Positions 1 through 64,000 of a stretch of 64,000 bases of DNA are shown one piece after another (within the stretch, counting starts at the first letter, position 1; each line of letters begins with the position of its first letter). The position numbers were made by a program, and so were the translations under genes. The DNA comes from Myxococcales bacterium (GTDB lineage Bacteria > Myxococcota_A > UBA9042). Location of the stretch: assembly GCA_947491025.1 (NCBI GenBank), contig CANLIC010000004.1:64199-128198 (forward strand). Direction: 5' to 3'. The notes under the pieces are model-generated. The model did no database searches. It was not told where the DNA came from and saw only the letters and a list, made by a program, of their open reading frames with translations.

Positions 1-3000
1 GGAGCAGACGCGCCCGCTCGAGGGCTGACGCGGCGCCCGCCTGGCGAGGATGACCACGACGAGGCCGCAGAGCAGCGCGATGGCAGACAGGCTCGGGCCG
101 CGGCGGCCCCCTGCGGCGCGACAGGCGCAGTCGGTCTGCTCGGCCTGGCCGATCGCCGCCGTCGGCTCGGCAGTCGACGGACCACAGGCGCCGCGACCGA
201 GGGCGGATTGTGCTGAGCCGGCTGCGCAGAGGACGAAGCTCAACGTCGCCTTGGCTACGTGGTCGCCGACGTCGTGCGCCCCGGCGAAGACCTGATAGGC
301 GCCCTCTGGCAAGGGCTCGCCCGCGGCATCGACGGCGAGGAACGCGAGGTCGAGGGAGGCCTCGCGACTCGCAGCCTGGACCACCGCTTCGCCCAGCAGC
401 GCCCCGCTGCCGTCGCGGATCTGCAGCCGTAGCCGGGCCAGCCGGGTCGCGTCGCGTGCCTCCATCCGCACCGCGATCGTCGTCCCCGCCACCGCCAACT
501 CCGGCGTCGCGGTCAGGGCAACGATCTCCGGCGGCCCCACGTCGACGACCTTCACGCCATCGCTGAGGGCTGCCTGCGATTCGACGCCGGCGCCGTCGTG
601 GGTGGCGTAGGCCGTGACCTCGACCCGGTACTGACCGAGCGGCTGCAGCTGCAGACCGGCGATGGTGGCAGCGGTCACCGCGCCGACGTCGGTTCGGCCC
701 GAGATCTCGCCGCCGAAGGCGTCGACCACGCGAACGCTGTAGCCCGCAGCGCCTTGGGCCGCCGCCCAGTTGGCGTGCAGCCGCTCGGTCGACTCCACCT
801 CGTCGACGTCGTCCACGTCGCTCGTCGCTGGCCCGGCGCCGGAGTTATCGCGGACCCAGGCGACCTTGGCCAGCACGTCTCGGTCTAGCGCCTCCAGCGT
901 TCCCGCGGAGGTCGGCAGCAGCAGCTCGACGTCGGCGTCGGCGTCGATGTCCGCGGCGATCGGGGCGCCGAGCCGTCCGCCGTAGTCGCGGCTCCACCGC
1001 ACGCCGCCGTCGCGGGCGTCAATGCCGAGCAGGTGGCCGTCGGCGCAACTGACGACGACGCCCGCCTCCCCGGCGTCAAAGAGGCCCTGCACGCCGACCA
1101 GGCCGACCAGCGATGTGGCCGTCAGCGTCGCTTCGGTCGGCAGCGCCGCTCCGCCGGCGTAGAAGCCGTTCCACACCGTGGCGCCCGTCGCGCCATCCAG
1201 CGCGACCAGCTGACCGGCGCCGGCGCGGGTGATGAAGCGCGGCTTGCCATCGACGTCGAGGAGCGTCGCGTTCCTGCCGGCATATTGCTTGCCCGTCAGC
1301 GACCACAGCGTCGCACCGGCCGCTGTCTCCGCGGCCACGGCGTTGAAGGCGCCGCTCCAAGCGACGTCAGCTCCGGGCAGACCGTCGAGATCAGCCACCA
1401 TTCCAGTCCCATAGGTCGCCGATTGCCCCGGAAGTGTGACTTTGGCAAGCAAGGCGCCGCCAGGGACGGTGCAGCGAAGGCGATCAAGGTAGATGGCGCC
1501 CCAAGTCACGGCTGTCTCGCCGCTGACGTCCAGGGCTGCCGTCCGGGTCAGTAGCTCGCCGCAGGGCGTGTGCTCCGGGGCGATCGCCGCGCCGTCCTTG
1601 CCGAGGATCCATCGCCCTTGCCAAGGCAGCACTGCGCCCGGGCCGGGCTGCCAGCCGACGCCGAGGTCCTCCGCACCGTCGCCGTTGACGTCGGCGATCA
1701 GCATCGAGTCGACGCCGCCGGGCCAGACCAACTTCTTGTCGGGCGCCACGACGCTCCAGCGCGTCGCCCCGTCGAGCTCCATCGCCCGCAGCGTCGCCTC
1801 GCCCGCCGGTGGGTGGTTGCGGACGACGACCTCGCGTGCGCCGTCACCGTCGACATCCGCGAGGTTCGCCTGCAGCGCGCCGCCAGGGAGGTCGACCTTG
1901 AGGGTCGCCGGCGGCGCCGTCACCGGGTCGCCGGACCGCGCGTCATAGACCCGCAGCCGACCGGGCTCGCCGACGCTGACCAGCCGGGCGCCGCCGTCAC
2001 CATCAACCCGACCATGGCCGACGCTCAGGTGCGGCGTCGACAGCGAGCGGACGACCAGGTCGGGACGGCCGTCTTCGGCGACGTCGTTGCCCGTCGCGCT
2101 GTCGAGGTCGAGCCAGTGGCAGCTGCCGTCGCGCTCGCTGACCAGGAGCCGAGGCTCGCCGTCCGGTCCCTTGCCGCTCGCGCCAAACTGCGGCCTGCCG
2201 CCAAGGCCGCGCTGTTTGCGGGCGATCACCTCGCCGCTGGCGGCGACCTCCAGCCAGCGCGAGGTCTCGGCAAAGCCGTCGCCATCGAGATCGGCCAGGG
2301 TCCACACCGCCCCCACCTGAGTCGGGCTCGTCGACCGCGCCACCCCGGCCTGGACCGGCCCAATCGTCAGCAGCGGCGAGAGGCCTTTCTCTCGTCGCCA
2401 GCGCGCGATGGTCAGTGGCTCGGGGCCCACAGTCGGCGTCGGCGGGGCCATCAGCAGCAACGCGCCGCCGACGCCCTGACCGATCCGCATCCGCGGCAGC
2501 GCCTTGCCGCCGGGGAGCGCCTTGCCGCTGTCGACATCGAGGGCGATGAGATCGCCGAGCCCGCCGATGCGCTGACCGAGCAGGACCTCGTGCAGGCCAT
2601 CGCCGTCGAGGTCATCGACCATCAGGCCGCCGATTCGGACCTCGGCTTGCGGCGTCGGCTCATAGAGCCACAGCCGTTGGAGCGTGCCGCCGCTGAGTGC
2701 GAACGCCGCGACACCGTGCCAGGAGAACAGGCCGTTGGTACTGTCCGAAACGCAGAGGGCGAGGGGCTGACGGCCGGGACGGACGACGGGACGCACCTGG
2801 GTGCAGTGGCGGCCCTCGCCGTCGATGCCTTGAGCCATCAACGTCTGATCGCGCAATCGCCACGCGAACATCCGGCCACTGCCCAAGACCTTGGTGCTGC
2901 CACAGAGCTGGTCGGCGCCGCCATCGCCGTCGAGATCGACCACGCCGCAGTTTTCGGCGAAGGGGGGCATGCCGTTGGGATCGATCTCGGGCGTGGCACC

Positions 3001-3657
3001 GAGCGTCGCGCCTGAGGCATCGAAGACCCACGTCCGGCCGTTGTGCACGACCGCAAAGCCGCCTGAGTTGCCGGCCACGATCTCGAGATCACCGTCGCCG
3101 TCGACGTCGGCCGCCTCCAGCCGCGCCAGCTCGCCAAAGCCGCCAGCCGGGGTCGAGAAGCGCGTTGCGCCGTTGGCGACGTCGATCACCCGGCCCCCGT
3201 CGAGGCAGGACACCCACAGCTCGCCCCGGCCATCGCCATCGAGGTCCGCGACCCGCCAGATCGCCTGGGCGCCGATGGCTGCGGTCCGCCAGCGCAGGAC
3301 GCCAAAGACGTCGCGTGCCACCACGGCGCCGGCTTCGATGCCGACGATCTCGTCGCCGCTGAGCAGATCGACGTCGAGCGCATAGGCGCTTGCCGGCCGG
3401 CTGTCGAGCGGGAGGCGCCAGCGCGCCACCGGCGCCTTGCCCAGGCGCGCACTGCCGAGGGATCGGTTGCGCTGGCTGGGATCGCCACGGCCTTGCCGCC
3501 ACGAGAGGCCTTGGTCGAGCGGCTGGGCGTATGCGTGCCCCGCAAGTCCGGTCGCGAAAACGAACAGGGCGGCAACCGGCGCCGCGCGTGACGCGCCGGC
3601 GGCGCGCCTAGTCAGCCAGCGGCCGACGGAGGACCGTGTCACGCAACCAGTTCTCAT
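1..3657 (-). CDS. FG-GAP/VCBS-repeat secreted protein with MYXO-CTERM-like C-terminal sorting tail (3' end runs off the left edge)
   Basis: Not in the supplied ORF track because no stop lies inside the window. The minus frame whose codons begin at coordinates divisible by 3 is the only minus frame with no listed ORF between 1 and 3657. Hand translation is open throughout. It gives a signal peptide (..AAPVAALFVFATGLAGHAYA/QP) and seven FG-GAP-type loops (ADLDGDGRGE, AADVDGDGDLE, VVDLDGDGGAD, VDDLDGDGLHE, LADLDGDGFAE, ADVDGDGARE, IADVNGDGAED). The tail is ..TDCACRAAGGRRGPSLSAIALLCGLVVVILARR (Cys motif, TM helix, Arg cluster). Start is ATG 3657 or GTG 3642; both overlap the nadB 3' end. Confidence 0.75.
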   Translation of the reverse strand, partial: MRTGCVTRSSVGRWLTRRAAGASRAAPVAALFVFATGLAGHAYAQPLDQGLSWRQGRGDPSQRNRSLGSARLGKAPVARWRLPLDSRPASAYALDVDLLSGDEIVGIEAGAVVARDVFGVLRWRTAAIGAQAIWRVADLDGDGRGELWVSCLDGGRVIDVANGATRFSTPAGGFGELARLEAADVDGDGDLEIVAGNSGGFAVVHNGRTWVFDASGATLGATPEIDPNGMPPFAENCGVVDLDGDGGADQLCGSTKVLGSGRMFAWRLRDQTLMAQGIDGEGRHCTQVRPVVRPGRQPLALCVSDSTNGLFSWHGVAAFALSGGTLQRLWLYEPTPQAEVRIGGLMVDDLDGDGLHEVLLGQRIGGLGDLIALDVDSGKALPGGKALPRMRIGQGVGGALLLMAPPTPTVGPEPLTIARWRREKGLSPLLTIGPVQAGVARSTSPTQVGAVWTLADLDGDGFAETSRWLEVAASGEVIARKQRGLGGRPQFGASGKGPDGEPRLLVSERDGSCHWLDLDSATGNDVAEDGRPDLVVRSLSTPHLSVGHGRVDGDGGARLVSVGEPGRLRVYDARSGDPVTAPPATLKVDLPGGALQANLADVDGDGAREVVVRNHPPAGEATLRAMELDGATRWSVVAPDKKLVWPGGVDSMLIADVNGDGAEDLGVGWQPGPGAVLPWQGRWILGKDGAAIAPEHTPCGELLTRTAALDVSGETAVTWGAIYLDRLRCTVPGGALLAKVTLPGQSATYGTGMVADLDGLPGADVAWSGAFNAVAAETAAGATLWSLTGKQYAGRNATLLDVDGKPRFITRAGAGQLVALDGATGATVWNGFYAGGAALPTEATLTATSLVGLVGVQGLFDAGEAGVVVSCADGHLLGIDARDGGVRWSRDYGGRLGAPIAADIDADADVELLLPTSAGTLEALDRDVLAKVAWVRDNSGAGPATSDVDDVDEVESTERLHANWAAAQGAAGYSVRVVDAFGGEISGRTDVGAVTAATIAGLQLQPLGQYRVEVTAYATHDGAGVESQAALSDGVKVVDVGPPEIVALTATPELAVAGTTIAVRMEARDATRLARLRLQIRDGSGALLGEAVVQAASREASLDLAFLAVDAAGEPLPEGAYQVFAGAHDVGDHVAKATLSFVLCAAGSAQSALGRGACGPSTAEPTAAIGQAEQTDCACRAAGGRRGPSLSAIALLCGLVVVILARRAPRQPSSGRVCS

Positions 3658-5245
3658 CGTCCGCCTCCGGGTAGTCGAGGCTGTAGTGCAAGCCGCGCGA
3701 CTCCTGACGCGCCAGCGCCGACGCCACCACCAGCCGCGATACGGTGACGAGATTGCGCAATTCGATCAGGTCCGCGTTGATGAGGAAGCGCCAATACTCC
3801 TCGCGCACCTCGCCGTAGAGCAGCTCCAGGCGCCGCTTGGCGCGCTCAAGGCGGCGATTGCTGCGAACGATGCCGACGTAATTCCACATCAGCCGCCGCA
3901 CCTCGTCCCAGGCCTGGTTGAAGAGCACCTTCTCGTCGGGCGGGCTCGCCACCCCGACATCCCAGCCGCCCGGCGTCGGCAGATCGGCCGGGCCGGCGTC
4001 GGCGAGCAGCTGCAACGCGACCGCTGCCGCCCGCCGGGCATACACCGCCGCCTCGAGCAGGGAATTCGACGCCAGTCGGTTGGCGCCGTGGATGCCGGTG
4101 CAGCTGACCTCGCCGATCGCCAACAAGCCCTGAATCTGGGTGCGGCCCTCGCTGTCGACCAGCACGCCGCCGCATTGGTAGTGCGCGGCAGGGACGACGG
4201 GGATCGGCTGGGTCCGCAAGTCGATGTCGACCTCCAAGCAGGCGCTAAAGATCGTCGGAAAGCGCTCGACCAGGAAGTCGGGCGACAGGTGCGTCATGTC
4301 GAGGAATACCGACGCGTCGCCGCGAGTCTTGAGCTCGCGGTCGATGGCGCGGGCCACGATGTCGCGGGGCGCCAGCTCGGCGAGCGGATGGGCCGCCGGC
4401 ATGAAGCGTTCGCCTGCCGCGTTGCGCAGAATGCCGCCCTCGCCACGCAGGGCCTCGCTGATCAACAAGTGCTTGCGCCGCGGATGATAAAGCGCCGTCG
4501 GGTGGAACTGGAAGAACTCCATGTTGGCGACCCGGGCACCGGCACGGTACGCCATGGCCACGCCATCGCCCGTGGCGACGTCGGGGTTGGAGGTGAACTG
4601 GTAGCAGCGGCCTGAGCCTCCCGTCGCAAGGACGACGATCGGCGCCGCGAGGGCGGAGACCTCATTGCGCGCGGTGTCCAGCGCATAGACCCCGAGCACG
4701 CGATCGTCGCGGCTGCCCGGAAGGCCAACGCCTCGGCCGCGGGCCGTGCGGGCGCGCGTGATTAGATCCACGGCGATGGTGTGCTCGCGGACTTCGATCG
4801 CGCCGGCGCGTTCGCGGACGCGGGCGACCAGCGCCGCCTCGATCGAGAGGCCGGTGGCGTCGGCGTGGTGGACGATGCGCCGGGCGCCGTGGCCGCCTTC
4901 GCGCGTCAGCTTGAGGGTGCCGTCGTCCTCGCGATCGAGCTGAACGCCTCGCTCTAGGAGCCTCGCGACCGCTTCTGGGCCTTCGCGGACCACCGACTCG
5001 ACCACGCCGCGCCGACACAGCCCCGCCCCCGCGACCAACGTGTCCTCCAGGTGGGCCTCGAACGAGTCAGTCGGCGCCAGCACCGCGGCCAGCCCGCCCT
5101 GGGCGTAACGGGTGCTGCCGTCGGCGATTGCGGCTTTGGTCAGCACCGCGACGCGGCAGCGGTCGGCCAGGTCGAGGGCAAGCGTCAGTCCCGCAATCCC
5201 ACTGCCGATCACGATCACGTCGAATGGGTCCGCCGCGCTCGACAT
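3608..5245 (-). CDS. nadB: L-aspartate oxidase
   Basis: ORF 3608..5338. Has the FAD fold DVIVIGSGIAGL plus RYAQGG, HYQCGGV and RLASNSLLE motifs typical of NadB and the fumarate-reductase flavoprotein family. Start moved to the internal ATG 5245 (MSSAADPFDV..), giving about 545 aa. Confidence 0.9.
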   Translation of the reverse strand: MSSAADPFDVIVIGSGIAGLTLALDLADRCRVAVLTKAAIADGSTRYAQGGLAAVLAPTDSFEAHLEDTLVAGAGLCRRGVVESVVREGPEAVARLLERGVQLDREDDGTLKLTREGGHGARRIVHHADATGLSIEAALVARVRERAGAIEVREHTIAVDLITRARTARGRGVGLPGSRDDRVLGVYALDTARNEVSALAAPIVVLATGGSGRCYQFTSNPDVATGDGVAMAYRAGARVANMEFFQFHPTALYHPRRKHLLISEALRGEGGILRNAAGERFMPAAHPLAELAPRDIVARAIDRELKTRGDASVFLDMTHLSPDFLVERFPTIFSACLEVDIDLRTQPIPVVPAAHYQCGGVLVDSEGRTQIQGLLAIGEVSCTGIHGANRLASNSLLEAAVYARRAAAVALQLLADAGPADLPTPGGWDVGVASPPDEKVLFNQAWDEVRRLMWNYVGIVRSNRRLERAKRRLELLYGEVREEYWRFLINADLIELRNLVTVSRLVVASALARQESRGLHYSLDYPEADDENWLRDTVLRRPLAD

Positions 5246-5323
5246 CCAGCCTCCGCCGTTGCTCCCGGCCCGCCGTCGACGCACTTCGCGCGCGGGTGGA
5301 GCCCGCGAGCCTAGCACCTGCAG

Positions 5324-8074
5324 TTGGCCGCGATCCAATCTGGACCCTCAGCTTCGCATGACCTAAGCTCCCGCGCCCTGCTGCGCATTCGCCCGCCCAG
5401 CGCCGGAGCCCTCTTGCCCAGCCCACCGCCCATCGACGACGACACGCCGCCGCAATGGGCCGACGTCTACGGCGCCGACGCGCGCGGCGTCGACGGCGAG
5501 GACCCGAATGGACACCGCGATCGCGCGCAGCGCGACGGCTCCCAAGGCGATGGCGCTGAGGGCGAGGGCAGCGCCGGCTCCGATCCTCCAGCGGAGGCTG
5601 GGGGCGCCTTCGCCGGTCCCGCCAGCGCCAACCAGCGCTACGACCTCACCTGGTCGACCCTCTTTGTGCTGCTGACCCTGCTCGGCATCGCCCCGATTTG
5701 GGTCACAGACTTGCTGCCGCTGCTCGACGCCGCCAGCCATCAGCACCTGATTCGGCTCATCCACGAGTACGACAGCAATGCGCTTTTTCAGGCCCACTAC
5801 GAACCCGTCCGCGCGATCGTGCCCTACCTGACTTACTACAAGGCCGTCGACTGGCTGATGTTTCTGGTCGATGTCGAGACCGCCAACCGCGTGGTGCTCT
5901 CGCTCTGCCTCGCTGCGCTGCCCATGGCGGCCGCCAGCCTCTTGCGGGCGCTCGGCCATAACCGGTGGCTCGTGCTCGGCATCTTCCCGTGGATGCTCAA
6001 CAGCGACTTCTTCATGGGGTTCTTCAACTACCTGCTGAGCATCCCGCTTTTTCTATGGTTGCTCGCCGCCCACGTCCGCCTGCTGCGGCGACCCGGTTGG
6101 CGCCAGGCGGTCGCCGTCGCCGGCCTGACCGTGCTGCTGGCTCTGACCCACTACCTCTTGTGGTCCATCGCACTGCTCCTGCTACCGCTGCTTGGCCTCG
6201 TCTTTGGCACCCGACGCAACGGCTGGCGCGGCGCCCTGCTGCTGGTGCGCGAGAGCCTGCTGGTGCTGCCGTCGGTGCTCGTGCTCTTGCCGTGGTTCCT
6301 CTCCTATTTCGTGCTCGCCGCCGACGCCCGAACCCCGGACCAGGCCGCCATCGCCGGAACCACGCTCGGCCAGCGCCTGGCGCGCCTCTACTCGGGGCAG
6401 CACCTCGGTCCCATCGACGATGTGCGCCAGCTTTTCGGCCGCATGTTCGACAGTTTCGCGCCCCAGACCAGCGAGCACCTGCCGGCCGTCGCCGATCTGA
6501 TCCTGCGCCGCCAGGGCGAGATGGCGAGCTTCCTCTGGCTCTGCGGGCTCGGTCTCTGGCTGATCGGTGCCGCAAAATCGGCCCCGCCGGTGACGTCCAC
6601 CGAGGGCGGCGCCAACGGCCAGGAGGTGCGCGGCGGTTCCTACATCGGTTGGGTGCTGGCGGCGATTACGGCGGCGTATTTCCTGCTTCCGCAGCATCTG
6701 GCGCGACCGATCTACCTGTACGGCGTCGACTTTCGCCTGGTCGAAGTCATTGGCATCTTGGCCGTCTTGGCACTGCCGGTCTGCCCACTCCTGCCGCCGG
6801 TGCAGGTGCGCCTCCGGGTCTGGGTGGGCACGTCGCTGATGGTCCTTGTCGCCGTGCTGATGCCTCTGCACACCGCCGGCACCTTCTTGCTGGTCCGCAC
6901 CGAGTACGGCTCGATTCGCGAGGCGTTCGGCTCGATTCCGCCCAACCGCAACGTCTTGACCCTGCGCATGAAGCGCAACAGTCGTTGGCTGCGCGAGATG
7001 ATGTTCAGCAACATCGGCGAGTACTACGCGGTTTTTCAGGGCGGCTACGTGCCCTACTCCTTCGCCGACAGCTCCTCCAAGCCGATCATCACCCGCACCG
7101 AGGCCTCGCTGCCGGCGCCGACCTGGTTCGACCACAACACGTTCTCTGTCGATGCCCATGGCAAGTACTATGAATACATCGCGATTTACCGCGACCTCGA
7201 AGAGCGACCGGGGGCCTGGGAGCGCTCGCTCGCGCACTGGCATCGCGTCTACCAGCGCGATTATTGGCAGGTCTATCGCAACCCGGAAGTCGCCGCGTGG
7301 CCGCCACCGACGCCGGCGGAGATCGCCACCTCCGAAGCGGAGGGGCTCATCCTGCAGTGGGCGATGGAGCGCATCGGGCTCGCGCCGCAGGGCACCTTGC
7401 CGGCCGAGTTGGTGCCCGTCCTCGAGCATTTGGTGGACCGGCTGCACGCTGCCGGCGTCGCCGAATGGGCCCCGCCGCGGCCCCGAGTCGAGGCCAGTCC
7501 AGGTGCCACCGAGGGCGCACGCAGCCGCCGCCGCCGACGACCGATCGACCCATCGGCCGCCGGCGATGCGGCCGTCGATCCCGGCCGCGACCCCGGCGCA
7601 CGACCGGACCCGAACGAGGCGGGCGCCGGCGAAGAGCGGGCGCGCATGGGCTACCGCCGCGGCCCGCAGCCGCCCAGCGAGGAGGGCGAGGCGATCGGAC
7701 CGGGCGGATCCCCGCCGCAGCGTCGTGAGCCGGAGCCGCCCGCCCCAGAAACGCCTCCAGGGCCCGAGCGCGGCGGCGCCGCCGATCCGGCCAGACAGGA
7801 GGGCAGCGCTGCCATGCCACCCGCCTCCGCGCTCATGCCGACCCTGCCGTCGCGGCTACCGGTGTTCCAGCGCGCCTTCGGACGCTTCCCATCGGTGGGA
7901 CCGCCGATCGAGGCTCCCAATCCCGGCGGTCGCCCGGCGAGCGGCGGCGATCTCGGCCCGCCGGAACCCGCGCTGCGACGCCCTGCAGTTCCGACCTGGT
8001 TCGATCCCTTCGCCGCCCTCGGCGCCGAAGCGCCCAGGGAGTCGCCGCCTGGCCGCGTCCCCACCGCGCGCTGA
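5324..8074 (+). CDS. large polytopic membrane protein (GT-C-like architecture) with Pro/Gly/Arg-rich tail
   Basis: 916-aa ORF. An acidic/Gly-rich N-terminus is followed by many hydrophobic helices (TLFVLLTLLGIAPIWV, LLSIPLFLWLLAAHV, GLTVLLALTHYLLWSIALLLLPLLGLVF, LLVLPSVLVLLPWFLSYFVLA, VIGILAVLALPVCPLL, VGTSLMVLVAVLMPL). A soluble domain and a low-complexity tail follow. No family motif recognised. The TTG start at 5324 is uncertain. Confidence 0.6.
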   Translation: MAAIQSGPSASHDLSSRALLRIRPPSAGALLPSPPPIDDDTPPQWADVYGADARGVDGEDPNGHRDRAQRDGSQGDGAEGEGSAGSDPPAEAGGAFAGPASANQRYDLTWSTLFVLLTLLGIAPIWVTDLLPLLDAASHQHLIRLIHEYDSNALFQAHYEPVRAIVPYLTYYKAVDWLMFLVDVETANRVVLSLCLAALPMAAASLLRALGHNRWLVLGIFPWMLNSDFFMGFFNYLLSIPLFLWLLAAHVRLLRRPGWRQAVAVAGLTVLLALTHYLLWSIALLLLPLLGLVFGTRRNGWRGALLLVRESLLVLPSVLVLLPWFLSYFVLAADARTPDQAAIAGTTLGQRLARLYSGQHLGPIDDVRQLFGRMFDSFAPQTSEHLPAVADLILRRQGEMASFLWLCGLGLWLIGAAKSAPPVTSTEGGANGQEVRGGSYIGWVLAAITAAYFLLPQHLARPIYLYGVDFRLVEVIGILAVLALPVCPLLPPVQVRLRVWVGTSLMVLVAVLMPLHTAGTFLLVRTEYGSIREAFGSIPPNRNVLTLRMKRNSRWLREMMFSNIGEYYAVFQGGYVPYSFADSSSKPIITRTEASLPAPTWFDHNTFSVDAHGKYYEYIAIYRDLEERPGAWERSLAHWHRVYQRDYWQVYRNPEVAAWPPPTPAEIATSEAEGLILQWAMERIGLAPQGTLPAELVPVLEHLVDRLHAAGVAEWAPPRPRVEASPGATEGARSRRRRRPIDPSAAGDAAVDPGRDPGARPDPNEAGAGEERARMGYRRGPQPPSEEGEAIGPGGSPPQRREPEPPAPETPPGPERGGAADPARQEGSAAMPPASALMPTLPSRLPVFQRAFGRFPSVGPPIEAPNPGGRPASGGDLGPPEPALRRPAVPTWFDPFAALGAEAPRESPPGRVPTAR

Positions 8075-8336
8075 GCCGGAGCCCTTCTCCCGCGCGACCA
8101 TCGCCGTCAGTCCGCCGACCGCGGCGCCTCAGTCACCGTCAGGCCCTGTCATTGCCAGCCCGCCGCTGCGCCTTACACTGTGCAACCGGGGCACGAATCG
8201 CGCCCTGAGGCGTGCCGCCCTGGCGCTTTTCGCGCCCGGCACAGCGCCGTCCTGGGCGCCAAGCGCGCCGGGTCGAGCGTCGCAGGCGCCCCGGCGCCCT
8301 GGGACGCGCTCTCTGGCCGCCGCAGGAGGCCCCGTC

Positions 8337-9386
8337 ATGTTCTCTGGTTCGTCGCCGACGCAGCCCTCGTTCTTCGTCGGCCGCATCCCCGTCAAGGTCT
8401 CGCCGCTGCACTTGCTGCTGATGGCATTCCTGTTTTACCAGATGCTCGCCCGCAGCGTGATGCTCGGCGTGGGCGCCATCCTCATCGCCAGCTTCTCGGT
8501 GCTCGGCCACGAACTCGGCCACGCCTGGGTCTCGCGCCACTTCGGCCTCGGTGCGGCCATCGAGTTGACGGGCCTCGGCGGGCTGACCAGCCACATGCCG
8601 GCGCGCAACAACCGAGAGCTCTTCTTGATCACGGCCGCCGGGCCGGCGATGAACTTCGCGCTGGCCGCCTTCTTCTTCGCTGCTGGCTTTGTCGCTGCCG
8701 GAATGCTGGCCGAGCTGGTCTACGTCGGCATGTGGATCAACATCGTGTGGGGCATCTACAACCTGCTACCGATCATCCCCCTCGATGGCGGCATTCTGGC
8801 CCTGGTCGTGCTGCGGCGGCTGTTCCGGCAGGGCGACCGCGCTGAGCGCATCGCGCATTGGACCGGCGTCGTCCTCGGCGGGCTCGGGGCCATGTACGGT
8901 CTCGCGACCCAATCGCTGCTGGTCGGCTTCGTGCTCGGCATGGCGGCCTTCGAGAACTGGCGGGCGCTGCAGACGATGGGGCCGGCGCCGGTGCGACACG
9001 AGCGCAAGGCCCACCCGGTCGTCCGCGATCACCTGCAGGGGGCGCGCGACGCCTATGGTCGCAGCGACTTCCACGAGGCGGCCCGCCTCTGCCACCTCGC
9101 CCGGAGCGAGCCCTTCGTCGCCCTCGACGAGATGCGCCAGATTTGGCAGATCTTGGCGCTTTGCGCCGCTCGACAGTCGCATTGGGACGAGGCAATTCGG
9201 CATGCCGAGCGGCTGCCCGACGCGCCCGAGATGGCGCAGGTGCGCGCGGTGGCGCTGCTGGCGCTCGGCGATGCCCAGCGGGCCCGCGCCTTCATCAGCC
9301 AGCCTGCCGCCCGCCACGTGTCGGAGGCGCAACTCGAATCACTGCGGCAGTTGGCGCGTCGGCCTACCGGCGAGGCGGCGCGTTGA
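8337..9386 (+). CDS. M50-family (site-2-protease-like) intramembrane zinc metalloprotease with TPR-like C-terminal tail
   Basis: This is the 3' part of ORF 7152..9386. ATG 8337 is preceded by GCAGGAGG. HExxH (VLGHELGHAW) lies in a TM helix and NLLPIIPLDGG (the LDG motif) in a later helix. The upstream 395 codons of the ORF are Arg/Pro-rich junk. Confidence 0.85.
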   Translation: MFSGSSPTQPSFFVGRIPVKVSPLHLLLMAFLFYQMLARSVMLGVGAILIASFSVLGHELGHAWVSRHFGLGAAIELTGLGGLTSHMPARNNRELFLITAAGPAMNFALAAFFFAAGFVAAGMLAELVYVGMWINIVWGIYNLLPIIPLDGGILALVVLRRLFRQGDRAERIAHWTGVVLGGLGAMYGLATQSLLVGFVLGMAAFENWRALQTMGPAPVRHERKAHPVVRDHLQGARDAYGRSDFHEAARLCHLARSEPFVALDEMRQIWQILALCAARQSHWDEAIRHAERLPDAPEMAQVRAVALLALGDAQRARAFISQPAARHVSEAQLESLRQLARRPTGEAAR

Positions 9387-9456
9387 CGCGTCGACGCTCG
9401 CGGTCGATGATCCCTGTCCCGGCGCCGCTGCGCCGCCACTCGCCGAGGAGCCACCC

Positions 9457-11499
9457 ATGACCACCGCCGCGCGTCGCCCCCCGATCCGCCGCCTTCGGGC
9501 GATCTCGTTGTTGTTGCAGCGGTCCCTTCCTCAACGTACCGTACGTACGCCTCCGGTCCCTCCCTCGCAGCGCCTAGAGCTGGCGCCGAATTCGGCGGTC
9601 GGACAGGCGTTCGTTGGTGGATCCTGGCGCCCCTTCCCCCTTGCCGTCCGCGTCGCGACCTCGCCGCTGGCAGCGCTGCTGGCGCTCAGTCTCGCGATGC
9701 CGGCCATGGCCGCGACCTCGTCGCCGGCCGACGACGCGCGCGTCATCATCAGCGAGGGGGTCAAGGCGCCGGATTACCTCGCGCGGTCGATGGCTTACGA
9801 GGCGCTGGCCTTGGACCGCAAGATCGCCAACGCGCGCCAGCTGCTCAAAGACGGTGAGGAAGATCCGCAGTGGACCGTCAAGTCAGGCGTGGCCCGGGCT
9901 TACATGCGGCTGCGCGATTCGAGCTGGCAGCGCGTCGTCGGCGACGCCATCGGCCGCGCAACGCTCGACCCCCGTGAGGTGCTTCCCGTCCTCGACACGC
10001 TCGCCGACAAGGAGGCCATCGCTTTCTTGCTGCAGCGCCTCGCCGACAAGGAGCTCGACCGCCACGACCGCATCGCCGACGGGTTGGTCGCGTTGGCCCA
10101 TCCTCGGCTCGGCGCGCTGCTGGTCGCTGCGATCGGCCACAAAGATCCGCTGGTGCAGGGCGTCGCCAAGCGCGCGATTCCGGCGCTGAGCGCGGTCCTG
10201 CATGGCGACCACCTGGCGACGCTCGCCAGCAAGGCCGGCGGCAACCCCGTCGTCATCGACATGCTCTGCACCATCGCTGCGACCGCCCCAACCGGTGTCG
10301 ACGTGCGCTTCCTGTCGGCGCTGAAGCCACCCAAGGGCGACACCGGCCTCGCCGAGCGCGTCATCCTGGCCCGCGCCCGCCACGGTGATCGCGCCGTCGG
10401 CAAGCAGCTGCTGGCCATAGCCGCCACACGGGCCGGCGACGCCAAGATCGAAGTCGTCGAGATCTACAAGGGCATCTCGAGCAAGGACGACTCGGAAGCG
10501 ATTCGCAGCCTTCTGGATGAGTCGAGTTCGCCACGCCTCAAGCTCGCGATCTACGAGGTGTTGGCGAACCTGGGCGACCGCTCGGTGGTCAAGCAAGCCG
10601 AGGAGATGGCCGCTGGCACCGACAGCGAGCTGCGTCCGGTCGGCGTCTACTACCTCGGCCGCATCGGTGGCGCCGGGCGCATCGGCGAGATGCACACCTA
10701 CCTCAAAGATGGCATCCCGGAAGTCCGAATCGCCGCGGCGCGCGTGCTGGCCTGGATTGCGTCCAAGATCTCCGCGGCCCCGCTACGCGACGCCCTCGAC
10801 GCCGAGACGCGCGAGGACATCCGCGTCGAGTACATCAAGGCCCTGGCCAGCATCAAAGACGACGAGGCCTTCAAGGTCCTGGTCTTCTACACCCGCGAGA
10901 AGGATGACCTGGTGCGCCAGCGCGTGGTGCGGGCGCTGGCCGAGTCGGGCTCGAAGACGGCGCGCAATGGCCTGCAGACTGCGCTGCAAGATCGCAGCAA
11001 GGACGTGCGGGTCGAGGCGGTGCGCGGCTTCATCCTCTCGGACCCGGCCAACGCTGTGCAGGTTTTTCAGCGCTCGCTGGCCTGGCTGCCGCCGGGCACG
11101 CTGATTGGCATGACCCGCGAGTTCGGCGAAGCCTTTGAGAGCTATCTGGAGTTGGCGCTCTTCGCCAAGTCCATGGAGCTGCGCGAGGAGGCGCTCGAGG
11201 CGCTGCGGCTGCTGCCCAAGAAGCAGCCCGACCTGCTGCGCAAGGTGCTGGCCAGCGCCGACGACGATCAGCTCCGCATTCGCGTGCTGCGACGCCTCTT
11301 TGCCGTCGAAGGCCAGAAGGTCGCCACGGAGGTCAAGGCCGCCGCGCTCTCGACGAGCACGCGCGTCTGCATCGAGGGCGTTCGGATGCTCACCCAGCTG
11401 CGCGGCGACAAAGAGGCCAAGGAGCTGATCTTGCGAAGCATGGCCGCCGCCGACCAGCGCATTCGGATCGCGGCCGCCCTCACCTTCCTCGGTGGCTGA
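9457..11499 (+). CDS. HEAT-repeat protein; N-terminal signal peptide interrupted by the 149-bp element
   Basis: This is the 3' part of ORF 8689..11499. ATG 9457 has a GAGGAG Shine-Dalgarno 6 nt upstream. Repeated HEAT-like units are present (..DPEVRIAAARVLAWI.., ..DDLVRQRVVRALAESG.., ..SKDVRVEAVRGFI.., ..DQRIRIAAALTFLG). Codons 8-58 come from the inserted element. No other ATG/GTG/TTG lies in frame before ATG 9697. Confidence 0.7.
   Translation: MTTAARRPPIRRLRAISLLLQRSLPQRTVRTPPVPPSQRLELAPNSAVGQAFVGGSWRPFPLAVRVATSPLAALLALSLAMPAMAATSSPADDARVIISEGVKAPDYLARSMAYEALALDRKIANARQLLKDGEEDPQWTVKSGVARAYMRLRDSSWQRVVGDAIGRATLDPREVLPVLDTLADKEAIAFLLQRLADKELDRHDRIADGLVALAHPRLGALLVAAIGHKDPLVQGVAKRAIPALSAVLHGDHLATLASKAGGNPVVIDMLCTIAATAPTGVDVRFLSALKPPKGDTGLAERVILARARHGDRAVGKQLLAIAATRAGDAKIEVVEIYKGISSKDDSEAIRSLLDESSSPRLKLAIYEVLANLGDRSVVKQAEEMAAGTDSELRPVGVYYLGRIGGAGRIGEMHTYLKDGIPEVRIAAARVLAWIASKISAAPLRDALDAETREDIRVEYIKALASIKDDEAFKVLVFYTREKDDLVRQRVVRALAESGSKTARNGLQTALQDRSKDVRVEAVRGFILSDPANAVQVFQRSLAWLPPGTLIGMTREFGEAFESYLELALFAKSMELREEALEALRLLPKKQPDLLRKVLASADDDQLRIRVLRRLFAVEGQKVATEVKAAALSTSTRVCIEGVRMLTQLRGDKEAKELILRSMAAADQRIRIAAALTFLGG
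9479..9627 (+). mobile_element. 149-bp non-autonomous MITE-like element, copy 1 (TSD CGCC)
   Basis: About 90% identical to 15288-15436 (14 mismatches and no indels in a hand alignment). Imperfect terminal inverted repeats: CCCCGATCCGCC at the 5' end and GGTGGATCCTGG at the 3' end. Perfect 4-bp direct repeat CGCC at 9475-9478 and 9628-9631. Encodes no ORF of its own. Confidence 0.8.
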
Positions 11500-12547
11500 T
11501 TTGACCCCTAAGTCCCGGCGAGAAGGCGGCCAACGCCGCGCAGCAGAGGCGCCGCGGAGCCCAGCGGAGGCGCAAGGCCTGGCTCTCGTCGCGGTGCACG
11601 CGCTCGCCGTCACGCTCGCCCTCGGTTCGGTGGGCGTCGTTGGCTGCGGCGAGGTCGCAAAATCGGGCGAGTCCGACGAAGCGGCAGCAGGCGCTGAGGG
11701 AGGCGCTGACCCGCGATCCACCGACGCAGCCTCCACCATCACCATCGACGACGTGCAGCGTCGACTTCTGCGAGGCGGCGGCGACCCCTGCCAGGACGAT
11801 CGCGCGTGTGGCAAGCCCGGCGCCCGTGGTGCTTGCGTGCTCGGCACCTGCTTCGGCCTGCTCACCACCGACAGCGCCGCGGCGCGGGCCGTACTCATCG
11901 CGCGCCTCGCGGCCCTGCCATTGCCCCTGCTCGACGCAACCCTGCCGACCTGCAGCGGCATCCTCTGGCAACCGGAGAGCATGCAACCGCAGCGCGTCGC
12001 CGCTGCCGAGTGCGTCGCTGTCGTTGCCGCCGCGCGGCCACAGGCAGCCTGCGGCGACGCTTGCAAGTCCTTGGAGCGCCTGCTCGATGAGCCGGAGCCC
12101 GGCCTGCGTGAGGTGGCGCGCGGTGGGCTGCTGCGGGCCGGCGACGCCGCGCAGCTGCCGATGGCGATCACCGACCTCCACGCCGGTACGGAGCACACCC
12201 GCGCGGCGACGCTGCGCGCCCTCGGCGCCTTGTGGTGCCGGCCGAGCGCCCCGGCGGATGAAGCCGCCGTCGGCCTCCAGGTGGCTGGGGCCCTCCAGCG
12301 TGCGCTCGATGACCCGAGCCCGATGATCCGTCGCATCGCGGCCGAGACCCTCGCCGTCCCTCTCTCGCCAGCCTCCGTCGAGACACGCTGCCCGGCCAGC
12401 GCCGTCGCCCAGCGCCTCGCAGCCGAGACACGCCAGAGCCTGCAGGCCGCGCTACGCGCTGCCGCCACGCGCCACGCCGCCGATCTGGGCTACGTCGTTG
12501 ACCGCGCGCTGCCGACCCAGCCCGCCGCCGTCGCCCCAACGCCGTGA
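11492..12547 (+). CDS. lipoprotein with HEAT-like repeats
   Basis: The GTG start overlaps the upstream stop (GTGGCTGA). Lipobox GVVGC. High third-position GC. HEAT-like DDPSPMIRRIAAETL. Also a Cys motif, CQDDRACGKPGARGACVLGTC. Confidence 0.65.
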   Translation: MADLTPKSRREGGQRRAAEAPRSPAEAQGLALVAVHALAVTLALGSVGVVGCGEVAKSGESDEAAAGAEGGADPRSTDAASTITIDDVQRRLLRGGGDPCQDDRACGKPGARGACVLGTCFGLLTTDSAAARAVLIARLAALPLPLLDATLPTCSGILWQPESMQPQRVAAAECVAVVAAARPQAACGDACKSLERLLDEPEPGLREVARGGLLRAGDAAQLPMAITDLHAGTEHTRAATLRALGALWCRPSAPADEAAVGLQVAGALQRALDDPSPMIRRIAAETLAVPLSPASVETRCPASAVAQRLAAETRQSLQAALRAAATRHAADLGYVVDRALPTQPAAVAPTP

Positions 12548-12554
12548 GGAGCCG

Positions 12555-13370
12555 ATGAAGCGCATCCATCTCGCCGTTCGACCTGCCGAGGGTGCATTGC
12601 GTGAACTCGGTGTCCTGGGCGCCCTGCGCGTCGCTCGCGCTGCAGCCGTCGTCAGCCTCGTGGGCTGCGTCCTCCATGCGTGTGACCGCGAGCCCGCGAC
12701 GCCGCCGCAGCCGCCCGCGGAGGCCGCCGCCCCCAAGCCGCCGCTGGTCCGCGACGAGGCTGGCCCCTACGTGCTGCGCTACTTCGCGCCGACCACGGGC
12801 AACCTGCTCGTCGCCCGCAAAGTCGCCGACGTCCCTGAGGCCGCGCGCGGCCAGGTGCTGGTCTCGCCCGACGATCCAGCGCTGCAAGGGCACTGGCTCT
12901 TCGTCGCCGATCTCAGCCGCAAGTCGGGCGAAAGCTACCCGGTCAGCGTCGTCGATCGCTTCGCGCTCGAGAGAGAAGTGGCGGCAGCTCGACCAGCGCC
13001 GGAGGCTGCCGCGCCTTTGGCCGCCGGGGCCGCAGGCGCTGCTGGCGCGGCCGGTACCACTGCCGCCGCCGGAGCCCAAGCTGGCGCCGCCGCGGCAGGG
13101 GCCTCAGCAGCCGGGCCGCAGGCCGTTCTCTACAAGACCGCCTGGTGCGGCTACTGCCGGAAGGCCGCCGAGTACATGAAGTTGAAAGGGATTCCGTTTG
13201 TCGAGCGCGATCTCGAGCGCGACCCGCAGGCCCGCTCCGACATGCTTGCCCGAGCCAGCCGCGCTGGGGTGGACCCGCAGTCGCTCGGCGGCGTGCCCGT
13301 CATCTGGATCAAGGGCCGCATCATGTCGGGGTTTTCGCGCGAAGCCATCGACCGGGCCTGGGCGGGCTGA
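12555..13370 (+). CDS. exported glutaredoxin-like (thioredoxin-fold, CGYC) lipoprotein
   Basis: ATG 12555 lies after GAGGAG. Signal peptide and lipobox SLVGC, then a long Ala/Gly/Pro linker. The C-terminal domain reads VLYKTAWCGYCRKAAEYMKLKGIPFVERDLERD..GGVPVIWIKG, typical of glutaredoxin/NrdH-like proteins. Confidence 0.75.
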   Translation: MKRIHLAVRPAEGALRELGVLGALRVARAAAVVSLVGCVLHACDREPATPPQPPAEAAAPKPPLVRDEAGPYVLRYFAPTTGNLLVARKVADVPEAARGQVLVSPDDPALQGHWLFVADLSRKSGESYPVSVVDRFALEREVAAARPAPEAAAPLAAGAAGAAGAAGTTAAAGAQAGAAAAGASAAGPQAVLYKTAWCGYCRKAAEYMKLKGIPFVERDLERDPQARSDMLARASRAGVDPQSLGGVPVIWIKGRIMSGFSREAIDRAWAG

Positions 13371-13485
13371 CCCGCGTCGCACGGTTTCTTGACGGACGGC
13401 CTCCGCGGCCCAAGCTCCTGAGCGCGGTCGAGGCAGACCGGGCCACCGAGCGGCCCGCGCCCGCCGCCCCGTCCGGAGCCCTCGC

Positions 13486-13926
13486 ATGTCTAGAGCCACC
13501 CACCCGATCGATCGCCGCGATGTGTCGCTGCCTGCCTCGCCCAGCGCCGACGCGGCGTTGCCGTCGACTGCAGACGCGCCGGAGCTTGAAGCCGGGGACG
13601 CTCAGATCATCGATTTGCACGCTTGGCGCGTCCGCGTCACCGGCTCCGCCAGCCACGGCTCGCGGCAGAGGGACTGCGCAGCGCGTCGGGTCGACGCCGA
13701 CGGCATGGTGCTTGAGGCGCCTGCACCGGCGACTGACGCTCCCCGCATCGCCGAGAGCCTCGGCCGCTACGTCTGGCTCGACGTCGCGTTGCCCGACGGC
13801 GCAGACGTCCGCGCCCTCGGCGAAGTCGTCGCGCGGCAGGACGCGGTTGACCTCGCGCTTGAGGTCAAGTTCAAGCACCTGTTCCCCGACGCCCGACGCC
13901 GGCTGCTGCGCGCCCTCGGACGCTGA
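13486..13926 (+). CDS. hypothetical protein, weak PilZ-like C-terminal half
   Basis: 146-aa ORF with good third-position GC. The segment YVWLDVALPDGADVRALGEVVARQ..LEVKFKHL resembles the second half of PilZ domains. The canonical RxxxR and DxSxxG motifs are not evident. Confidence 0.5.
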   Translation: MSRATHPIDRRDVSLPASPSADAALPSTADAPELEAGDAQIIDLHAWRVRVTGSASHGSRQRDCAARRVDADGMVLEAPAPATDAPRIAESLGRYVWLDVALPDGADVRALGEVVARQDAVDLALEVKFKHLFPDARRRLLRALGR

Positions 13927-14035
13927 TTCGTCGGCGCCAAAAGCGTCGTCCGTTCCGTCCAAGGCCCGATGCCGCTCGCCGGCTGGCGCATTGAGTTCGT
14001 GGCACGTTTGGCGCCAGAAGCGCAGGCTGCGGCGC

Positions 14036-15238
14036 TCAGTCGATCTCGAGGCCCTCGCCGGTGGGCGGCTCACCGCCACGTCCGCCGGTCGCACCGCCAG
14101 CAGGACCCGACACGGGTGCCCGCGGCGGTGCTGGTCGCGACGCGGCGGCGCCCGGTGAAGCGGGACGCGACGCACCACCGCTCGGCGACGCCGGATCGGG
14201 CGTGCGCATCACTGCAGGCCGCACCGGCTCGCTGCGCGTCGCCTCGGTCAACCGCACCTCGGCGCCATCGACACCACGCGCGTAGACGTGCGGCCCTTCG
14301 ACGCGCAGTCGCCCGAGCTCGGCCGGTCCGCCGCGCCCGAGCAGCTCGCGCATCAGGGCTGGGAAATCGAGCTTCAGCAGCGCGTCGACGCCATCGGCGC
14401 CCGCCCCGCTCGGCGCCGCTGCGGTCGCCTGAGACGTCGGCGCCGCTGCCCGTGCCGAGACCAGCGCCGCCGCCGCGATGAGGGCCAGCTGCGCGCCGTC
14501 GTGATGGCGGCCCAGCGCAGCCGCGATCTCATCGAGCCCGGCCTGGCCGTCGCGCAGCTTGCGAAGCGTCTCTGGGCGGCCGTCGGCGCGGTCGATCTGG
14601 ACACCCGCGCAGACGGTGCCCTCGAGCCGGACGTCGGTGAGGTTGGCCTCGCGCAGGTCGACGTCGATCAGGACCGCGTCGTCGAAGTTGGCCCGCAGCA
14701 AGTTGGCGCCGCGCAGATCGACTCCGACCAGCACGGCGCCCGCCAGGTTGGCGTTGTCGAGGACGGCGCCGCCTTGTCGCTGGTCCGTGAACCGGCTGCC
14801 GATGATCAGCGCCTCGGTCAGGTTGCAGTGGTTGAGGTCCGAGGTCAGAAACTCGCTGCCGCGCACCACGGCCCGCGCCAGGTTGGCGTTGGTCATGGGG
14901 GTCTCGACGAAGCGACAGCTGTCGATCATCGCCCCTGGCCATTGCACCGCTTGGGCCTGGCTGGCAGAGATCTCGCAGGCTTGCAGCCGAGCACCTTCCA
15001 GGCGGGTGCCGCGCAGGAGCAGCCCGCGACCCTGCCAGCGATCCGCGCGCAGACGCGGCAAGCGCACGCCGACCAGCTTGGTGCCCAGCATTCGAACGTG
15101 GCTCAGCTGCACGTCGCCGAAGTCCTCGCCCGCGTGGTCGCTGATGTCACAAGGGCCGACCTCCGCTCGCCAGAGACGGCGCGCCCTCAGGGCCGAGAGG
15201 AGGTCGAGGGCATTCTGAATCGAGTCGAGGTCGCTCAT
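14036..15238 (-). CDS. pentapeptide-repeat protein with extra C-terminal domain
   Basis: ORF 14036..15379, with the start moved to ATG 15238 (MSDLDSIQ). Long run of A(D/N)LxX pentapeptides (ANLARAVVRGSEFLTSDLNHCNLTEALIIG.., NANLAGAVLVGVDLRGANLLRANFDDAVLIDVDLREANLTDVRLEG). Confidence 0.85.
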   Translation of the reverse strand: MSDLDSIQNALDLLSALRARRLWRAEVGPCDISDHAGEDFGDVQLSHVRMLGTKLVGVRLPRLRADRWQGRGLLLRGTRLEGARLQACEISASQAQAVQWPGAMIDSCRFVETPMTNANLARAVVRGSEFLTSDLNHCNLTEALIIGSRFTDQRQGGAVLDNANLAGAVLVGVDLRGANLLRANFDDAVLIDVDLREANLTDVRLEGTVCAGVQIDRADGRPETLRKLRDGQAGLDEIAAALGRHHDGAQLALIAAAALVSARAAAPTSQATAAAPSGAGADGVDALLKLDFPALMRELLGRGGPAELGRLRVEGPHVYARGVDGAEVRLTEATRSEPVRPAVMRTPDPASPSGGASRPASPGAAASRPAPPRAPVSGPAGGATGGRGGEPPTGEGLEID

Positions 15239-15287
15239 GGGCCGCAATGATAGCGACTGGACGAGTCGACGCAACGGTGCGGCGCTA

Positions 15288-15436
15288 CCCCGATCCGCCG
15301 CCTTCGGGCCATCTCGTTGTTGTTGCTGCGGTCCGGTCCTCAACGTACCGCATGTACGCCTCCGGTCCGGTCCTCGCAACGCCTAGAGCTGGCTCCGAAT
15401 TCGGCGGTCGGACAGGCGTTCGGTGGCGGATCCTGG
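15288..15436 (+). mobile_element. 149-bp non-autonomous MITE-like element, copy 2 (TSD GCTA)
   Basis: Same orientation and length as copy 1. Terminal inverted repeats CCCCGATCCGCC / GGCGGATCCTGG. Perfect 4-bp direct repeat GCTA at 15284-15287 and 15437-15440. Lies in the divergent intergenic region between the pentapeptide gene and the kinase. Confidence 0.8.
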
Positions 15437-15559
15437 GCTACGGTCTGTTGCCGGCGACGGAGATGTGGCAGCCTGCGCCACTCGCGGTGCGCCGCCGCGC
15501 GTGGCAGCCGAACCCCCGGCCGCTCGACCTCGCCCACGCGCAGCGCGATAGAGGCCGAC

Positions 15560-16564
15560 TTGTCTAGAGATCCCGCTGACATCGCGCCCCGCCGCCGCAG
15601 CTCGCGCAACGAGCTTGACCCGATCCTCGGCTCGACGATCGCCGGCGACCTGGTGATCGAGCGGCCGATCGGCAGCGGCAGCCACGCCGACGTCTTCCTG
15701 GCCCGCCAGCGCTCCGTGGGTGACCGCAAGGTGGCGCTGAAAGTCCTCTGCCGGCCCTACCTGAGCCTGCGCGAGTCGGACATGCGACGGGCGGCGATGG
15801 CACTGATTCGCGAGGCCGCCGTCCTCGGCCAGATGACCAGCCCCTGCTTCGTCCAGGTTCACCTCACCGGCGTGCTGCCCGATACCCGCCCCTTTGTCGT
15901 CCTCGAGTACGTCGAAGGCGAGACCATGGCGGCCTTGCTGGCCCGCACGCGGCGCCTGTCCTTGGCGCGGACGGTGGAGATCGTGGTCCAAGTCGCGGCT
16001 GGCCTCGCTGAGCTCCATGCGCTCGGCCACGTCCACCGCGACGTGACGCCGGCCAACTTCTTGATCGGTGCCGGCCCCGTCGGTGAATTGAAGCTGAAGA
16101 TGATCGACTTCGGCACCGTCACCCGCATCAGCGACAAGCCCGATCGCTTTCGTGTTGGCTACGATCTCGAGCACCCGCTCGGGACCCCGGGCTACATGGC
16201 GCCCGAGCAGGCGCGCGGCGACGTCGTCGATGGCCGCGCCGACATGTTTGCGCTGGCGGCGATCGCCTGGGAAGCGCTCGTCGGGCGCCGGGCGATCGAT
16301 CCGAGCCTGATGACCCAGCGCGCGCTTCTCGACTACCTGCGCGGCGACGCGCCCCTGCCGGCCCAGCCTACGACCGAGGCCGAAGGCGTATCGACTCCCG
16401 CCCAGGCGGTCTTGCTGCGGGCGCTGGATCGCGATCCGGCCCGGCGCTACCCCGACATCGGCATCTTCGCCAAAGCCCTGCGCGCGAGCATCGATGACGA
16501 CCGTGAGGCCGCGCCGCCGACGGGCCTGCTGTCGCGGTTGTTCAAGGAGCGGTCGCGGCAATGA
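15560..16564 (+). CDS. Ser/Thr protein kinase (Hanks type)
   Basis: ORF 15317..16564. G-loop IGSGSHADVF, VALKV lysine, catalytic HRDVTPANFL, DFG, and GTPGYMAPEQ. The 5' part of the ORF is the mobile element. The best start is TTG 15560 after GATAGAGG. No ATG or GTG lies in frame between the element and the kinase domain. Confidence 0.8.
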   Translation: MSRDPADIAPRRRSSRNELDPILGSTIAGDLVIERPIGSGSHADVFLARQRSVGDRKVALKVLCRPYLSLRESDMRRAAMALIREAAVLGQMTSPCFVQVHLTGVLPDTRPFVVLEYVEGETMAALLARTRRLSLARTVEIVVQVAAGLAELHALGHVHRDVTPANFLIGAGPVGELKLKMIDFGTVTRISDKPDRFRVGYDLEHPLGTPGYMAPEQARGDVVDGRADMFALAAIAWEALVGRRAIDPSLMTQRALLDYLRGDAPLPAQPTTEAEGVSTPAQAVLLRALDRDPARRYPDIGIFAKALRASIDDDREAAPPTGLLSRLFKERSRQ

Positions 16565-16959
16565 AGGCGGTCGTCGCCGGCCTCGCCGTCCTCGGCGTCG
16601 CCCTGTTGCTGCTGCTCTTGCTGCAGCAGGCGCTGCGGACGCTCTGGGCCTTTGGGCGCGCCAGTGCACCCGTGCCGCCTGCGCCACCGCGCGCCGACGA
16701 CGCCCTCAGCGGGCCCGTGTCGGCCACGACATCGACTTCCCTCGACGGTGAGGCCCGCGAGATCGTAGCGCTACGCGATGAGGTCGACCTGGCGCTGCGT
16801 GCCATCGCCGAGGTGCGTTTCGACTTCGCGACCGGCAAGATCGACGCCGAAGACCGCGATCAACTCGAGCGCCGCTACCAGGAGCGTGTGCTGCTGGCGA
16901 TGCGTGCGTTGCGGCGCCGCGGCATCGAGGTCGACCCCAAGGCTGCTCTCCATGGCTAG
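16561..16959 (+). CDS. small single-pass membrane protein, CcmI-N-terminal-like
   Basis: ATGA overlap with the kinase stop. TM helix AVVAGLAVLGVALLLLLLL, then the coiled segment LRDEVDLALRAIAEVRFDFATGKIDAEDRDQLERRY. This pattern recalls the N-terminal part of CcmI/CycH (inference only). High third-position GC. Confidence 0.55.
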   Translation: MKAVVAGLAVLGVALLLLLLLQQALRTLWAFGRASAPVPPAPPRADDALSGPVSATTSTSLDGEAREIVALRDEVDLALRAIAEVRFDFATGKIDAEDRDQLERRYQERVLLAMRALRRRGIEVDPKAALHG

Positions 16960-18175
16960 GGGACGACTGGCTTCGAAGCTCGGCGGACGCCACCCGTGGC
17001 TCCTGGCCTGTGCGCTGTTGACCCTGGCCTCGGTTCCGACCGAGGCGCTGCCGGAGGAGCAAGCACCCGGCGCTGCCGCCCAGGCCCTGCCAGCGGAAGG
17101 GACCGCCACCGCACAAGAGCGCGCGGCAGCCGACCAGGCCGCCCCTGCCGAGGACCACGCTCCGGTCGAGAACGGCGCGACGGCGGCCGACGGCGACCCG
17201 AGACAGGCTGCGGCCGCGAGCTACGACGTGCAGGTGGGTGACTTTGACGCCGACGGTACCTTCACGCCGAGACCGGGCCTGGCCGTCGCGATCGTGCCGA
17301 TGCGCCCCAACGCTGAGGGCGAGGTCGAGCTCGGCGAGCCCGTCACCGCGACCACCGATGGCCGCGGCGGCGTCGCCATCCCGCCCGAGCTGCCGCCGGG
17401 TGCTGTGCTGTTGCGCTTCGCCGGCGAGCAGGGTGGGGCAGTGGCCACGCTGGAGGCGCGGCAGGCGCGCATCGGGCGCTACCAGCGACTGCTCAACGAT
17501 GACGATGTCGAGGCCGAAGTGCGCATCCAAGCCGAGGTCGGCGACAGCGGGCTGCGGGTCTGGCAACTCCTGATCCTGCACACGGCGCAACCTGGCGTGC
17601 GGCGTTGGACGAAGCAGGCGCCGCTGCGCCTACCCATCCTCGCGCCGGCGGTCGGCGAGGTCGTGCTCGACCGCGGCCTTTGGCCCGACAACGTCCGTAG
17701 CGCCAAGGTCAGCGTGCAGGGCGAAGGTGAGGCAGCCTTTCGCGGCGGCCAGCTCGAGCTCCACGGCGCCGTCGCCCCAGGCCGGCCCTTGACCGTGCGC
17801 GTCGCTCTGCCGATCGCGGTGCCGCACGCGACGAGCGCGCTCCGCCTCGGCCTGCGCGGCGTTGTGGGCCGGACGCGTCTGACGATGGCCCTGCAGGCCT
17901 CTGAGCCCGCCGCGCCGCGCCTCCAGAGCCTGCGGCCGGCACGGCTCGGCAGCCACCGAGAGGGGCGTCAGCGCCTCGTGGGCGTGGCGCTGTTGCAGCC
18001 GCTACGGCGCGACGAGGTGGCGATTTTCGAGGTCTCGGATCTGCCGTCCCCCGCGACGACGCCGCGCCGCAGCCTCGGTGGGTTTGCTGCGGTAGCGCTG
18101 CTCTTCGGTCTCGCGATGCTCCTGCGGCCACGGCCAGGCGCTGTCGAGGCGCCCACTGGGTCTCGCGGTGGCTGA
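16952..18175 (+). CDS. secreted protein with C-terminal membrane anchor
   Basis: This is the 3' part of ORF 16778..18175. ATG 16952 overlaps the upstream stop (ATGGCTAG). Signal peptide HPWLLACALLTLASVPTEA and a C-terminal TM helix LGGFAAVALLFGLAMLL. No family recognised. Confidence 0.6.
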   Translation: MARGRLASKLGGRHPWLLACALLTLASVPTEALPEEQAPGAAAQALPAEGTATAQERAAADQAAPAEDHAPVENGATAADGDPRQAAAASYDVQVGDFDADGTFTPRPGLAVAIVPMRPNAEGEVELGEPVTATTDGRGGVAIPPELPPGAVLLRFAGEQGGAVATLEARQARIGRYQRLLNDDDVEAEVRIQAEVGDSGLRVWQLLILHTAQPGVRRWTKQAPLRLPILAPAVGEVVLDRGLWPDNVRSAKVSVQGEGEAAFRGGQLELHGAVAPGRPLTVRVALPIAVPHATSALRLGLRGVVGRTRLTMALQASEPAAPRLQSLRPARLGSHREGRQRLVGVALLQPLRRDEVAIFEVSDLPSPATTPRRSLGGFAAVALLFGLAMLLRPRPGAVEAPTGSRGG

Positions 18176-18866
18176 GGCAAGCCCGGCGCAGGGTGCCGCG
18201 CTGCCACTGCTCGAGGCGCGCGGACTGGCGGCGGTGCAGGGCACCAGCTATGTCCTGCTCGACCTCGACCTGCGCGTTTCGGCGGGTGAGCGCGTCGCCA
18301 TCGCCGGCGCCAACGGTACGGGCAAGTCGACCCTGCTCGGCCTGCTCGCTGGCCACCGCGCACCCGATGCGGGTCAGCTGCGCTGGCGTGGGGTCGATGT
18401 GCAGGCCCTGGATCCCCGCCAGCTCCAGCGCCGCGTCGGTTGGCTCGGCCACCAGCCCGGCCTATTGTTGGCGCTCAGCGCTCGCGAGAACCTCATTCTG
18501 TTCGCAGAGCTGGCCGGGTGCGACGCCAGTGCAGCGCGCATCGACGCCGTGCTGGACGCCGTCGGCCTCGACAGCGCCGATCGCCAGCGCCCCGTCGCCA
18601 CGTACTCCCGCGGCATGACCCAGCGTGCGGGCCTTGGCCGCTTGATGGCGGTCGGCGCCGAGCTGTGGCTCCTCGACGAGCCGACCACCGGACTCGACAC
18701 CGACGGCCGGGCCCGCCTCGACAGCGCCCTAGGCTTGCATCAACGGCGCGGCGGAGCGCTGGTCGTCGTCAGCCACGACGAGGCGCAGTGGCTAGCTGCC
18801 GACCGGGTGCTCTGGCTGCAGCAAGGACGCCTACGCAACCAGCCGGCGCCCAAGGCGGCGGCATGA
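18168..18866 (+). CDS. ccmA: heme exporter ATP-binding protein CcmA
   Basis: Walker A GANGTGKSTLL, ABC signature YSRGMTQR, Walker B LWLLDEPTTGLD. The GTG start overlaps the upstream stop (GTGGCTGA). Context with ccmB and ccmC supports the call. Confidence 0.8.
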   Translation: MAEASPAQGAALPLLEARGLAAVQGTSYVLLDLDLRVSAGERVAIAGANGTGKSTLLGLLAGHRAPDAGQLRWRGVDVQALDPRQLQRRVGWLGHQPGLLLALSARENLILFAELAGCDASAARIDAVLDAVGLDSADRQRPVATYSRGMTQRAGLGRLMAVGAELWLLDEPTTGLDTDGRARLDSALGLHQRRGGALVVVSHDEAQWLAADRVLWLQQGRLRNQPAPKAAA

Positions 18867-19582
18867 GTGGGGCGCCGGCGCCGGGCGACACGGATGGCCT
18901 TGCGGCGCGCTGGGGCCTGACGGCGCGCCTCACGAGCGTGCTGCTGCGCCGCGATCTCGTCATCCTGGCCCGCAGCCGCGACACGCTCGGCCTGGTCCTG
19001 ATGTTCGCGGCCCTCTGTGTCCTGCTCTTCGCCTTTGGATTCCTGCGTGAAGGGGCGGCCGCGGCCGAGATCGCGCCTGGGGCGCTCTGGGTGACGCTCC
19101 TCTTCTCGACGACCCTGGCCACGTTGCGCCTCTTTGCCGCCGACGAAGAGGCGGGGGCCTTGCAGCTCTGCCTCCACACCGCCGCCGGGACCTCGCCGCT
19201 CTTTTTCGCCAAAGCGCTGATGCAGGGGTTGTTCGGCGCCCTCATCACGGCTCTGCTGCTGCCGCTGGTCTGGCTCTTCTTTTCGGCCCCGGCCGTGGCG
19301 CTGCCGCAAGTGCTGCTCGCCCTCGGCCTCGGCCTCGTCGGCCAGGCGCTGCTCGGCACCTTGGTCGCCGCGCTGATGGTGCACGTTCGCTTGCGCGAGC
19401 TGCTGCTGCCACTGCTGCTCTACCCGCTGACGACGCCGCTGCTCATCGCAGGCGTCAAGGTCACAGCCATCGCACTTGGCGGCGGCGACCTGTCGCTGAC
19501 GACGCCGTGGCTCGGCCTGATGGTGGTCTTCGACGCCGTCCTTCTGCTACTGTCGCCGTGGCTGTTCGCGCGCGCCACCTGA
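18863..19582 (+). CDS. ccmB: heme exporter membrane protein CcmB
   Basis: This is the 3' part of ORF 18440..19582, starting at ATG 18863 (ATGA overlap with ccmA). Six hydrophobic segments, about 240 aa. Position between ccmA and ccmC supports the call. Confidence 0.8.
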   Translation: MSGAPAPGDTDGLAARWGLTARLTSVLLRRDLVILARSRDTLGLVLMFAALCVLLFAFGFLREGAAAAEIAPGALWVTLLFSTTLATLRLFAADEEAGALQLCLHTAAGTSPLFFAKALMQGLFGALITALLLPLVWLFFSAPAVALPQVLLALGLGLVGQALLGTLVAALMVHVRLRELLLPLLLYPLTTPLLIAGVKVTAIALGGGDLSLTTPWLGLMVVFDAVLLLLSPWLFARAT

Positions 19583-19646
19583 TGGCAGCCGATGACGCCC
19601 TGGCCCGATCCTTCGCCCGCCGCCGGGCGCGCCGAACCCGCCGCCC

Positions 19647-20393
19647 ATGACCCTGCCCAACCCGTCGAGCCCCGCTCCCGCCGCCGCGCCAGTTGGCTTG
19701 TGGCTGGCGATCGTGCTCGCCATTGGCCTCGTCGAGGCGGCGCTGGCCCACATCGCCTTCGCCACGCCACCAGATGTGGCGCTCGGCGTCGTCCAGAAAA
19801 TCTTCTACTTCCACGTGGCTTCGGCCTTCGCGATGCTCCTCTTCTTGGTGCTCGGCGCCAGCCTCTCGGCACTCGACCTCGTGGCGGCCTCCGATCGCGC
19901 CGACGCCGGGGCGCGGGCGGCCCTGGAGGTCGGCGCGCTGTTCGGGGCCATCCTGCTGGTGACCGGGCCGCTATGGGCGCGCAAGTCCTGGGGCGCGTGG
20001 TGGACCTTTGAGCCGCGCCTGACGCTCTCGTTGCTGGTCGAGCTGCTGGCGCTGGCCGTCCTGATGCTGCGCGGCCTCTCCGCCGACGCCCAGCTCGGCC
20101 GACGCGCCGGTGCGGCGATGGCGGTCATGGCGGCGCCGATCAGCGTGCTCATCCACCTCGCCGTCAAGCTCTGGGGCGGCAACCACCCGAGCGTGCTGCA
20201 GGGCGGCGGTGTGCAGAGCCCAGCCATGCGGATCTCGTTCTGGTTGGCCGTCGCTGGCGTCCTGACCTTGGCCAGCGCGCTGCTGGCGCTGCGCTACCGG
20301 CAGCTCCGGCTCGATCAGCGCCACCGTGAACTTGAGCTCGCCCTCGCTGCCTTTCAGCTGCGGCGCGGCCGACACGCAGAGGAATCGCCATGA
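19647..20393 (+). CDS. ccmC: heme exporter protein CcmC
   Basis: Trp-rich WWD-type motif (WARKSWGAWWTFEPRLT). Conserved His contexts FYFHVASAF and WGGNHPSV. Polytopic, 248 aa. Confidence 0.85.
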   Translation: MTLPNPSSPAPAAAPVGLWLAIVLAIGLVEAALAHIAFATPPDVALGVVQKIFYFHVASAFAMLLFLVLGASLSALDLVAASDRADAGARAALEVGALFGAILLVTGPLWARKSWGAWWTFEPRLTLSLLVELLALAVLMLRGLSADAQLGRRAGAAMAVMAAPISVLIHLAVKLWGGNHPSVLQGGGVQSPAMRISFWLAVAGVLTLASALLALRYRQLRLDQRHRELELALAAFQLRRGRHAEESP

Positions 20394-20704
20394 GCAACGC
20401 CGCCACCGAGCCCCCTGTCGCCGGCGCAGCCGGGACCGTCGCCAGCGCCGGCCCGCGGGACCTCTCGGCCTACAAAGAGGAGCAGATCGCCGGTGGCGAC
20501 CTGGCGGCGGCGGCCTACCTGCTGCTGTGGGCCATCATCGGCGCCTACCTGTGGCGGACGGCGCGTCGGCAGGCAGCGGCGGAGGCGGCCTTGCAGGCCC
20601 TGGAGCAGCGCCTCGACGCCGAGCTCGCCCGTGCGGCAGGCCGGACCGGGCAGGGCGATCTCGCAGGGCAGGGCGACGGCGCCGGCTGGGAGCGCGCGCC
20701 ATGA
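20390..20704 (+). CDS. ccmD: CcmD-like small membrane protein
   Basis: ATGA overlap with ccmC. A single TM helix (AAAAYLLLWAIIGAYLW) is followed by RTARRQAAAEAAL, as in CcmD. The N- and C-terminal extensions are longer than in the E. coli protein. Confidence 0.55.
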   Translation: MSNAATEPPVAGAAGTVASAGPRDLSAYKEEQIAGGDLAAAAYLLLWAIIGAYLWRTARRQAAAEAALQALEQRLDAELARAAGRTGQGDLAGQGDGAGWERAP

Positions 20705-20892
20705 CCACCTCGCACGTCTTCTTCATCCCCGCCGTGATGCTGGTCGGGGTGCTCATCGGCTACGTCGTCGGTCGCAAGCTGTTGCTGCAAGAGCAGCAAG
20801 AAGCCCGCGCCGCCACGCTGCGACGTCAGCTCCGACAGCAGGCCGCGTCGGCGCCCGCCCAAGCGCCGCAAGCGCCGGCCGATTCGCCCTAA
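20701..20892 (+). CDS. 63-aa single-pass membrane protein
   Basis: ATGA overlap with the preceding gene. TM helix VFFIPAVMLVGVLIGYVVG, then a Gln/Ala-rich tail. This is the last gene of the coupled kinase-ccm string. Confidence 0.45.
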   Translation: MTTSHVFFIPAVMLVGVLIGYVVGRKLLLQEQQEARAATLRRQLRQQAASAPAQAPQAPADSP

Positions 20893-21053
20893 GCGTGTCC
20901 AGACCCTTGCGATTGGCGCTGTCTTCACGCGCCCGCAATCGCCGCAGAGGTCACGCGCGAGCCTGGAGTTGCCCTGCGGTTGGCCGTCCTGCGCGCTTTG
21001 CCCCGCTCGAAGCGCTGGCACATGGCCAAGGTCCGGCGCCGCGGGATCTCGAT

Positions 21054-21428
21054 CTACTCGGGCGCGCGCTTGTTGCGGGCTGGCGACACTCCACCGCGTG
21101 CGCCACCGGTACCGGACATATCGCTCATCGTCACCATCGAGCGCCTGGGCGTCGGCGAGAACGGCTTGAGTGTCACGGCGACGTTGGCCTTTTGCGACTT
21201 GACCGGGGCCTTGCCCTCGACGCGGGTTGGCGCCGCGATCACGGAGATCGAGCGCACGCGCGGCAAGGTACCCATCGCGGCCAGCGCGTCGTCGGCGCTC
21301 TCGTCGTCGAGCGCGATCGTGCGGGGCACGGCGCCCTCGGCCCCGCCAGCGCGGCCCGACATCGCGCCGCCGCTCTCACCCTCGGTCGCGTCGCCGCGCT
21401 TGGCCTCTTCGACGTCTCTGGCTGCCAT
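21054..21428 (-). CDS. hypothetical 124-aa protein
   Basis: This is the internal part of ORF 21054..21692. ATG 21428 lies after GAGGGG. High third-position GC. It sits 29 bp downstream of the cNMP-binding gene on the same strand. Confidence 0.5.
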   Translation of the reverse strand: MAARDVEEAKRGDATEGESGGAMSGRAGGAEGAVPRTIALDDESADDALAAMGTLPRVRSISVIAAPTRVEGKAPVKSQKANVAVTLKPFSPTPRRSMVTMSDMSGTGGARGGVSPARNKRAPE

Positions 21429-21457
21429 GTTCGCCCCTCGGTTGCCGCCACCGCGGC

Positions 21458-23855
<2,398 letters not shown>

Positions 23856-23995
23856 GCCAAGCCGCCGGCCCCGGCCGGGCCCGGGAGCTCGCAGGACCCG
23901 ACTGCGGCGCCGCTGGGCTGTGGGCTGGCAGCGCCGACCTTGGCCGCGGCGGCCGAATCGCCCTCGCCGCGTCTCTCGCCATCTGCCTGGCCCTC

Positions 23996-25114
23996 TTGGC
24001 CACCAACCCCTGGCCCTACGGCGATCTCGATGGCCGCCTGGGCGACGCGGCGCGGCACGTCACCATGGCGCGCCTCCTCCCTCGGCATGGCGTGGCGATC
24101 TGGACCACGCCGATGGCCACCCTGCTGGCCGAGACGCCGCTGAACGACGCGCCAGCGCCGCTGCCGCACCTCAGCTACGTCTATCCGCCCGGGGCGCTCA
24201 GCTTCGTCCTCGTGCCGGCCATCCTCGCCGAAGTGGGCTTGCCGGCGCCTTCCTGCACCGCGCTCGCCATCGCCACGTTGGTCCTGTGCGCGCACCTGGC
24301 CCTGGCTTCGGCGCTGCGTTTGGCCCGGCGCCTCGGCCCAGTCGCCCTGGGTCTCTGGCTGCCGCTCTGCTGGCTGGAGACCTGCCACTGGGCGCTGGCC
24401 GGCCAGATGGACGTGCTCTGGCTCTGGCTCGGCCTGCGCGCAGTCGAGGCGGCCGTCGGGCACAAGCCTTGGAGCGCGCTTTGGTTTCTGGCGCTGGCGG
24501 CGAGCAGCCATCTGCGGGCGGCCCTGCTGCTGCCGCTCGGACTGCACCAGCTCGCCGTAGTGGTGCGGTCGGGGGATCTCCGCCTCGCCAGGCGCCGCGG
24601 CGCCCTCGTCGGTCTCGGGGTATTGGTGGCCATTGCGCTGATCGCGCTCTGCGTCATCGCGCTCCACGGTACGCCGCTGCCCAACAACAACCGCGCCGCC
24701 TTGGTCCGCGCCGGCGTCACCAGCTGGACCGCGCAGCTCGCCGCCTTCACCGGTGTCGCGGCGCTCGCCTCGCTTGCCGCGCGACGGACCCTCTCTGCAC
24801 TCACCCTAGCGCTGGCGCTCGTGCTGGCCCTGCTGACACCGCAGGCGCAGCCCTGGCACGTCCTGGCGTGGGCGCCGCTGCCGGTCCTGGGCCTCGTGCC
24901 GTCCGCATCGCGCGGGTCCACCGGCGCTGGCATGGGCGGCGAATCCGAAGACCACGCCGGTGTTGCCGCAGGCGATTCGAAGAGCGCGCTGGGCTCAGCC
25001 CGCTGGGCCGCCGTCGCTGCGATCGCATGGATCTTCGGCTGTTACGGCCCTATCTATCGAAGCTGGCCGGGCGCTGATTGGCTGGTCTCAGCGTTGTCAC
25101 GCTGGGCGAATTGA
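23996..25114 (+). CDS. polytopic membrane protein (GT-C/DUF2029-like architecture); true start probably upstream
   Basis: 372-aa ORF with many TM helices. The same frame is open upstream back into the thiC 3' end (checked to about 23849). There it encodes the first half of a TM helix (GRIALAASLAICLALL|ATNPW), but no ATG, GTG or TTG is present, only CTG at 23918 and 23852. Confidence 0.6.
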   Translation: MATNPWPYGDLDGRLGDAARHVTMARLLPRHGVAIWTTPMATLLAETPLNDAPAPLPHLSYVYPPGALSFVLVPAILAEVGLPAPSCTALAIATLVLCAHLALASALRLARRLGPVALGLWLPLCWLETCHWALAGQMDVLWLWLGLRAVEAAVGHKPWSALWFLALAASSHLRAALLLPLGLHQLAVVVRSGDLRLARRRGALVGLGVLVAIALIALCVIALHGTPLPNNNRAALVRAGVTSWTAQLAAFTGVAALASLAARRTLSALTLALALVLALLTPQAQPWHVLAWAPLPVLGLVPSASRGSTGAGMGGESEDHAGVAAGDSKSALGSARWAAVAAIAWIFGCYGPIYRSWPGADWLVSALSRWAN

Positions 25115-25133
25115 GCGCGCTCTCCGACGCCAG

Positions 25134-26165
25134 CTAGGGCTGGGCGGCCCGCAGCGCCGCGCAGCCGCCGACCGGGACGCTGCCGCCGACGCGGACCACA
25201 AAGCCGGGGGCGATGATGTCCTTGCCGGCGCGCACCCGCGCGTGGATGAGGAAGGTGACGTTGGCGTCAAACTCAAGCGTGGGCGCAGCGCCCGCGGCGC
25301 CGGGGCGCGACAGGAGCACGCGGTCCTGCGCTTCCATCGGCATCGCCAGCCATTGCACCGCGTCGGGGGCAACCTCGAGCGCTTTGGCGCCGCGCCAGAG
25401 CCGCAGCCGGGGCGTCAGCTCCTTGCACGCGACGATCTCGCCTTGGGCGACCAGCTCGGCGCGCAGACCGCCGACGGTCGCTGAGAGGCTCGCGCCAGGC
25501 GGATCCGCGGCCGCCCAGTCGCCCATCACCCGCAGCGAAGCCTGGTCATAGCGCGCCTTGCCTTGGGTGCGGCGGCTGATGAACCACACCGAGTGCGGCC
25601 CGGTCTTGGGGAAGGTCAGGTCAAAGACCGCGGCGCCAGCCAGCGGCTGTGTCGGGGCGAGGGCGGTGCTCCACGCGAAGTCCCGGCGATACGCGAACCC
25701 GAGCACGTGCTGGACGCCGGGCGTGAGCGGGTCGAGGTCGTCCATCGCGGCGATCGGCCGACCGCTGCCATCGACCGGCGTGACCTTGAGCCGTGCCGGT
25801 TTTCCGGGCTCGGGCAGGCCGAAGGCGTCGCTGCCGGGCCGCCCGACGTGCAGGGAGATGGAGTCCGTCGCCTCGCCCGCCGCTGCCTGTCCCTCGGTGA
25901 CCGCCTGCGCCAGCGTCGCTGCGGCAGGCAGGGCGGCCGCAGCAGCTTCCGCTGCCGCTGGGCCCGCCGCCATTGCTGCAGCCGCGGGCTCGGCGCCTGG
26001 GGCCGCTGCCGGGGACTCGGCGCCTGGGGCAGGGTTGGCGGCAGGGGCGCCCGCAGGCGACTTCTCCTTGCCGCCGCAGGCCGGCACCGTCAGCCAAAGG
26101 ACCACCAAGGCGATCCCGTTGCCACGCCGCCGACCCGTCTCACGCCACCCCGAGCTTCGCATCAT
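25134..26165 (-). CDS. hypothetical lipoprotein
   Basis: 343-aa ORF. Signal peptide plus LTVPACGG, an Ala/Pro-rich linker, then a beta-rich domain. No family recognised. Confidence 0.6.
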   Translation of the reverse strand: MMRSSGWRETGRRRGNGIALVVLWLTVPACGGKEKSPAGAPAANPAPGAESPAAAPGAEPAAAAMAAGPAAAEAAAAALPAAATLAQAVTEGQAAAGEATDSISLHVGRPGSDAFGLPEPGKPARLKVTPVDGSGRPIAAMDDLDPLTPGVQHVLGFAYRRDFAWSTALAPTQPLAGAAVFDLTFPKTGPHSVWFISRRTQGKARYDQASLRVMGDWAAADPPGASLSATVGGLRAELVAQGEIVACKELTPRLRLWRGAKALEVAPDAVQWLAMPMEAQDRVLLSRPGAAGAAPTLEFDANVTFLIHARVRAGKDIIAPGFVVRVGGSVPVGGCAALRAAQP

Positions 26166-26355
26166 CCTGCCTCCTTCCCGGGTCGCCGCGGTGGCGTCCA
26201 GGGCGTTGATTCTGGACAGTGTCCTGCGGCCGATGCAAGCTCACAGGCCGCGCTGCGTAGCTCGCCACCGCGTGGAAAGCGCAAGCGCAGACCGCAAGAC
26301 CCACCCCGAATCGCGTTGCCGGCCCTGCGAGGCGCGGCCGGCGCTGGAGTCGACG

Positions 26356-27441
26356 ATGACGCATCTCCTGGCCATCTGGCGGCCCCTGGCGACGAAACAA
26401 GAACTGCCCCGCGCCTTGTTCATCAGCGCAATCGCGGCCCTGTTGTCAGCCTGCGTCGGCGGGACCGCCAGCGGCGGCGGCGGCGGCGTGGCCTCCGACG
26501 GCAGCGCGGCGCAAGACACGACGGGCGATGGCGGTGGCGGCGGCGGCGGCGGCGGTGGCAAGGGCGACGCCACCAAGAATACCGCCAGCGTCCAGGCCAA
26601 AGATCCCGATGGTGCCGCCACCAAGGTCGAGGCAGCCGAGCCCGCCGATCCCAACAAGACCAAGGTCTTTGGCGCCGCCAACGCCGACAAGATCCTCCAA
26701 CTCTACATCGCGGACGCGGCCGGTGTCACGATCGTCGCCACCATCGACACAGCGGTCCACGCGCTGCCGAAGAAGGGCATCCCGGTCACGGAACAAGGCG
26801 GCGCCGCCTGGGTCGTCTACACCAACCAAGGCGCCGTCCTCATCACCAAGGCCAAGGGAACCATCGACATCGACGGCTGCCCGACCAAGTCCGGCGAAGT
26901 CGTGCACGGCGCCTTCAAGGGGGTCGAAGTCGTCAATCCGGTGGCCGGCCTTCCACCCGCGACGTTGACCCTCGATGGTCCCTTTAACCTCGTCTACCAG
27001 GGCGGCTCTGGCGCGATCGCCTGCACCCCCCCGACCACCGGAGGCGGCGGCGGAACCACCGATCTCGGCAGCTTCGGCAAGCCCAAGGGCGCAACTTGCG
27101 ACGCCAACCCTTGCGATGGCGGCTCCAACAAGACCCGCAACTGCTGCCCCTACGTTCCGTGCATGGAGCCCTGCTTCAGCAAGTGCGCGTTCGACGTCCA
27201 AGTCTGCGCGGCGGCCTGTGGCGGCGATTTCAGTTGCTTCACCGGTTGCCAGGCCAAGATCGTCACCTGCGTCAACGGTTGTCTCACCAGCTGCAACGTC
27301 TCGCAGCCCTGCAAGACCGCGATCGCCGCCCTCCAATCTTGCGAAGAGCAGCAGGCCGAGACCTGCGACACTGGCAGCGAAGAAGGCGACGACGCCTGCT
27401 CGTTCGACGCCTGCTGTGGGCAGTGGAAGTCGGCGTTCTAG
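26356..27441 (+). CDS. lipoprotein with poly-Gly linker and extremely Cys-rich C-terminal domain
   Basis: This is the 3' part of ORF 25558..27441, starting at ATG 26356. Canonical lipobox LLSAC and a G10 run. The last 114 residues contain 20 Cys. Confidence 0.7.
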   Translation: MTHLLAIWRPLATKQELPRALFISAIAALLSACVGGTASGGGGGVASDGSAAQDTTGDGGGGGGGGGGKGDATKNTASVQAKDPDGAATKVEAAEPADPNKTKVFGAANADKILQLYIADAAGVTIVATIDTAVHALPKKGIPVTEQGGAAWVVYTNQGAVLITKAKGTIDIDGCPTKSGEVVHGAFKGVEVVNPVAGLPPATLTLDGPFNLVYQGGSGAIACTPPTTGGGGGTTDLGSFGKPKGATCDANPCDGGSNKTRNCCPYVPCMEPCFSKCAFDVQVCAAACGGDFSCFTGCQAKIVTCVNGCLTSCNVSQPCKTAIAALQSCEEQQAETCDTGSEEGDDACSFDACCGQWKSAF

Positions 27442-28397
27442 AACCGAGCGCTGACCGCGAAGCCCGCGCCGTCGCGCGCCAGCACCGGCAGGACCGCGAC
27501 GTCCGCACCCGCGCGCGGCGCCCGCAGCCATAGCCAAGCGCCGACGCCAGCGCCGATGGCGCCCGCACCGACCAATGACCAGCCAACGGCGCGATTGGTG
27601 ACGAGCGTCTGCCGGTCGCGCTCCAGCTTGGCGCTGCCGCCAGGGTATGCGTAGTGGCCACCCTGCTCGCCGTCGTCGACCTTCGCGGCAGCACCGGCCG
27701 TCTGCAGGTGCCAGGCGATGCCGGTCGCAAGCAGGCCCACTCCAGCGCCGGCGACCGCCACCGGCAGCGCGCGGCTCGGCGCCGGCGCGGACGTCGAGAG
27801 ATCCGGGGCCGGGACGGCCTCTCTGGTCGCTGGCGTCGCGCCCGCATCCGCTGCGCCGGGTGCGCCACCTTGGGGCGGCGATCTTGGCGAAGCGACTGAG
27901 CCTGCCGATGCCCGCCCTGCGGCGACCTGCCCCCCGCCTGACTGCCTCAGGGCCGCGATGCGCTCCTCGGCGTCCTTGCGCAGCGCTGGGTCGGTCTCGA
28001 GGGCGAGAAAACGCTCGAAGCAGTGCAACGCCCGCGCTGCGTTCCCGGCCTCCTGCCAGGCCCGGCCAGCGTTGCGCAGGCGCAGGCGCACGCTGGGGTC
28101 CAGCGCGTAGGCTTGCTCGATGCGCTCGGCCGCCTCGGCGTAGCGTTGGGCCTTGAAGAGCTTGGCGGCCTCATCGGACATTTCGCGCGCCCGTTGCCGC
28201 AGCGCCGCACTCTCGGCCATCGCCGCCGCTGGCCACGCTAGCGTCGCCGCCCCACAAAGCGCCGCGCCGAGCGCCATCGCCACGGCGGCGAGTCGTTGCG
28301 GCCGATTGCCGCGCTCACGCGCTCGACTCCCAGCGGCAGCGCCGGGCGAAGATGCGCGGTCTTGCCTGCAAACGAAACGCGCACCGGCTGCTACCAC
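27438..28397 (-). CDS. TPR-like protein with hydrophobic C-terminal region ending in Phe
   Basis: GTG 28397 overlaps the kinase stop (GTGGTAG); ATG 28277 is the alternative start. Signal-like ALGAALCGAATLAWPAAAMA. TPR-like helices (AKLFKAQRYAEAAERIEQAYALDP.., AGNAARALHCFERFLAL). The C-terminus reads ..VAVLPVLARDGAGFAVSARF. Confidence 0.7.
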   Translation of the reverse strand: MVAAGARFVCRQDRASSPGAAAGSRARERGNRPQRLAAVAMALGAALCGAATLAWPAAAMAESAALRQRAREMSDEAAKLFKAQRYAEAAERIEQAYALDPSVRLRLRNAGRAWQEAGNAARALHCFERFLALETDPALRKDAEERIAALRQSGGGQVAAGRASAGSVASPRSPPQGGAPGAADAGATPATREAVPAPDLSTSAPAPSRALPVAVAGAGVGLLATGIAWHLQTAGAAAKVDDGEQGGHYAYPGGSAKLERDRQTLVTNRAVGWSLVGAGAIGAGVGAWLWLRAPRAGADVAVLPVLARDGAGFAVSARF

Positions 28398-30412
28398 AGC
28401 GAATCGCCTTCGGCTTTGGACTTCTCACCGCGCGCGCCGCCTTTGCTCCGTCCGCCGACGACCTGGCGGTAGAAGGAGACGTAGGCCTTGATGGGCTGGT
28501 CCGTCGCCCGCCCGCCCGGAAAGCGGAGCCGCCGCATGCGGGATTCGACGCATTCGTGCATCGCCTCCGGCAGCTCCGACACCGCCTTGGCCTCCAGGAC
28601 CCGGCCGTCACCGCTGATCGTCAGCGTCGCGCCGACGCCGCTGTACGCCTTTCCGGCATCGCCGAAGCGCGTCACACACTGCATCATCTCGGACTTGGTC
28701 TTCTGCGCGACCTTGTCGACATGCTCGCTGGTGAGGTCTTCGACCGGCACGGCGAGCGGCGCTACGCCTGCAGCCTTGGCCTCCGCGATCTCGGCCTTGC
28801 GCTCTTCGGCCTTTCGCTTGCGCTCCGCGTCGACGAGCCGATTGTCCTTGCGCTCCCCTTCCGGCGGCAAAGTGGTCTCTTGGAGTCTAGTCTCGCTCGA
28901 CGCTCTGGCTTCAGCCAGCCGCGCCTTCAGGGCCTCGCGTTCCTCTGGCTTGGCCATCACGAAGTACCAGACCGCCGCGCTGCCGACCGCTGCCACCAGC
29001 ACCAAGAGCGCCACCGTGATCGACGACATGCGCTGGCGAACGGGCAGAGGCGCCGTCGTCGGGCCAGCGGGCCGCTGCGGGGTGTTCGGCCGCACGCCGG
29101 CCGGACCGCGCGGCGCCTGGGTTTGCTGCGCCACCGCCGCCGGCTGCGCCGCCACGGCACGCTCGGCGTCGCCAGCCTTGGGCGCCGGCTCAAAGGTCGA
29201 AGCATCGGCCGCGTCTGCGGCGCGCGGTCCCGGCTGCTGCAACGTCGCCTGCGCCGCCATCGCCTCGCGGTCGAAGGCCTGGGCCATCGCCGCCAGCTCG
29301 TCGGCGGTCGGGGACTGGCTCCGACGGCGCTCCCCCTTGGCTTCTGGGGGCGCGTTGGCACCCTCATGAGCGCCCGCCGCCGGCTCCGCACCGCGTGGGG
29401 CCTCCGCAGGGGATCGCGTCGATCCGCCACCCGACCCACCCGGAAGCGCCACCGTCTCCGGATCGTTGCTCACCATGGATTGGCCTTTGGCCGCTGGAAC
29501 GTGTGGACCATCCACGGTGCTGATGCTGGGCAGCTTCGCCGAGGTCGCACGGCGTCCGCGGCCGCCAGCCGCGTCCAAGACGTCCTCGAGCTGCTCGCGC
29601 ATGTCGTCAGCGTCGCGGAAGCGATTCCACGGCTCTTTCGCCAGCGCTTTCATGACGATATCCGCGAGTCCGGCCGGGAGCCCCTGCGGCGAGAGCTGGC
29701 GAACGTCGGGCGGCTGTGTCTGCATGTGGGCGACAATCATCGACATCGCGCTGGAGGCCTCGAAAGGCGCGCGGCCCGTCAGCATCTCGAAGAGGATGAT
29801 GCCGAGCGAATACAGGTCCGACCGGCCGTCCAGCGCCTCGGCGCGTCCCTGCTCTGGGCTCATGTACTTGGGTGTGCCGATCGCCAGCCCGGTGCGGGTC
29901 AGATCTTCTTCGACGCCCGGCTCGATCGATTTGGCGATGCCGAAGTCGATGAGCTTGACGAAGTCGTCATCGCCTTTGACCTTGATCAGGAAGATATTTC
30001 CTGGCTTCAGGTCGCGATGAACCAGGCCTGCCGCGTGGGCCTCCGAGAGGCTCTTCAGGACGCCGATGGCGACGTGGGCAGCCCGCAATGGATCGAGTGG
30101 CGCCTCGGCCTTGAGTACGAGCGACAGCTCCTCGCCGCGCAAGCGCTCCATCACGAGATAGAGCAGCCCGTCGTCGGTCTGACCGAAGTCGTAGACCCGC
30201 ACCGTGTTCGGGTGGCTCAGCTGGCTGCTGATCCGCGCCTCGTTGAGAAATCGCTTGACCTGCGTCGGGTCTGCAGCCACCTCGGGCCGCATCACCTTGA
30301 GCACGAGGTCCTGGCCCGTGATCGCATGCTTGCCAGCAAAGACCGCGCCGAAGCCGCCCTTGCCGAGCAGACCCTGGACCTCGTATCGGCCGCCGATCGT
30401 CCGGCCGACCAT
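28391..30412 (-). CDS. Ser/Thr protein kinase with TM segment and AgmX/PglI-type (TonB_C-like) C-terminal domain
   Basis: This is the internal part of ORF 28391..31789, starting at ATG 30412 (MVGRTIGGRYEV). GKGGFGAVF, VLKV, HRDLKPGNIF, DFG, GTPKYMSPEQ. TM helix ITVALLVLVAAVGSAAVWYFV. The two-Cys C-terminal module (..QCV..TLTISGDGRVLEA..ECVESRMRRLRFPGG..) is like the myxobacterial AgmX/PglI tail (family assignment is inference). Confidence 0.85.
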   Translation of the reverse strand: MVGRTIGGRYEVQGLLGKGGFGAVFAGKHAITGQDLVLKVMRPEVAADPTQVKRFLNEARISSQLSHPNTVRVYDFGQTDDGLLYLVMERLRGEELSLVLKAEAPLDPLRAAHVAIGVLKSLSEAHAAGLVHRDLKPGNIFLIKVKGDDDFVKLIDFGIAKSIEPGVEEDLTRTGLAIGTPKYMSPEQGRAEALDGRSDLYSLGIILFEMLTGRAPFEASSAMSMIVAHMQTQPPDVRQLSPQGLPAGLADIVMKALAKEPWNRFRDADDMREQLEDVLDAAGGRGRRATSAKLPSISTVDGPHVPAAKGQSMVSNDPETVALPGGSGGGSTRSPAEAPRGAEPAAGAHEGANAPPEAKGERRRSQSPTADELAAMAQAFDREAMAAQATLQQPGPRAADAADASTFEPAPKAGDAERAVAAQPAAVAQQTQAPRGPAGVRPNTPQRPAGPTTAPLPVRQRMSSITVALLVLVAAVGSAAVWYFVMAKPEEREALKARLAEARASSETRLQETTLPPEGERKDNRLVDAERKRKAEERKAEIAEAKAAGVAPLAVPVEDLTSEHVDKVAQKTKSEMMQCVTRFGDAGKAYSGVGATLTISGDGRVLEAKAVSELPEAMHECVESRMRRLRFPGGRATDQPIKAYVSFYRQVVGGRSKGGARGEKSKAEGDSLW

Positions 30413-30547
30413 CGCTTCATGCGGATCTCTGGGAATGGTGACGATAAGACACCTCCGTGGCACCGATGCTACGACGAAGTGGCGCCGCTGTTCAATGCGC
30501 CGCACGGCGCGTTGCCATCTGGTCTGCGTCGCCCTAAAATCGCCCCA

Positions 30548-33500
30548 ATGACCGCCACGGAGGGCCCCATGGTCGGCGAGCAAGTGCGTATGGCATCGGC
30601 CTCGGCGCTGCCTTGCGTACCCCTCGGAACCCGCGACTGGCCAGCAGAGTCGCTGGGCGGGGAGGACCCAGCTACCAGCGCGGGAGCGCCCGCCAGGCGC
30701 CACGCCCCCAGCCTGGTGGTGGCGCTTGTCATCTGCATGTCCGGTTGTGGTCTCGATGCCGTGGGCCCTGATCTCGACGCCTTCAAGACGGCGCAGGCTG
30801 CCGCAACGGATGGCGCCCAAGGCGGTGCGGACAGCGACGACGGCACCGTCGACGGTGGCGACAGCGAAATCGGCGGCGACGGCGACGCAGAGGTCGACGG
30901 TGGCTGCCAAGAGGCCAAGGCGTGCGACGACGGCGATCCCTGCACCACCGACGATGGCTGCAAGGGCAACGTCTGCGCCGGCGCCCCCAAATCGTGTGCG
31001 GACGACAACCTGTGCACCTCCGACAGCTGCAGCAGCGACGGGGCCTGTGTCCACTTTCCGCTCTCGGTGGGCGCCTGCGACGACGGCGACGCCTGCACCA
31101 CGGGTGACGTTTGCAAGAACGGCGCCTGCCAGCTCCTGCCGCTCGATTGCGGCGACGGCAACGCCTGCACCAGCGACGCTTGTGACAAAGGCAAGGGCTG
31201 CGTGCACTTGCCGATGAGCGCCACCTGCACCGACGGCGACGCCTGCACGCTCGACGACTGTGCCGCGGGTGCCTGCGCCACCACGGGCAAGCTCACCTGC
31301 GACGACGGCGCCGTCTGCACCAAGGACAGCTGCGAGGCGGCCACCGGTTGCACCCACACGCCTTTGAGCGCCGCGACCGCCTGCGACGATGGCAGCGCCT
31401 GCACCGTCCTCGATGCCTGCAAGGGCGGAGCGTGCGTCGGCATCGATCCCGCAGGCCCCCGCCATGAAGGCCAGGACATCTATGGGCAATGGGTGGCGGC
31501 GGTCGAGGGCGCAGAGGGCGCGCTGGCCATCGGATCGCAGGCCGTCGGGCTCGCCGCGGCTCCGCAGCCCGCCGTCGCGCGGCTCAGCGGACCGCAAGCG
31601 GCCAAATCCACGTCGCTGATCAACGGCTTGCCGCCGGCGACGCGGTTTCGTGCCGCCGCGACACCCCAAGATGCTGCGGTCGGTGTCGAGGCGGTCGCCA
31701 TCGCCGGAAAAGACAACAACACCGTGACTTTGCTGCACGTGCGACTGCTGCCAGATGCCAAGCTGCTGCAGGCGACTGCGCTTGATCAACCCATCGGAAC
31801 CGACGCTGCCGCGATTCTGCCGCTGCTACCCGCAGACAGCCTGCCCGCGGCCTTCCTTTTCGCCGGCGCGGCGCTGGTGCCGGACAAGGCGTCAGGCGCG
31901 GGCGCCACCGTGTCGCGGGCCCGCGTCTGGCGGCGCGACGTCGACGGCGGGCTCGCGCCCGTGGCCATCGACCTGCCCCCAGCCAGCTTGCGTGCCCTCG
32001 GCAACCACCCGCGCGGCGCCTTTGTCGCCGGTTGGGTCCAGGGCGACGGCGCGTCGCGGCCGGCGGCGGGCGTCCTCGATCGCGCTGGCCGACTCGCCCG
32101 ATGGCAGTGGCTCGAGGAGAATGGCCAAGGCGTCGTACAGACGCTCGTCAGTCACGACGTGAACGGCGCGCTCGCTGGCGGCGGCTTCGGCGTCGGCCAG
32201 GCTGGACACGCCACGTGGTGGCGCCTGGACGTACAGGGCAGGGTGCTGGCGCGCGGCCAGTTGCCCGCGCTCGGCCCGGCCGAGGTCATCGCCGGACACC
32301 CCTTGGGTCATCAGCGGGCGATGCTCCTCGTGCACACCGCCACAGGCGCGCCGCGCGCATTGCGCATCGGGCCGCAGGCCCGCATGGAAGCCTCATGGTC
32401 GGTGCTCGGCCCTGGCGATGCCCCGGCTGCGCTGGTGCCGACGACGGCCGGCGCGGGCATCGGCTGGTGGGTCGTCGGCCGTCAGGGCGGCAAGGGCGGC
32501 TTTGTCCCGGGCGCGGCGATCCTGCCGTCGTCGCCGGCGGCCGGTGCCGTCCCGCGCGCTGAGGTCCGCCATGGCTGGTTCGCCGCTGGCTGCTCGGGCG
32601 TGGGCGCCTGCGCAGTCGATCCGCTGCAGGGCTGCGACGACGGCCTGCCATGCACCGACGATGTCTGCGAAAAAGGGCCCGGTTGCTTGCACATCGGCCA
32701 CACCGACGTTTGCCTCGACGGGCAGGCATGCGCAGTCGGCGCCAAGTGCGCTCCGGGCGGTTGCCAGGGTGGCAAGCCGCGCCTTTTCGCGGTCGTCGCG
32801 CCGGCAGAGCGCTTCAGCAAGCGAACACCGGCGCAGATCGTCGCCGACAGCGATGGCGGCGCGACGGCGCTCATCACCGGGCTCTCCAAGTCCGCCGAGG
32901 GATACGCCACGCTCGTCCGCTTCGATGCCGCGGGCAAGGCCCAGTGGAGCGAGGTGATCCAGACGCTCCAGCCTTTCGATCTCGCCCTGGCCACCGCCGC
33001 CCCGGGCACGCCCGAGCCGGTGGTGCTTGTTGGGCAGCTCCAGGTCGGCGGGACCATCAAAGCCGCTGCCCAACGGCACGGGCCCGACGGGGCGCTGGTC
33101 TGGACCAAGTTTCCCGTCACCGCCAAGTTCTCGGGATGGCAGGCCGCACTCCGCGACGGCGCGCACACCCTCGCCGCCGGCGTCCATGCCGATGAAGGCG
33201 CGCAGCAATTCAAGGGCCACCTCGCCCTCATCGGCGCGGACGGCGCGCTGGCGGCCAACGTCATCGTGCCGCTCGCCAAAGACGCCGAGTCGATGTCCCT
33301 GACGGCCCTCGGCCGCATCGGCAACGGCAGCGTGGTCGTCGCCGGAGTCGAGACCACTGCCCAGGGCACTTTCGCCACCGTCCTGCGCCTCAGCCCCGCC
33401 CTCGCGCCCTTGGCTCGGCGCCGCCTCGGGCTGCAATCGACCGCCAACTTCGCCTTGCCAGTCAGGTTGCTGAGCCTCGACCATGGCCTGCTGGGCGTAC

Positions 33501-34228
33501 GGCGGGAGCCGCCCACCGGATCGCAAGACGTGACCGTGCTTGAGCCGGTCGCGCTCGCGCTGCAGCAGACACTGCCGCTTGTCGACGCCGGTAGCGATGC
33601 CGCGCTGCAGCTGCTGCGGTTGCACGACGGGGCCGTCGCGGCGGTGGGCACGCCCGACGGCAAGTCGGCGGCGGCCTTCGTGGTCGGCGTCGGCGGACCC
33701 TCTACGCCGCTATTTTCCCAGGAGATCCCGGGCGCCATCGCGCTGGCGGCAGGCGCTACCGTCCTGACCTCCGGCGACCTCTTCGTCGTGGCGCAGGCGA
33801 CCACCGGCAGCGACCAGATCTTGGCGCTCACCGCCCGCGTCGCGCCCAGCGGCGCCACCGAATGCCTCAGCGCCGGCGCCTGCGGCCAGAGCCCGGCGCG
33901 GCGTTGCGATGCCGGCACGCCCTGCGCGATCATCGCCTGTAGTGCCGCGACCTGTGGTGGCGGCAAGCCAGTCACGGCGTGCCTCGGCCCGCCCTGCATC
34001 GGCGGCGGGCTCTGCACGGGCGGCCTCTGCGATGGCCCCTCGAATCCCTTGCTGAAAGCGGCCTGCGACGACGGCAACCCCTGCACCCTCGACGTCTGCG
34101 ATCCCGGCCTCGGCTGCAGCAGCGCGACCTTGCCCGACGCGACGCCATGCGACGACGGCAAGGCCTGCAGCGCGTTCGACGCCTGTGAGGCTGGGGTCTG
34201 CGTGGGTGCGCCGCCGAACTGCCCTTGA
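30548..34228 (+). CDS. 1226-aa lipoprotein bracketed by myxobacterial Cys-rich repeats
   Basis: This is the 3' part of the 1958-aa ORF 28352..34228. The first 732 codons of that ORF are antisense to the kinase. ATG 30548; lipobox ICMSGC. About nine CxDGxxCTxDxC repeats at the N-terminus and two or three more at the C-terminus (CDDGNPCTLDVCDPGLGC, CDDGKACSAFDACEAGVC). The central region is about 750 aa and Ala/Gly-rich. Confidence 0.8.
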   Translation: MTATEGPMVGEQVRMASASALPCVPLGTRDWPAESLGGEDPATSAGAPARRHAPSLVVALVICMSGCGLDAVGPDLDAFKTAQAAATDGAQGGADSDDGTVDGGDSEIGGDGDAEVDGGCQEAKACDDGDPCTTDDGCKGNVCAGAPKSCADDNLCTSDSCSSDGACVHFPLSVGACDDGDACTTGDVCKNGACQLLPLDCGDGNACTSDACDKGKGCVHLPMSATCTDGDACTLDDCAAGACATTGKLTCDDGAVCTKDSCEAATGCTHTPLSAATACDDGSACTVLDACKGGACVGIDPAGPRHEGQDIYGQWVAAVEGAEGALAIGSQAVGLAAAPQPAVARLSGPQAAKSTSLINGLPPATRFRAAATPQDAAVGVEAVAIAGKDNNTVTLLHVRLLPDAKLLQATALDQPIGTDAAAILPLLPADSLPAAFLFAGAALVPDKASGAGATVSRARVWRRDVDGGLAPVAIDLPPASLRALGNHPRGAFVAGWVQGDGASRPAAGVLDRAGRLARWQWLEENGQGVVQTLVSHDVNGALAGGGFGVGQAGHATWWRLDVQGRVLARGQLPALGPAEVIAGHPLGHQRAMLLVHTATGAPRALRIGPQARMEASWSVLGPGDAPAALVPTTAGAGIGWWVVGRQGGKGGFVPGAAILPSSPAAGAVPRAEVRHGWFAAGCSGVGACAVDPLQGCDDGLPCTDDVCEKGPGCLHIGHTDVCLDGQACAVGAKCAPGGCQGGKPRLFAVVAPAERFSKRTPAQIVADSDGGATALITGLSKSAEGYATLVRFDAAGKAQWSEVIQTLQPFDLALATAAPGTPEPVVLVGQLQVGGTIKAAAQRHGPDGALVWTKFPVTAKFSGWQAALRDGAHTLAAGVHADEGAQQFKGHLALIGADGALAANVIVPLAKDAESMSLTALGRIGNGSVVVAGVETTAQGTFATVLRLSPALAPLARRRLGLQSTANFALPVRLLSLDHGLLGVRREPPTGSQDVTVLEPVALALQQTLPLVDAGSDAALQLLRLHDGAVAAVGTPDGKSAAAFVVGVGGPSTPLFSQEIPGAIALAAGATVLTSGDLFVVAQATTGSDQILALTARVAPSGATECLSAGACGQSPARRCDAGTPCAIIACSAATCGGGKPVTACLGPPCIGGGLCTGGLCDGPSNPLLKAACDDGNPCTLDVCDPGLGCSSATLPDATPCDDGKACSAFDACEAGVCVGAPPNCP

Positions 34229-34365
34229 TTCGCCGGCGCTGGCGCTCGCGTGCCCGCACCTGCAGGGCTGACCGAGTCGGGACTTGGCGAACGGGGATGG
34301 CGTCAGCCCGCGCGCTGCGCCATGATTCAACCCGCTTCGGCCTGCCAGGCCGCAAGGAGCCCGCC

Positions 34366-34899
34366 ATGACCTCCGCCGCTCTCCGTCGCATTCGCCTTCG
34401 CTGGCTCGTCTTGGCGCTCTGCCTTGCCCCCTCAGCTTGCTCCGGCAACCGCGAGGTGGTCATCGTCGACAACCACCCGGCCGCCCAGGCGCCGCGCAAC
34501 TTCGGCGTCTTGGCGCTCGGGATGCCCCTGTCTGAGCTCAAGCGCGAGGTCGAGGAGCGGGCTTGGACCCTGCAAGGGAGGTCCGAGCCTGACACCCAGC
34601 TCATCGTGGTGACGACCGCCGGAGATGCGGTCCTTCAGTATGGCGTCGTGGTAGAGGCCAGCAAGATCGTTCAGCTCTCCCTCGACTACAAGGACGCCGA
34701 CGACAGCCGCACCGAGCTGCGGCACAGCTATGCCGTGTCGAAGATCCAGCCCGACGGCGCCTGGGCGATGACGGACACCCACCGCCAGACTCTGGTGGTG
34801 GTGCGCGATCATGGCAAGCGCCTGGTGGCCATCGATCTCCAAGGATCCCGCGACCAAGACGGCGTGCGCGCCGTCATGCACAAGCTGCTCGGCGAGTGA
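34366..34899 (+). CDS. small lipoprotein
   Basis: ATG 34366 lies after AAGGAG. Signal peptide LVLALCLAPSAC. 177 aa. Confidence 0.6.
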   Translation: MTSAALRRIRLRWLVLALCLAPSACSGNREVVIVDNHPAAQAPRNFGVLALGMPLSELKREVEERAWTLQGRSEPDTQLIVVTTAGDAVLQYGVVVEASKIVQLSLDYKDADDSRTELRHSYAVSKIQPDGAWAMTDTHRQTLVVVRDHGKRLVAIDLQGSRDQDGVRAVMHKLLGE

Positions 34900-34969
34900 T
34901 GGCCGGCGCGCCGCCCCGCCCCGATGTGACGCCGCCTTCCTGCCAGCGGGGTTCTCTGAGGTGCGTGCC

Positions 34970-36094
34970 ATGACCGCAATCTTCTATGGATACGCCTTGT
35001 TTCTCCTCGAGTCGGTCACCGTCCTCGTGGCGCTTGGACTCGCTGGCCTCTGGCTGTCGAGCCGGAGCTTCGGCGGCGGTGGCGACGACGGCGACGAAGG
35101 GCGCATCCTCGTGCGCCGCCTCGACCTCGGCCTGCGGGAGCAGGTACGGCACCTGCGCTTCGCCGGCCTCGCGCCTGGCGAGCGGCGGCTCGCGGAGAAG
35201 GCCGAAGCTGCCGCCGATAAGCAGCGCGACAAGCTGGACAAGCAGCGGGCCTCCCGGGCGCTCGAAAAGGGCCGAAAGGAGCCGAGCGCGGGCGACGAAG
35301 CCAGCGGCGCTCCGTTGCCGTCCGAGGTCCAGGGCAGGGTGTTCGTGCTCGACTTCGTCGGCGATCTCGCGGCCCAGCAGGTGACGGGGCTGCGGGTCCT
35401 CATCGACAGCGTCATCGCTGCGTTTCGCCCGGGCGATGAGGTCCTGCTTCGCCTCGAGAGTCCGGGCGGTGCCGTCCACGGCTATGGGCTCGCCGGCGCG
35501 CAATTGGCTCGCCTGCGCGAGTCCGGCATCCCACTGACCATCGCGGTCGACAAGATCGCAGCTTCGGGCGGCTACATGATGGCCGTGGTCGGCAACTCCA
35601 TCGTGTGTGCACCCTTTGCCATGGTCGGCAGCATCGGGGTCGTCGCGACCTTGCCGAATTTCCACAAGCTCTTGCAGCGCCACGATGTGGACATCGAGCT
35701 GCACACCGCAGGCAAGTTCAAGCGCACGCTGACGGTCGTCGGCGAAAACACCGAGGAGGGGCGCCAGAAGTTTCGCGAGGACCTCGACGTCATTCACAGC
35801 GCCTTCCGCGACTGGGTCGGCCGCCACCGCCCGCAGCTCGATCTCGACCGCGTCAGCACAGGCGAGGTCTGGCTCGGCGAGCAGGCCGTGTCCCTCGGCC
35901 TCTGCGACAGCGTCGGCACCAGCGATGCATGGCTGCTCGCCCGCCGTGAACGACCGCTCCTGCATCTGCGATGGCAGAAAAAGCGCAATGTGGGTGAAAG
36001 GTTCGGCCTCGCAATCGCCGACGGCCTCAGCGGTGTCGCCGGTACGCTCGCCGACCGAGCGTGGGCACGGCTGGCGCGACGCGAGCCCTTCTAG
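34970..36094 (+). CDS. sohB: S49-family inner-membrane peptidase SohB
   Basis: This is the 3' part of ORF 34811..36094, starting at ATG 34970. Long collinear similarity to E. coli SohB as I recall it: VLDF.G......L...I......P.D.V.LRLESPGG.VHGYGLA..QL.RLR...IPLT..VDK.AASGGYMMA, IGVVA..PNF, DIELHTAG..KRTLT..GENTEEGR.KFRE. Confidence 0.9.
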   Translation: MTAIFYGYALFLLESVTVLVALGLAGLWLSSRSFGGGGDDGDEGRILVRRLDLGLREQVRHLRFAGLAPGERRLAEKAEAAADKQRDKLDKQRASRALEKGRKEPSAGDEASGAPLPSEVQGRVFVLDFVGDLAAQQVTGLRVLIDSVIAAFRPGDEVLLRLESPGGAVHGYGLAGAQLARLRESGIPLTIAVDKIAASGGYMMAVVGNSIVCAPFAMVGSIGVVATLPNFHKLLQRHDVDIELHTAGKFKRTLTVVGENTEEGRQKFREDLDVIHSAFRDWVGRHRPQLDLDRVSTGEVWLGEQAVSLGLCDSVGTSDAWLLARRERPLLHLRWQKKRNVGERFGLAIADGLSGVAGTLADRAWARLARREPF

Positions 36095-36448
36095 GCGATC
36101 CGCTGCACGTTGCGCCCTGCTGGCGACCTCGACCCGACTGCCAAGGCGCGACGGGCCTGGACGTCCGCGATGGGGCCCCGCCGTCCGCCGCCTGGCGCTG
36201 CACCTTGGCCCCAGCAATGCCTCGGCCGATCGGCGGAGAAACAGGACCGAGACACGCTCGCTCTGTCCTTGGCGCGCCGACGCGGACCTCGGGCCCCAAC
36301 GAGAACAAGTCGTCAACGAGGGCGCCAGGGCGCCCCCGTGGGCAAGGCGCTGCGACGCAGGAGTACCAGAGGTATTTCTAGGAGCCGCAACGCAGCTCAC
36401 GGGGATGCACTGGCGTCTGCAGCGATCGACTTGTTGAAGTTGGGGCCC

Positions 36449-37330
36449 TTAGTTCGAGGCGGTGCGGAAGCGGGCCATGGCGTCGTGGCGGATCTCAGCG
36501 TCGTCGAGGTTGGAGACCAGCGCCGCCAGCAGGTCGATCATCGACCGGGTCGCTGCGCCCGCCACGTGCTTGACCTCGTCGTGGTCGAGCAAGCCGCCCG
36601 TCATGCCGGCGCCCATGTTGGTGAGGCAGGACAGCCCGAGCACCCGCAGGCCGACGTGTCGCGCCGCGATGACCTCTGGCACGGTCGACATGCCTACCGC
36701 GTCCGCGCCCATGCCGCGCAACATGCGAATTTCAGCCGGCGTCTCGTACGAAGGACCGAGGACGCCGGCGTAGACCCCCTCGCGCAGCGGCAGGCCGAGG
36801 CCCTTCGCGATGACCAGTGCGCGCTGCCGTAGCTCGACGTCGTAGGCCACCGTCATGTCGGGAAAGCGCGGCCCGATGCGCTCGTCGTTCATGCCGATCA
36901 ACGGGTTGCCGCCGGTCAGGTTCAGGTGGTCCGAAATCAGCATCAGCTCGCCCGGCGCGAAGGCGGGATTGACCGCACCCGCCGCGTTGGTCACCGCCAG
37001 CGTGTGAACCCCCATCGCCGCAAGGAGCTGCACGGGGAACGCCACCAGCGAGGGCTCGTGTCCTTCGTAGCGGTGGATGCGGCCGGCCATGGCGATGATG
37101 TCGCGGTCATGCCAGCGGCCCACCACCATCCGGCCATCGTGCCCTGGCACCGTCGACATCGGCAGGTGCGGAATGTGGCGGTACGAGATCGAGCGCGCCG
37201 ATTCGATTTCGTTGGCCAGCGCGCCGAGACCGGAGCCGAGGATCAGGCCCACAGGGGCCTGCACCCGACCGATCGCTGACTCGATGACGCCCATAGACTC
37301 ACGAACTTGTGCCACAACCGAGAACGTCAT
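36449..37330 (-). CDS. purine nucleoside phosphorylase (trimeric PNP/MTAP family)
   Basis: ORF 36449..37552, with the start moved to ATG 37330 (MTFSVV..). Motifs GLILGSGLG, STVPGHDGRMV, GRIHRYEGH, VTNAAGA, GPSYETPAEIRM and GADAVGMSTVPEV. Confidence 0.9.
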   Translation of the reverse strand: MTFSVVAQVRESMGVIESAIGRVQAPVGLILGSGLGALANEIESARSISYRHIPHLPMSTVPGHDGRMVVGRWHDRDIIAMAGRIHRYEGHEPSLVAFPVQLLAAMGVHTLAVTNAAGAVNPAFAPGELMLISDHLNLTGGNPLIGMNDERIGPRFPDMTVAYDVELRQRALVIAKGLGLPLREGVYAGVLGPSYETPAEIRMLRGMGADAVGMSTVPEVIAARHVGLRVLGLSCLTNMGAGMTGGLLDHDEVKHVAGAATRSMIDLLAALVSNLDDAEIRHDAMARFRTASN

Positions 37331-37460
37331 GCTGGCTCTCCCGCTTGGTCGTATCCGCGCCGCCGCCAAAATGGTGGCGCGCCCGCGCCAACCCGCAGGA
37401 TCGCAGACGTTGCACGCCGACGCCAGATCTTCGCCGCCGGGCGCCCGAGGCGCCACGAAA

Positions 37461-38270
37461 TCAAAGGGAGTCGAAGGGATCGGTGCAGGACTTGCCTTCG
37501 ACGACAGCGCCGATGCGGCAGTACTTGATGTCGCCGATCCAGTCGGTCTCAAAGCCGGCGTAGAGCCCGAACGCCAGCAGATTCGGGCCCGACGTCAGAA
37601 AGTGGCCGGTGAACACGTCCGGCGCGACCCAGCCGAGTGCGCCCGCCGGCAAGACCTGGGTGGTGCTGAAGATGAGCCGCTCGCTCTTGAGCTCGGCGCC
37701 GTCGCTGCAGGCATACCAGCCGTCGACGCGGGCTTCCTCCATCGCCGCGCCCTCGCCGACGCGCGCTCGCAGGTGCCAGGTGTTGCCGTCGATGACGAGC
37801 ACCTCGCGGCGAGCCTTCGGGAGCGCCACGGTCGGGTCCTCGCTCTCGAAGTCGATCGCGCGCCAGCGCCCCTGCGCCACCGGGTCGCCGCCGCGACAGC
37901 GGTTGCAGGTGTAGGGCTTGCCGCCGACGGTCAGGCCCGTCCATGCGCGCTTGCAGCCATAGCTCCCGTCGTCGGGTGCCTCACAGCCCGGTGCACGCGT
38001 TGGCTCGCTGCCGCTCACCTGGGGGCAGGTCCACCACTTGCCGGCGCCGTCCGCCGCCTCGCCGTCCGCCGCGCCATCCCCGCCCGTCGCGGCGTCACCG
38101 CCATCGGCAGGCGCAGCGTCTGCCGCGTCGCCGCCGGCGCCATCGGCAGCGTCGGCTCCAGCGGCCCCTGGCTCCCCGCAGGCCAGCCCACCTGCGATCA
38201 GCGCCAGGGCGAGCGCCCGCCGGCTCCACGGGAGCGCGCCGTCTGTCGCACGGCGTTCTGGCCGGCTCAT
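37461..38270 (-). CDS. secreted/lipoprotein-like hypothetical protein
   Basis: ATGA overlap with the upstream peptidase gene. Signal ALALALIAGGLAC, an Asp/Ala/Gly-rich linker, then a Cys-containing globular domain. Confidence 0.6.
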   Translation of the reverse strand: MSRPERRATDGALPWSRRALALALIAGGLACGEPGAAGADAADGAGGDAADAAPADGGDAATGGDGAADGEAADGAGKWWTCPQVSGSEPTRAPGCEAPDDGSYGCKRAWTGLTVGGKPYTCNRCRGGDPVAQGRWRAIDFESEDPTVALPKARREVLVIDGNTWHLRARVGEGAAMEEARVDGWYACSDGAELKSERLIFSTTQVLPAGALGWVAPDVFTGHFLTSGPNLLAFGLYAGFETDWIGDIKYCRIGAVVEGKSCTDPFDSL

Positions 38271-40009
38271 GGTTCAGGCGCCTGGTGTGTCGGCGCTGCC
38301 GCCCGCAACGGTCCGAAAGGCCCCCGCGGCGACGCCGCAGCACCACCCGCCCCGCCGGGCATCACACGCGGCGGCGCGGTCCGTGCCCAGCCTGGGGCCT
38401 GCTGCGGCTCACGGTTGAGGCGGACGTTCTTGAAGCGCGCCGAGGCGTGGTACAGGTAGAGGCCAAACAGCGAATAGCTATCGCGATCGCTCTGGCAGCT
38501 CAGCACTTCGCGGCCGTTGACCAGCACAGAGAGCTGGCGGTCGAGGACCACCACCTCGAGGTGCACCCACTCGCCGTGAGCGATCTCGGCGAAGGCCTGC
38601 TTGACCGGCTCGATGCGGGTCGCCGTGTACGAGCGGCGCACCATCACCGCGTCGCGGGCGATGTCGATGAGGTAATAGTACGGGTACTCGCCGTGATAAT
38701 TGTTGCCGAGGATCAGGCCGGCGGTGCCTCGCTCGATGCGCATGTCGAGCTCGAAGCGGAAGCTCCGGAGCGGGACTTCGCCCTTGATCAGGTAGTTGTA
38801 GTTGCGATCGCCGCTGCCGACGATCTCGCCTTTCTGCGCCAACCACTGGCCACCCTCGTGAATCGTCCAGTCGTCGATGCTCATGCCGTTGAAGAGCCAG
38901 ACGCCGCGGGCCGGCGGCTCGACGGCCCGGCGGATGTGGTCGCGCCACGCCTTCTCGAAGTCGGCGATGTCGTCGCCAAAGCTGGACGTGAACGCCGCCA
39001 AGCCGTCGTCGTTGTTCCGGATGCGGCGAAAGAAGAGCGGCAGCTGGGAATTGTAGATCGGGTGCCGCGCCAGGTAGTCGATGAGACCCCAAGACTCGGC
39101 GTAGTAGATGTTCATGCTGGCGCCGGAGTAGGCCGACGCCGGTGCACGCAGCAACACCTCCAGCGGAACAAAGGAGCGGTGCGCCATCGCATTGGCGAGG
39201 TAGGCCAGCTTGCCGCGGTTGGGCGCCGGGATGCGGATGCCGCTGCCGTCCACTGCGTACGAGCCGAGGTACTCGCTCATGCCCTCGTCGAACCAGATCG
39301 GCCAGTTCTTGCGGGTGTAGCGCGAGAAATGGTGGTCCTCGAAGTGCTCGGCCATCAGCGCGTGCACGACCTCGTGAAAGTAGAGCTGCATCGAGTTGTT
39401 GTAGCGATAGGTCACGACCGTGCGCGTGCTGCCGTCGTAGTAGCCGCCGTTGTTGACGAGACCGGGCGCGTTCCGGCGGGCGTGCCGCTGGTAGCGGTCT
39501 TGGGTCTCAAAGACGACCACCGTCGGGTTCACTGGCTTGCTGCTGACATCGAGCAGGCGCGTCAACTCAGCGTTGGCCTGGGCGACGAAGCTGTCGAGCT
39601 TCACCAGCAGGCTCCGCGCATAAGCGTCGGAGGTGTCGGTGCGCAGCGTCACGGAGGTGCCCACGTAGGCGCGCAGCGGCTCGCCGGAGAAGCCAGCCTC
39701 ACCCGGCCGCGGTTCGTCGGTGGCGCGCCCAGCCGGGTCGGTCGCCGCCGTCGGCTCCTGGGCCGGTGCAGCGCCTGCGCCAGGCGCCGCGGCAAGGACC
39801 CGCTGGGCGCCCAGGCGGTGCCCTGCCCAGGGCGCAACTGCGTCGTCGGCAACGATCTGCGTCGCCTGAGCGGAGCGCTCGACGCCGCTTGCGTGGTCTG
39901 GCTGCCACGGCTCAAGGCCCGCGATCGCGAAGATGGCCCCGACCAGCGCAACCGCAGGCACCGCACACCAGGCGAAAATCCGCAGCCAACGCGTGCAGAT
40001 GGCTGGCAT
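38267..40009 (-). CDS. membrane-anchored MA-clan metallopeptidase-like domain (HExxH, DUF1570-like) fused to a DUF1080/LamG-like domain
   Basis: ORF 38267..40087, with the start moved to ATG 40009 (MPAICTRWL.., with a TM helix). FHEVVHAL plus a downstream WFDEGMSEY (gluzincin-like third ligand). The C-terminal 190 aa (WLFNG..DDWTIHEGGQW.., FRFELDMRIERGTAGLILG, GEWVHLEVVV..LSVLVNG) fits the DUF1080 pattern. Confidence 0.7.
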   Translation of the reverse strand: MPAICTRWLRIFAWCAVPAVALVGAIFAIAGLEPWQPDHASGVERSAQATQIVADDAVAPWAGHRLGAQRVLAAAPGAGAAPAQEPTAATDPAGRATDEPRPGEAGFSGEPLRAYVGTSVTLRTDTSDAYARSLLVKLDSFVAQANAELTRLLDVSSKPVNPTVVVFETQDRYQRHARRNAPGLVNNGGYYDGSTRTVVTYRYNNSMQLYFHEVVHALMAEHFEDHHFSRYTRKNWPIWFDEGMSEYLGSYAVDGSGIRIPAPNRGKLAYLANAMAHRSFVPLEVLLRAPASAYSGASMNIYYAESWGLIDYLARHPIYNSQLPLFFRRIRNNDDGLAAFTSSFGDDIADFEKAWRDHIRRAVEPPARGVWLFNGMSIDDWTIHEGGQWLAQKGEIVGSGDRNYNYLIKGEVPLRSFRFELDMRIERGTAGLILGNNYHGEYPYYYLIDIARDAVMVRRSYTATRIEPVKQAFAEIAHGEWVHLEVVVLDRQLSVLVNGREVLSCQSDRDSYSLFGLYLYHASARFKNVRLNREPQQAPGWARTAPPRVMPGGAGGAAASPRGPFGPLRAAAPTHQAPEP

Positions 40010-40330
40010 TTCGGTGGGCCCCTCCCGGTGCGCCGCCCGCGTAAAGGGGCGACAGCGCAGCATACGGTTGGGGGGGCGGGTGGTCAAACCAGTCGATCAC
40101 AGAGGGCCGTTCGATGCGCGAGACGCCCTGCGCTGCGACCCCAGCGCTTCGACGCCTCCCAGCCCGCCCTTGCGCTTCGATGACCCGGCACCGATCAGGC
40201 GCGATCCCAATACCAAGTCGAATTGGACCCCGACCCATCGCTGGGTGGTTGCCCGCGGGAACGGGGCTCCGGTGGCTGCTTTGGGGCGCGGCGTGCTGCC
40301 CGCCGTCCGCGCCAGGTCGGCGATCGCGGC

Positions 40331-41386
40331 CTACCCCTCGAGGCGCCGCTTCACTTCGCGCAGATCGGCCTGGGCCTCGCGCCGCCGCGAGCTGTCGTTG
40401 TGCAGCAGCGAAGGCGGCCAGCTGACGATCGCGGGCCTGCCCTTGAGCTCATACACCCGCTCACGAAGGCGCTCCACGCCGCCATCGGGGGCGACCGCAT
40501 CCCGCGTCACGGCCGCCAGCAAAGCGCCAGGCGTGTGGGTCATGAGCAAGAGCATGCGCGGCCGGACCAGATCGATCTCCTTGCCCAGGATGGCGCGGCA
40601 CGCGCCCAAGGCATCCGCGTCCGCCACCACGCGGGCCTCCGGGTCCATCCCTTGCGGGCCGCAGCGCACGAGCGGCGCGACATAGACCTGCGCTGCCGTC
40701 AGCCCGATCGACGCCATCATCCGCTGCAACAAGGCCCGGTCGGCACCCGCGATCGCTTGGCCGGCGGCCAGCTCCTCGCCACGTGGCGGATCGACGATGA
40801 CCATCAGCGGCGCCTCGGCCTCGCCTTCGCCATGACAGACCCGCGTGCGGCCGCGGTGCAGCGCGCAACGATCGCAGCCGTCGACGGCCTTGCGAAAGGC
40901 ATGCAGGCGGTCCGGGCCGGTCGCCACGATCGCCGACCCAGTCACCGCCGCTCCGGCCGACCTCGCGGCGACGGTGACCGGCGTCGACGGACGGGTTGGG
41001 CCTGGGCCAGCGTCGCTCGACGAGGTCCCTGGCAAGGGTAGCCGCGATCGCAGCCGCATCCCGCCGACCTGGCTCGCGGCGGGGGCTTCGGCCGTCGGCC
41101 GCGGCGACTTCATGTCCGAGGATGGTAGATGTTCTCTTGTCGATGCGAGGCCTTGGCTTTGCGGCTCGAGCTCCCGGCGCAGCGACTGCGGTCCTGCGGC
41201 GGGGCCGAGGCCGCCCGACCAGTCGTGGTCACCGAGCTCCGCGATCGTCCGCCCGACCGCCTGGCGGTCGAGGGCCTCTGCACCACTGAACGCCGCCCAG
41301 CGCAGCGCCGTGGCGACCGCATCGAGCAGCGCGAGCGCCTCCGCTGCCGGGTCGGGCTCTGGAAGATTTGTGAAGGTCGTGCTCAT
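40331..41386 (-). CDS. family-4 uracil-DNA glycosylase with long N-terminal extension
   Basis: The C-terminal 190 aa carry the Fe-S Cys pair CDRCALH and a GEGxxxAxxM(V/F)(I/V) block (GEGEAEAPLMVIVDPP). A later HP..LL-type motif is represented by WPPSLL. The start within the 351-aa ORF is uncertain. Confidence 0.75.
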   Translation of the reverse strand: MSTTFTNLPEPDPAAEALALLDAVATALRWAAFSGAEALDRQAVGRTIAELGDHDWSGGLGPAAGPQSLRRELEPQSQGLASTREHLPSSDMKSPRPTAEAPAASQVGGMRLRSRLPLPGTSSSDAGPGPTRPSTPVTVAARSAGAAVTGSAIVATGPDRLHAFRKAVDGCDRCALHRGRTRVCHGEGEAEAPLMVIVDPPRGEELAAGQAIAGADRALLQRMMASIGLTAAQVYVAPLVRCGPQGMDPEARVVADADALGACRAILGKEIDLVRPRMLLLMTHTPGALLAAVTRDAVAPDGGVERLRERVYELKGRPAIVSWPPSLLHNDSSRRREAQADLREVKRRLEG

Positions 41387-41666
41387 GGCCCTGCGAAGAC
41401 AAGGCCCTGGCGCAGGCCCGGCAGACGCCCTGGCGACCGCAGGCTCAGGCTACCGCGACGACCCCGTGGCGTCGAGCGCGGCCTGACCGCGGGCGCTTGG
41501 CCTCGCCACGGAAGTCGCGACGACAGGGCGCCCAGAAATGTCTTGTAACCCCTTCGGAAGACTCGCCCCGGCCCTCGACCGACGTCGTGCACGGCTCGCC
41601 GGCATCCGCGCCTGCGCCCCACGTGCCTCGACACCCCAGCCCGATGGCCGTCCGTCCCAAAAGCCT

Positions 41667-41694
41667 TTGCCAATTTCCCTGGCTCTGCTATCTT
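41667..41694 (+). promoter_or_regulatory. candidate sigma70-like promoter for the 41764 gene
   Basis: TTGCCA (41667-41672), a 16-nt spacer, then TATCTT (41689-41694), about 70 nt upstream of ATG 41764. Based on sequence resemblance only. Confidence 0.3.
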
Positions 41695-41763
41695 CTCCGC
41701 AGGCGGATCGCGTGCTGGCCATCGCTGCTGCCGCGAGCTCCGCCGGGTGATTCGGAGGGCTTT

Positions 41764-44130
41764 ATGAAAACTCGCGTGACTTCCACAGCGAAGGACTTCA
41801 TGTCGGATCCCAGTTGGATCCGTGGCCGCCCGCTCTTGGCGCTTGCGATGCTGACCGCTGCTGCGGCATGCAGCGGCGAGCAGCCCCCTGCCGCGGCCCC
41901 GATCTCCTTCGGCGGAGTGGGGGGCGGCGGCGGCGGCTTGCCGATCACCGACACCGGCGGTGGCGGTGGCGGCGGCGCGGACGCGGTCGGCCAGAACGAC
42001 GCCACTGGCGGCGCGGACATCGGCGTTGATCCCGACACCGCGGCGACACCGGACACGAACAATCCAGGTACCGACGCTGACGTTGTCGCTGGCGAAGACA
42101 CCGCGGCAGGCGAGGACACCGGCGCGGCGCAAGACGCGGGCGGCGGCGGCGAAGACGCGGCGGCTGGCGAAGACACCGCGGCAGGCGAGGACACCGCGGC
42201 TGGCGAGGACACCGCAGCCGACCAGGACACCGGAGCCGGCGAGGACACCGCATCCCAAGACACGGGCGGCGGCAAGGACAGCGGCGGCGGAGGCAACCCG
42301 GGCTGCGTGGACGTCGACAAGGACGGCTTCGGTCAGGGCTGCGGCCCGGGCGCCGACTGCGACGACAACAACCCGAACTTCCAGCTGGTTTGCCCAGATT
42401 GCACCAAGGCCAACCACGCTGGTTGCCCCTGCAAAATCCCGGTCGTCAACTGCTACTCAGGTGACCCGCAATGGATCGGCAAGGGCATCTGCATCGTCGG
42501 CATCCAGCAGTGCAAGGCCGGCTTTTGGGGCAGCTGCGACGGCGAGAAGCTGCCGGAGCCCGAGGCTTGCAACGGCAAGGACGACAACTGCAACGGCCTG
42601 GTCGACGAGGGCGTGCTGTCGACCTGCGGCACCTGCGACATGAGCTGCACCAAGCAGGAGATCGGCCCGGACTTCGGCAACCCCTTCGATCCCGGTAAGG
42701 ACTCGAGCAACGGCGTCGGCGTCGACAAGAACGGCTATATCGTCCTCGACTCGACCAAAGCTGCCTTCGATCTCAACCACATCTGGATCGCCAACTCCGG
42801 CGAGCAGACGATCAGCAAGCTCGACACGAAGACAGGCTGGGAGGTTGGCCGCTACAAGGCTTGCAGCAGCCCGTCGCGTACGTCGGTGGACTTGCTCGGC
42901 GACGTGTGGGTCGGCTGCCGCTCCGGTGGCGGCGTGATGAAGATCGCGGTCAAGAAGACGAGCTGCGTGGACAAGAACGGCAACGGCCAGATCGACACCA
43001 GCACCGACCTCAACGGCGACCACATCATCCAGCCCAACGAGCAGTTCCCGCTCGGCCAAGACGAGTGCGTCATCATCAACACCGTACCGGTGCCGGGCGA
43101 GGGCTGCATGCGCGCCGCCGGCGTCGACAAGGACAACCACGTCTGGATGGGCGGCTGGAATAGCTCCAAGCTCTACCGCTTGGAGCCGATCAACGGCAAC
43201 AAAGTCGATGAAGTGGCGATTGGCTGCAACCCCTACGGCCTGACGATCGACCAGAAGGGCGTCGTCTGGGCGCAGTGCCCGAGCGGCGGTCTGGTGCGCA
43301 TGGACCCAGCGGTCGTGCCCCACACCTTCCAGAAGTTCCCCTACCCAGCCGGCGCCTACGGCATCAACGTCGACGCGCTCGGCAACATCTGGGTTGCCAG
43401 CGGCGGCAACACGTCCAACTTCAACGTCCAGGCGCAGAAGTGGACCGTCATCAACCTCGGCGGCAGCGGCGGCCGTGGCGTCGCGACCTCTGCCGACGGC
43501 TTCGCCTACATCGCGCTGGATAGCGCGAGCCAGGTCGCCAAGCTCAACATCGTCACACTGACCAAGGAGGCGAACATCACGCTCGGTGGCGGCAAGTCTC
43601 CCGTCGGTATCGCAGTGGACTTCGACGGTTTCGTGTGGGCGGTGAATCAGGGCACCAGTTCGGCCAGCAAGGTCGATCCGAAGGCCTTGCAGGTCGTTGG
43701 CGAGTACAAGGTGGGTTCCGGTCCGTACACCTACTCCGACATGACCGGCTACACCCTGCACAACTACACCGCGCCCAAGGGCCACTACACCCACGTCTTC
43801 GGCTTCACCAGCTACAGCGGCACGGTCGCCGAGGCCGGCAGCAAGACGGTGTGGGAGACCATTTCGGCGGATGTGATCATGCCGCCCAAGGGCTTCGTCA
43901 AGGTGCGTTGGCGCGTCGGCAACACGCTCAAGGAGCTCGACACGCAGCCCTGGTCGGCAGACTACGGCCCGTTCCCGCCGGCGACGTTCCCCATCGACCT
44001 GACCAAGGAGCCTCAGCCCGTCGAGGGCAAGTTCCTGCAGGTTGAGGTCTTCATGCAGGCCGGCCAGGACAAGATCTCGCCGATCCTGAAGTCCTTGCAG
44101 GGCAAGGGCAAGCAGATCCCGATCCTCTAG
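41764..44130 (+). CDS. lipoprotein with AGEDTA tandem repeats, Cys-rich metal-binding-like module and beta-propeller domain
   Basis: This is the 3' part of ORF 41497..44130, starting at ATG 41764. Lipobox TAAAAC. CVDVDKDGFGQGCGPGADCDDNNP (MopE-type putative metal-binding motif), then EACNGKDDNCNGLVDEG. Repeated ..G.VW(V/A).. blades follow (GDVWVGC, NHVWMGG, GVVWAQC, GNIWVAS, GFVWAVN). Confidence 0.8.
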   Translation: MKTRVTSTAKDFMSDPSWIRGRPLLALAMLTAAAACSGEQPPAAAPISFGGVGGGGGGLPITDTGGGGGGGADAVGQNDATGGADIGVDPDTAATPDTNNPGTDADVVAGEDTAAGEDTGAAQDAGGGGEDAAAGEDTAAGEDTAAGEDTAADQDTGAGEDTASQDTGGGKDSGGGGNPGCVDVDKDGFGQGCGPGADCDDNNPNFQLVCPDCTKANHAGCPCKIPVVNCYSGDPQWIGKGICIVGIQQCKAGFWGSCDGEKLPEPEACNGKDDNCNGLVDEGVLSTCGTCDMSCTKQEIGPDFGNPFDPGKDSSNGVGVDKNGYIVLDSTKAAFDLNHIWIANSGEQTISKLDTKTGWEVGRYKACSSPSRTSVDLLGDVWVGCRSGGGVMKIAVKKTSCVDKNGNGQIDTSTDLNGDHIIQPNEQFPLGQDECVIINTVPVPGEGCMRAAGVDKDNHVWMGGWNSSKLYRLEPINGNKVDEVAIGCNPYGLTIDQKGVVWAQCPSGGLVRMDPAVVPHTFQKFPYPAGAYGINVDALGNIWVASGGNTSNFNVQAQKWTVINLGGSGGRGVATSADGFAYIALDSASQVAKLNIVTLTKEANITLGGGKSPVGIAVDFDGFVWAVNQGTSSASKVDPKALQVVGEYKVGSGPYTYSDMTGYTLHNYTAPKGHYTHVFGFTSYSGTVAEAGSKTVWETISADVIMPPKGFVKVRWRVGNTLKELDTQPWSADYGPFPPATFPIDLTKEPQPVEGKFLQVEVFMQAGQDKISPILKSLQGKGKQIPIL
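42088..42267 (+). repeat. imperfect 18-bp (6-codon) tandem repeat encoding (A/G)GEDTA units
   Basis: gct ggc gaa gac acc gcg / gca ggc gag gac acc ggc / .. repeated about 10 times, in frame within the lipoprotein gene. Confidence 0.8.
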
Positions 44131-44200
44131 ACCCCGCTCGCGAACGCCATCCTTTCCCCTCCACCGTGGACTGCGCTGCCCGCAAGAGGCTCCCCAGCCC

Positions 44201-44209
44201 GGGGGGGGG
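44201..44209 (+). repeat. G9 homopolymer in the nqrA upstream intergenic region
   Basis: The sequence reads ccc ggggggggg c. Nine consecutive G, counted directly. Confidence 0.9.
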
Positions 44210-44451
44210 CGTGTTCGCCTGCGCATCTGCCATCCTCCACCCGCCCACACTTGCCGCCCAACGAGGCCAATCCGGGTCCGCACCGGCCTCGTCTCTTGCG
44301 AACGGCATTGAATGGGCGTAAGGGGGGCAACGCACGCGGTGAACCGGGATCGGGACGCCGCAAGGAGTGCGAAAAGCAGGCTGCCGTCACTGACCGATCG
44401 TCACCGCAAGAGGGCAGCAGGGCTGCCTCGACGGACGAACCGGAGCACAGC

Positions 44452-45822
44452 ATGGGTGTCCACACCATTCGGAAGGGGCTAGACCTCCCAATCACCGGCG
44501 TCCCCGCCGCGCAGATCGACGACGGTGCGCCGATCAAGCGCGTCGCGGTCATCGGCCCCGACTTCGTTGGCATGAAACCCCGCATGATCGTCAGCGAGGG
44601 CGAGCGCGTCCTGCGTGGTCAGCCGCTCTTCGAGGACCGAAAGGCGCCTGGCACCTTGCACACCGCGCCGGGCACCGGGACGGTTCGCGCCATCCACCGC
44701 GGGGCCAAGCGCGCGTTCATGTCGCTGGTGATCGACCTCGACGAGGGCGCAGCAGAGGCAGAGCAGGTCAATTTTGCCGCCTACACCGGCAGCCCGGCCG
44801 CCGAGTACACGAGCGAGGCCGTCGAGGCGCTGCTCCTGGAGTCGGGCCTGTGGGCCGCGCTGGTGCAGCGCCCCTTCGGCAGGACGCCGGTGCCAGGCAC
44901 GCGGCCGGAGGGGCTCTTCATCACCGCGCTCGACACCCGGCCGCTGGCGCCTGACGTCGCAGCCATCGTCAAGGCGCGGCGGGACGACTTCGCGGCCGGC
45001 CTTACCGCCTTGCGCGCACTCGTCTCCGGCAACGTCTATCTCTGCGTCGGCGTGGGTGCAGGGGTCGACGCCTGCGGCGTCAGCGGCATCCACGTCGAGG
45101 GATTCGCTGGCAAGCACCCAGCAGGACTCGTCGGCACGCACATGCACCTCTTGCAGCCGGCCAGCGTGGGCCATGCGCAGTGGTCGATCGGCGCGCAGGA
45201 GGTCCTCGCCGTCGGCGCATTGTTCCGCACCGGCCGCCTCGACGTCGAGCGCATCATCACCATCGCTGGGCCGGCGGCGCAGCGACCGCGGCACCTCCGC
45301 ACGCGCCTCGGCGCCGACGTCCAGGCGCTGACCGACGGCGAGTGCGCCCAGGTCGCTGGCGACGTTCGCGTCGTGTCAGGCTCGGTGCTCGATGGCCGCG
45401 AGGCCGGCGGCGAGGTTCTCGGCTTCTTGGGGCGCCACCACCAGCAAGTCTCGATCCTCGGCGAGGGACGACAGCGCGAGCTGCTTGGGTGGCTCACGCC
45501 AGGCCTCAACGCCTTCTCGACCGCGCGCATCTACCTATCGAGCTTGATGGGCGGAAAGCGCTTCGCCATGGACACCAACATCCGCGGCAGCCATCGCGCC
45601 ATGGTGCCGATCGGGATGTACGAGCGCGTCATGCCGCTCGACATCTTGCCGACCTTCCTGCTGCGCGCGCTGCTGGTCGGAGACATCGAGCAGGCTGGGA
45701 AGCTGGGCGCGCTCGAGCTCTGCGAAGACGACCTCGCATTGTGCACCTTCGTCTGCCCCGGCAAGAATGACTACGGAGAGCTGCTGCGCAATTGCCTCAC
45801 TGAGATCGAGAAGGAGGGCTAA
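44452..45822 (+). CDS. nqrA: Na+-translocating NADH:quinone oxidoreductase subunit A
   Basis: This is the 3' part of ORF 44251..45822, starting at ATG 44452 after GGAG. The N-terminus MGVHTIRKGLDLPITG matches the conserved NqrA start. Operon context supports the call. Confidence 0.9.
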   Translation: MGVHTIRKGLDLPITGVPAAQIDDGAPIKRVAVIGPDFVGMKPRMIVSEGERVLRGQPLFEDRKAPGTLHTAPGTGTVRAIHRGAKRAFMSLVIDLDEGAAEAEQVNFAAYTGSPAAEYTSEAVEALLLESGLWAALVQRPFGRTPVPGTRPEGLFITALDTRPLAPDVAAIVKARRDDFAAGLTALRALVSGNVYLCVGVGAGVDACGVSGIHVEGFAGKHPAGLVGTHMHLLQPASVGHAQWSIGAQEVLAVGALFRTGRLDVERIITIAGPAAQRPRHLRTRLGADVQALTDGECAQVAGDVRVVSGSVLDGREAGGEVLGFLGRHHQQVSILGEGRQRELLGWLTPGLNAFSTARIYLSSLMGGKRFAMDTNIRGSHRAMVPIGMYERVMPLDILPTFLLRALLVGDIEQAGKLGALELCEDDLALCTFVCPGKNDYGELLRNCLTEIEKEG

Positions 45823-45824
45823 CC

Positions 45825-47054
45825 ATGCAGGCTTTGCGCCGCAAGCTCGACGAGCTCGAGCACAAGCTTTTCGCCAAGGGCAAGCCCTTGGAGAAGCTGT
45901 ATCCGGTCTTCGAGATGCACGACACGATCCTGTTCACGCCAGGCGGCGTGACCAAGGGATCGACCCACGTGCGCGACGGCCTCGACCTCAAGCGCATGAT
46001 GATCACGGTCGTCGTCGCGATGGTCCCGAGCGTATTGGTCGCCATGGCCAACGTCGGGCTGCAGTCGCACCTCGCGATCCAAGGCGGCGCCAAGCCTCTC
46101 GATAACATGCAGGAGGCGGTCTACGCCGCGCTCGGCATGGGCTACGATCCCGCCAACTGGCTCGCCAACTTCGTCCACGGCGCGTGCTACTTCGTGCCGC
46201 TGCTGGCGGTCTGCTTCGCGGCGGGCGGCGCGGTCGAGGTCATCAACGCCATCGTCCGCAAACACGAGGTCAACGAGGGCTTCCTCGTCACCGGATTCCT
46301 GATCCCGCTGGTTGTGTCGCCGACCCTGCCGCTCTGGCAGATGGCGCTGGCGACCATTTTCGGCGTGCTCATCGGCAAAGAGATTTTCGGCGGCACGGGG
46401 TTCAACATCCTGAACCCGGCGCTTGTGGCGCGGGCGTTCCTCTTCTTCGCCTACCCGGCGGAGATCAGCGGCGACAAGCCCTGGATCGCCGCGGACTTCT
46501 CCAAGGTCGACGGCTTCAGCGGCGCGACCTGGCTGGCCCGCGCCAGCTCCGACGGCATGTCGGAGGCGGGCCTGGGCAGCCTGAACCTCATGGACGCCTT
46601 CCTCGGCTTCGAGGCCGGCTCGATGGGCGAGACGTCGGCGGCGGCGGCGCTTATCGGTGCCATCGTCCTCATCGTCACCCAGATCGGCTCGTGGCGGACC
46701 ATGCTCGGCGTCTGCCTCGGTACCATCGCCATGGCGAGCCTGCTCAACACCGTTGGCTCGACCACCAACCCCTTCTTCGCGGTGCCGTTCCACTACCACA
46801 TGCTGCTTGGCGGCTGGGCGTTCGGTACCGTCTTCATGGCGACCGAGCCGGTGACATCTCCGTTCACCGACATCGGCCGCCTGATCTACGGCTTCTTCAT
46901 CGGTGTCCTCGTCGTGCTGGTCCGCGTCATCAACCCGGCCTACCCAGAGGGCATGATGCTTGCGATCTTGTTCATGAACATGTTCGCGCCTTTCATCGAC
47001 TACTGGTTCGTGCAGGGTAACATCAAGCGGAGGCTCGCCCGCCATGCAGTTTAG
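45825..47054 (+). CDS. nqrB: Na+-NQR subunit B
   Basis: 409 aa and polytopic. GGTGFNILNPALVARAFLFF, and the FMN-attachment context DGFSGATWL. Confidence 0.9.
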   Translation: MQALRRKLDELEHKLFAKGKPLEKLYPVFEMHDTILFTPGGVTKGSTHVRDGLDLKRMMITVVVAMVPSVLVAMANVGLQSHLAIQGGAKPLDNMQEAVYAALGMGYDPANWLANFVHGACYFVPLLAVCFAAGGAVEVINAIVRKHEVNEGFLVTGFLIPLVVSPTLPLWQMALATIFGVLIGKEIFGGTGFNILNPALVARAFLFFAYPAEISGDKPWIAADFSKVDGFSGATWLARASSDGMSEAGLGSLNLMDAFLGFEAGSMGETSAAAALIGAIVLIVTQIGSWRTMLGVCLGTIAMASLLNTVGSTTNPFFAVPFHYHMLLGGWAFGTVFMATEPVTSPFTDIGRLIYGFFIGVLVVLVRVINPAYPEGMMLAILFMNMFAPFIDYWFVQGNIKRRLARHAV

Positions 47055-47823
47055 CACCGGATATACCTTCGGCTTCGCCACGGTCATCTGCGTCGTCTGC
47101 GGCATCGGTGTCGCCGGCTCGGCCGTCGCGCTCAAGGATCTGCAAGACGCCAACGCCGTCCTCGATCGCCAGACCAAGGTCTTGGCGGTGGTCGGCCTGG
47201 TCGATGAGTCCACCGCGACGCCGGAGCAGGTCAAGGACCTGTTCGCCAAGCGCATCAAGCCGCTGGTGGTCGAGCTGAAGACCGGCAAGCCGGCCGAGGG
47301 CATCGACGCGATGACGTTCGACCAGAGCGTCGAGGCCAAAGACCCGGCCATCGGCTTTGACGCACCGGCTGGCAACAAGGCGAAAGTGCTGCGGATGCCG
47401 AAGCACGGTCTGGTCTACCAGGTGGTCGGAGAGAGCGGCAAGGTCGAGCGCCTGATCATTCCGGTCGAGGGCAAGGGCCTCTGGTCGACGCTCTACGGCT
47501 ACCTCGCGATCGAGTCGGACGCCGACACCATCGCTGGCCTCACCTTCTACAAGCACGGCGAGACGCCCGGACTCGGCGGCGAGGTCGACAACCCGCGCTG
47601 GAAGGCGCTGTGGCCGGGCCGCAAGATTCGAAACGCGAAGGGCGTGCCAACGATCCAGGTCGCGAAGGGCTCGGTCGGTTCCGCCTCCGAGGCGCCCAAC
47701 AAGGTCGATGGCCTCTCGGGCGCGACGCTGACCTGCAACGGCGTGACCTATCTGCTGCAGTTCTGGGTCGGCGAACACGGTTTCGGCCCCTACCTTGAGG
47801 GCGTTCGGGCAAAAAAAGGCTAG
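47044..47823 (+). CDS. nqrC: Na+-NQR subunit C
   Basis: 259 aa with an N-terminal TM helix. ETPGLGG and the FMN-attachment site DGLSGATLTCNG. Overlaps the nqrB end by 11 nt. Confidence 0.9.
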   Translation: MQFSTGYTFGFATVICVVCGIGVAGSAVALKDLQDANAVLDRQTKVLAVVGLVDESTATPEQVKDLFAKRIKPLVVELKTGKPAEGIDAMTFDQSVEAKDPAIGFDAPAGNKAKVLRMPKHGLVYQVVGESGKVERLIIPVEGKGLWSTLYGYLAIESDADTIAGLTFYKHGETPGLGGEVDNPRWKALWPGRKIRNAKGVPTIQVAKGSVGSASEAPNKVDGLSGATLTCNGVTYLLQFWVGEHGFGPYLEGVRAKKG

Positions 47824-47883
47824 CACCGTCACAGACATCCACTGCGACGATCGGCGCGCGAAACGAGCGCACCGGAGGCTGAC

Positions 47884-48507
47884 ATGGCGACCAAGACCAA
47901 AGAGCTCATCCTCGATCCCCTCTTCAACAACAACCCCATCGCCGTGCAGATCCTCGGCATCTGCTCGGCGCTCGCGGTCACCACCAAGCTCGAGACCGCC
48001 GTGGTCATGACGCTCGGCGTGACCGTGGTGACGGCGTTCTCCAACCTGGCCGTGTCGGCGATCCGCGAGCGGATCCCGCCGAGCATCCGCATCATCGTGC
48101 AGTTGACCGTCATTGCCAGTCTGGTCATCGTCACCGACCAGGTGCTCAAGGCGTATATGTACGCCATCAGCAAGCAGCTCTCGGTCTTTGTCGGTCTCAT
48201 CATCACCAACTGCATCGTCATGGGCCGCGCTGAGGCGTTTGCCATGCAGAACCCACCCTGGCGCTCGTTTGTCGACGGCATCGGCAACGGCCTCGGCTAC
48301 GGCATCGTGCTCATCCTGGTCGCGGTCGTCCGCGAGCTCTTGGGGTCGGGCAAGTTCGCTGGGATGGCCGTGCTGCCCACCATCAACGAGGGCGGTTGGT
48401 ACAACCCGAATGGCCTGATGGTGCTGGCGCCCGGCGCCTTTTTCTTGATCGCGGTGTTCATCTGGGTGCTGCGGACCGTGAGACCACAGCTGGCTGAGGC
48501 CGAATAG
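47884..48507 (+). CDS. nqrD: Na+-NQR subunit D
   Basis: 207 aa. [21 protein letters not shown] is typical of NqrD/RnfE. Confidence 0.9.
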
Positions 48508-48568
48508 CCGACATCGAGCGCAGGGATCGTGACGCAGGGGCCGTCGGTCCCGAGAACGGAGGGGCAAA

Positions 48569-49165
48569 GTGGAGCACTACCTCAGTCTGTTTTTGAAGGC
48601 GACGTTCATTGAGAACATGGCGCTCGCCTTCTTCCTCGGCATGTGTTCCTTCCTGGCGGTGTCCAAGAAGGTCGAGACCGCTATCGGGCTCGGCGCCGCG
48701 GTCATTTTCGTGCTCGGCGTCACCACGCCGGTCAACGCCGCGCTGATGCACTGGGTCCTCAAGCCAGACGCCCTGATCGTCGGCCTTGATCTGTCTTTCC
48801 TCGCTTTCCTCACCTATATCGGCACCATCGCCGCCATGACTCAGATCGTCGAGATGGCGCTCGACAAGTACGCGCCGGCGCTCTACGGAGCCCTGGGCGT
48901 CTTTCTGCCCCTCATCGCGGTCAATTGCGCCATTCTCGGCGCCAGCCTGTTCATGGCTGAGCGCGACTATACCATCGGCGAGTCGGTGGTGTTCGGTTTC
49001 GGCTCGGGCCTGGGCTGGGCTCTGGCCATCGTGGCGCTGGCCGCGCTGCGCGAGAAGCTGCGCTACAATCAAGTTCCAGTGGCGCTGCGGGGCCTTGGCC
49101 TCAGCTTCATGATCGCCGGCCTCATGGCCATGGCGTTCATGGTGTTCTCGGGCATCCAGCTCTAG
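48569..49165 (+). CDS. nqrE: Na+-NQR subunit E
   Basis: GTG start after [41 protein letters not shown] is the conserved NqrE N-terminus. Confidence 0.9.
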
Positions 49166-49258
49166 TCGGGCCGAGTCGGGCTGCCGAGGCGCGGACGCCC
49201 CGCGCCGAGCTGCCCATGGTCCTCGACGCAGCGGTCGGGGACCCAGAAGGAGGAGTCG

Positions 49259-50530
49259 ATGGAAGTCGTAGCCTTCGGCGTGCTCATGTTCACGGTCATC
49301 ATCCTCGCGCTGGTCGCGGTGTTGGCCGTGGCCAAGGCCAAGCTGGTGTCGAGCGGTGAGGTGACGATCACCATCAACGATGATCCGACCAAGGCGCTGC
49401 GCATCGCTGCCGGCGGCACGCTGCTCAACACCCTGGCGAACAACAAGATCTTCATTCCATCGGCCTGCGGCGGCAAGGGCTCTTGCGGCGTCTGCAAGGT
49501 CCATGTCCACGAGGGCGGCGGAACCCTGCTGCCGACGGAGACCAGCCATGTCAGCCGGGGCGAGGCGCGCGAGGGCTGCCGGCTGGCCTGCCAGGTCAAG
49601 GTCAAGCAGGACATGAAGATCGAGGTCGAGCCCGAGATCTTCAGCGTCCGCAAGTGGACCTGCACCGTTCGCAGCAACGATAACGTGGCGACCTTCATCA
49701 AGGAGCTGGTGCTCGAGTTGCCCCCGGGCGAGAGCGTGCCGTTCCGCGCCGGTGGCTACATCCAGATCGAGTGCCCGCCGCACGTGGTGCAGTACAAGGA
49801 CTTCATCATCGACCCGGAGTACCGGGGCGACTGGGACAAGTTCAACCTCTGGCGCTACACGAGCAAGGTTGAGGAGGAGGTTGTTCGCGCCTACTCGATG
49901 GCCAACTTCCCGGACGAGAAGGGCATCATCATGCTCAACGTCCGCATCGCTTCGCCGCCACCGCGCGCGCCCGAGGATACACCTCCCGGCATCATGAGCA
50001 GCTACATCTTTGGCCTCAAGCCTGGCGATCAGGTCACGATCTCCGGGCCTTTCGGTGAGTTCTTCGCCACCGAGAACAAGACCGAGATGATCTTCGTCGG
50101 TGGCGGCGCCGGCATGGCCCCGATGCGGTCGCACATCTTCGATCAGTTCCGCCGCATCCATACCGATCGCAAGGTCACGTTCTGGTATGGCGCGCGCTCG
50201 TACCGCGAGGCGTTCTACGTCGAGGACTTCGACGCGATTCAGCGCGAGAACAAGAACTTCGAGTGGCACATCGCGCTCAGCGAGCCGCAGCCCGAGGACG
50301 TCTGGGACGACCCGACCTCGGTTGCCCGTCAACCACTTGGCGCTGCCCGCGGCCACAAGGGTTTCATCCACAAGGTCCTGCTCGAGAACTACCTCAAGCA
50401 GCACCCGGCCCCCGAGGATTGCGAGTACTACCTCTGCGGCCCGCCGATGATGAACAACGCGGTCATTGCCACCCTCCTCGATCTCGGCGTGGAGCGAAGC
50501 AACATTCGCCTCGACGACTTCGGAGGTTAG
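49259..50530 (+). CDS. nqrF: Na+-NQR subunit F (2Fe-2S ferredoxin plus FAD/NADH domain)
   Basis: N-terminal TM helix. [12 protein letters not shown] 2Fe-2S motif, [10 protein letters not shown] motif, [16 protein letters not shown] motif. Confidence 0.9.
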
Positions 50531-50531
50531 C

Positions 50532-51740
50532 GTGGCCGACGAGGGCGTCCCTGCGCCGCCCTGGTCGCGCCTGCGACCGCTGCCGGTCCTCTTCGTCGTC
50601 TTGCTCTTCGGCTTCCTCTGGTGGCGGTCGCCGCAGCGCCATGCTGCGCCCGCAGCGTCAGCGCCTACGCCCACCGCTTTGGCCGGGAATGAGGGGCCGA
50701 TGGGCGCCGTCGAGCGGCAGTCCGACGTCGACTGTGCGCTGCTCGCTGGCCGCAGCATGGGAGCAGGCTGGCACGCGACCGTGGTCGGCGTTGCCGACGC
50801 AGCGCAAGCGCAAGCCCTCGCGGCCGCGGTGCAAGCGGTGCTCGATGGCGTCGACGCCGCCATGTCGACGTACAAGCCCGAGTCCGAGCTGTCCCGCCTC
50901 AACCGATCGCCTGTCGGCGCGCCACAGCCCGTCTCGCGGGATCTCGCGGCTGTCTTGCGAATCGCCCTCGAGGTGTCGCAGGCCAGCGGCTATGCGTTTG
51001 ACGTCGCTGTGGGCGGCCTCGTCGACGCCTGGGGCTTTGGGCCGAGCCAGCCGGGCGCTGCGCCGACGGGCGACGCGGTCAAGACGCTGCGACAGCGGGT
51101 AGGCCCGGGCGCCTACACGCTCCAGGCACCCCCGGACGACCCCAGCGGCGCCACGCTGGTTCGCGCCCGCGAGGGCGTCACGCTGGACCTCTCCGCGGTC
51201 GCGCCTGGCTACGCCGCAGACTTGATCGCGAGCGATCTCCGTCGTCGCGGCCACAACGCGTTCTTGGTCGAGGTCGGCGGCGAGGTCATCGTCGCAGGCC
51301 TGGCCCCCGGCGGTCGGCCGTGGCAACTCGGCGTCGAGACGCCGGACGCACCCCCCGGCACCGTCTACAAGGCTGTGCCGATGGTCGACGAGGCGCTGGC
51401 CACCTCGGGCGACTACCGCAACGGCCGCGTCGTCGATGGCAAGCGCGTGAGCCATACCATCGACCCTGCCACCGGGCAGCCGATCACGCACGGGCTGGCG
51501 TCGATCAGCGTTTTGCACGACGACGCCGGACGCGCGGATGCCTGGGCCACGGCCCTCAACGTCCTCGGCGCCGAGCGCGGCGGCGCACTGGCCCGAGATT
51601 TGGGGATCGCCGCCATGTTCCTGCTGCGCAAGCCCGACGGCGGCTTCGAGGAGCAGCGAACCCCTGCCTGGGAAGCGCGCCAGGCCCAAGTTCAGCAGCG
51701 GGCGCAGCGATATGCGGCGGCGCCGGGAGCGCGACCATGA
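50532..51740 (+). CDS. apbE: FAD:protein FMN transferase ApbE
   Basis: This is the 3' part of ORF 50466..51740, with GTG 50532 after GGAGG. MSTYKPESELSRLN, AFDVAVGGLVDAWGFG, ATSGDYRN and HTIDPATGQP are typical ApbE blocks. Confidence 0.85.
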   Translation: MADEGVPAPPWSRLRPLPVLFVVLLFGFLWWRSPQRHAAPAASAPTPTALAGNEGPMGAVERQSDVDCALLAGRSMGAGWHATVVGVADAAQAQALAAAVQAVLDGVDAAMSTYKPESELSRLNRSPVGAPQPVSRDLAAVLRIALEVSQASGYAFDVAVGGLVDAWGFGPSQPGAAPTGDAVKTLRQRVGPGAYTLQAPPDDPSGATLVRAREGVTLDLSAVAPGYAADLIASDLRRRGHNAFLVEVGGEVIVAGLAPGGRPWQLGVETPDAPPGTVYKAVPMVDEALATSGDYRNGRVVDGKRVSHTIDPATGQPITHGLASISVLHDDAGRADAWATALNVLGAERGGALARDLGIAAMFLLRKPDGGFEEQRTPAWEARQAQVQQRAQRYAAAPGARP

Positions 51741-52021
51741 CGACGGTGGTGGCGGCAGTGGCCCTCTTCTTGTTGGCGTTTCTCGGCATGGCCGTCGGGC
51801 TGCTGCGCGGCCGGGCGCTCCAGGGCTCTTGCGGGGGCTCAGGCGCAGAGGGCGGCAGCTGCGGTTGTACGCCCAAGCGCAAGGCCGCGTGCGACTTGGA
51901 GAAGGTTCGACAGGCCGCGCTTCGGGTCCAAGCCGAGCGGTCCGGCCTCGCCGCCGATCCGGCGAAGGAGGCCCCCGACGCCTGTGAGGTCGAAGGCCAC
52001 ACCCACCCGAGCGCACCTTGA
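51737..52021 (+). CDS. nqrM: (Na+)-NQR maturation protein NqrM-like
   Basis: ATGA overlap with apbE. TM helix VVAAVALFLLAFLGMAVGLL, then LQGSCGGSGAEGGSCGC. This matches the small TM plus Cys-motif protein that follows apbE in nqr operons. Confidence 0.7.
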   Translation: MTTVVAAVALFLLAFLGMAVGLLRGRALQGSCGGSGAEGGSCGCTPKRKAACDLEKVRQAALRVQAERSGLAADPAKEAPDACEVEGHTHPSAP

Positions 52022-52404
52022 CGCAGGCCGAGGCTGCTGCGCTGACGGTGGTCCTCGAGGCTGGGGCCGGCGCGGCGCTAGCGCCCTGGCTGCGGCGATC
52101 GGCGGGCCACGCGCAGGCGTCGGTGGCCAGGGCTCAAGCGGCGCTTGCTTGCGGCCTCGCCAGCGCCCTGACGCATCCCTTTGCCTGGAGCGCCAATCGC
52201 GCGCTCGACGCGCATTTGCCCTTTGCAGAGCGCGCGGCGGTGATCGAGCTCGCCGTCGTCGTGGCCGAGGCGACGCTCTTCGGCTTCGGCCTCCGGCTGC
52301 GGCCCGCGTCGGCCCTGATGCTCTCCTTCGTTTGCAACGGCGCCTCCTTCGGTTTTGGCCTCCTGGCGTGGTGGCTGCGCCAACTGCTGAGCGGCGGCGG
52401 CTGA
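52018..52404 (+). CDS. 128-aa hypothetical membrane protein coupled to nqrM
   Basis: The TTG start overlaps the nqrM stop (TTGA). Hydrophobic segments (LTVVLEAGAGAALAPWL, VIELAVVVAEATLFGFGL, LMLSFVCNGASFGFGLLAWWL). Moderate third-position GC bias. Confidence 0.45.
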   Translation: MTQAEAAALTVVLEAGAGAALAPWLRRSAGHAQASVARAQAALACGLASALTHPFAWSANRALDAHLPFAERAAVIELAVVVAEATLFGFGLRLRPASALMLSFVCNGASFGFGLLAWWLRQLLSGGG

Positions 52405-52975
52405 ACGCAACGCGGACGTTGGCGTCGAGCGCCGCTCGAGCGGGACTGGCGACGGCATACGGCGGCTTCCGGCGGCCAGCGGCGCCGTGGCGCCCGGGAG
52501 GCTCTGGCTCCGCGGAGGTGCGAACGCCACCGCCTCGCGCTGGCATAGCGAGCGCCAGCAGTCGACCCGGCGGTAGCGACACGAGGGCTGCTCCCCGCCT
52601 CCTCCATCGCTGGCTTCTGGGGCTGCCAACCCGGTTCGACGGCGGCGACGGCGAACGTGGGGCATGGCGCTGGCGCAGACGTGCTCCACAAAGGGATGGC
52701 TTGGAGTACGCGTGCTCCGCCCGCGCGCCCGCGGCTTCCGGCGTGATCACGCCCGCTGGCGCCACGGAAGCGAGGGCGCCGATCACAGCTCCGTAGAGAC
52801 ATCAAGAGTTGCAACGGTTTGAGAGCGCGCCCTCGTTCCGTCTTCGCCGCCACGGGCGGATCATCGCCGAGATTTGCCGTCACCAGGGCCTCTGGCGGCA
52901 TCTGCCCCTGGACCCTGGCACGCCTTCTGCTACACGCCAGAGCCGTGGCGGCGCCGTCCGCCCCGTGGAGTCCGG

Positions 52976-54649
52976 ATGTCGCCTCTCTTCATCGGCATGC
53001 TCACCGACTACGTCGCCGTCGACTTCGCCAACGGCCCGGCGCTGGCGACGCAGACCTTCAAGCGAAACATGGAGCTGCGCGGCCACCGCGTCGCGCTCGT
53101 CGGGCCGAGACCCGGCAAGCACCAGCGCCAGGCGCCCGAGGGCTCGCTGCTCTTCGACTCGCTTCCGTTTCGCCAATACACGACGGTCCGCATCGGCTTT
53201 CCGGCGCCGACCGACACCTGGAACCGCCATCCGGGCTTCGACGTCATCCACGCCCACACCAATTCGCTGGCCATGCATTGGGCGGCGATGGTGCGCAAGC
53301 TGCACGGCATCCCGGTGGTGCAGACGAACACCATCTACCTGCCGGGCTTCGTACATCACGCCATCAACGAGGACTTGCTCACCTTTCCGCCGCTGGAGGG
53401 CTTTTGGAGCGCCGCCACGCGCGGCGTGGAAAACGTGTTCGGCGCCGCCTTCAACGCCGGGGATGGCCTGATTGTGCAGTGCCAAGGGCTCGTCGAGTAT
53501 TGGCGTCGCATCGGCCTCCAGGTGCCGATCCACGTGATTCAGCGGCCCATCGACGTCCGCAACTTCAACCGCGAGCTGGGACCCGATCCCTTCCAGCCTG
53601 ACTTTCCGGTCGGTGGCCGCCTGCTTATCGCTTGCCGCCACGCCGCCGAGAAGTCGCTCGAGAAGCTGCTGGCGGCCTTCGCCCACCATGTGCTGCCGCG
53701 CCACCCGACGGCCAGCCTGACGCTCATCGGTGACGGACCGGTTCACCAGGAGCTGCGGACGCTGACGCGGACGCTCGGCATCAGCCACCGCTGCGATTTC
53801 GTGGGCGAGAAGCCCCAGCGCGAGCTGCCGGAGTGGTACGCGCGCGCCGACGTTTTTCCCTACCCGTCGATGACCGAGACGTTCGGTCAGGTGGTCAGCG
53901 AGTCGCTCTGGATGGGGACTCCGGTGGTCGGATTCGACGATGGCATGGGCGTCTCCCATCAGGTAAAGCACGAGCTGAATGGCCTGCTGGTGGCACCTGG
54001 ACGCGACGAGGTCGAACGCTTCGGCAACGCCATCCTCCGCCTGCTGCAAGACGAGCCGGCGCGGCGCGCCCTGGGCATCGAGGCCGCCCGCCGTCAGCGC
54101 GAGTCCTCGGCGCCCGAAGTGGTCTATGCCGCCTATGAGAACGCCTACGCAGTCGCCCGCGAGCACATCGCCGCCAACCCCCCGGCACCGCTGCCCGTGG
54201 GTGCGCTTCAGAAGCAGATGTACCTGTTTCGTCAGCACATCCTGCCGTGGGCGACCATGCACAGCCTCCTTGTAACCGCCGGATCGGTGCCGACCAGCTA
54301 CCGTCCTCGCTCGGACGTGCCCTTCGACGCGCCGCCCGTTCGGCCCGCAGACGAGACCTACGCCCACCGCGGTGGCCGCACGCCGATGCTGGCGACGGGG
54401 CGCTCGGCGCCGGCGGCTGCGTCGGCGGCTGCGTCGGCGGCGATCGCATCGGTGTCGACTGCCGCGTCGCCGGCGCCCGCGGCCGTGACGGTCGGTGCGC
54501 GCTTCGACGCCGCAACGCCTAGCGACACCGCTCTGCCTATCCATGCCGTCGGGACCGCCGCTGACGCCGACGTCGCCCCGGCGGCGCCCGCTGCCAAGGC
54601 AGCGCGCTCGTCCGCTCGCCGGCGACAAGGCGAGCCGCACGCAGGATGA
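52976..54649 (+). CDS. GT4-family (GT-B fold) glycosyltransferase with Ala/Ser-rich tail
   Basis: This is the 3' part of ORF 52874..54649, starting at ATG 52976 after GGAG. DVIHAHT.., and the E-x7-E region FPYPSMTETFGQVVSESLWMGTPVVG. Confidence 0.8.
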   Translation: MSPLFIGMLTDYVAVDFANGPALATQTFKRNMELRGHRVALVGPRPGKHQRQAPEGSLLFDSLPFRQYTTVRIGFPAPTDTWNRHPGFDVIHAHTNSLAMHWAAMVRKLHGIPVVQTNTIYLPGFVHHAINEDLLTFPPLEGFWSAATRGVENVFGAAFNAGDGLIVQCQGLVEYWRRIGLQVPIHVIQRPIDVRNFNRELGPDPFQPDFPVGGRLLIACRHAAEKSLEKLLAAFAHHVLPRHPTASLTLIGDGPVHQELRTLTRTLGISHRCDFVGEKPQRELPEWYARADVFPYPSMTETFGQVVSESLWMGTPVVGFDDGMGVSHQVKHELNGLLVAPGRDEVERFGNAILRLLQDEPARRALGIEAARRQRESSAPEVVYAAYENAYAVAREHIAANPPAPLPVGALQKQMYLFRQHILPWATMHSLLVTAGSVPTSYRPRSDVPFDAPPVRPADETYAHRGGRTPMLATGRSAPAAASAAASAAIASVSTAASPAPAAVTVGARFDAATPSDTALPIHAVGTAADADVAPAAPAAKAARSSARRRQGEPHAG

Positions 54650-55686
54650 GCCTCGGCCCGCCCGTCCCTAGCGTCGCGCGGCTGGTCTGGATCGGCGACC
54701 GCCTGGCGCCCGTGGCGTGGTTGACCGCGCGGGCCACCTTGCAGCGCGCAGGGCTGGAACGAGTCGTCCTGCATGTCGAGGCCGCGCCCGCTGGCCCGCC
54801 GCCACTGGAGCGCGACGTGCTGGCCGACGACTTGCGGCAGGCCGGCGTCGAAATCGTGCCCTTTGAGCTGGATGGCCTCCTCGACGCCAGCGGCCTGCCG
54901 TCCGCCGAGGTGGACCGCCTGCGCCGGCTGGGCCGCGATCTACGACAGGGCGCCGCGCGCTCCAACCTGGCGAGGCTGCTGATCCTGTACGCCGAGGGCG
55001 GCCTCTACCTCGACACCGACGCGCCGCCGCTGCGTGAGCTGACGCCGCTGCTGCGTCACCCCGCCTGCCTCGGGCTGGAGCGGGTGGCGTTGCCGTTGCG
55101 GACGATGGAGTCGCGCTCGCCGCTGCGTTGGGCGCGCGCAGGGGCGCTGCTGGCATGGCGAGAGCTGTGCAGCCACGGCGACCTCGGCGAACGGGTTGGC
55201 GCGCGCACCGCCGGCCACTTCGATCTCGCCGTGAACAATGCGGTCATCGCGGCTACACCGGGCAGTCCGCTGCTCGCCGCCGCCTTGCACGCCGCAGCGG
55301 CGCTCCCCGACGATGTCGCCCGCCAGCGCTATCAGCTCGGACCCAAGCTGCTGGAGAGGGTCACCGGCAATCAGAGCGGGCCCGATGTCGAGATCCTGCC
55401 GCCGGAGGTGTGCTATCCCTACGGCCCGGAGCTGAGCTGGCACCTCTTTCGGCCGCGTCCGCGCCGCGCGCCTGACCCGGGGGGCGAGTCGCTGCTTGAC
55501 CTGCTGCCGGCCACTTGCCGGGTGGTTCACCTGTATGACTCCGTGTTGCGTCGGCGCCAGGGTTGCAGCCTCGATGGCGCCTGGCTGGCACGCCACCGCA
55601 ACGACACCATCGTCGGCGCGCTGCTGGCGCCCTCGATCGACGCGCTCTGTGCCTTGGATCCCGGTCGGGCCGACGTGGCACGCTGA
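54646..55686 (+). CDS. DXD-motif glycosyltransferase (Gly_transf_sug/OCH1-like)
   Basis: ATGA overlap with the upstream glycosyltransferase gene. RSNLARLLILYAEGGLYLDTDA matches the sugar-binding region and DXD motif of this family. Confidence 0.7.
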   Translation: MSLGPPVPSVARLVWIGDRLAPVAWLTARATLQRAGLERVVLHVEAAPAGPPPLERDVLADDLRQAGVEIVPFELDGLLDASGLPSAEVDRLRRLGRDLRQGAARSNLARLLILYAEGGLYLDTDAPPLRELTPLLRHPACLGLERVALPLRTMESRSPLRWARAGALLAWRELCSHGDLGERVGARTAGHFDLAVNNAVIAATPGSPLLAAALHAAAALPDDVARQRYQLGPKLLERVTGNQSGPDVEILPPEVCYPYGPELSWHLFRPRPRRAPDPGGESLLDLLPATCRVVHLYDSVLRRRQGCSLDGAWLARHRNDTIVGALLAPSIDALCALDPGRADVAR

Positions 55687-55861
55687 CGGGCGATCGCCAA
55701 GGACGCGACTCTGCCCTTGTGCACGCTTGCGAGGCGCGTCCAGGTTGCCGCGGCCGAACCGCAGCCGTACCCTCGCCCGCGGCGGTGAATCGGGGCGTCC
55801 GCATCGGCGTTCTCGGCCAGTGGCGGCATCGACCGTCGCGTCGGTGGGGGGAGGACTGGCC

Positions 55862-56992
55862 ATGACGTCAATTTCCGTGCCGCGACCGCTCAAGGCGGCG
55901 TTCGCGAACCGCCCGCTCCCAGGCATTGCGCGCGCGGTCCTGTTGGCCCGCGCGCAGTTGGCCCTGAACCTTCGGGCCCTCGCCCTTGCGATCCTGACGT
56001 TGACTGCGCTGACGCTGGCGGCGCCCAGCGCCGGCCACGCCGCGTCGCACCTCCGGTGGGCCAGCAAGTCCTTCTCGAGCGATAGCGACGCGGTCGAGAT
56101 CTGGAAGCTGCGCGGCGTCGATGCTCAGGATCGCCCGATCACCATCCGGCTCTCGCTGGCCAACGCTGGCCACCGCGATGGCGACTTGCAGGTGGCCGTG
56201 CGCGTCCCGACGGCGAAGGGCGAGCTGGCGCTGCTGCGCAACTACAAGTCCGGCGCCTTTCGCGCCACGACCGGCAAGTTCAATGTCGCGGGTCCTGGTC
56301 TGCAGATGCACATGGTTGGCGACGTCATCCACGTCGAGTTCAGCGCGCCGCAGGGCACCGTCAAGGGCACGATTGAGGTCGGTGGCGGCCTGACGCTGAC
56401 CAGCAAGCACGACGACGGCGTCATCGAGCGCGAGCTGGTGGCGCCCTTTGCCAAGGTCGACCTGAACGTCAAACCGGCGACAGGCGAGGCGGTGACGGTC
56501 GCTGGGCCGGCGTTTATCGTCCGCGATGCCTCCAACGTCCCCGCGCATCAAGTCTTCGACCGCTCGGTCCAGGTCTTGCACATCGATCCCAAGTCGACGG
56601 CCATGCTCGACGTCACGACCCTGTCGGCGAGCCGCGGCGGCAAGCGCCTCGGTTTCGTCGTACTGCGCTCGGGTACAGGCCGATTCGTCGGCAAGGTCAG
56701 CGGCGAGCGCGTACTGACACAGAAGCCCGACAGCCAGACCGGCTACCAGGTGCCGTGGAGCCTCGTCGTCGACGCCAACGGTGCGGCTGGCAACGCGACG
56801 TTCCAGGTCGACGCCAAGCGCCAGATCCGGCGGACCGACGAGCTCGCGAAGCTGCCCTACCTGGTGCGCAAGGCGGTGGGTCTGATGTTCAAACCCTACT
56901 CGTTCGAGCTCGACGCCAGCTTTGTCGCCCGCGGCCCGGGCGGCGTGCAGGTGCAGAGCCGGAGCGAGCTGCGCTACAGTCAATCGCGGTAG
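55862..56992 (+). CDS. secreted beta-rich hypothetical protein
   Basis: This is the 3' part of ORF 55496..56992, starting at ATG 55862. Signal/anchor ALALAILTLTALTLAAPSAGHA. No family recognised. Confidence 0.6.
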   Translation: MTSISVPRPLKAAFANRPLPGIARAVLLARAQLALNLRALALAILTLTALTLAAPSAGHAASHLRWASKSFSSDSDAVEIWKLRGVDAQDRPITIRLSLANAGHRDGDLQVAVRVPTAKGELALLRNYKSGAFRATTGKFNVAGPGLQMHMVGDVIHVEFSAPQGTVKGTIEVGGGLTLTSKHDDGVIERELVAPFAKVDLNVKPATGEAVTVAGPAFIVRDASNVPAHQVFDRSVQVLHIDPKSTAMLDVTTLSASRGGKRLGFVVLRSGTGRFVGKVSGERVLTQKPDSQTGYQVPWSLVVDANGAAGNATFQVDAKRQIRRTDELAKLPYLVRKAVGLMFKPYSFELDASFVARGPGGVQVQSRSELRYSQSR

Positions 56993-57079
56993 CGGTCGTT
57001 ACGCTGCGGCCGCCGCCCACCGTCGCCTTCGACGGCTCTCTCGATCGGTCCGCGCGGCACAACGTCGCCTGAGGTCGCT

Positions 57080-58411
57080 GTGCGCAGGGTGCTCTGGCTC
57101 AGTCCCTATTTTCCGCCCCAGACCCGGGTCGGGGCGCTGCGGCCGCTCAAATTCGTCCGCCACCTCGGGGCGTTGGGTTGGGAGTCGGTGGTCCTCTGCG
57201 ACCTGCGGCCCGAAGACGCCACGCAAGCGCAGCTCGCCGCGATGATCCCGAGCGATGTCCATGTCATCCGCAATTGGAGCCGCGTCGCGCAAGGGACGGA
57301 GCGCTCCTTGCTGCGCGCCCGCGACGCCGCCCCATCGGCAGCTGCGGCCCCCCAGGCGGCCCGCTCCGACGCTCGCTCGGGGCCCGTGAAGGTCGCCACT
57401 GACGCCTGGGCCGGCTTCGGCGCCAAGCTCGCCCAGGAGCTGAACCCGGAGTGGCTGCCGCTCGGCGAGCACCTGACGCGGATGCCCTACGCCCTTGGAG
57501 CCGCCCGCCGCGCGCTAGAGGCGTTTCCCTCTTCTGCCATCATCGTCAACGCCGATCCCTTCGCGGCGACGTTGGTCGGCGCTCAGCTGGCCGCCGAGGC
57601 CAAGCTGCCGCTCATCGTCGACCTGCGCGACCCATGGGCGCTCTGCGAGCTGAGGCGGCCGATGCGGCCGCTGCTGCAGCGGGCCTTGGTCGATCGCTTG
57701 GAGCGCGGCGTCGTCGAACAGGCGGCGAAGGTCATCCTCAACACCGAGGTGACGCTCGACGACTATCGCCGTCACTACAACGACTTACCGGCATCACGCT
57801 TCACCTGCATCCGCAATCACGGCGACGCGGAGCTCGTTTCAGCCGGGAGCCACCCCGGCTTCGATCGCTTCACGCTCCTGTTCCTCGGCAATTTCGGGCG
57901 GTTCATCAAGGCCGACGTGCTCATCAGGGTGCTGGCAGAGCTGCGCGCCCGCGGCGTCGGACCCGAGCAGCTGCAGCTCGTCGTGACCGGCGCCATCCCG
58001 GAGGAGAGCCTGCGCATGGCACGCGGCATGGGCGCGGACCTCTACCTGCGCCCGCACGGCCACGTCCCTTACCCCGAGATCGGCGCCATCATGGCCGCTG
58101 CCGACCTGCTGGTCTTGCTGGTGCAGCCACGCGGACGTCAGCGCATCGCCGCGAAGTTCTTTGACTACCTGACGGCCGAGCGGCCCGTACTCGCGATCAG
58201 CGAGAGCCAGGAGCTGGCGTCGTTGATCAGCGCCAGCGGCGCAGGAACCACGCACGGCTACGCCGATGTGCCTGGCATCGCTGACGCCATCGCTGCGGCG
58301 ATTGCCGCTGGGCGCCAGCAGGTGCGGCCGCGATCGCCCATCGGCGCCACCAGCCCTGAAGCGGCACAGGCGCTGGCGGACGTGCTGGAGCGTGCTGTCA
58401 CTGGCGGCTGA
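57080..58411 (+). CDS. glycosyltransferase (GT-B, GT4-like)
   Basis: 443-aa ORF with a GTG start. The N-terminus RVLWLSPYFPPQTRVGALRPLKFVRHL and the overall layout are typical of GT-B enzymes. Confidence 0.7.
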   Translation: MRRVLWLSPYFPPQTRVGALRPLKFVRHLGALGWESVVLCDLRPEDATQAQLAAMIPSDVHVIRNWSRVAQGTERSLLRARDAAPSAAAAPQAARSDARSGPVKVATDAWAGFGAKLAQELNPEWLPLGEHLTRMPYALGAARRALEAFPSSAIIVNADPFAATLVGAQLAAEAKLPLIVDLRDPWALCELRRPMRPLLQRALVDRLERGVVEQAAKVILNTEVTLDDYRRHYNDLPASRFTCIRNHGDAELVSAGSHPGFDRFTLLFLGNFGRFIKADVLIRVLAELRARGVGPEQLQLVVTGAIPEESLRMARGMGADLYLRPHGHVPYPEIGAIMAAADLLVLLVQPRGRQRIAAKFFDYLTAERPVLAISESQELASLISASGAGTTHGYADVPGIADAIAAAIAAGRQQVRPRSPIGATSPEAAQALADVLERAVTGG

Positions 58412-58472
58412 GCGCCCATTGGCGATCCCTACACGCGCACGCTCGTGTGACAGACGGGGCTGCGGAGCGCGG

Positions 58473-59717
58473 CTATGCCATCGGGGGTGGGTGTGTGGCG
58501 CCGAGGTGGTGCGCCGCCAGGCCAGCCATGGCGTGCACGATGACGATGGCCGCGACCTCCATCAGGACGTCGGTGGGCGTGCGCGGAGCGTGGGTGGCAG
58601 CCAGGCCCAAGCAGAGCGCGACCGCCGGCAGCGAGGCCAACAGGGCGGGGCGCGTGCCGGCAAGGCCCGGCGGACGAGGCCGCAGCGCGCCCCGCAGCCC
58701 CGCCAAGGCTGGGGCACCGACGCAAAGGCCGAGGACGCCGCCCTCTGGGCCGGCCACAAGCCCGCCCAAGGCGCCAGCGCCGAGCTGGGCGGCGAGCGTC
58801 GCCCTGACGTCGCTGCCCATCAAAAGCCGTGATGCCGCGGTCGCAGCGACCGCCAACGCCAGCAGCCCCTCCATCGGCGCACCGGTGGCGCCGGACCAGA
58901 GCCGCGGCGCTACGGTGGCGAGCAGGCAGGCGGCGCCGATGCTGAGGTGGAGCGCTAGCGAGCGCCGCTGGGCCAGCGGTTCATCGGGGGCGCGCAGGAC
59001 TCCCGTCGGCGTGTCGGCCTGGGTGCGCGCGAACGCTGCCAGCAGGGCAGCCGCCAGCCTGCTCCCCGCATCGCCGAAAAGCGCCGCCAATGCCAAAGGC
59101 GCCGCCCAGTCGGGCTGAAAGAGCAGGGCAGCGCCCACCTGGCAGCCGACCGCCACCGCCGACAGGCCACTCGGCAGTGGATGCGCCGTGCGCGGCGACC
59201 CTGGGGCCGACGCGTCGGGCCCGGCGTCGCCGATGAATGAGGCCAGCGCCACCGCGCCGAGGCCGAGCGCGAACACGCCTAGCGGCGCCGCCCACAGGGC
59301 GAGCAGGGGTAGCAAGGCGACCCACGCTGCGGCGCCCCAGCTGTCGGCTGCAGTACGGCCCGCAAGGGCGCCAGCCAACGCGCCGGCGGCGATGGTCCAG
59401 GCGCCGGCAAGCAGCGCAGCCGGGTCCGGGCCGCTCGCCTTGATCGCATCCGCACCGGAGGCCCACAGCCCGAAGGCCAGCGCAGTGAGGGCGAACGTCA
59501 TGCCCGCCGCGGCGAGTCGACGGCCCCGCCCAGCTTGGAGCGCGTCGCGGGCCAGCGGATGGGCCATCGAGCCAGCCAGCAGCGTCGCCGCCCAGAGGGC
59601 CATCGGCGTCGCAGCGTCGTGTTGGGCCTGCAGCGCCAGCGCCGTGGCGCAGAGGCCGACCGCATGCAGCGCCAGCAGCGCCAGGGTCGGAGGCGCGGCT
59701 GGCAAGGCGGGCAACAC
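58473..59717 (-). CDS. polytopic Ala/Leu/Gly-rich membrane protein (possible polymerase/ligase-type partner of the GT cluster)
   Basis: ORF 58473..59834, trimmed to GTG 59717 because the upstream gene ends at 59726. At least 10 hydrophobic segments. The proposed function is inference from context only. Confidence 0.55.
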   Translation of the reverse strand: MLPALPAAPPTLALLALHAVGLCATALALQAQHDAATPMALWAATLLAGSMAHPLARDALQAGRGRRLAAAGMTFALTALAFGLWASGADAIKASGPDPAALLAGAWTIAAGALAGALAGRTAADSWGAAAWVALLPLLALWAAPLGVFALGLGAVALASFIGDAGPDASAPGSPRTAHPLPSGLSAVAVGCQVGAALLFQPDWAAPLALAALFGDAGSRLAAALLAAFARTQADTPTGVLRAPDEPLAQRRSLALHLSIGAACLLATVAPRLWSGATGAPMEGLLALAVAATAASRLLMGSDVRATLAAQLGAGALGGLVAGPEGGVLGLCVGAPALAGLRGALRPRPPGLAGTRPALLASLPAVALCLGLAATHAPRTPTDVLMEVAAIVIVHAMAGLAAHHLGATHPPPMA

Positions 59718-59725
59718 AGTGGCTC

Positions 59726-60157
59726 TTAGGGCAACTTGACCGGCTGGCCGCCGTCCTTGTCGAAGAACATCAGCTGCGGCGGGCCCTCGCCTGGCACCGA
59801 GAGGTAGGACGTGCCGCGGCCTTCCTTGCCCCACATGACCAGGATTGGGGTGCCGTCCGGGTGAAGGCGCAGCAATACACGGTTGCGGCCGTCGGTGTCC
59901 TGCAGCAAGAGCTGCGGCGAGCCGTCCTCCGCGCGCATTCCGAACGAGCCGTGGACTTTGCCTTTCTTATCGACAATCTGCACCGACTGCACCTGGAGGT
60001 CGCCCGAAGCCTTGGCTTCCAGCGCTGCGAGACGCTGCTCGAGCTCGAGCTTGTCGGCGCGGGTCGCGCAGGCGGTGCCGCTCGCGCAAAGCAAGGCGAG
60101 CAGGGCCAAGCGCCAGCGCTTCGACGGGGCTGCGGCGAATTGGGTCGAGCTGAACAT
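59726..60157 (-). CDS. small secreted/lipoprotein-like protein
   Basis: 143-aa ORF. Signal WRLALLALLCASGTAC, then a coiled segment and a beta-rich domain. Confidence 0.6.
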   Translation of the reverse strand: MFSSTQFAAAPSKRWRLALLALLCASGTACATRADKLELEQRLAALEAKASGDLQVQSVQIVDKKGKVHGSFGMRAEDGSPQLLLQDTDGRNRVLLRLHPDGTPILVMWGKEGRGTSYLSVPGEGPPQLMFFDKDGGQPVKLP

Positions 60158-60275
60158 GGGCAGGGCCTCCGATAGGGCCGACCAAGATGCCGCCGCCGAT
60201 CCAACCGGTCAAGCGACGGGCCAGGCCTCGCAGACGCCTCGACGCGCGGGATTCTGGGCGGTGACGTCGCGGCGA

Positions 60276-61007
60276 TTAGAGCGGTGCGATGAGCTGAGGA
60301 CCTTCGTTGCGCGGCGAGTTGACCAGCGACGACACCGGCCGCGCCACCAAGATGCCGTCGGCCAAGGGTCGCATCAGCGCTTGCGCGGACTGCAGATCGC
60401 CGCTGAGCCAGGTGTCGATGGCGTCGCGGTTGAGGATGACGGGCATCCGGTCGTGAATCGTCGACATCAGCGCGTTGGCGGTGGTCGTGAGCAGGGCGAA
60501 GGTCTCGTCCCGACCGTGGGCTTCCTCCGCCGCCGGCGAGGAGGGCCTTGCACCTTCGCGCGGTGGCAGTGATTCCCAGATAGCCCCAATCGCAAAGGGC
60601 ATTTCGTCGCGATGGTGAATGTAGAGGGCCTGCTTGCGGCCGGTTGCGCCGCCAATGTCGTAAGGCTGACCAAAGAGGTCGACGCCGCGATCAGGTCGCC
60701 ACTCGTAAAATCCGTCGACCAGGCAGATGGCGCGTCGCCGCCGAATGGCGTCGCGGAACATCGGCTTGTCGGCGACGCTCTCGCTGCGGGCGTTGATCGG
60801 CGGTGCGATCCGCGGTGCGTCGCGACTCCACGCCGTCTCCAGGCCCCAGCGCATCTGGCGGGCGAGCCGAACGTCGCCCGCGGGCACGATGAGGCCGAGC
60901 TGTTGCGGAGACACGTTGTAGCGGGCCGACCACTCTGGCGGTGCGGCGAGGTCGAACGCATTGGCGAGCGCCTCGGCCGGGGTCTTCAGCGTGTAGCGGC
61001 CGCACAC
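60276..61007 (-). CDS. yedK: SOS-response-associated peptidase (SRAP/YedK) abasic-site processing protein
   Basis: ORF 60276..61112, trimmed to GTG 61007 so that the catalytic Cys is residue 2 ((M)CGRYTL). RYNVSPQQ, PPINARSESV, AICLVDGFYEW and IHDRMPVIL are collinear with E. coli YedK. Confidence 0.85.
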   Translation of the reverse strand: MCGRYTLKTPAEALANAFDLAAPPEWSARYNVSPQQLGLIVPAGDVRLARQMRWGLETAWSRDAPRIAPPINARSESVADKPMFRDAIRRRRAICLVDGFYEWRPDRGVDLFGQPYDIGGATGRKQALYIHHRDEMPFAIGAIWESLPPREGARPSSPAAEEAHGRDETFALLTTTANALMSTIHDRMPVILNRDAIDTWLSGDLQSAQALMRPLADGILVARPVSSLVNSPRNEGPQLIAPL

Positions 61008-61008
61008 C

Positions 61009-61536
61009 CTAGGCCCCTGGGGCCACAGGCGGCGCCCCGCTGGCCGGCGACGAAGCTTCGGCGTGGTCAGCCAAGGCGGGCTCCACCGGGCGGCCCTGCG
61101 CCAGGCGACCATAGAACCACGTGCCCAGACCGACGCCGGCGATGGTCCAGAGCGCCGAGGTCTTGCCCTCGCCGGCCATGACCAACACGGTGCCGGGACA
61201 AGCGCCGGCCAGGCCCCAGCCCAAGCCCAGCAGCAACGCGCCGGGCAACAGACCGCGCTGCATCGGCTTTCCGGCCGGCTCGACCCGTCCGCCGCCCCAC
61301 CAGACCCTGGCGCCGAATGCGCGCAGCAGCGCGATGAGCAGCGCGCCAGTCAAAGCCCCCGCGCCGATGACCCACATCAGCTGCAGGTCGCGGAACAGAA
61401 AGAGCGCCGCGTAATAGTCGTACGTGGTTGCGCCCGCCTTGGCGAGCAGCAGACCGAACAGCATGCCGAAGAGCACGAACGCCAGCGCAGGAGCCGGGCG
61501 GCCGTGCGGGGTCGCCTCGGCGCTATCAGCGGCCAT
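61009..61536 (-). CDS. YeeE/YedE-family (sulfur-transport-like) membrane protein, second half-size paralogue
   Basis: This is the internal part of ORF 61009..61869, starting at ATG 61536. Four TM helices. LGWGLAGACPG motif. Confidence 0.7.
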   Translation of the reverse strand: MAADSAEATPHGRPAPALAFVLFGMLFGLLLAKAGATTYDYYAALFLFRDLQLMWVIGAGALTGALLIALLRAFGARVWWGGGRVEPAGKPMQRGLLPGALLLGLGWGLAGACPGTVLVMAGEGKTSALWTIAGVGLGTWFYGRLAQGRPVEPALADHAEASSPASGAPPVAPGA

Positions 61537-61550
61537 CGCCGCGCCCGCGC

Positions 61551-62081
61551 TCACGGCGTCGCCCCAAAGAGCGCGAACAGCGACTGGACCATGACGATGC
61601 CGCCCACGAAGAAGCCGGCTGACGCCACGAGGCTCGGCGGGTTCAGCAGCGCGAGGCCGGCGATGGAGTGGCCCGACTGGCAACCCCCGGCCATGCGCGC
61701 ACCGACGCCGATGCACGCGCCACCGAGGACCAGCACCGCTGCCCGTGCCGCCGTGTGGGCCGGCAGCACAGACTCGTAGAGGGCACCCATCGAGGTCTGC
61801 ACGGACCAGCCGTCGCTGCCGAGAAGCGCGGCAACAGCGCCGCCAAGCGGCAACCCCGCAGCGAACCACAGGCGCCAGGCTTGCCCGAAGCCCTGATCTT
61901 TGCGGCGAAAGTAGTCGACGCCCAGGGCGCCGCAGGCCTCGCCATAGGCCGAAGAAAGGCCGAGCACCCGCCCCGTCGCCCAGAGAAACAGCGTCGTGAA
62001 CACGCCGATGGCCACGCCGCCGAGCCAGCCTGGCCAGACAGCGCTCGCTGCCTCAATCGCCCCTGCCGCCGGTTCGCTCAT
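61551..62081 (-). CDS. YeeE/YedE-family membrane protein, first half-size paralogue
   Basis: This is the internal part of ORF 61551..62372, starting at ATG 62081 after GGAGG. GARMAGGCQSGH motif and four TM helices. Confidence 0.7.
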   Translation of the reverse strand: MSEPAAGAIEAASAVWPGWLGGVAIGVFTTLFLWATGRVLGLSSAYGEACGALGVDYFRRKDQGFGQAWRLWFAAGLPLGGAVAALLGSDGWSVQTSMGALYESVLPAHTAARAAVLVLGGACIGVGARMAGGCQSGHSIAGLALLNPPSLVASAGFFVGGIVMVQSLFALFGATP

Positions 62082-62365
62082 TGCGCCTCCTGCGTCGCCC
62101 AGGGGTCCAGCCCTGGCCACCACCGCCCGGCGCCAAGCTGCGCAGCCCAGCGCGAACAGCCCTCGATCGTGGCGACCCTCGGCGGCCCTGTAAAGGCCGG
62201 ACGCGCCACTGTGCGATGGGCGAGGCCAACGCGCTGGGCAGATGACGGAGTCGGCTTTGGCTTGGGAGCGGGCAGGGTGGCGCGACGGGGCGGTTTTCTG
62301 GCCCCGACGCGGGGTGGCCGGTAGCCTGCGATGTGGGGCGACGGTTGTTGCTACGGGGTGCGGGC

Positions 62366-63610
62366 ATGGCAAGGACCAGCGTCGTCTCGCGAATCGCCCA
62401 CGATCGCTGCCTCGATGCCGCCGCTGAGCCGCTCGGGCCCGCCTGGTGGCAGCAGCTCGACTCCGGCTTCTACAAGCGCGACGAAGACTTCGAGCTCAAC
62501 TTGCGCGATCGCGCCCTGGTCGGCGCTACCGCCGCGATCGACGTTGGCATCCGCACCTTCGCCGCCGGCGCCGTGTCGACGCTCGCGGCGCCCTTTGGCC
62601 TGCACCCTGGCGAACTGGCGCACCTGGAAGCCGACCGCAGCTTTTACGCCGAGCGCACCGCGAGCGGCCGCGGCGAGGACCTCTTTCAGGCGCCGGCGCG
62701 CCGCGTTTCTGTGCAGCGCCGCCGGGCGCTGGCGCCGCTCTTTTCGCCCAAAGATGGCGTGGTTGAGGACATCAGCTTCGAGAGCCCCTTTCAGCCTACC
62801 CTGCCGCGCCTGCGTCCGGCCTGGCAGCGCCACACGCGCAACCGCCGCGTCGTCGCACGCATCTGGCGCCATACCGGCGCGCCGCGGCCCGTGGTCCTGG
62901 CCATTCATGGCTTTGGCGCCGAGCAGAGCTGGGTCAATGAGTGGATGCTCGCCCTGCCGCGCCTCTATCGACTCGGCTGCGACGTCGCGTTGCTGACGCT
63001 GCCTTTCCACGGGCCGCGCGCGGACTTGCTGTCGCCCTTTTCTGGGCATGGCTTCTTCTCGGGCGGCCTGTCGTGGATCAACGAGGCGTTTGCGCAAGGC
63101 GTCCTCGACGCTCGCGTCCTGATGCAGCACCTGAGCCTGGACTGCGGCGCCCCGCGCATCGGCGCCACCGGCATCTCCCTCGGCGGCTGCACCACGGCGC
63201 TGCTCGCGAGCGCGGAGCCCACGCTGGCCTTTGCGCTACCGATCGTGCCGGTCACCAGCCTCGCCGACCTGATGCTGGAGTGGCGACCCCTCTCGGCGGC
63301 GATCTCCATGGTGATGCGACAACGCGGGCTGACCATTCACGACCTGCGCCACGCCTTGTCGCCGTGCAGCCCCTTGACCTACGAGCCGCAAGTGCCCTTT
63401 CACCGGCGGATGATCGTGGGCGGCGTTGGCGACCGCGTCGCGCCTCCGAAGCATTCCCGGCTGCTTTGGGAGCATTGGGAGCGCTGCCGCTTGCACTGGT
63501 TTCCGGGCGGTCACGTCCTGCACCTCGACAAGGGGGAATACGTGCTGGAGATGGGGCGCTTCTTGCGAGACGCCGACTTCCTGCCGGATCGGCCGATCCC
63601 CGGCCGTTAG
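62366..63610 (+). CDS. alpha/beta hydrolase
   Basis: ORF 62333..63610; the ATG at 62366 is preferred. VVLAIHGFG, nucleophile elbow GISLGG, and a late His in WFPGGHV. Confidence 0.7.
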   Translation: MARTSVVSRIAHDRCLDAAAEPLGPAWWQQLDSGFYKRDEDFELNLRDRALVGATAAIDVGIRTFAAGAVSTLAAPFGLHPGELAHLEADRSFYAERTASGRGEDLFQAPARRVSVQRRRALAPLFSPKDGVVEDISFESPFQPTLPRLRPAWQRHTRNRRVVARIWRHTGAPRPVVLAIHGFGAEQSWVNEWMLALPRLYRLGCDVALLTLPFHGPRADLLSPFSGHGFFSGGLSWINEAFAQGVLDARVLMQHLSLDCGAPRIGATGISLGGCTTALLASAEPTLAFALPIVPVTSLADLMLEWRPLSAAISMVMRQRGLTIHDLRHALSPCSPLTYEPQVPFHRRMIVGGVGDRVAPPKHSRLLWEHWERCRLHWFPGGHVLHLDKGEYVLEMGRFLRDADFLPDRPIPGR

Positions 63611-63701
63611 CGCGCTGGGGGGGCCGCAGCGGGCCCTGCGGTGGGTCCTTGGATCCGCGTGGGCGCGTCAAGCGACGTCACTGCGGGCGGACGTGGAGGC
63701 C

Positions 63702-64000
63702 GTGGTGGCGAGTCGAGGTGGCGGCGCAGGGTGGGGCTGGGCGCTGGTGTTGGCCGGCGCTGCGGGCCTTCTGTGGTGGCGCCACGACGCCGAGCGCCGC
63801 GCGTCCAGCGCAGAGCCCGAAGCAGAGGCCCTGGAGTCGTACGCCGCCGAGGGTCGGTCGCCGCCGTCCACGCCGGAGCCGTCGTCGCGCCACAAGGCGC
63901 AACGACCCGCTGACGCGGAGCCGCGCGCCCCTGCCATCCAACCCGGGCAGTCGGTGGAGATCGCCCTCTCTGAACCTCCGGCGGCCTTCCTCGGCGCGGC
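63702..64000 (+). CDS. partial hypothetical membrane-anchored protein (runs off the right edge)
   Basis: Not in the ORF track. GTG 63702/63705 lies after GGAGG. The frame was hand-checked and is open to position 64000. TM helix GWGWALVLAGAAGLLWW, then a Pro/Glu/Ser-rich segment. High third-position GC. Confidence 0.4.
   Translation, partial: MVASRGGGAGWGWALVLAGAAGLLWWRHDAERRASSAEPEAEALESYAAEGRSPPSTPEPSSRHKAQRPADAEPRAPAIQPGQSVEIALSEPPAAFLGA

Follow-up and report, generated by a model that had tools for sequence, protein, structure and literature searches.

Positions 9479-9627 of the DNA analysed here (the window, 64 kb in all) hold a 149-bp segment that we interpret, with a probability of roughly 90%, as one copy (copy A) of a MITE from an apparently undescribed family of uncultured freshwater Myxococcota, with the mechanism and history set out below. 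The segment is small, carries no transposase gene, ends in terminal repeats and is bounded by a target-site duplication that varies from copy to copy; further copies are dispersed, and empty sites exist in a sister species. Copy A was inserted after codon 7 of a HEAT-repeat gene, interrupting its signal peptide, and a second copy (copy B) occupies the spacer between two divergent genes. Because in-frame insertions and fusions of MITEs are already documented and form an established phenomenon (reviewed in PMC10969869), the general understanding is unchanged, and we regard the case as a very clean but ordinary example of MITE spread. Its value as a natural case of transposition lies in its unusual completeness: there are filled and empty sites for two insertions at one locus, both with precise 4-bp duplications, and a many-copy related family in another genome adds to the picture.

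The two copies in the window align without gaps over 149 nt (9479-9627 against 15288-15436), with 91.3% identity and a BLASTN E-value of 4e-57. In the rest of the 64 kb, BLASTN with the element gave no match better than E 0.025. The initial annotation had recognized this repeat pair, its identity of about 90% and its lack of indels, but had counted 14 mismatches where there are 13. Its description of the termini stands: both copies have imperfect terminal inverted repeats, 15 bp long, and each copy is flanked by its own perfect 4-bp direct repeat, CGCC for copy A and GCTA for copy B (Table 1). The left end, CCCCGATCCGCCGCC, is the same in copies A and B, and the right end of copy B, read as its reverse complement CCAGGATCCGCCACC, matches it at 12 of 15 positions. 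Copy A carries 12 private substitutions, corresponding to a private divergence of about 8%. As had also been stated, the 149 bp encode no transposase; a six-frame protein search, in which the translations of both copies were joined and compared with a collection of 90% clusters, found no homologue. In that collection, even the 680-aa protein of the window is hidden, in a 90% cluster represented by a protein without the insert. Of the two genes that flank copy B, the pentapeptide-repeat gene is syntenic in related contigs L042 and L046, and the probable TTG start of the kinase gene at 15560 was placed by comparison with the same two contigs.

Table 1. Features at the two insertion sites (window coordinates; a dot marks features without strand)
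Feature	Position	Strand	Basis
Shine-Dalgarno-like GAGGAG	9445..9450	+	6 nt before ATG; sister equivalent GAGGAGCCCGTCATG
HEAT-repeat gene, 680-aa allele	9457..11499	+	translation; Pfam HEAT_2 1.9e-24; GC3 frame
Target-site duplication CGCC, left, copy A	9475..9478	.	read directly; sister species has a single AGCC here
MITE copy A, 149 bp	9479..9627	+	BLASTN vs copy B; nhmmer E 6e-32; empty site in sister
Left terminal inverted repeat, copy A, CCCCGATCCGCCGCC	9479..9493	+	read directly
Right terminal inverted repeat, copy A, reverse complement CCAGGATCCACCAAC, 10/15 vs left end	9613..9627	-	
Target-site duplication CGCC, right, copy A	9628..9631	.	read directly
Pentapeptide-repeat gene flanking copy B, ATG at 15238	14036..15238	-	GC3 frame; Pfam Pentapeptide 3e-20
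Target-site duplication GCTA, left, copy B	15284..15287	.	read directly
MITE copy B, 149 bp, spacer between divergent genes	15288..15436	+	BLASTN; empty site in sister
Target-site duplication GCTA, right, copy B	15437..15440	.	read directly
Ser/Thr protein kinase gene flanking copy B	15560..16564	+	GC3 frame; Pfam Pkinase 7.5e-30

In the sister species both of these sites are unoccupied, the difference amounting to exactly 153 bp each. The syntenic contigs of this species (L046 and L047), whose HEAT protein is 93% identical, carry neither copy. Once 153 bp (the element plus one copy of the repeat) are deleted from the window, 168 nt around site A align with L046 without a gap, and the same deletion at site B leaves 229 nt aligned gap-free; the spacer that holds copy B measures 321 bp in the window and 168 bp in the sister species. 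Site A is likewise empty in two further contigs, L001 and L002. Copies A and B are true insertions, and the two events, within 6 kb of each other, took place in this lineage after its split from the sister species. These empty sites, together with the flank test described below (9/20 versus 2/380), exclude chance. The reconstructed, element-free HEAT protein of 629 aa is absent from the protein collection, and since this empty allele was not found, we infer that the insertion is fixed in the sampled populations.

A repeat found inside a gene might also have been put there by misassembly or chimera formation, and one Logan contig, L003, does end 29 nt into copy B, from which it follows that assemblers have trouble with this repeat. 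However, exactly the same 680-aa protein has been called on nine metagenome contigs from several independent assemblies (Logan, ENA and NCBI), some of them 0.2-1 Mb long, and the 12 private substitutions of copy A mean that it is not a misplaced copy B. An artefact of this kind is therefore exceedingly improbable.

The reading frame that opens at ATG 9457 passes through the element and stays open up to the stop codon at 11497-11499. The initial annotation had assigned the start to this ATG, with GAGGAG at a 6-nt spacing; both are conserved in the sister species. Its element-free N-terminus could be reproduced as well: deletion of 9479-9631 (153 bp, 51 codons) yields MTTAARRPFPLAVRVATSPLAALLALSLAMPAMA/ATSS, and the predicted cleavage site of the HEAT protein is AMA/ATSS. 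A hint at a twin-arginine-like signal did not survive comparison, since the sister protein, although 93% identical, lacks the RR (MTAAALSPLPP..., with AALSPLP in place of the motif). The 34 HEAT orthologues that we compared, 617-655 aa long and down to 42% identical, all begin with short classical signal peptides of Sec-type appearance. A Tat signal was rejected on the grounds that these 34 proteins share no RR motif and that, at E <= 10, none of three N-termini (reconstructed, present and sister) matched a Tat-signal model of Pfam or NCBIfam.

None of the 34 orthologues has the 51 extra residues, which represent the element plus the duplication and are strongly basic (10 Arg among 51). One might still argue that these residues are ancestral in the HEAT protein and were lost in its relatives, the copy at 15288 being a partial duplication of the gene, and an in-frame, stop-free stretch is what such a history would leave. 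Apart from its absence from 34 of 34 orthologues, however, the same DNA recurs in noncoding spacers and in another genome, each locus is bounded by a 4-bp duplication, and the sister species has neither insertion. The empty sites and the orthologue comparison refute an ancestral origin, to which we assign next to no probability.

How the gene could have accommodated a transposed element follows in part from simple arithmetic. As 149 + 4 bp make 153 bp, or 51 codons, and the frame that was struck, one of the three stop-free frames of the element, contains no stop codon, the ORF was kept. Translation would still begin at the conserved Shine-Dalgarno sequence and ATG 9457 and read through the element, and, judging from the predicted cleavage site, the 51 arginine-rich residues would lie in the n-region of a cleavable signal peptide. 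Lying within this predicted n-region, they should leave the mature protein unchanged, which would explain why the insertion was tolerated. Compared with the sister species, the intact HEAT ORF shows a dN/dS of 0.072, a ratio that covers the whole time since the sister split and not just the time since the insertion, and a dS of 0.56, as against the private divergence of about 8% in copy A; this pattern indicates a gene that is still in use and under purifying selection. It is this continued selection that turns the locus into a natural experiment on signal-peptide tolerance, in which the n-region apparently can absorb 51 foreign residues.

Three copies are known from the window's own lineage. 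The third is found at positions 282-430 of a JGI metagenome contig (L005); it shares 97% identity with copy B and is flanked by TCAT. This copy sits between two coupled genes and has destroyed neither of them. A further 10 kb on the right-hand side of the window hold no additional copy. A related MAG, 'Myxococcales bacterium Baikal-deep-G138', contains at least 24 more diverged copies or fragments (~70% identity) on 16 contigs; nhmmer retrieved 17 full-length copies from it, in size classes of ~150, 152 and 177 bp, plus truncated ones. When the genome collection was scanned with the 5' 20-mer, 20 of the 36 matches fell in this one MAG. The 3' 20-mer, AATTCGGCGGTCGGACAGGC, had zero matches in the genome collection and in metagenomes matched only L005. 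Of 20 aligned full-length copies, 18 start with the same 20 nt, and both ends are conserved across all 20. Neither the Rfam collection nor the plasmid, phage and viral collections contain anything with sequence similarity to the element, and a literature search on MITEs in Myxococcota turned up nothing relevant. For uncultured freshwater Myxococcota these copies would represent a new mobile-element family. Contig breaks that the repeat has caused in these MAGs can be marked with the help of the 20-nt end motif and an nhmmer search with the family model.

The flanks of these copies provide a statistical test. Nine of the 20 full-length copies have perfect 4-bp flanking repeats, all nine tetranucleotides being different, as compared with 2 perfect 4-bp matches in 380 comparisons between the flanks of different copies. 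Two more copies match at three of four positions, and there is one clear 5-bp duplication. The lack of a perfect duplication in about half of the copies we attribute, without proof, to their age or to ambiguous ends. No shared motif and no evident target consensus could be discerned in the nine target sites. As for their surroundings, 19 of the 20 full-length copies are intergenic or sit at the end of a gene, copy A being the only one clearly in frame inside a gene, and orientation relative to neighbouring genes shows no bias (~8 same, 7 opposite). Insertions directly downstream of stop codons appear to be in excess.

The initial annotation described the element by its terminal repeats, which are indeed present, but there is more to it than two short ends: it consists of an imperfect palindrome of ~122 nt followed by a 25-nt 3' tail, which lies outside the palindrome, bears a second copy of the end motif and carries the true right end. 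Copy B has kept its hairpin intact at element positions 3-124 (window 15290-15411; tail at 15412-15436), with a fold energy of -75 kcal/mol and z-scores of -4.2 on the plus and -5.1 on the minus strand. In copy A the long palindrome has decayed; the hairpin is degraded and the z-score is about -1. Across subfamilies, both bases differ in 7 of the 8 pairs that form the inner helix, and the three subfamilies have entirely different inner-stem sequences, each of which still pairs. Within subfamilies, transitions at paired sites yield G.U 16 times versus A.C 4 times, and unpaired columns are symmetric. However, neither strand is predicted to fold more stably than the other (plus strand ahead in 11 of 20 copies; Wilcoxon p 0.67), and as fold energy does not distinguish the strands, the G.U excess is only a hint.

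A long palindrome retained through such covariation, together with a hint of pairing on one strand, is what one might see in a palindromic element (PATE) of the REP/BIME-like or IS200/IS605 type, in which an HUH enzyme (RAYT/TnpA), and not a DDE transposase, mobilises the DNA in single-stranded form. Elements mobilised in this way are not known to carry terminal inverted repeats or to duplicate their target, and they insert beside a fixed short motif. The present family, in contrast, has clear terminal repeats and nine differing 4-bp duplications with no common flanking motif, its strands are equal in predicted stability, and a GTAG-type REP head is absent, all of which makes HUH mobilisation very improbable. 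The strong fold of copy B and the covariation across the family could also be taken to mean that a structured or regulatory RNA has been copied around the genome, with the hairpin as its functional product. Yet nothing in the entire window reached the gathering threshold of an Rfam 15 model, and a cutoff of E <= 10 brought up only noise around copy A; no promoter-like or terminator-like sites were found in or adjoining copy A or B; and orientation is unbiased, with both strands folding equally well. Furthermore, the flanking duplications and empty sites show transposition, which is enough to explain the spread. We thus hold the RNA explanation of the family to be very unlikely; individual copies may still have an RNA role.

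As a MITE, the element has much in common with the Correia/NEMIS elements of Neisseria, ERIC/IRU of enterobacteria, RUP of pneumococcus and Chunjie: a size of ~150 bp without a transposase gene, terminal inverted repeats, a short variable target duplication, many copies, a long imperfect palindrome and a mostly intergenic location. Correia, ERIC and RUP duplicate a TA target, and the present element differs from them by a 4-bp duplication without consensus. It stands apart from all of these bacterial MITEs in being G+C-rich, in its 25-nt 3' tail outside the palindrome and in its hosts, uncultured lake Myxococcota. Size variants with internal insertions and truncated copies, both seen in this family, are also reported for Chunjie of Geobacter uraniireducens and for QMITE2 (PMC10969869).

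Because the element adds coding sequence to a gene, it also invites comparison with the Rickettsia palindromic elements (RPEs), which are likewise ~150 bp long and insert in frame in genes, adding a peptide to a product that is kept (PMC10969869). Every insertion of the 149-bp subfamily lengthens its target by 153 bp, or 51 codons, and the subfamily has three open frames out of six, not far from the ~1.7 estimated for a 150-nt sequence of such base composition. There is no sequence relationship between the two. RPEs, moreover, lie mostly in ORFs, whereas only 1 of 20 full-length copies here is clearly in frame inside a gene, and with 4 bp added neither the ~150-bp nor the 177-bp class comes to a multiple of 3. 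The clear terminal repeats and duplications of the present element have no known counterpart in RPEs. An RPE-like coding repeat was rejected, as copies are not mainly in ORFs and in frame. We nevertheless see a small chance, tentative as it is, that the palindrome is kept by single-strand selection rather than simply inherited and that the 149-bp subfamily is a coding-compatible module in the manner of the Rickettsia elements. If so, the family would move or act via a single-stranded DNA or an RNA hairpin despite its DDE-style duplications, and the insertion of copy A would have given rise to a functional signal peptide whose n-region spans ~60 residues. A further parallel is offered by QMITE1 of Coxiella burnetii, copies of which overlap annotated ORFs and encode basic peptides (PMC5896051), as does copy A with its 10 arginines in 51 residues. 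QMITE1, unlike the present element, is 300-400 bp long, has 2-3-nt direct repeats and comes with promoters and sRNAs.

Under the favoured reading of the element as a MITE, a DDE-type transposase encoded elsewhere would act in trans by binding the ~15-bp terminal inverted repeats (CCNNGATCCRCC...) and would insert the element into cuts staggered by 4 bp (occasionally 5), the repair of which would duplicate the target tetranucleotide. Copy B entered the divergent-promoter spacer, and copy A the HEAT gene after its seventh codon. Scans for terminal-repeat patterns in the window and ~330 kb of loci gave no parent IS and no gene for a transposase, of the IS1380 type or otherwise, with these ends. 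Self-BLAST of ~200 kb of Baikal loci revealed no repeat >=220 bp, and the ORFs adjoining two 'solo' 5' ends (L024 and L038) are ordinary genes, including a dnaA-like one. MAGs often lack IS copies. Since these searches yielded neither a transposase nor a full-length IS with such ends, the family of the transposase and any activity at present can only be inferred. The IS701 family makes 4-bp duplications, and IS1380 elements have CC ends and 4-5-bp direct repeats (ISfinder family table). In the present family the ends start with CC and the duplicated target measures 4 bp (occasionally 5), which makes the IS1380 family a candidate source of the transposase, as a lead and not a result; IS701 fits equally. 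CCC ends and a 4-bp duplication are also seen in piggyBac, to which the IS1380 transposases form a prokaryotic outgroup (PMC10813416).

Two 149-nt segments of the window, copy A within a HEAT-repeat gene and copy B between a pentapeptide-repeat gene and a Ser/Thr kinase gene, are the same sequence at 91.3% identity (BLASTN E 4e-57), and their likeness ends precisely at the boundaries listed in the table. The initial annotation had rightly reported two indel-free copies, although it counted 14 mismatches where we find 13. BLASTN revealed no third resembling segment within the 64-kb window. The left end reads CCCCGATCCGCCGCC in copies A and B alike, and the right end, once reverse-complemented, agrees with it at 12/15 positions in copy B and 10/15 in copy A, in keeping with the imperfect terminal inverted repeats originally proposed. 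The 4-bp direct repeats, said to differ between the copies, can be read directly. With a window G+C content of 70%, real genes were placed by third-position G+C.

Coordinates of element copies, neighbouring genes and the sites where copies lie just past stop codons
Feature	Location	Strand	Remarks
Copy A	window 9479-9627		CGCC on both sides
Copy B	window 15288-15436		GCTA on both sides
Third close copy	L005:282-430		TCAT flanks
Copy A host gene (HEAT repeat)	window 9457-11499	+	ATG 9457; GAGGAG 6 nt upstream; third-position G+C
Copy B left neighbour (pentapeptide repeat)	ATG at window 15238	-	
Copy B right neighbour (Ser/Thr kinase)	window 15560	+	probable TTG start
Copy just past stop	L040:1414-1421		
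Copy just past stop	L006:624-631		
Copy just past stop	L037:355-363		
Copy just past stop	L010:6031-6043		
Copy just past stop	L005:431-434		

Evidence for transposition comes from a sister species, whose contig L046 (37.5 kb; also present as L047, NCBI GCA_005777155.1) matches the gene order of the window over >20 kb. Once the element and one tetranucleotide (153 bp) are taken out, 168 nt around site A and 229 nt around site B align to L046 with no gaps; the spacer at site B measures 321 bp in the window versus 168 bp in the sister species. Both sites are thus empty in this relative, each differing by 153 bp, and copies A and B are both insertions. L046, L047 and L042, a syntenic locus of more distant origin, gave no element copies in an nhmmer search.

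Protein data give the same picture for copy A. The HEAT-repeat protein read from ATG 9457 has 680 aa, and 35 full-family matches to it came from the protein collection; 33 full-length ones (617-655 aa) plus P0039 were aligned as 34 orthologues. The nearest, P0001 of the sister species (629 aa, 93% identical), has the N-terminus MTAAALSPLPPAVRALTSPLAALLALSLATPAIA/ATSS, collinear with the window protein after dropping residues 8-58. All 34 orthologues carry a short classical signal peptide, and none has a counterpart of the 51 added residues. The suggested twin-arginine signal, on the other hand, was not supported by the sister-species N-terminus, the orthologue alignment or the Pfam/NCBIfam Tat models. 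Save for small details, the observation and its interpretation in the initial annotation proved correct.

Further copies exist elsewhere. A metagenome scan yielded a third close copy, 97% identical to copy B, on JGI contig L005 (Ga0172373_10123945). When the first 20 nt of the element were compared with 185,579 species-representative genomes, 20 of the 36 matches came from a single MAG, 'Myxococcales bacterium Baikal-deep-G138', spread over 16 of its contigs; the others hit coding sequence in unrelated phyla by chance. Searching the fetched loci with a profile identified 17 full-length copies in the Baikal MAG, with 69-73% identity to copy B wherever BLAST covers the full length, in size classes of about 150 bp, 152 bp and 177 bp, the last with a 27-nt internal insert. 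In addition, this MAG contains one copy split by insertion, four truncated copies and two 'solo' left ends. Since four Baikal copies lack the exact 20-mer and were found only through nearness to seeded copies, this genome is certain to contain more. Perfect 4-bp flanks occur at nine of the 20 full-length copies, all different (CGCC, GCTA, TCAT, CCGC, GTGT, TTCG, AGCC, CAGT and CCAG), as compared to 2/380 identical pairs when left and right flanks were taken from different copies. A further two copies agree at 3/4 positions, and another carries a clear 5-bp repeat, GGCAA. No motif is common to the nine reconstructed target sites.

Terminal inverted repeats, variable duplications of fixed length, dispersed copies and exact empty sites together identify the element as a non-autonomous DNA transposon. 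As first noted, it encodes no transposase: a protein search in six reading frames recognized nothing. The element would be moved by a transposase acting in trans and making 4-bp staggered cuts; no source transposase with matching ends was found in the window or the fetched loci. The terminal repeats and duplications exclude HUH-type elements (REP, IS200/IS605) as the family. IS1380 elements in the ISfinder table have ends beginning with CC and duplications of 4-5 bp, and it is in these two features that our element resembles them. The ends of piggyBac are CCC and its duplications 4 bp long; IS1380 forms its prokaryotic outgroup (PMC10813416). We regard IS1380 as a lead for the transposase source rather than a result, with IS701 as an alternative.

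Copy B is predicted to form a long imperfect hairpin (element positions 3-124; z-score -4.2 on the plus and -5.1 on the minus strand), followed by a 25-nt tail bearing the true right end. The family alignment yields the same structure, with an almost invariant outer helix, in which the left end pairs with an internal ...GAATTCGGCGG.CGG motif, and a conserved apical CGTAC/GTACG stem. By this structure, the right part bears the end motif twice, within the palindrome and at the terminus. The inner helix differs in sequence between subfamilies while pairing is kept, 7/8 pairs having changed on both sides; overall, pairing holds in 95.7% of cells, compared with 30-44% once the partners are shifted by 1-3 columns. 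Of the within-subfamily transitions at paired sites, 16 produced G.U and 4 produced A.C (binomial p 0.012); unpaired columns showed 18 C>T and 18 G>A. As predicted stability shows no difference between the strands and element orientation relative to neighbouring genes is about even, we consider selection on one particular strand unproven. The paired changes would be accounted for as well if the long left and right arms had evolved together, or if the palindrome had been homogenised internally. Searches for promoter-like and terminator-like sites within the element found none. Two independent Baikal copies (L030:1151-1239 and L033:916-1002) are cut at the same point, model position 87-88, just past the 3' arm of the inner stem, which may reflect a deletion hotspot at the hairpin base. 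Another (L020:5989-6012) is directly preceded by a 9-nt left-end fragment (CCCCGATCC, then AAG, then CCCCGATCCGCC...), suggesting a nested or aborted insertion. Five tandem 18-bp repeats with ACCCGACCCGTCGCC (minus-strand reading) inside a large Baikal MAG ORF (L024:2800-2886) are weak terminal-repeat pattern matches, unrelated to the element.

The third copy (L005:278-434 with flanks) sits exactly where two minus-strand genes overlap in an ATGA stop/start; the one upstream encodes a SpoIIE-type phosphatase. Its TCAT duplication, ATGA on the gene strand, restores both the upstream TGA stop and the downstream ATG, so both ORFs survive, now 149 bp apart and without overlap. In five of the 20 full-length copies a stop codon precedes the insertion by 0-9 nt, and in two of these the duplication directly abuts it; this may reflect target preference or survival of harmless insertions. 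The element also breaks MAG assemblies: Logan contig L003 (ERR4405442_94408), from another assembly of the same genome, ends 29 nt into copy B (L003:15832-15860 = window 15288-15316). The longest run common to copies A and B falls short of a typical assembly k-mer, which points to a further copy in that sample, similar to copy B as the L005 copy is.

Copy A lies after codon 7 of the HEAT gene, and its 149 + 4 = 153 bp keep the downstream frame; the frame entered from the ATG is one of the element's three stop-free frames. As there is no in-frame ATG, GTG or TTG between the TTG triplet (9508-9516) and the hydrophobic core, and the sister species shares the Shine-Dalgarno sequence and ATG 9457, translation, judging from the sequence, must pass through the element. 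The 51 arginine-rich residues precede the hydrophobic core SPLAALLALSLAMPAMA and would therefore be removed with the predicted signal peptide of a longer precursor. There is evidence that the gene is probably still in use. Its 2,043-nt ORF is intact, with dN/dS 0.072 relative to the sister species (dS 0.56, covering the whole time since the split), and gene calls on 9 contigs of independent assemblies give the identical 680-aa product; the protein collection lacks the reconstructed empty allele of this species. Compared with the consensus of copy B and the L005 copy, 12 substitutions (about 8%) are private to copy A, so the insertion is not recent. Its inner stem has been lost through parallel changes in both arms, and it folds no better than shuffled sequence. 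Both decay following immobilisation and selection against a hairpin of -75 kcal/mol, 22 nt past the start codon, would fit this. The changes from copy B and the L005 copy, at window 9526-9527 and 9560-9562, are multi-base (GGTCCGGTCC to GGTCCCTTCC in one arm, GGTCCCTCCC in the other) and not compensatory, abolishing the hairpin; they may stem from conversion between the two direct repeats, which are nearly identical, or from selection against structured mRNA close to the start codon.

The element sequence matched no Rfam family, plasmid, phage or viral contig, and a literature search for MITEs in Myxococcota gave nothing relevant; the family thus appears undescribed. The kind of event is already well known: a 2024 review calls in-frame fusions through intragenic MITEs 'not unusual', with Rickettsia palindromic elements as an extreme case (PMC10969869), and copies of Coxiella QMITE1 likewise code for basic peptides within ORFs (PMC5896051).

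The signal-peptide region of the HEAT family seems generally tolerant of length changes; P0006 and P0009 have unusual repetitive N-termini (VALCAKVALSVKVALCAKVA and GRRRFGRRQFGRRQFGRW, respectively). Upstream, the spacer between the M50 peptidase and HEAT genes is 70 bp in the window (9387-9456) versus 164 bp in the sister species (L046:9837-10000), whose extra 94 bp recur in none of the fetched loci. Window 9383-9411 holds a sigma-70-like site, TTGACG-17-GATGAT.
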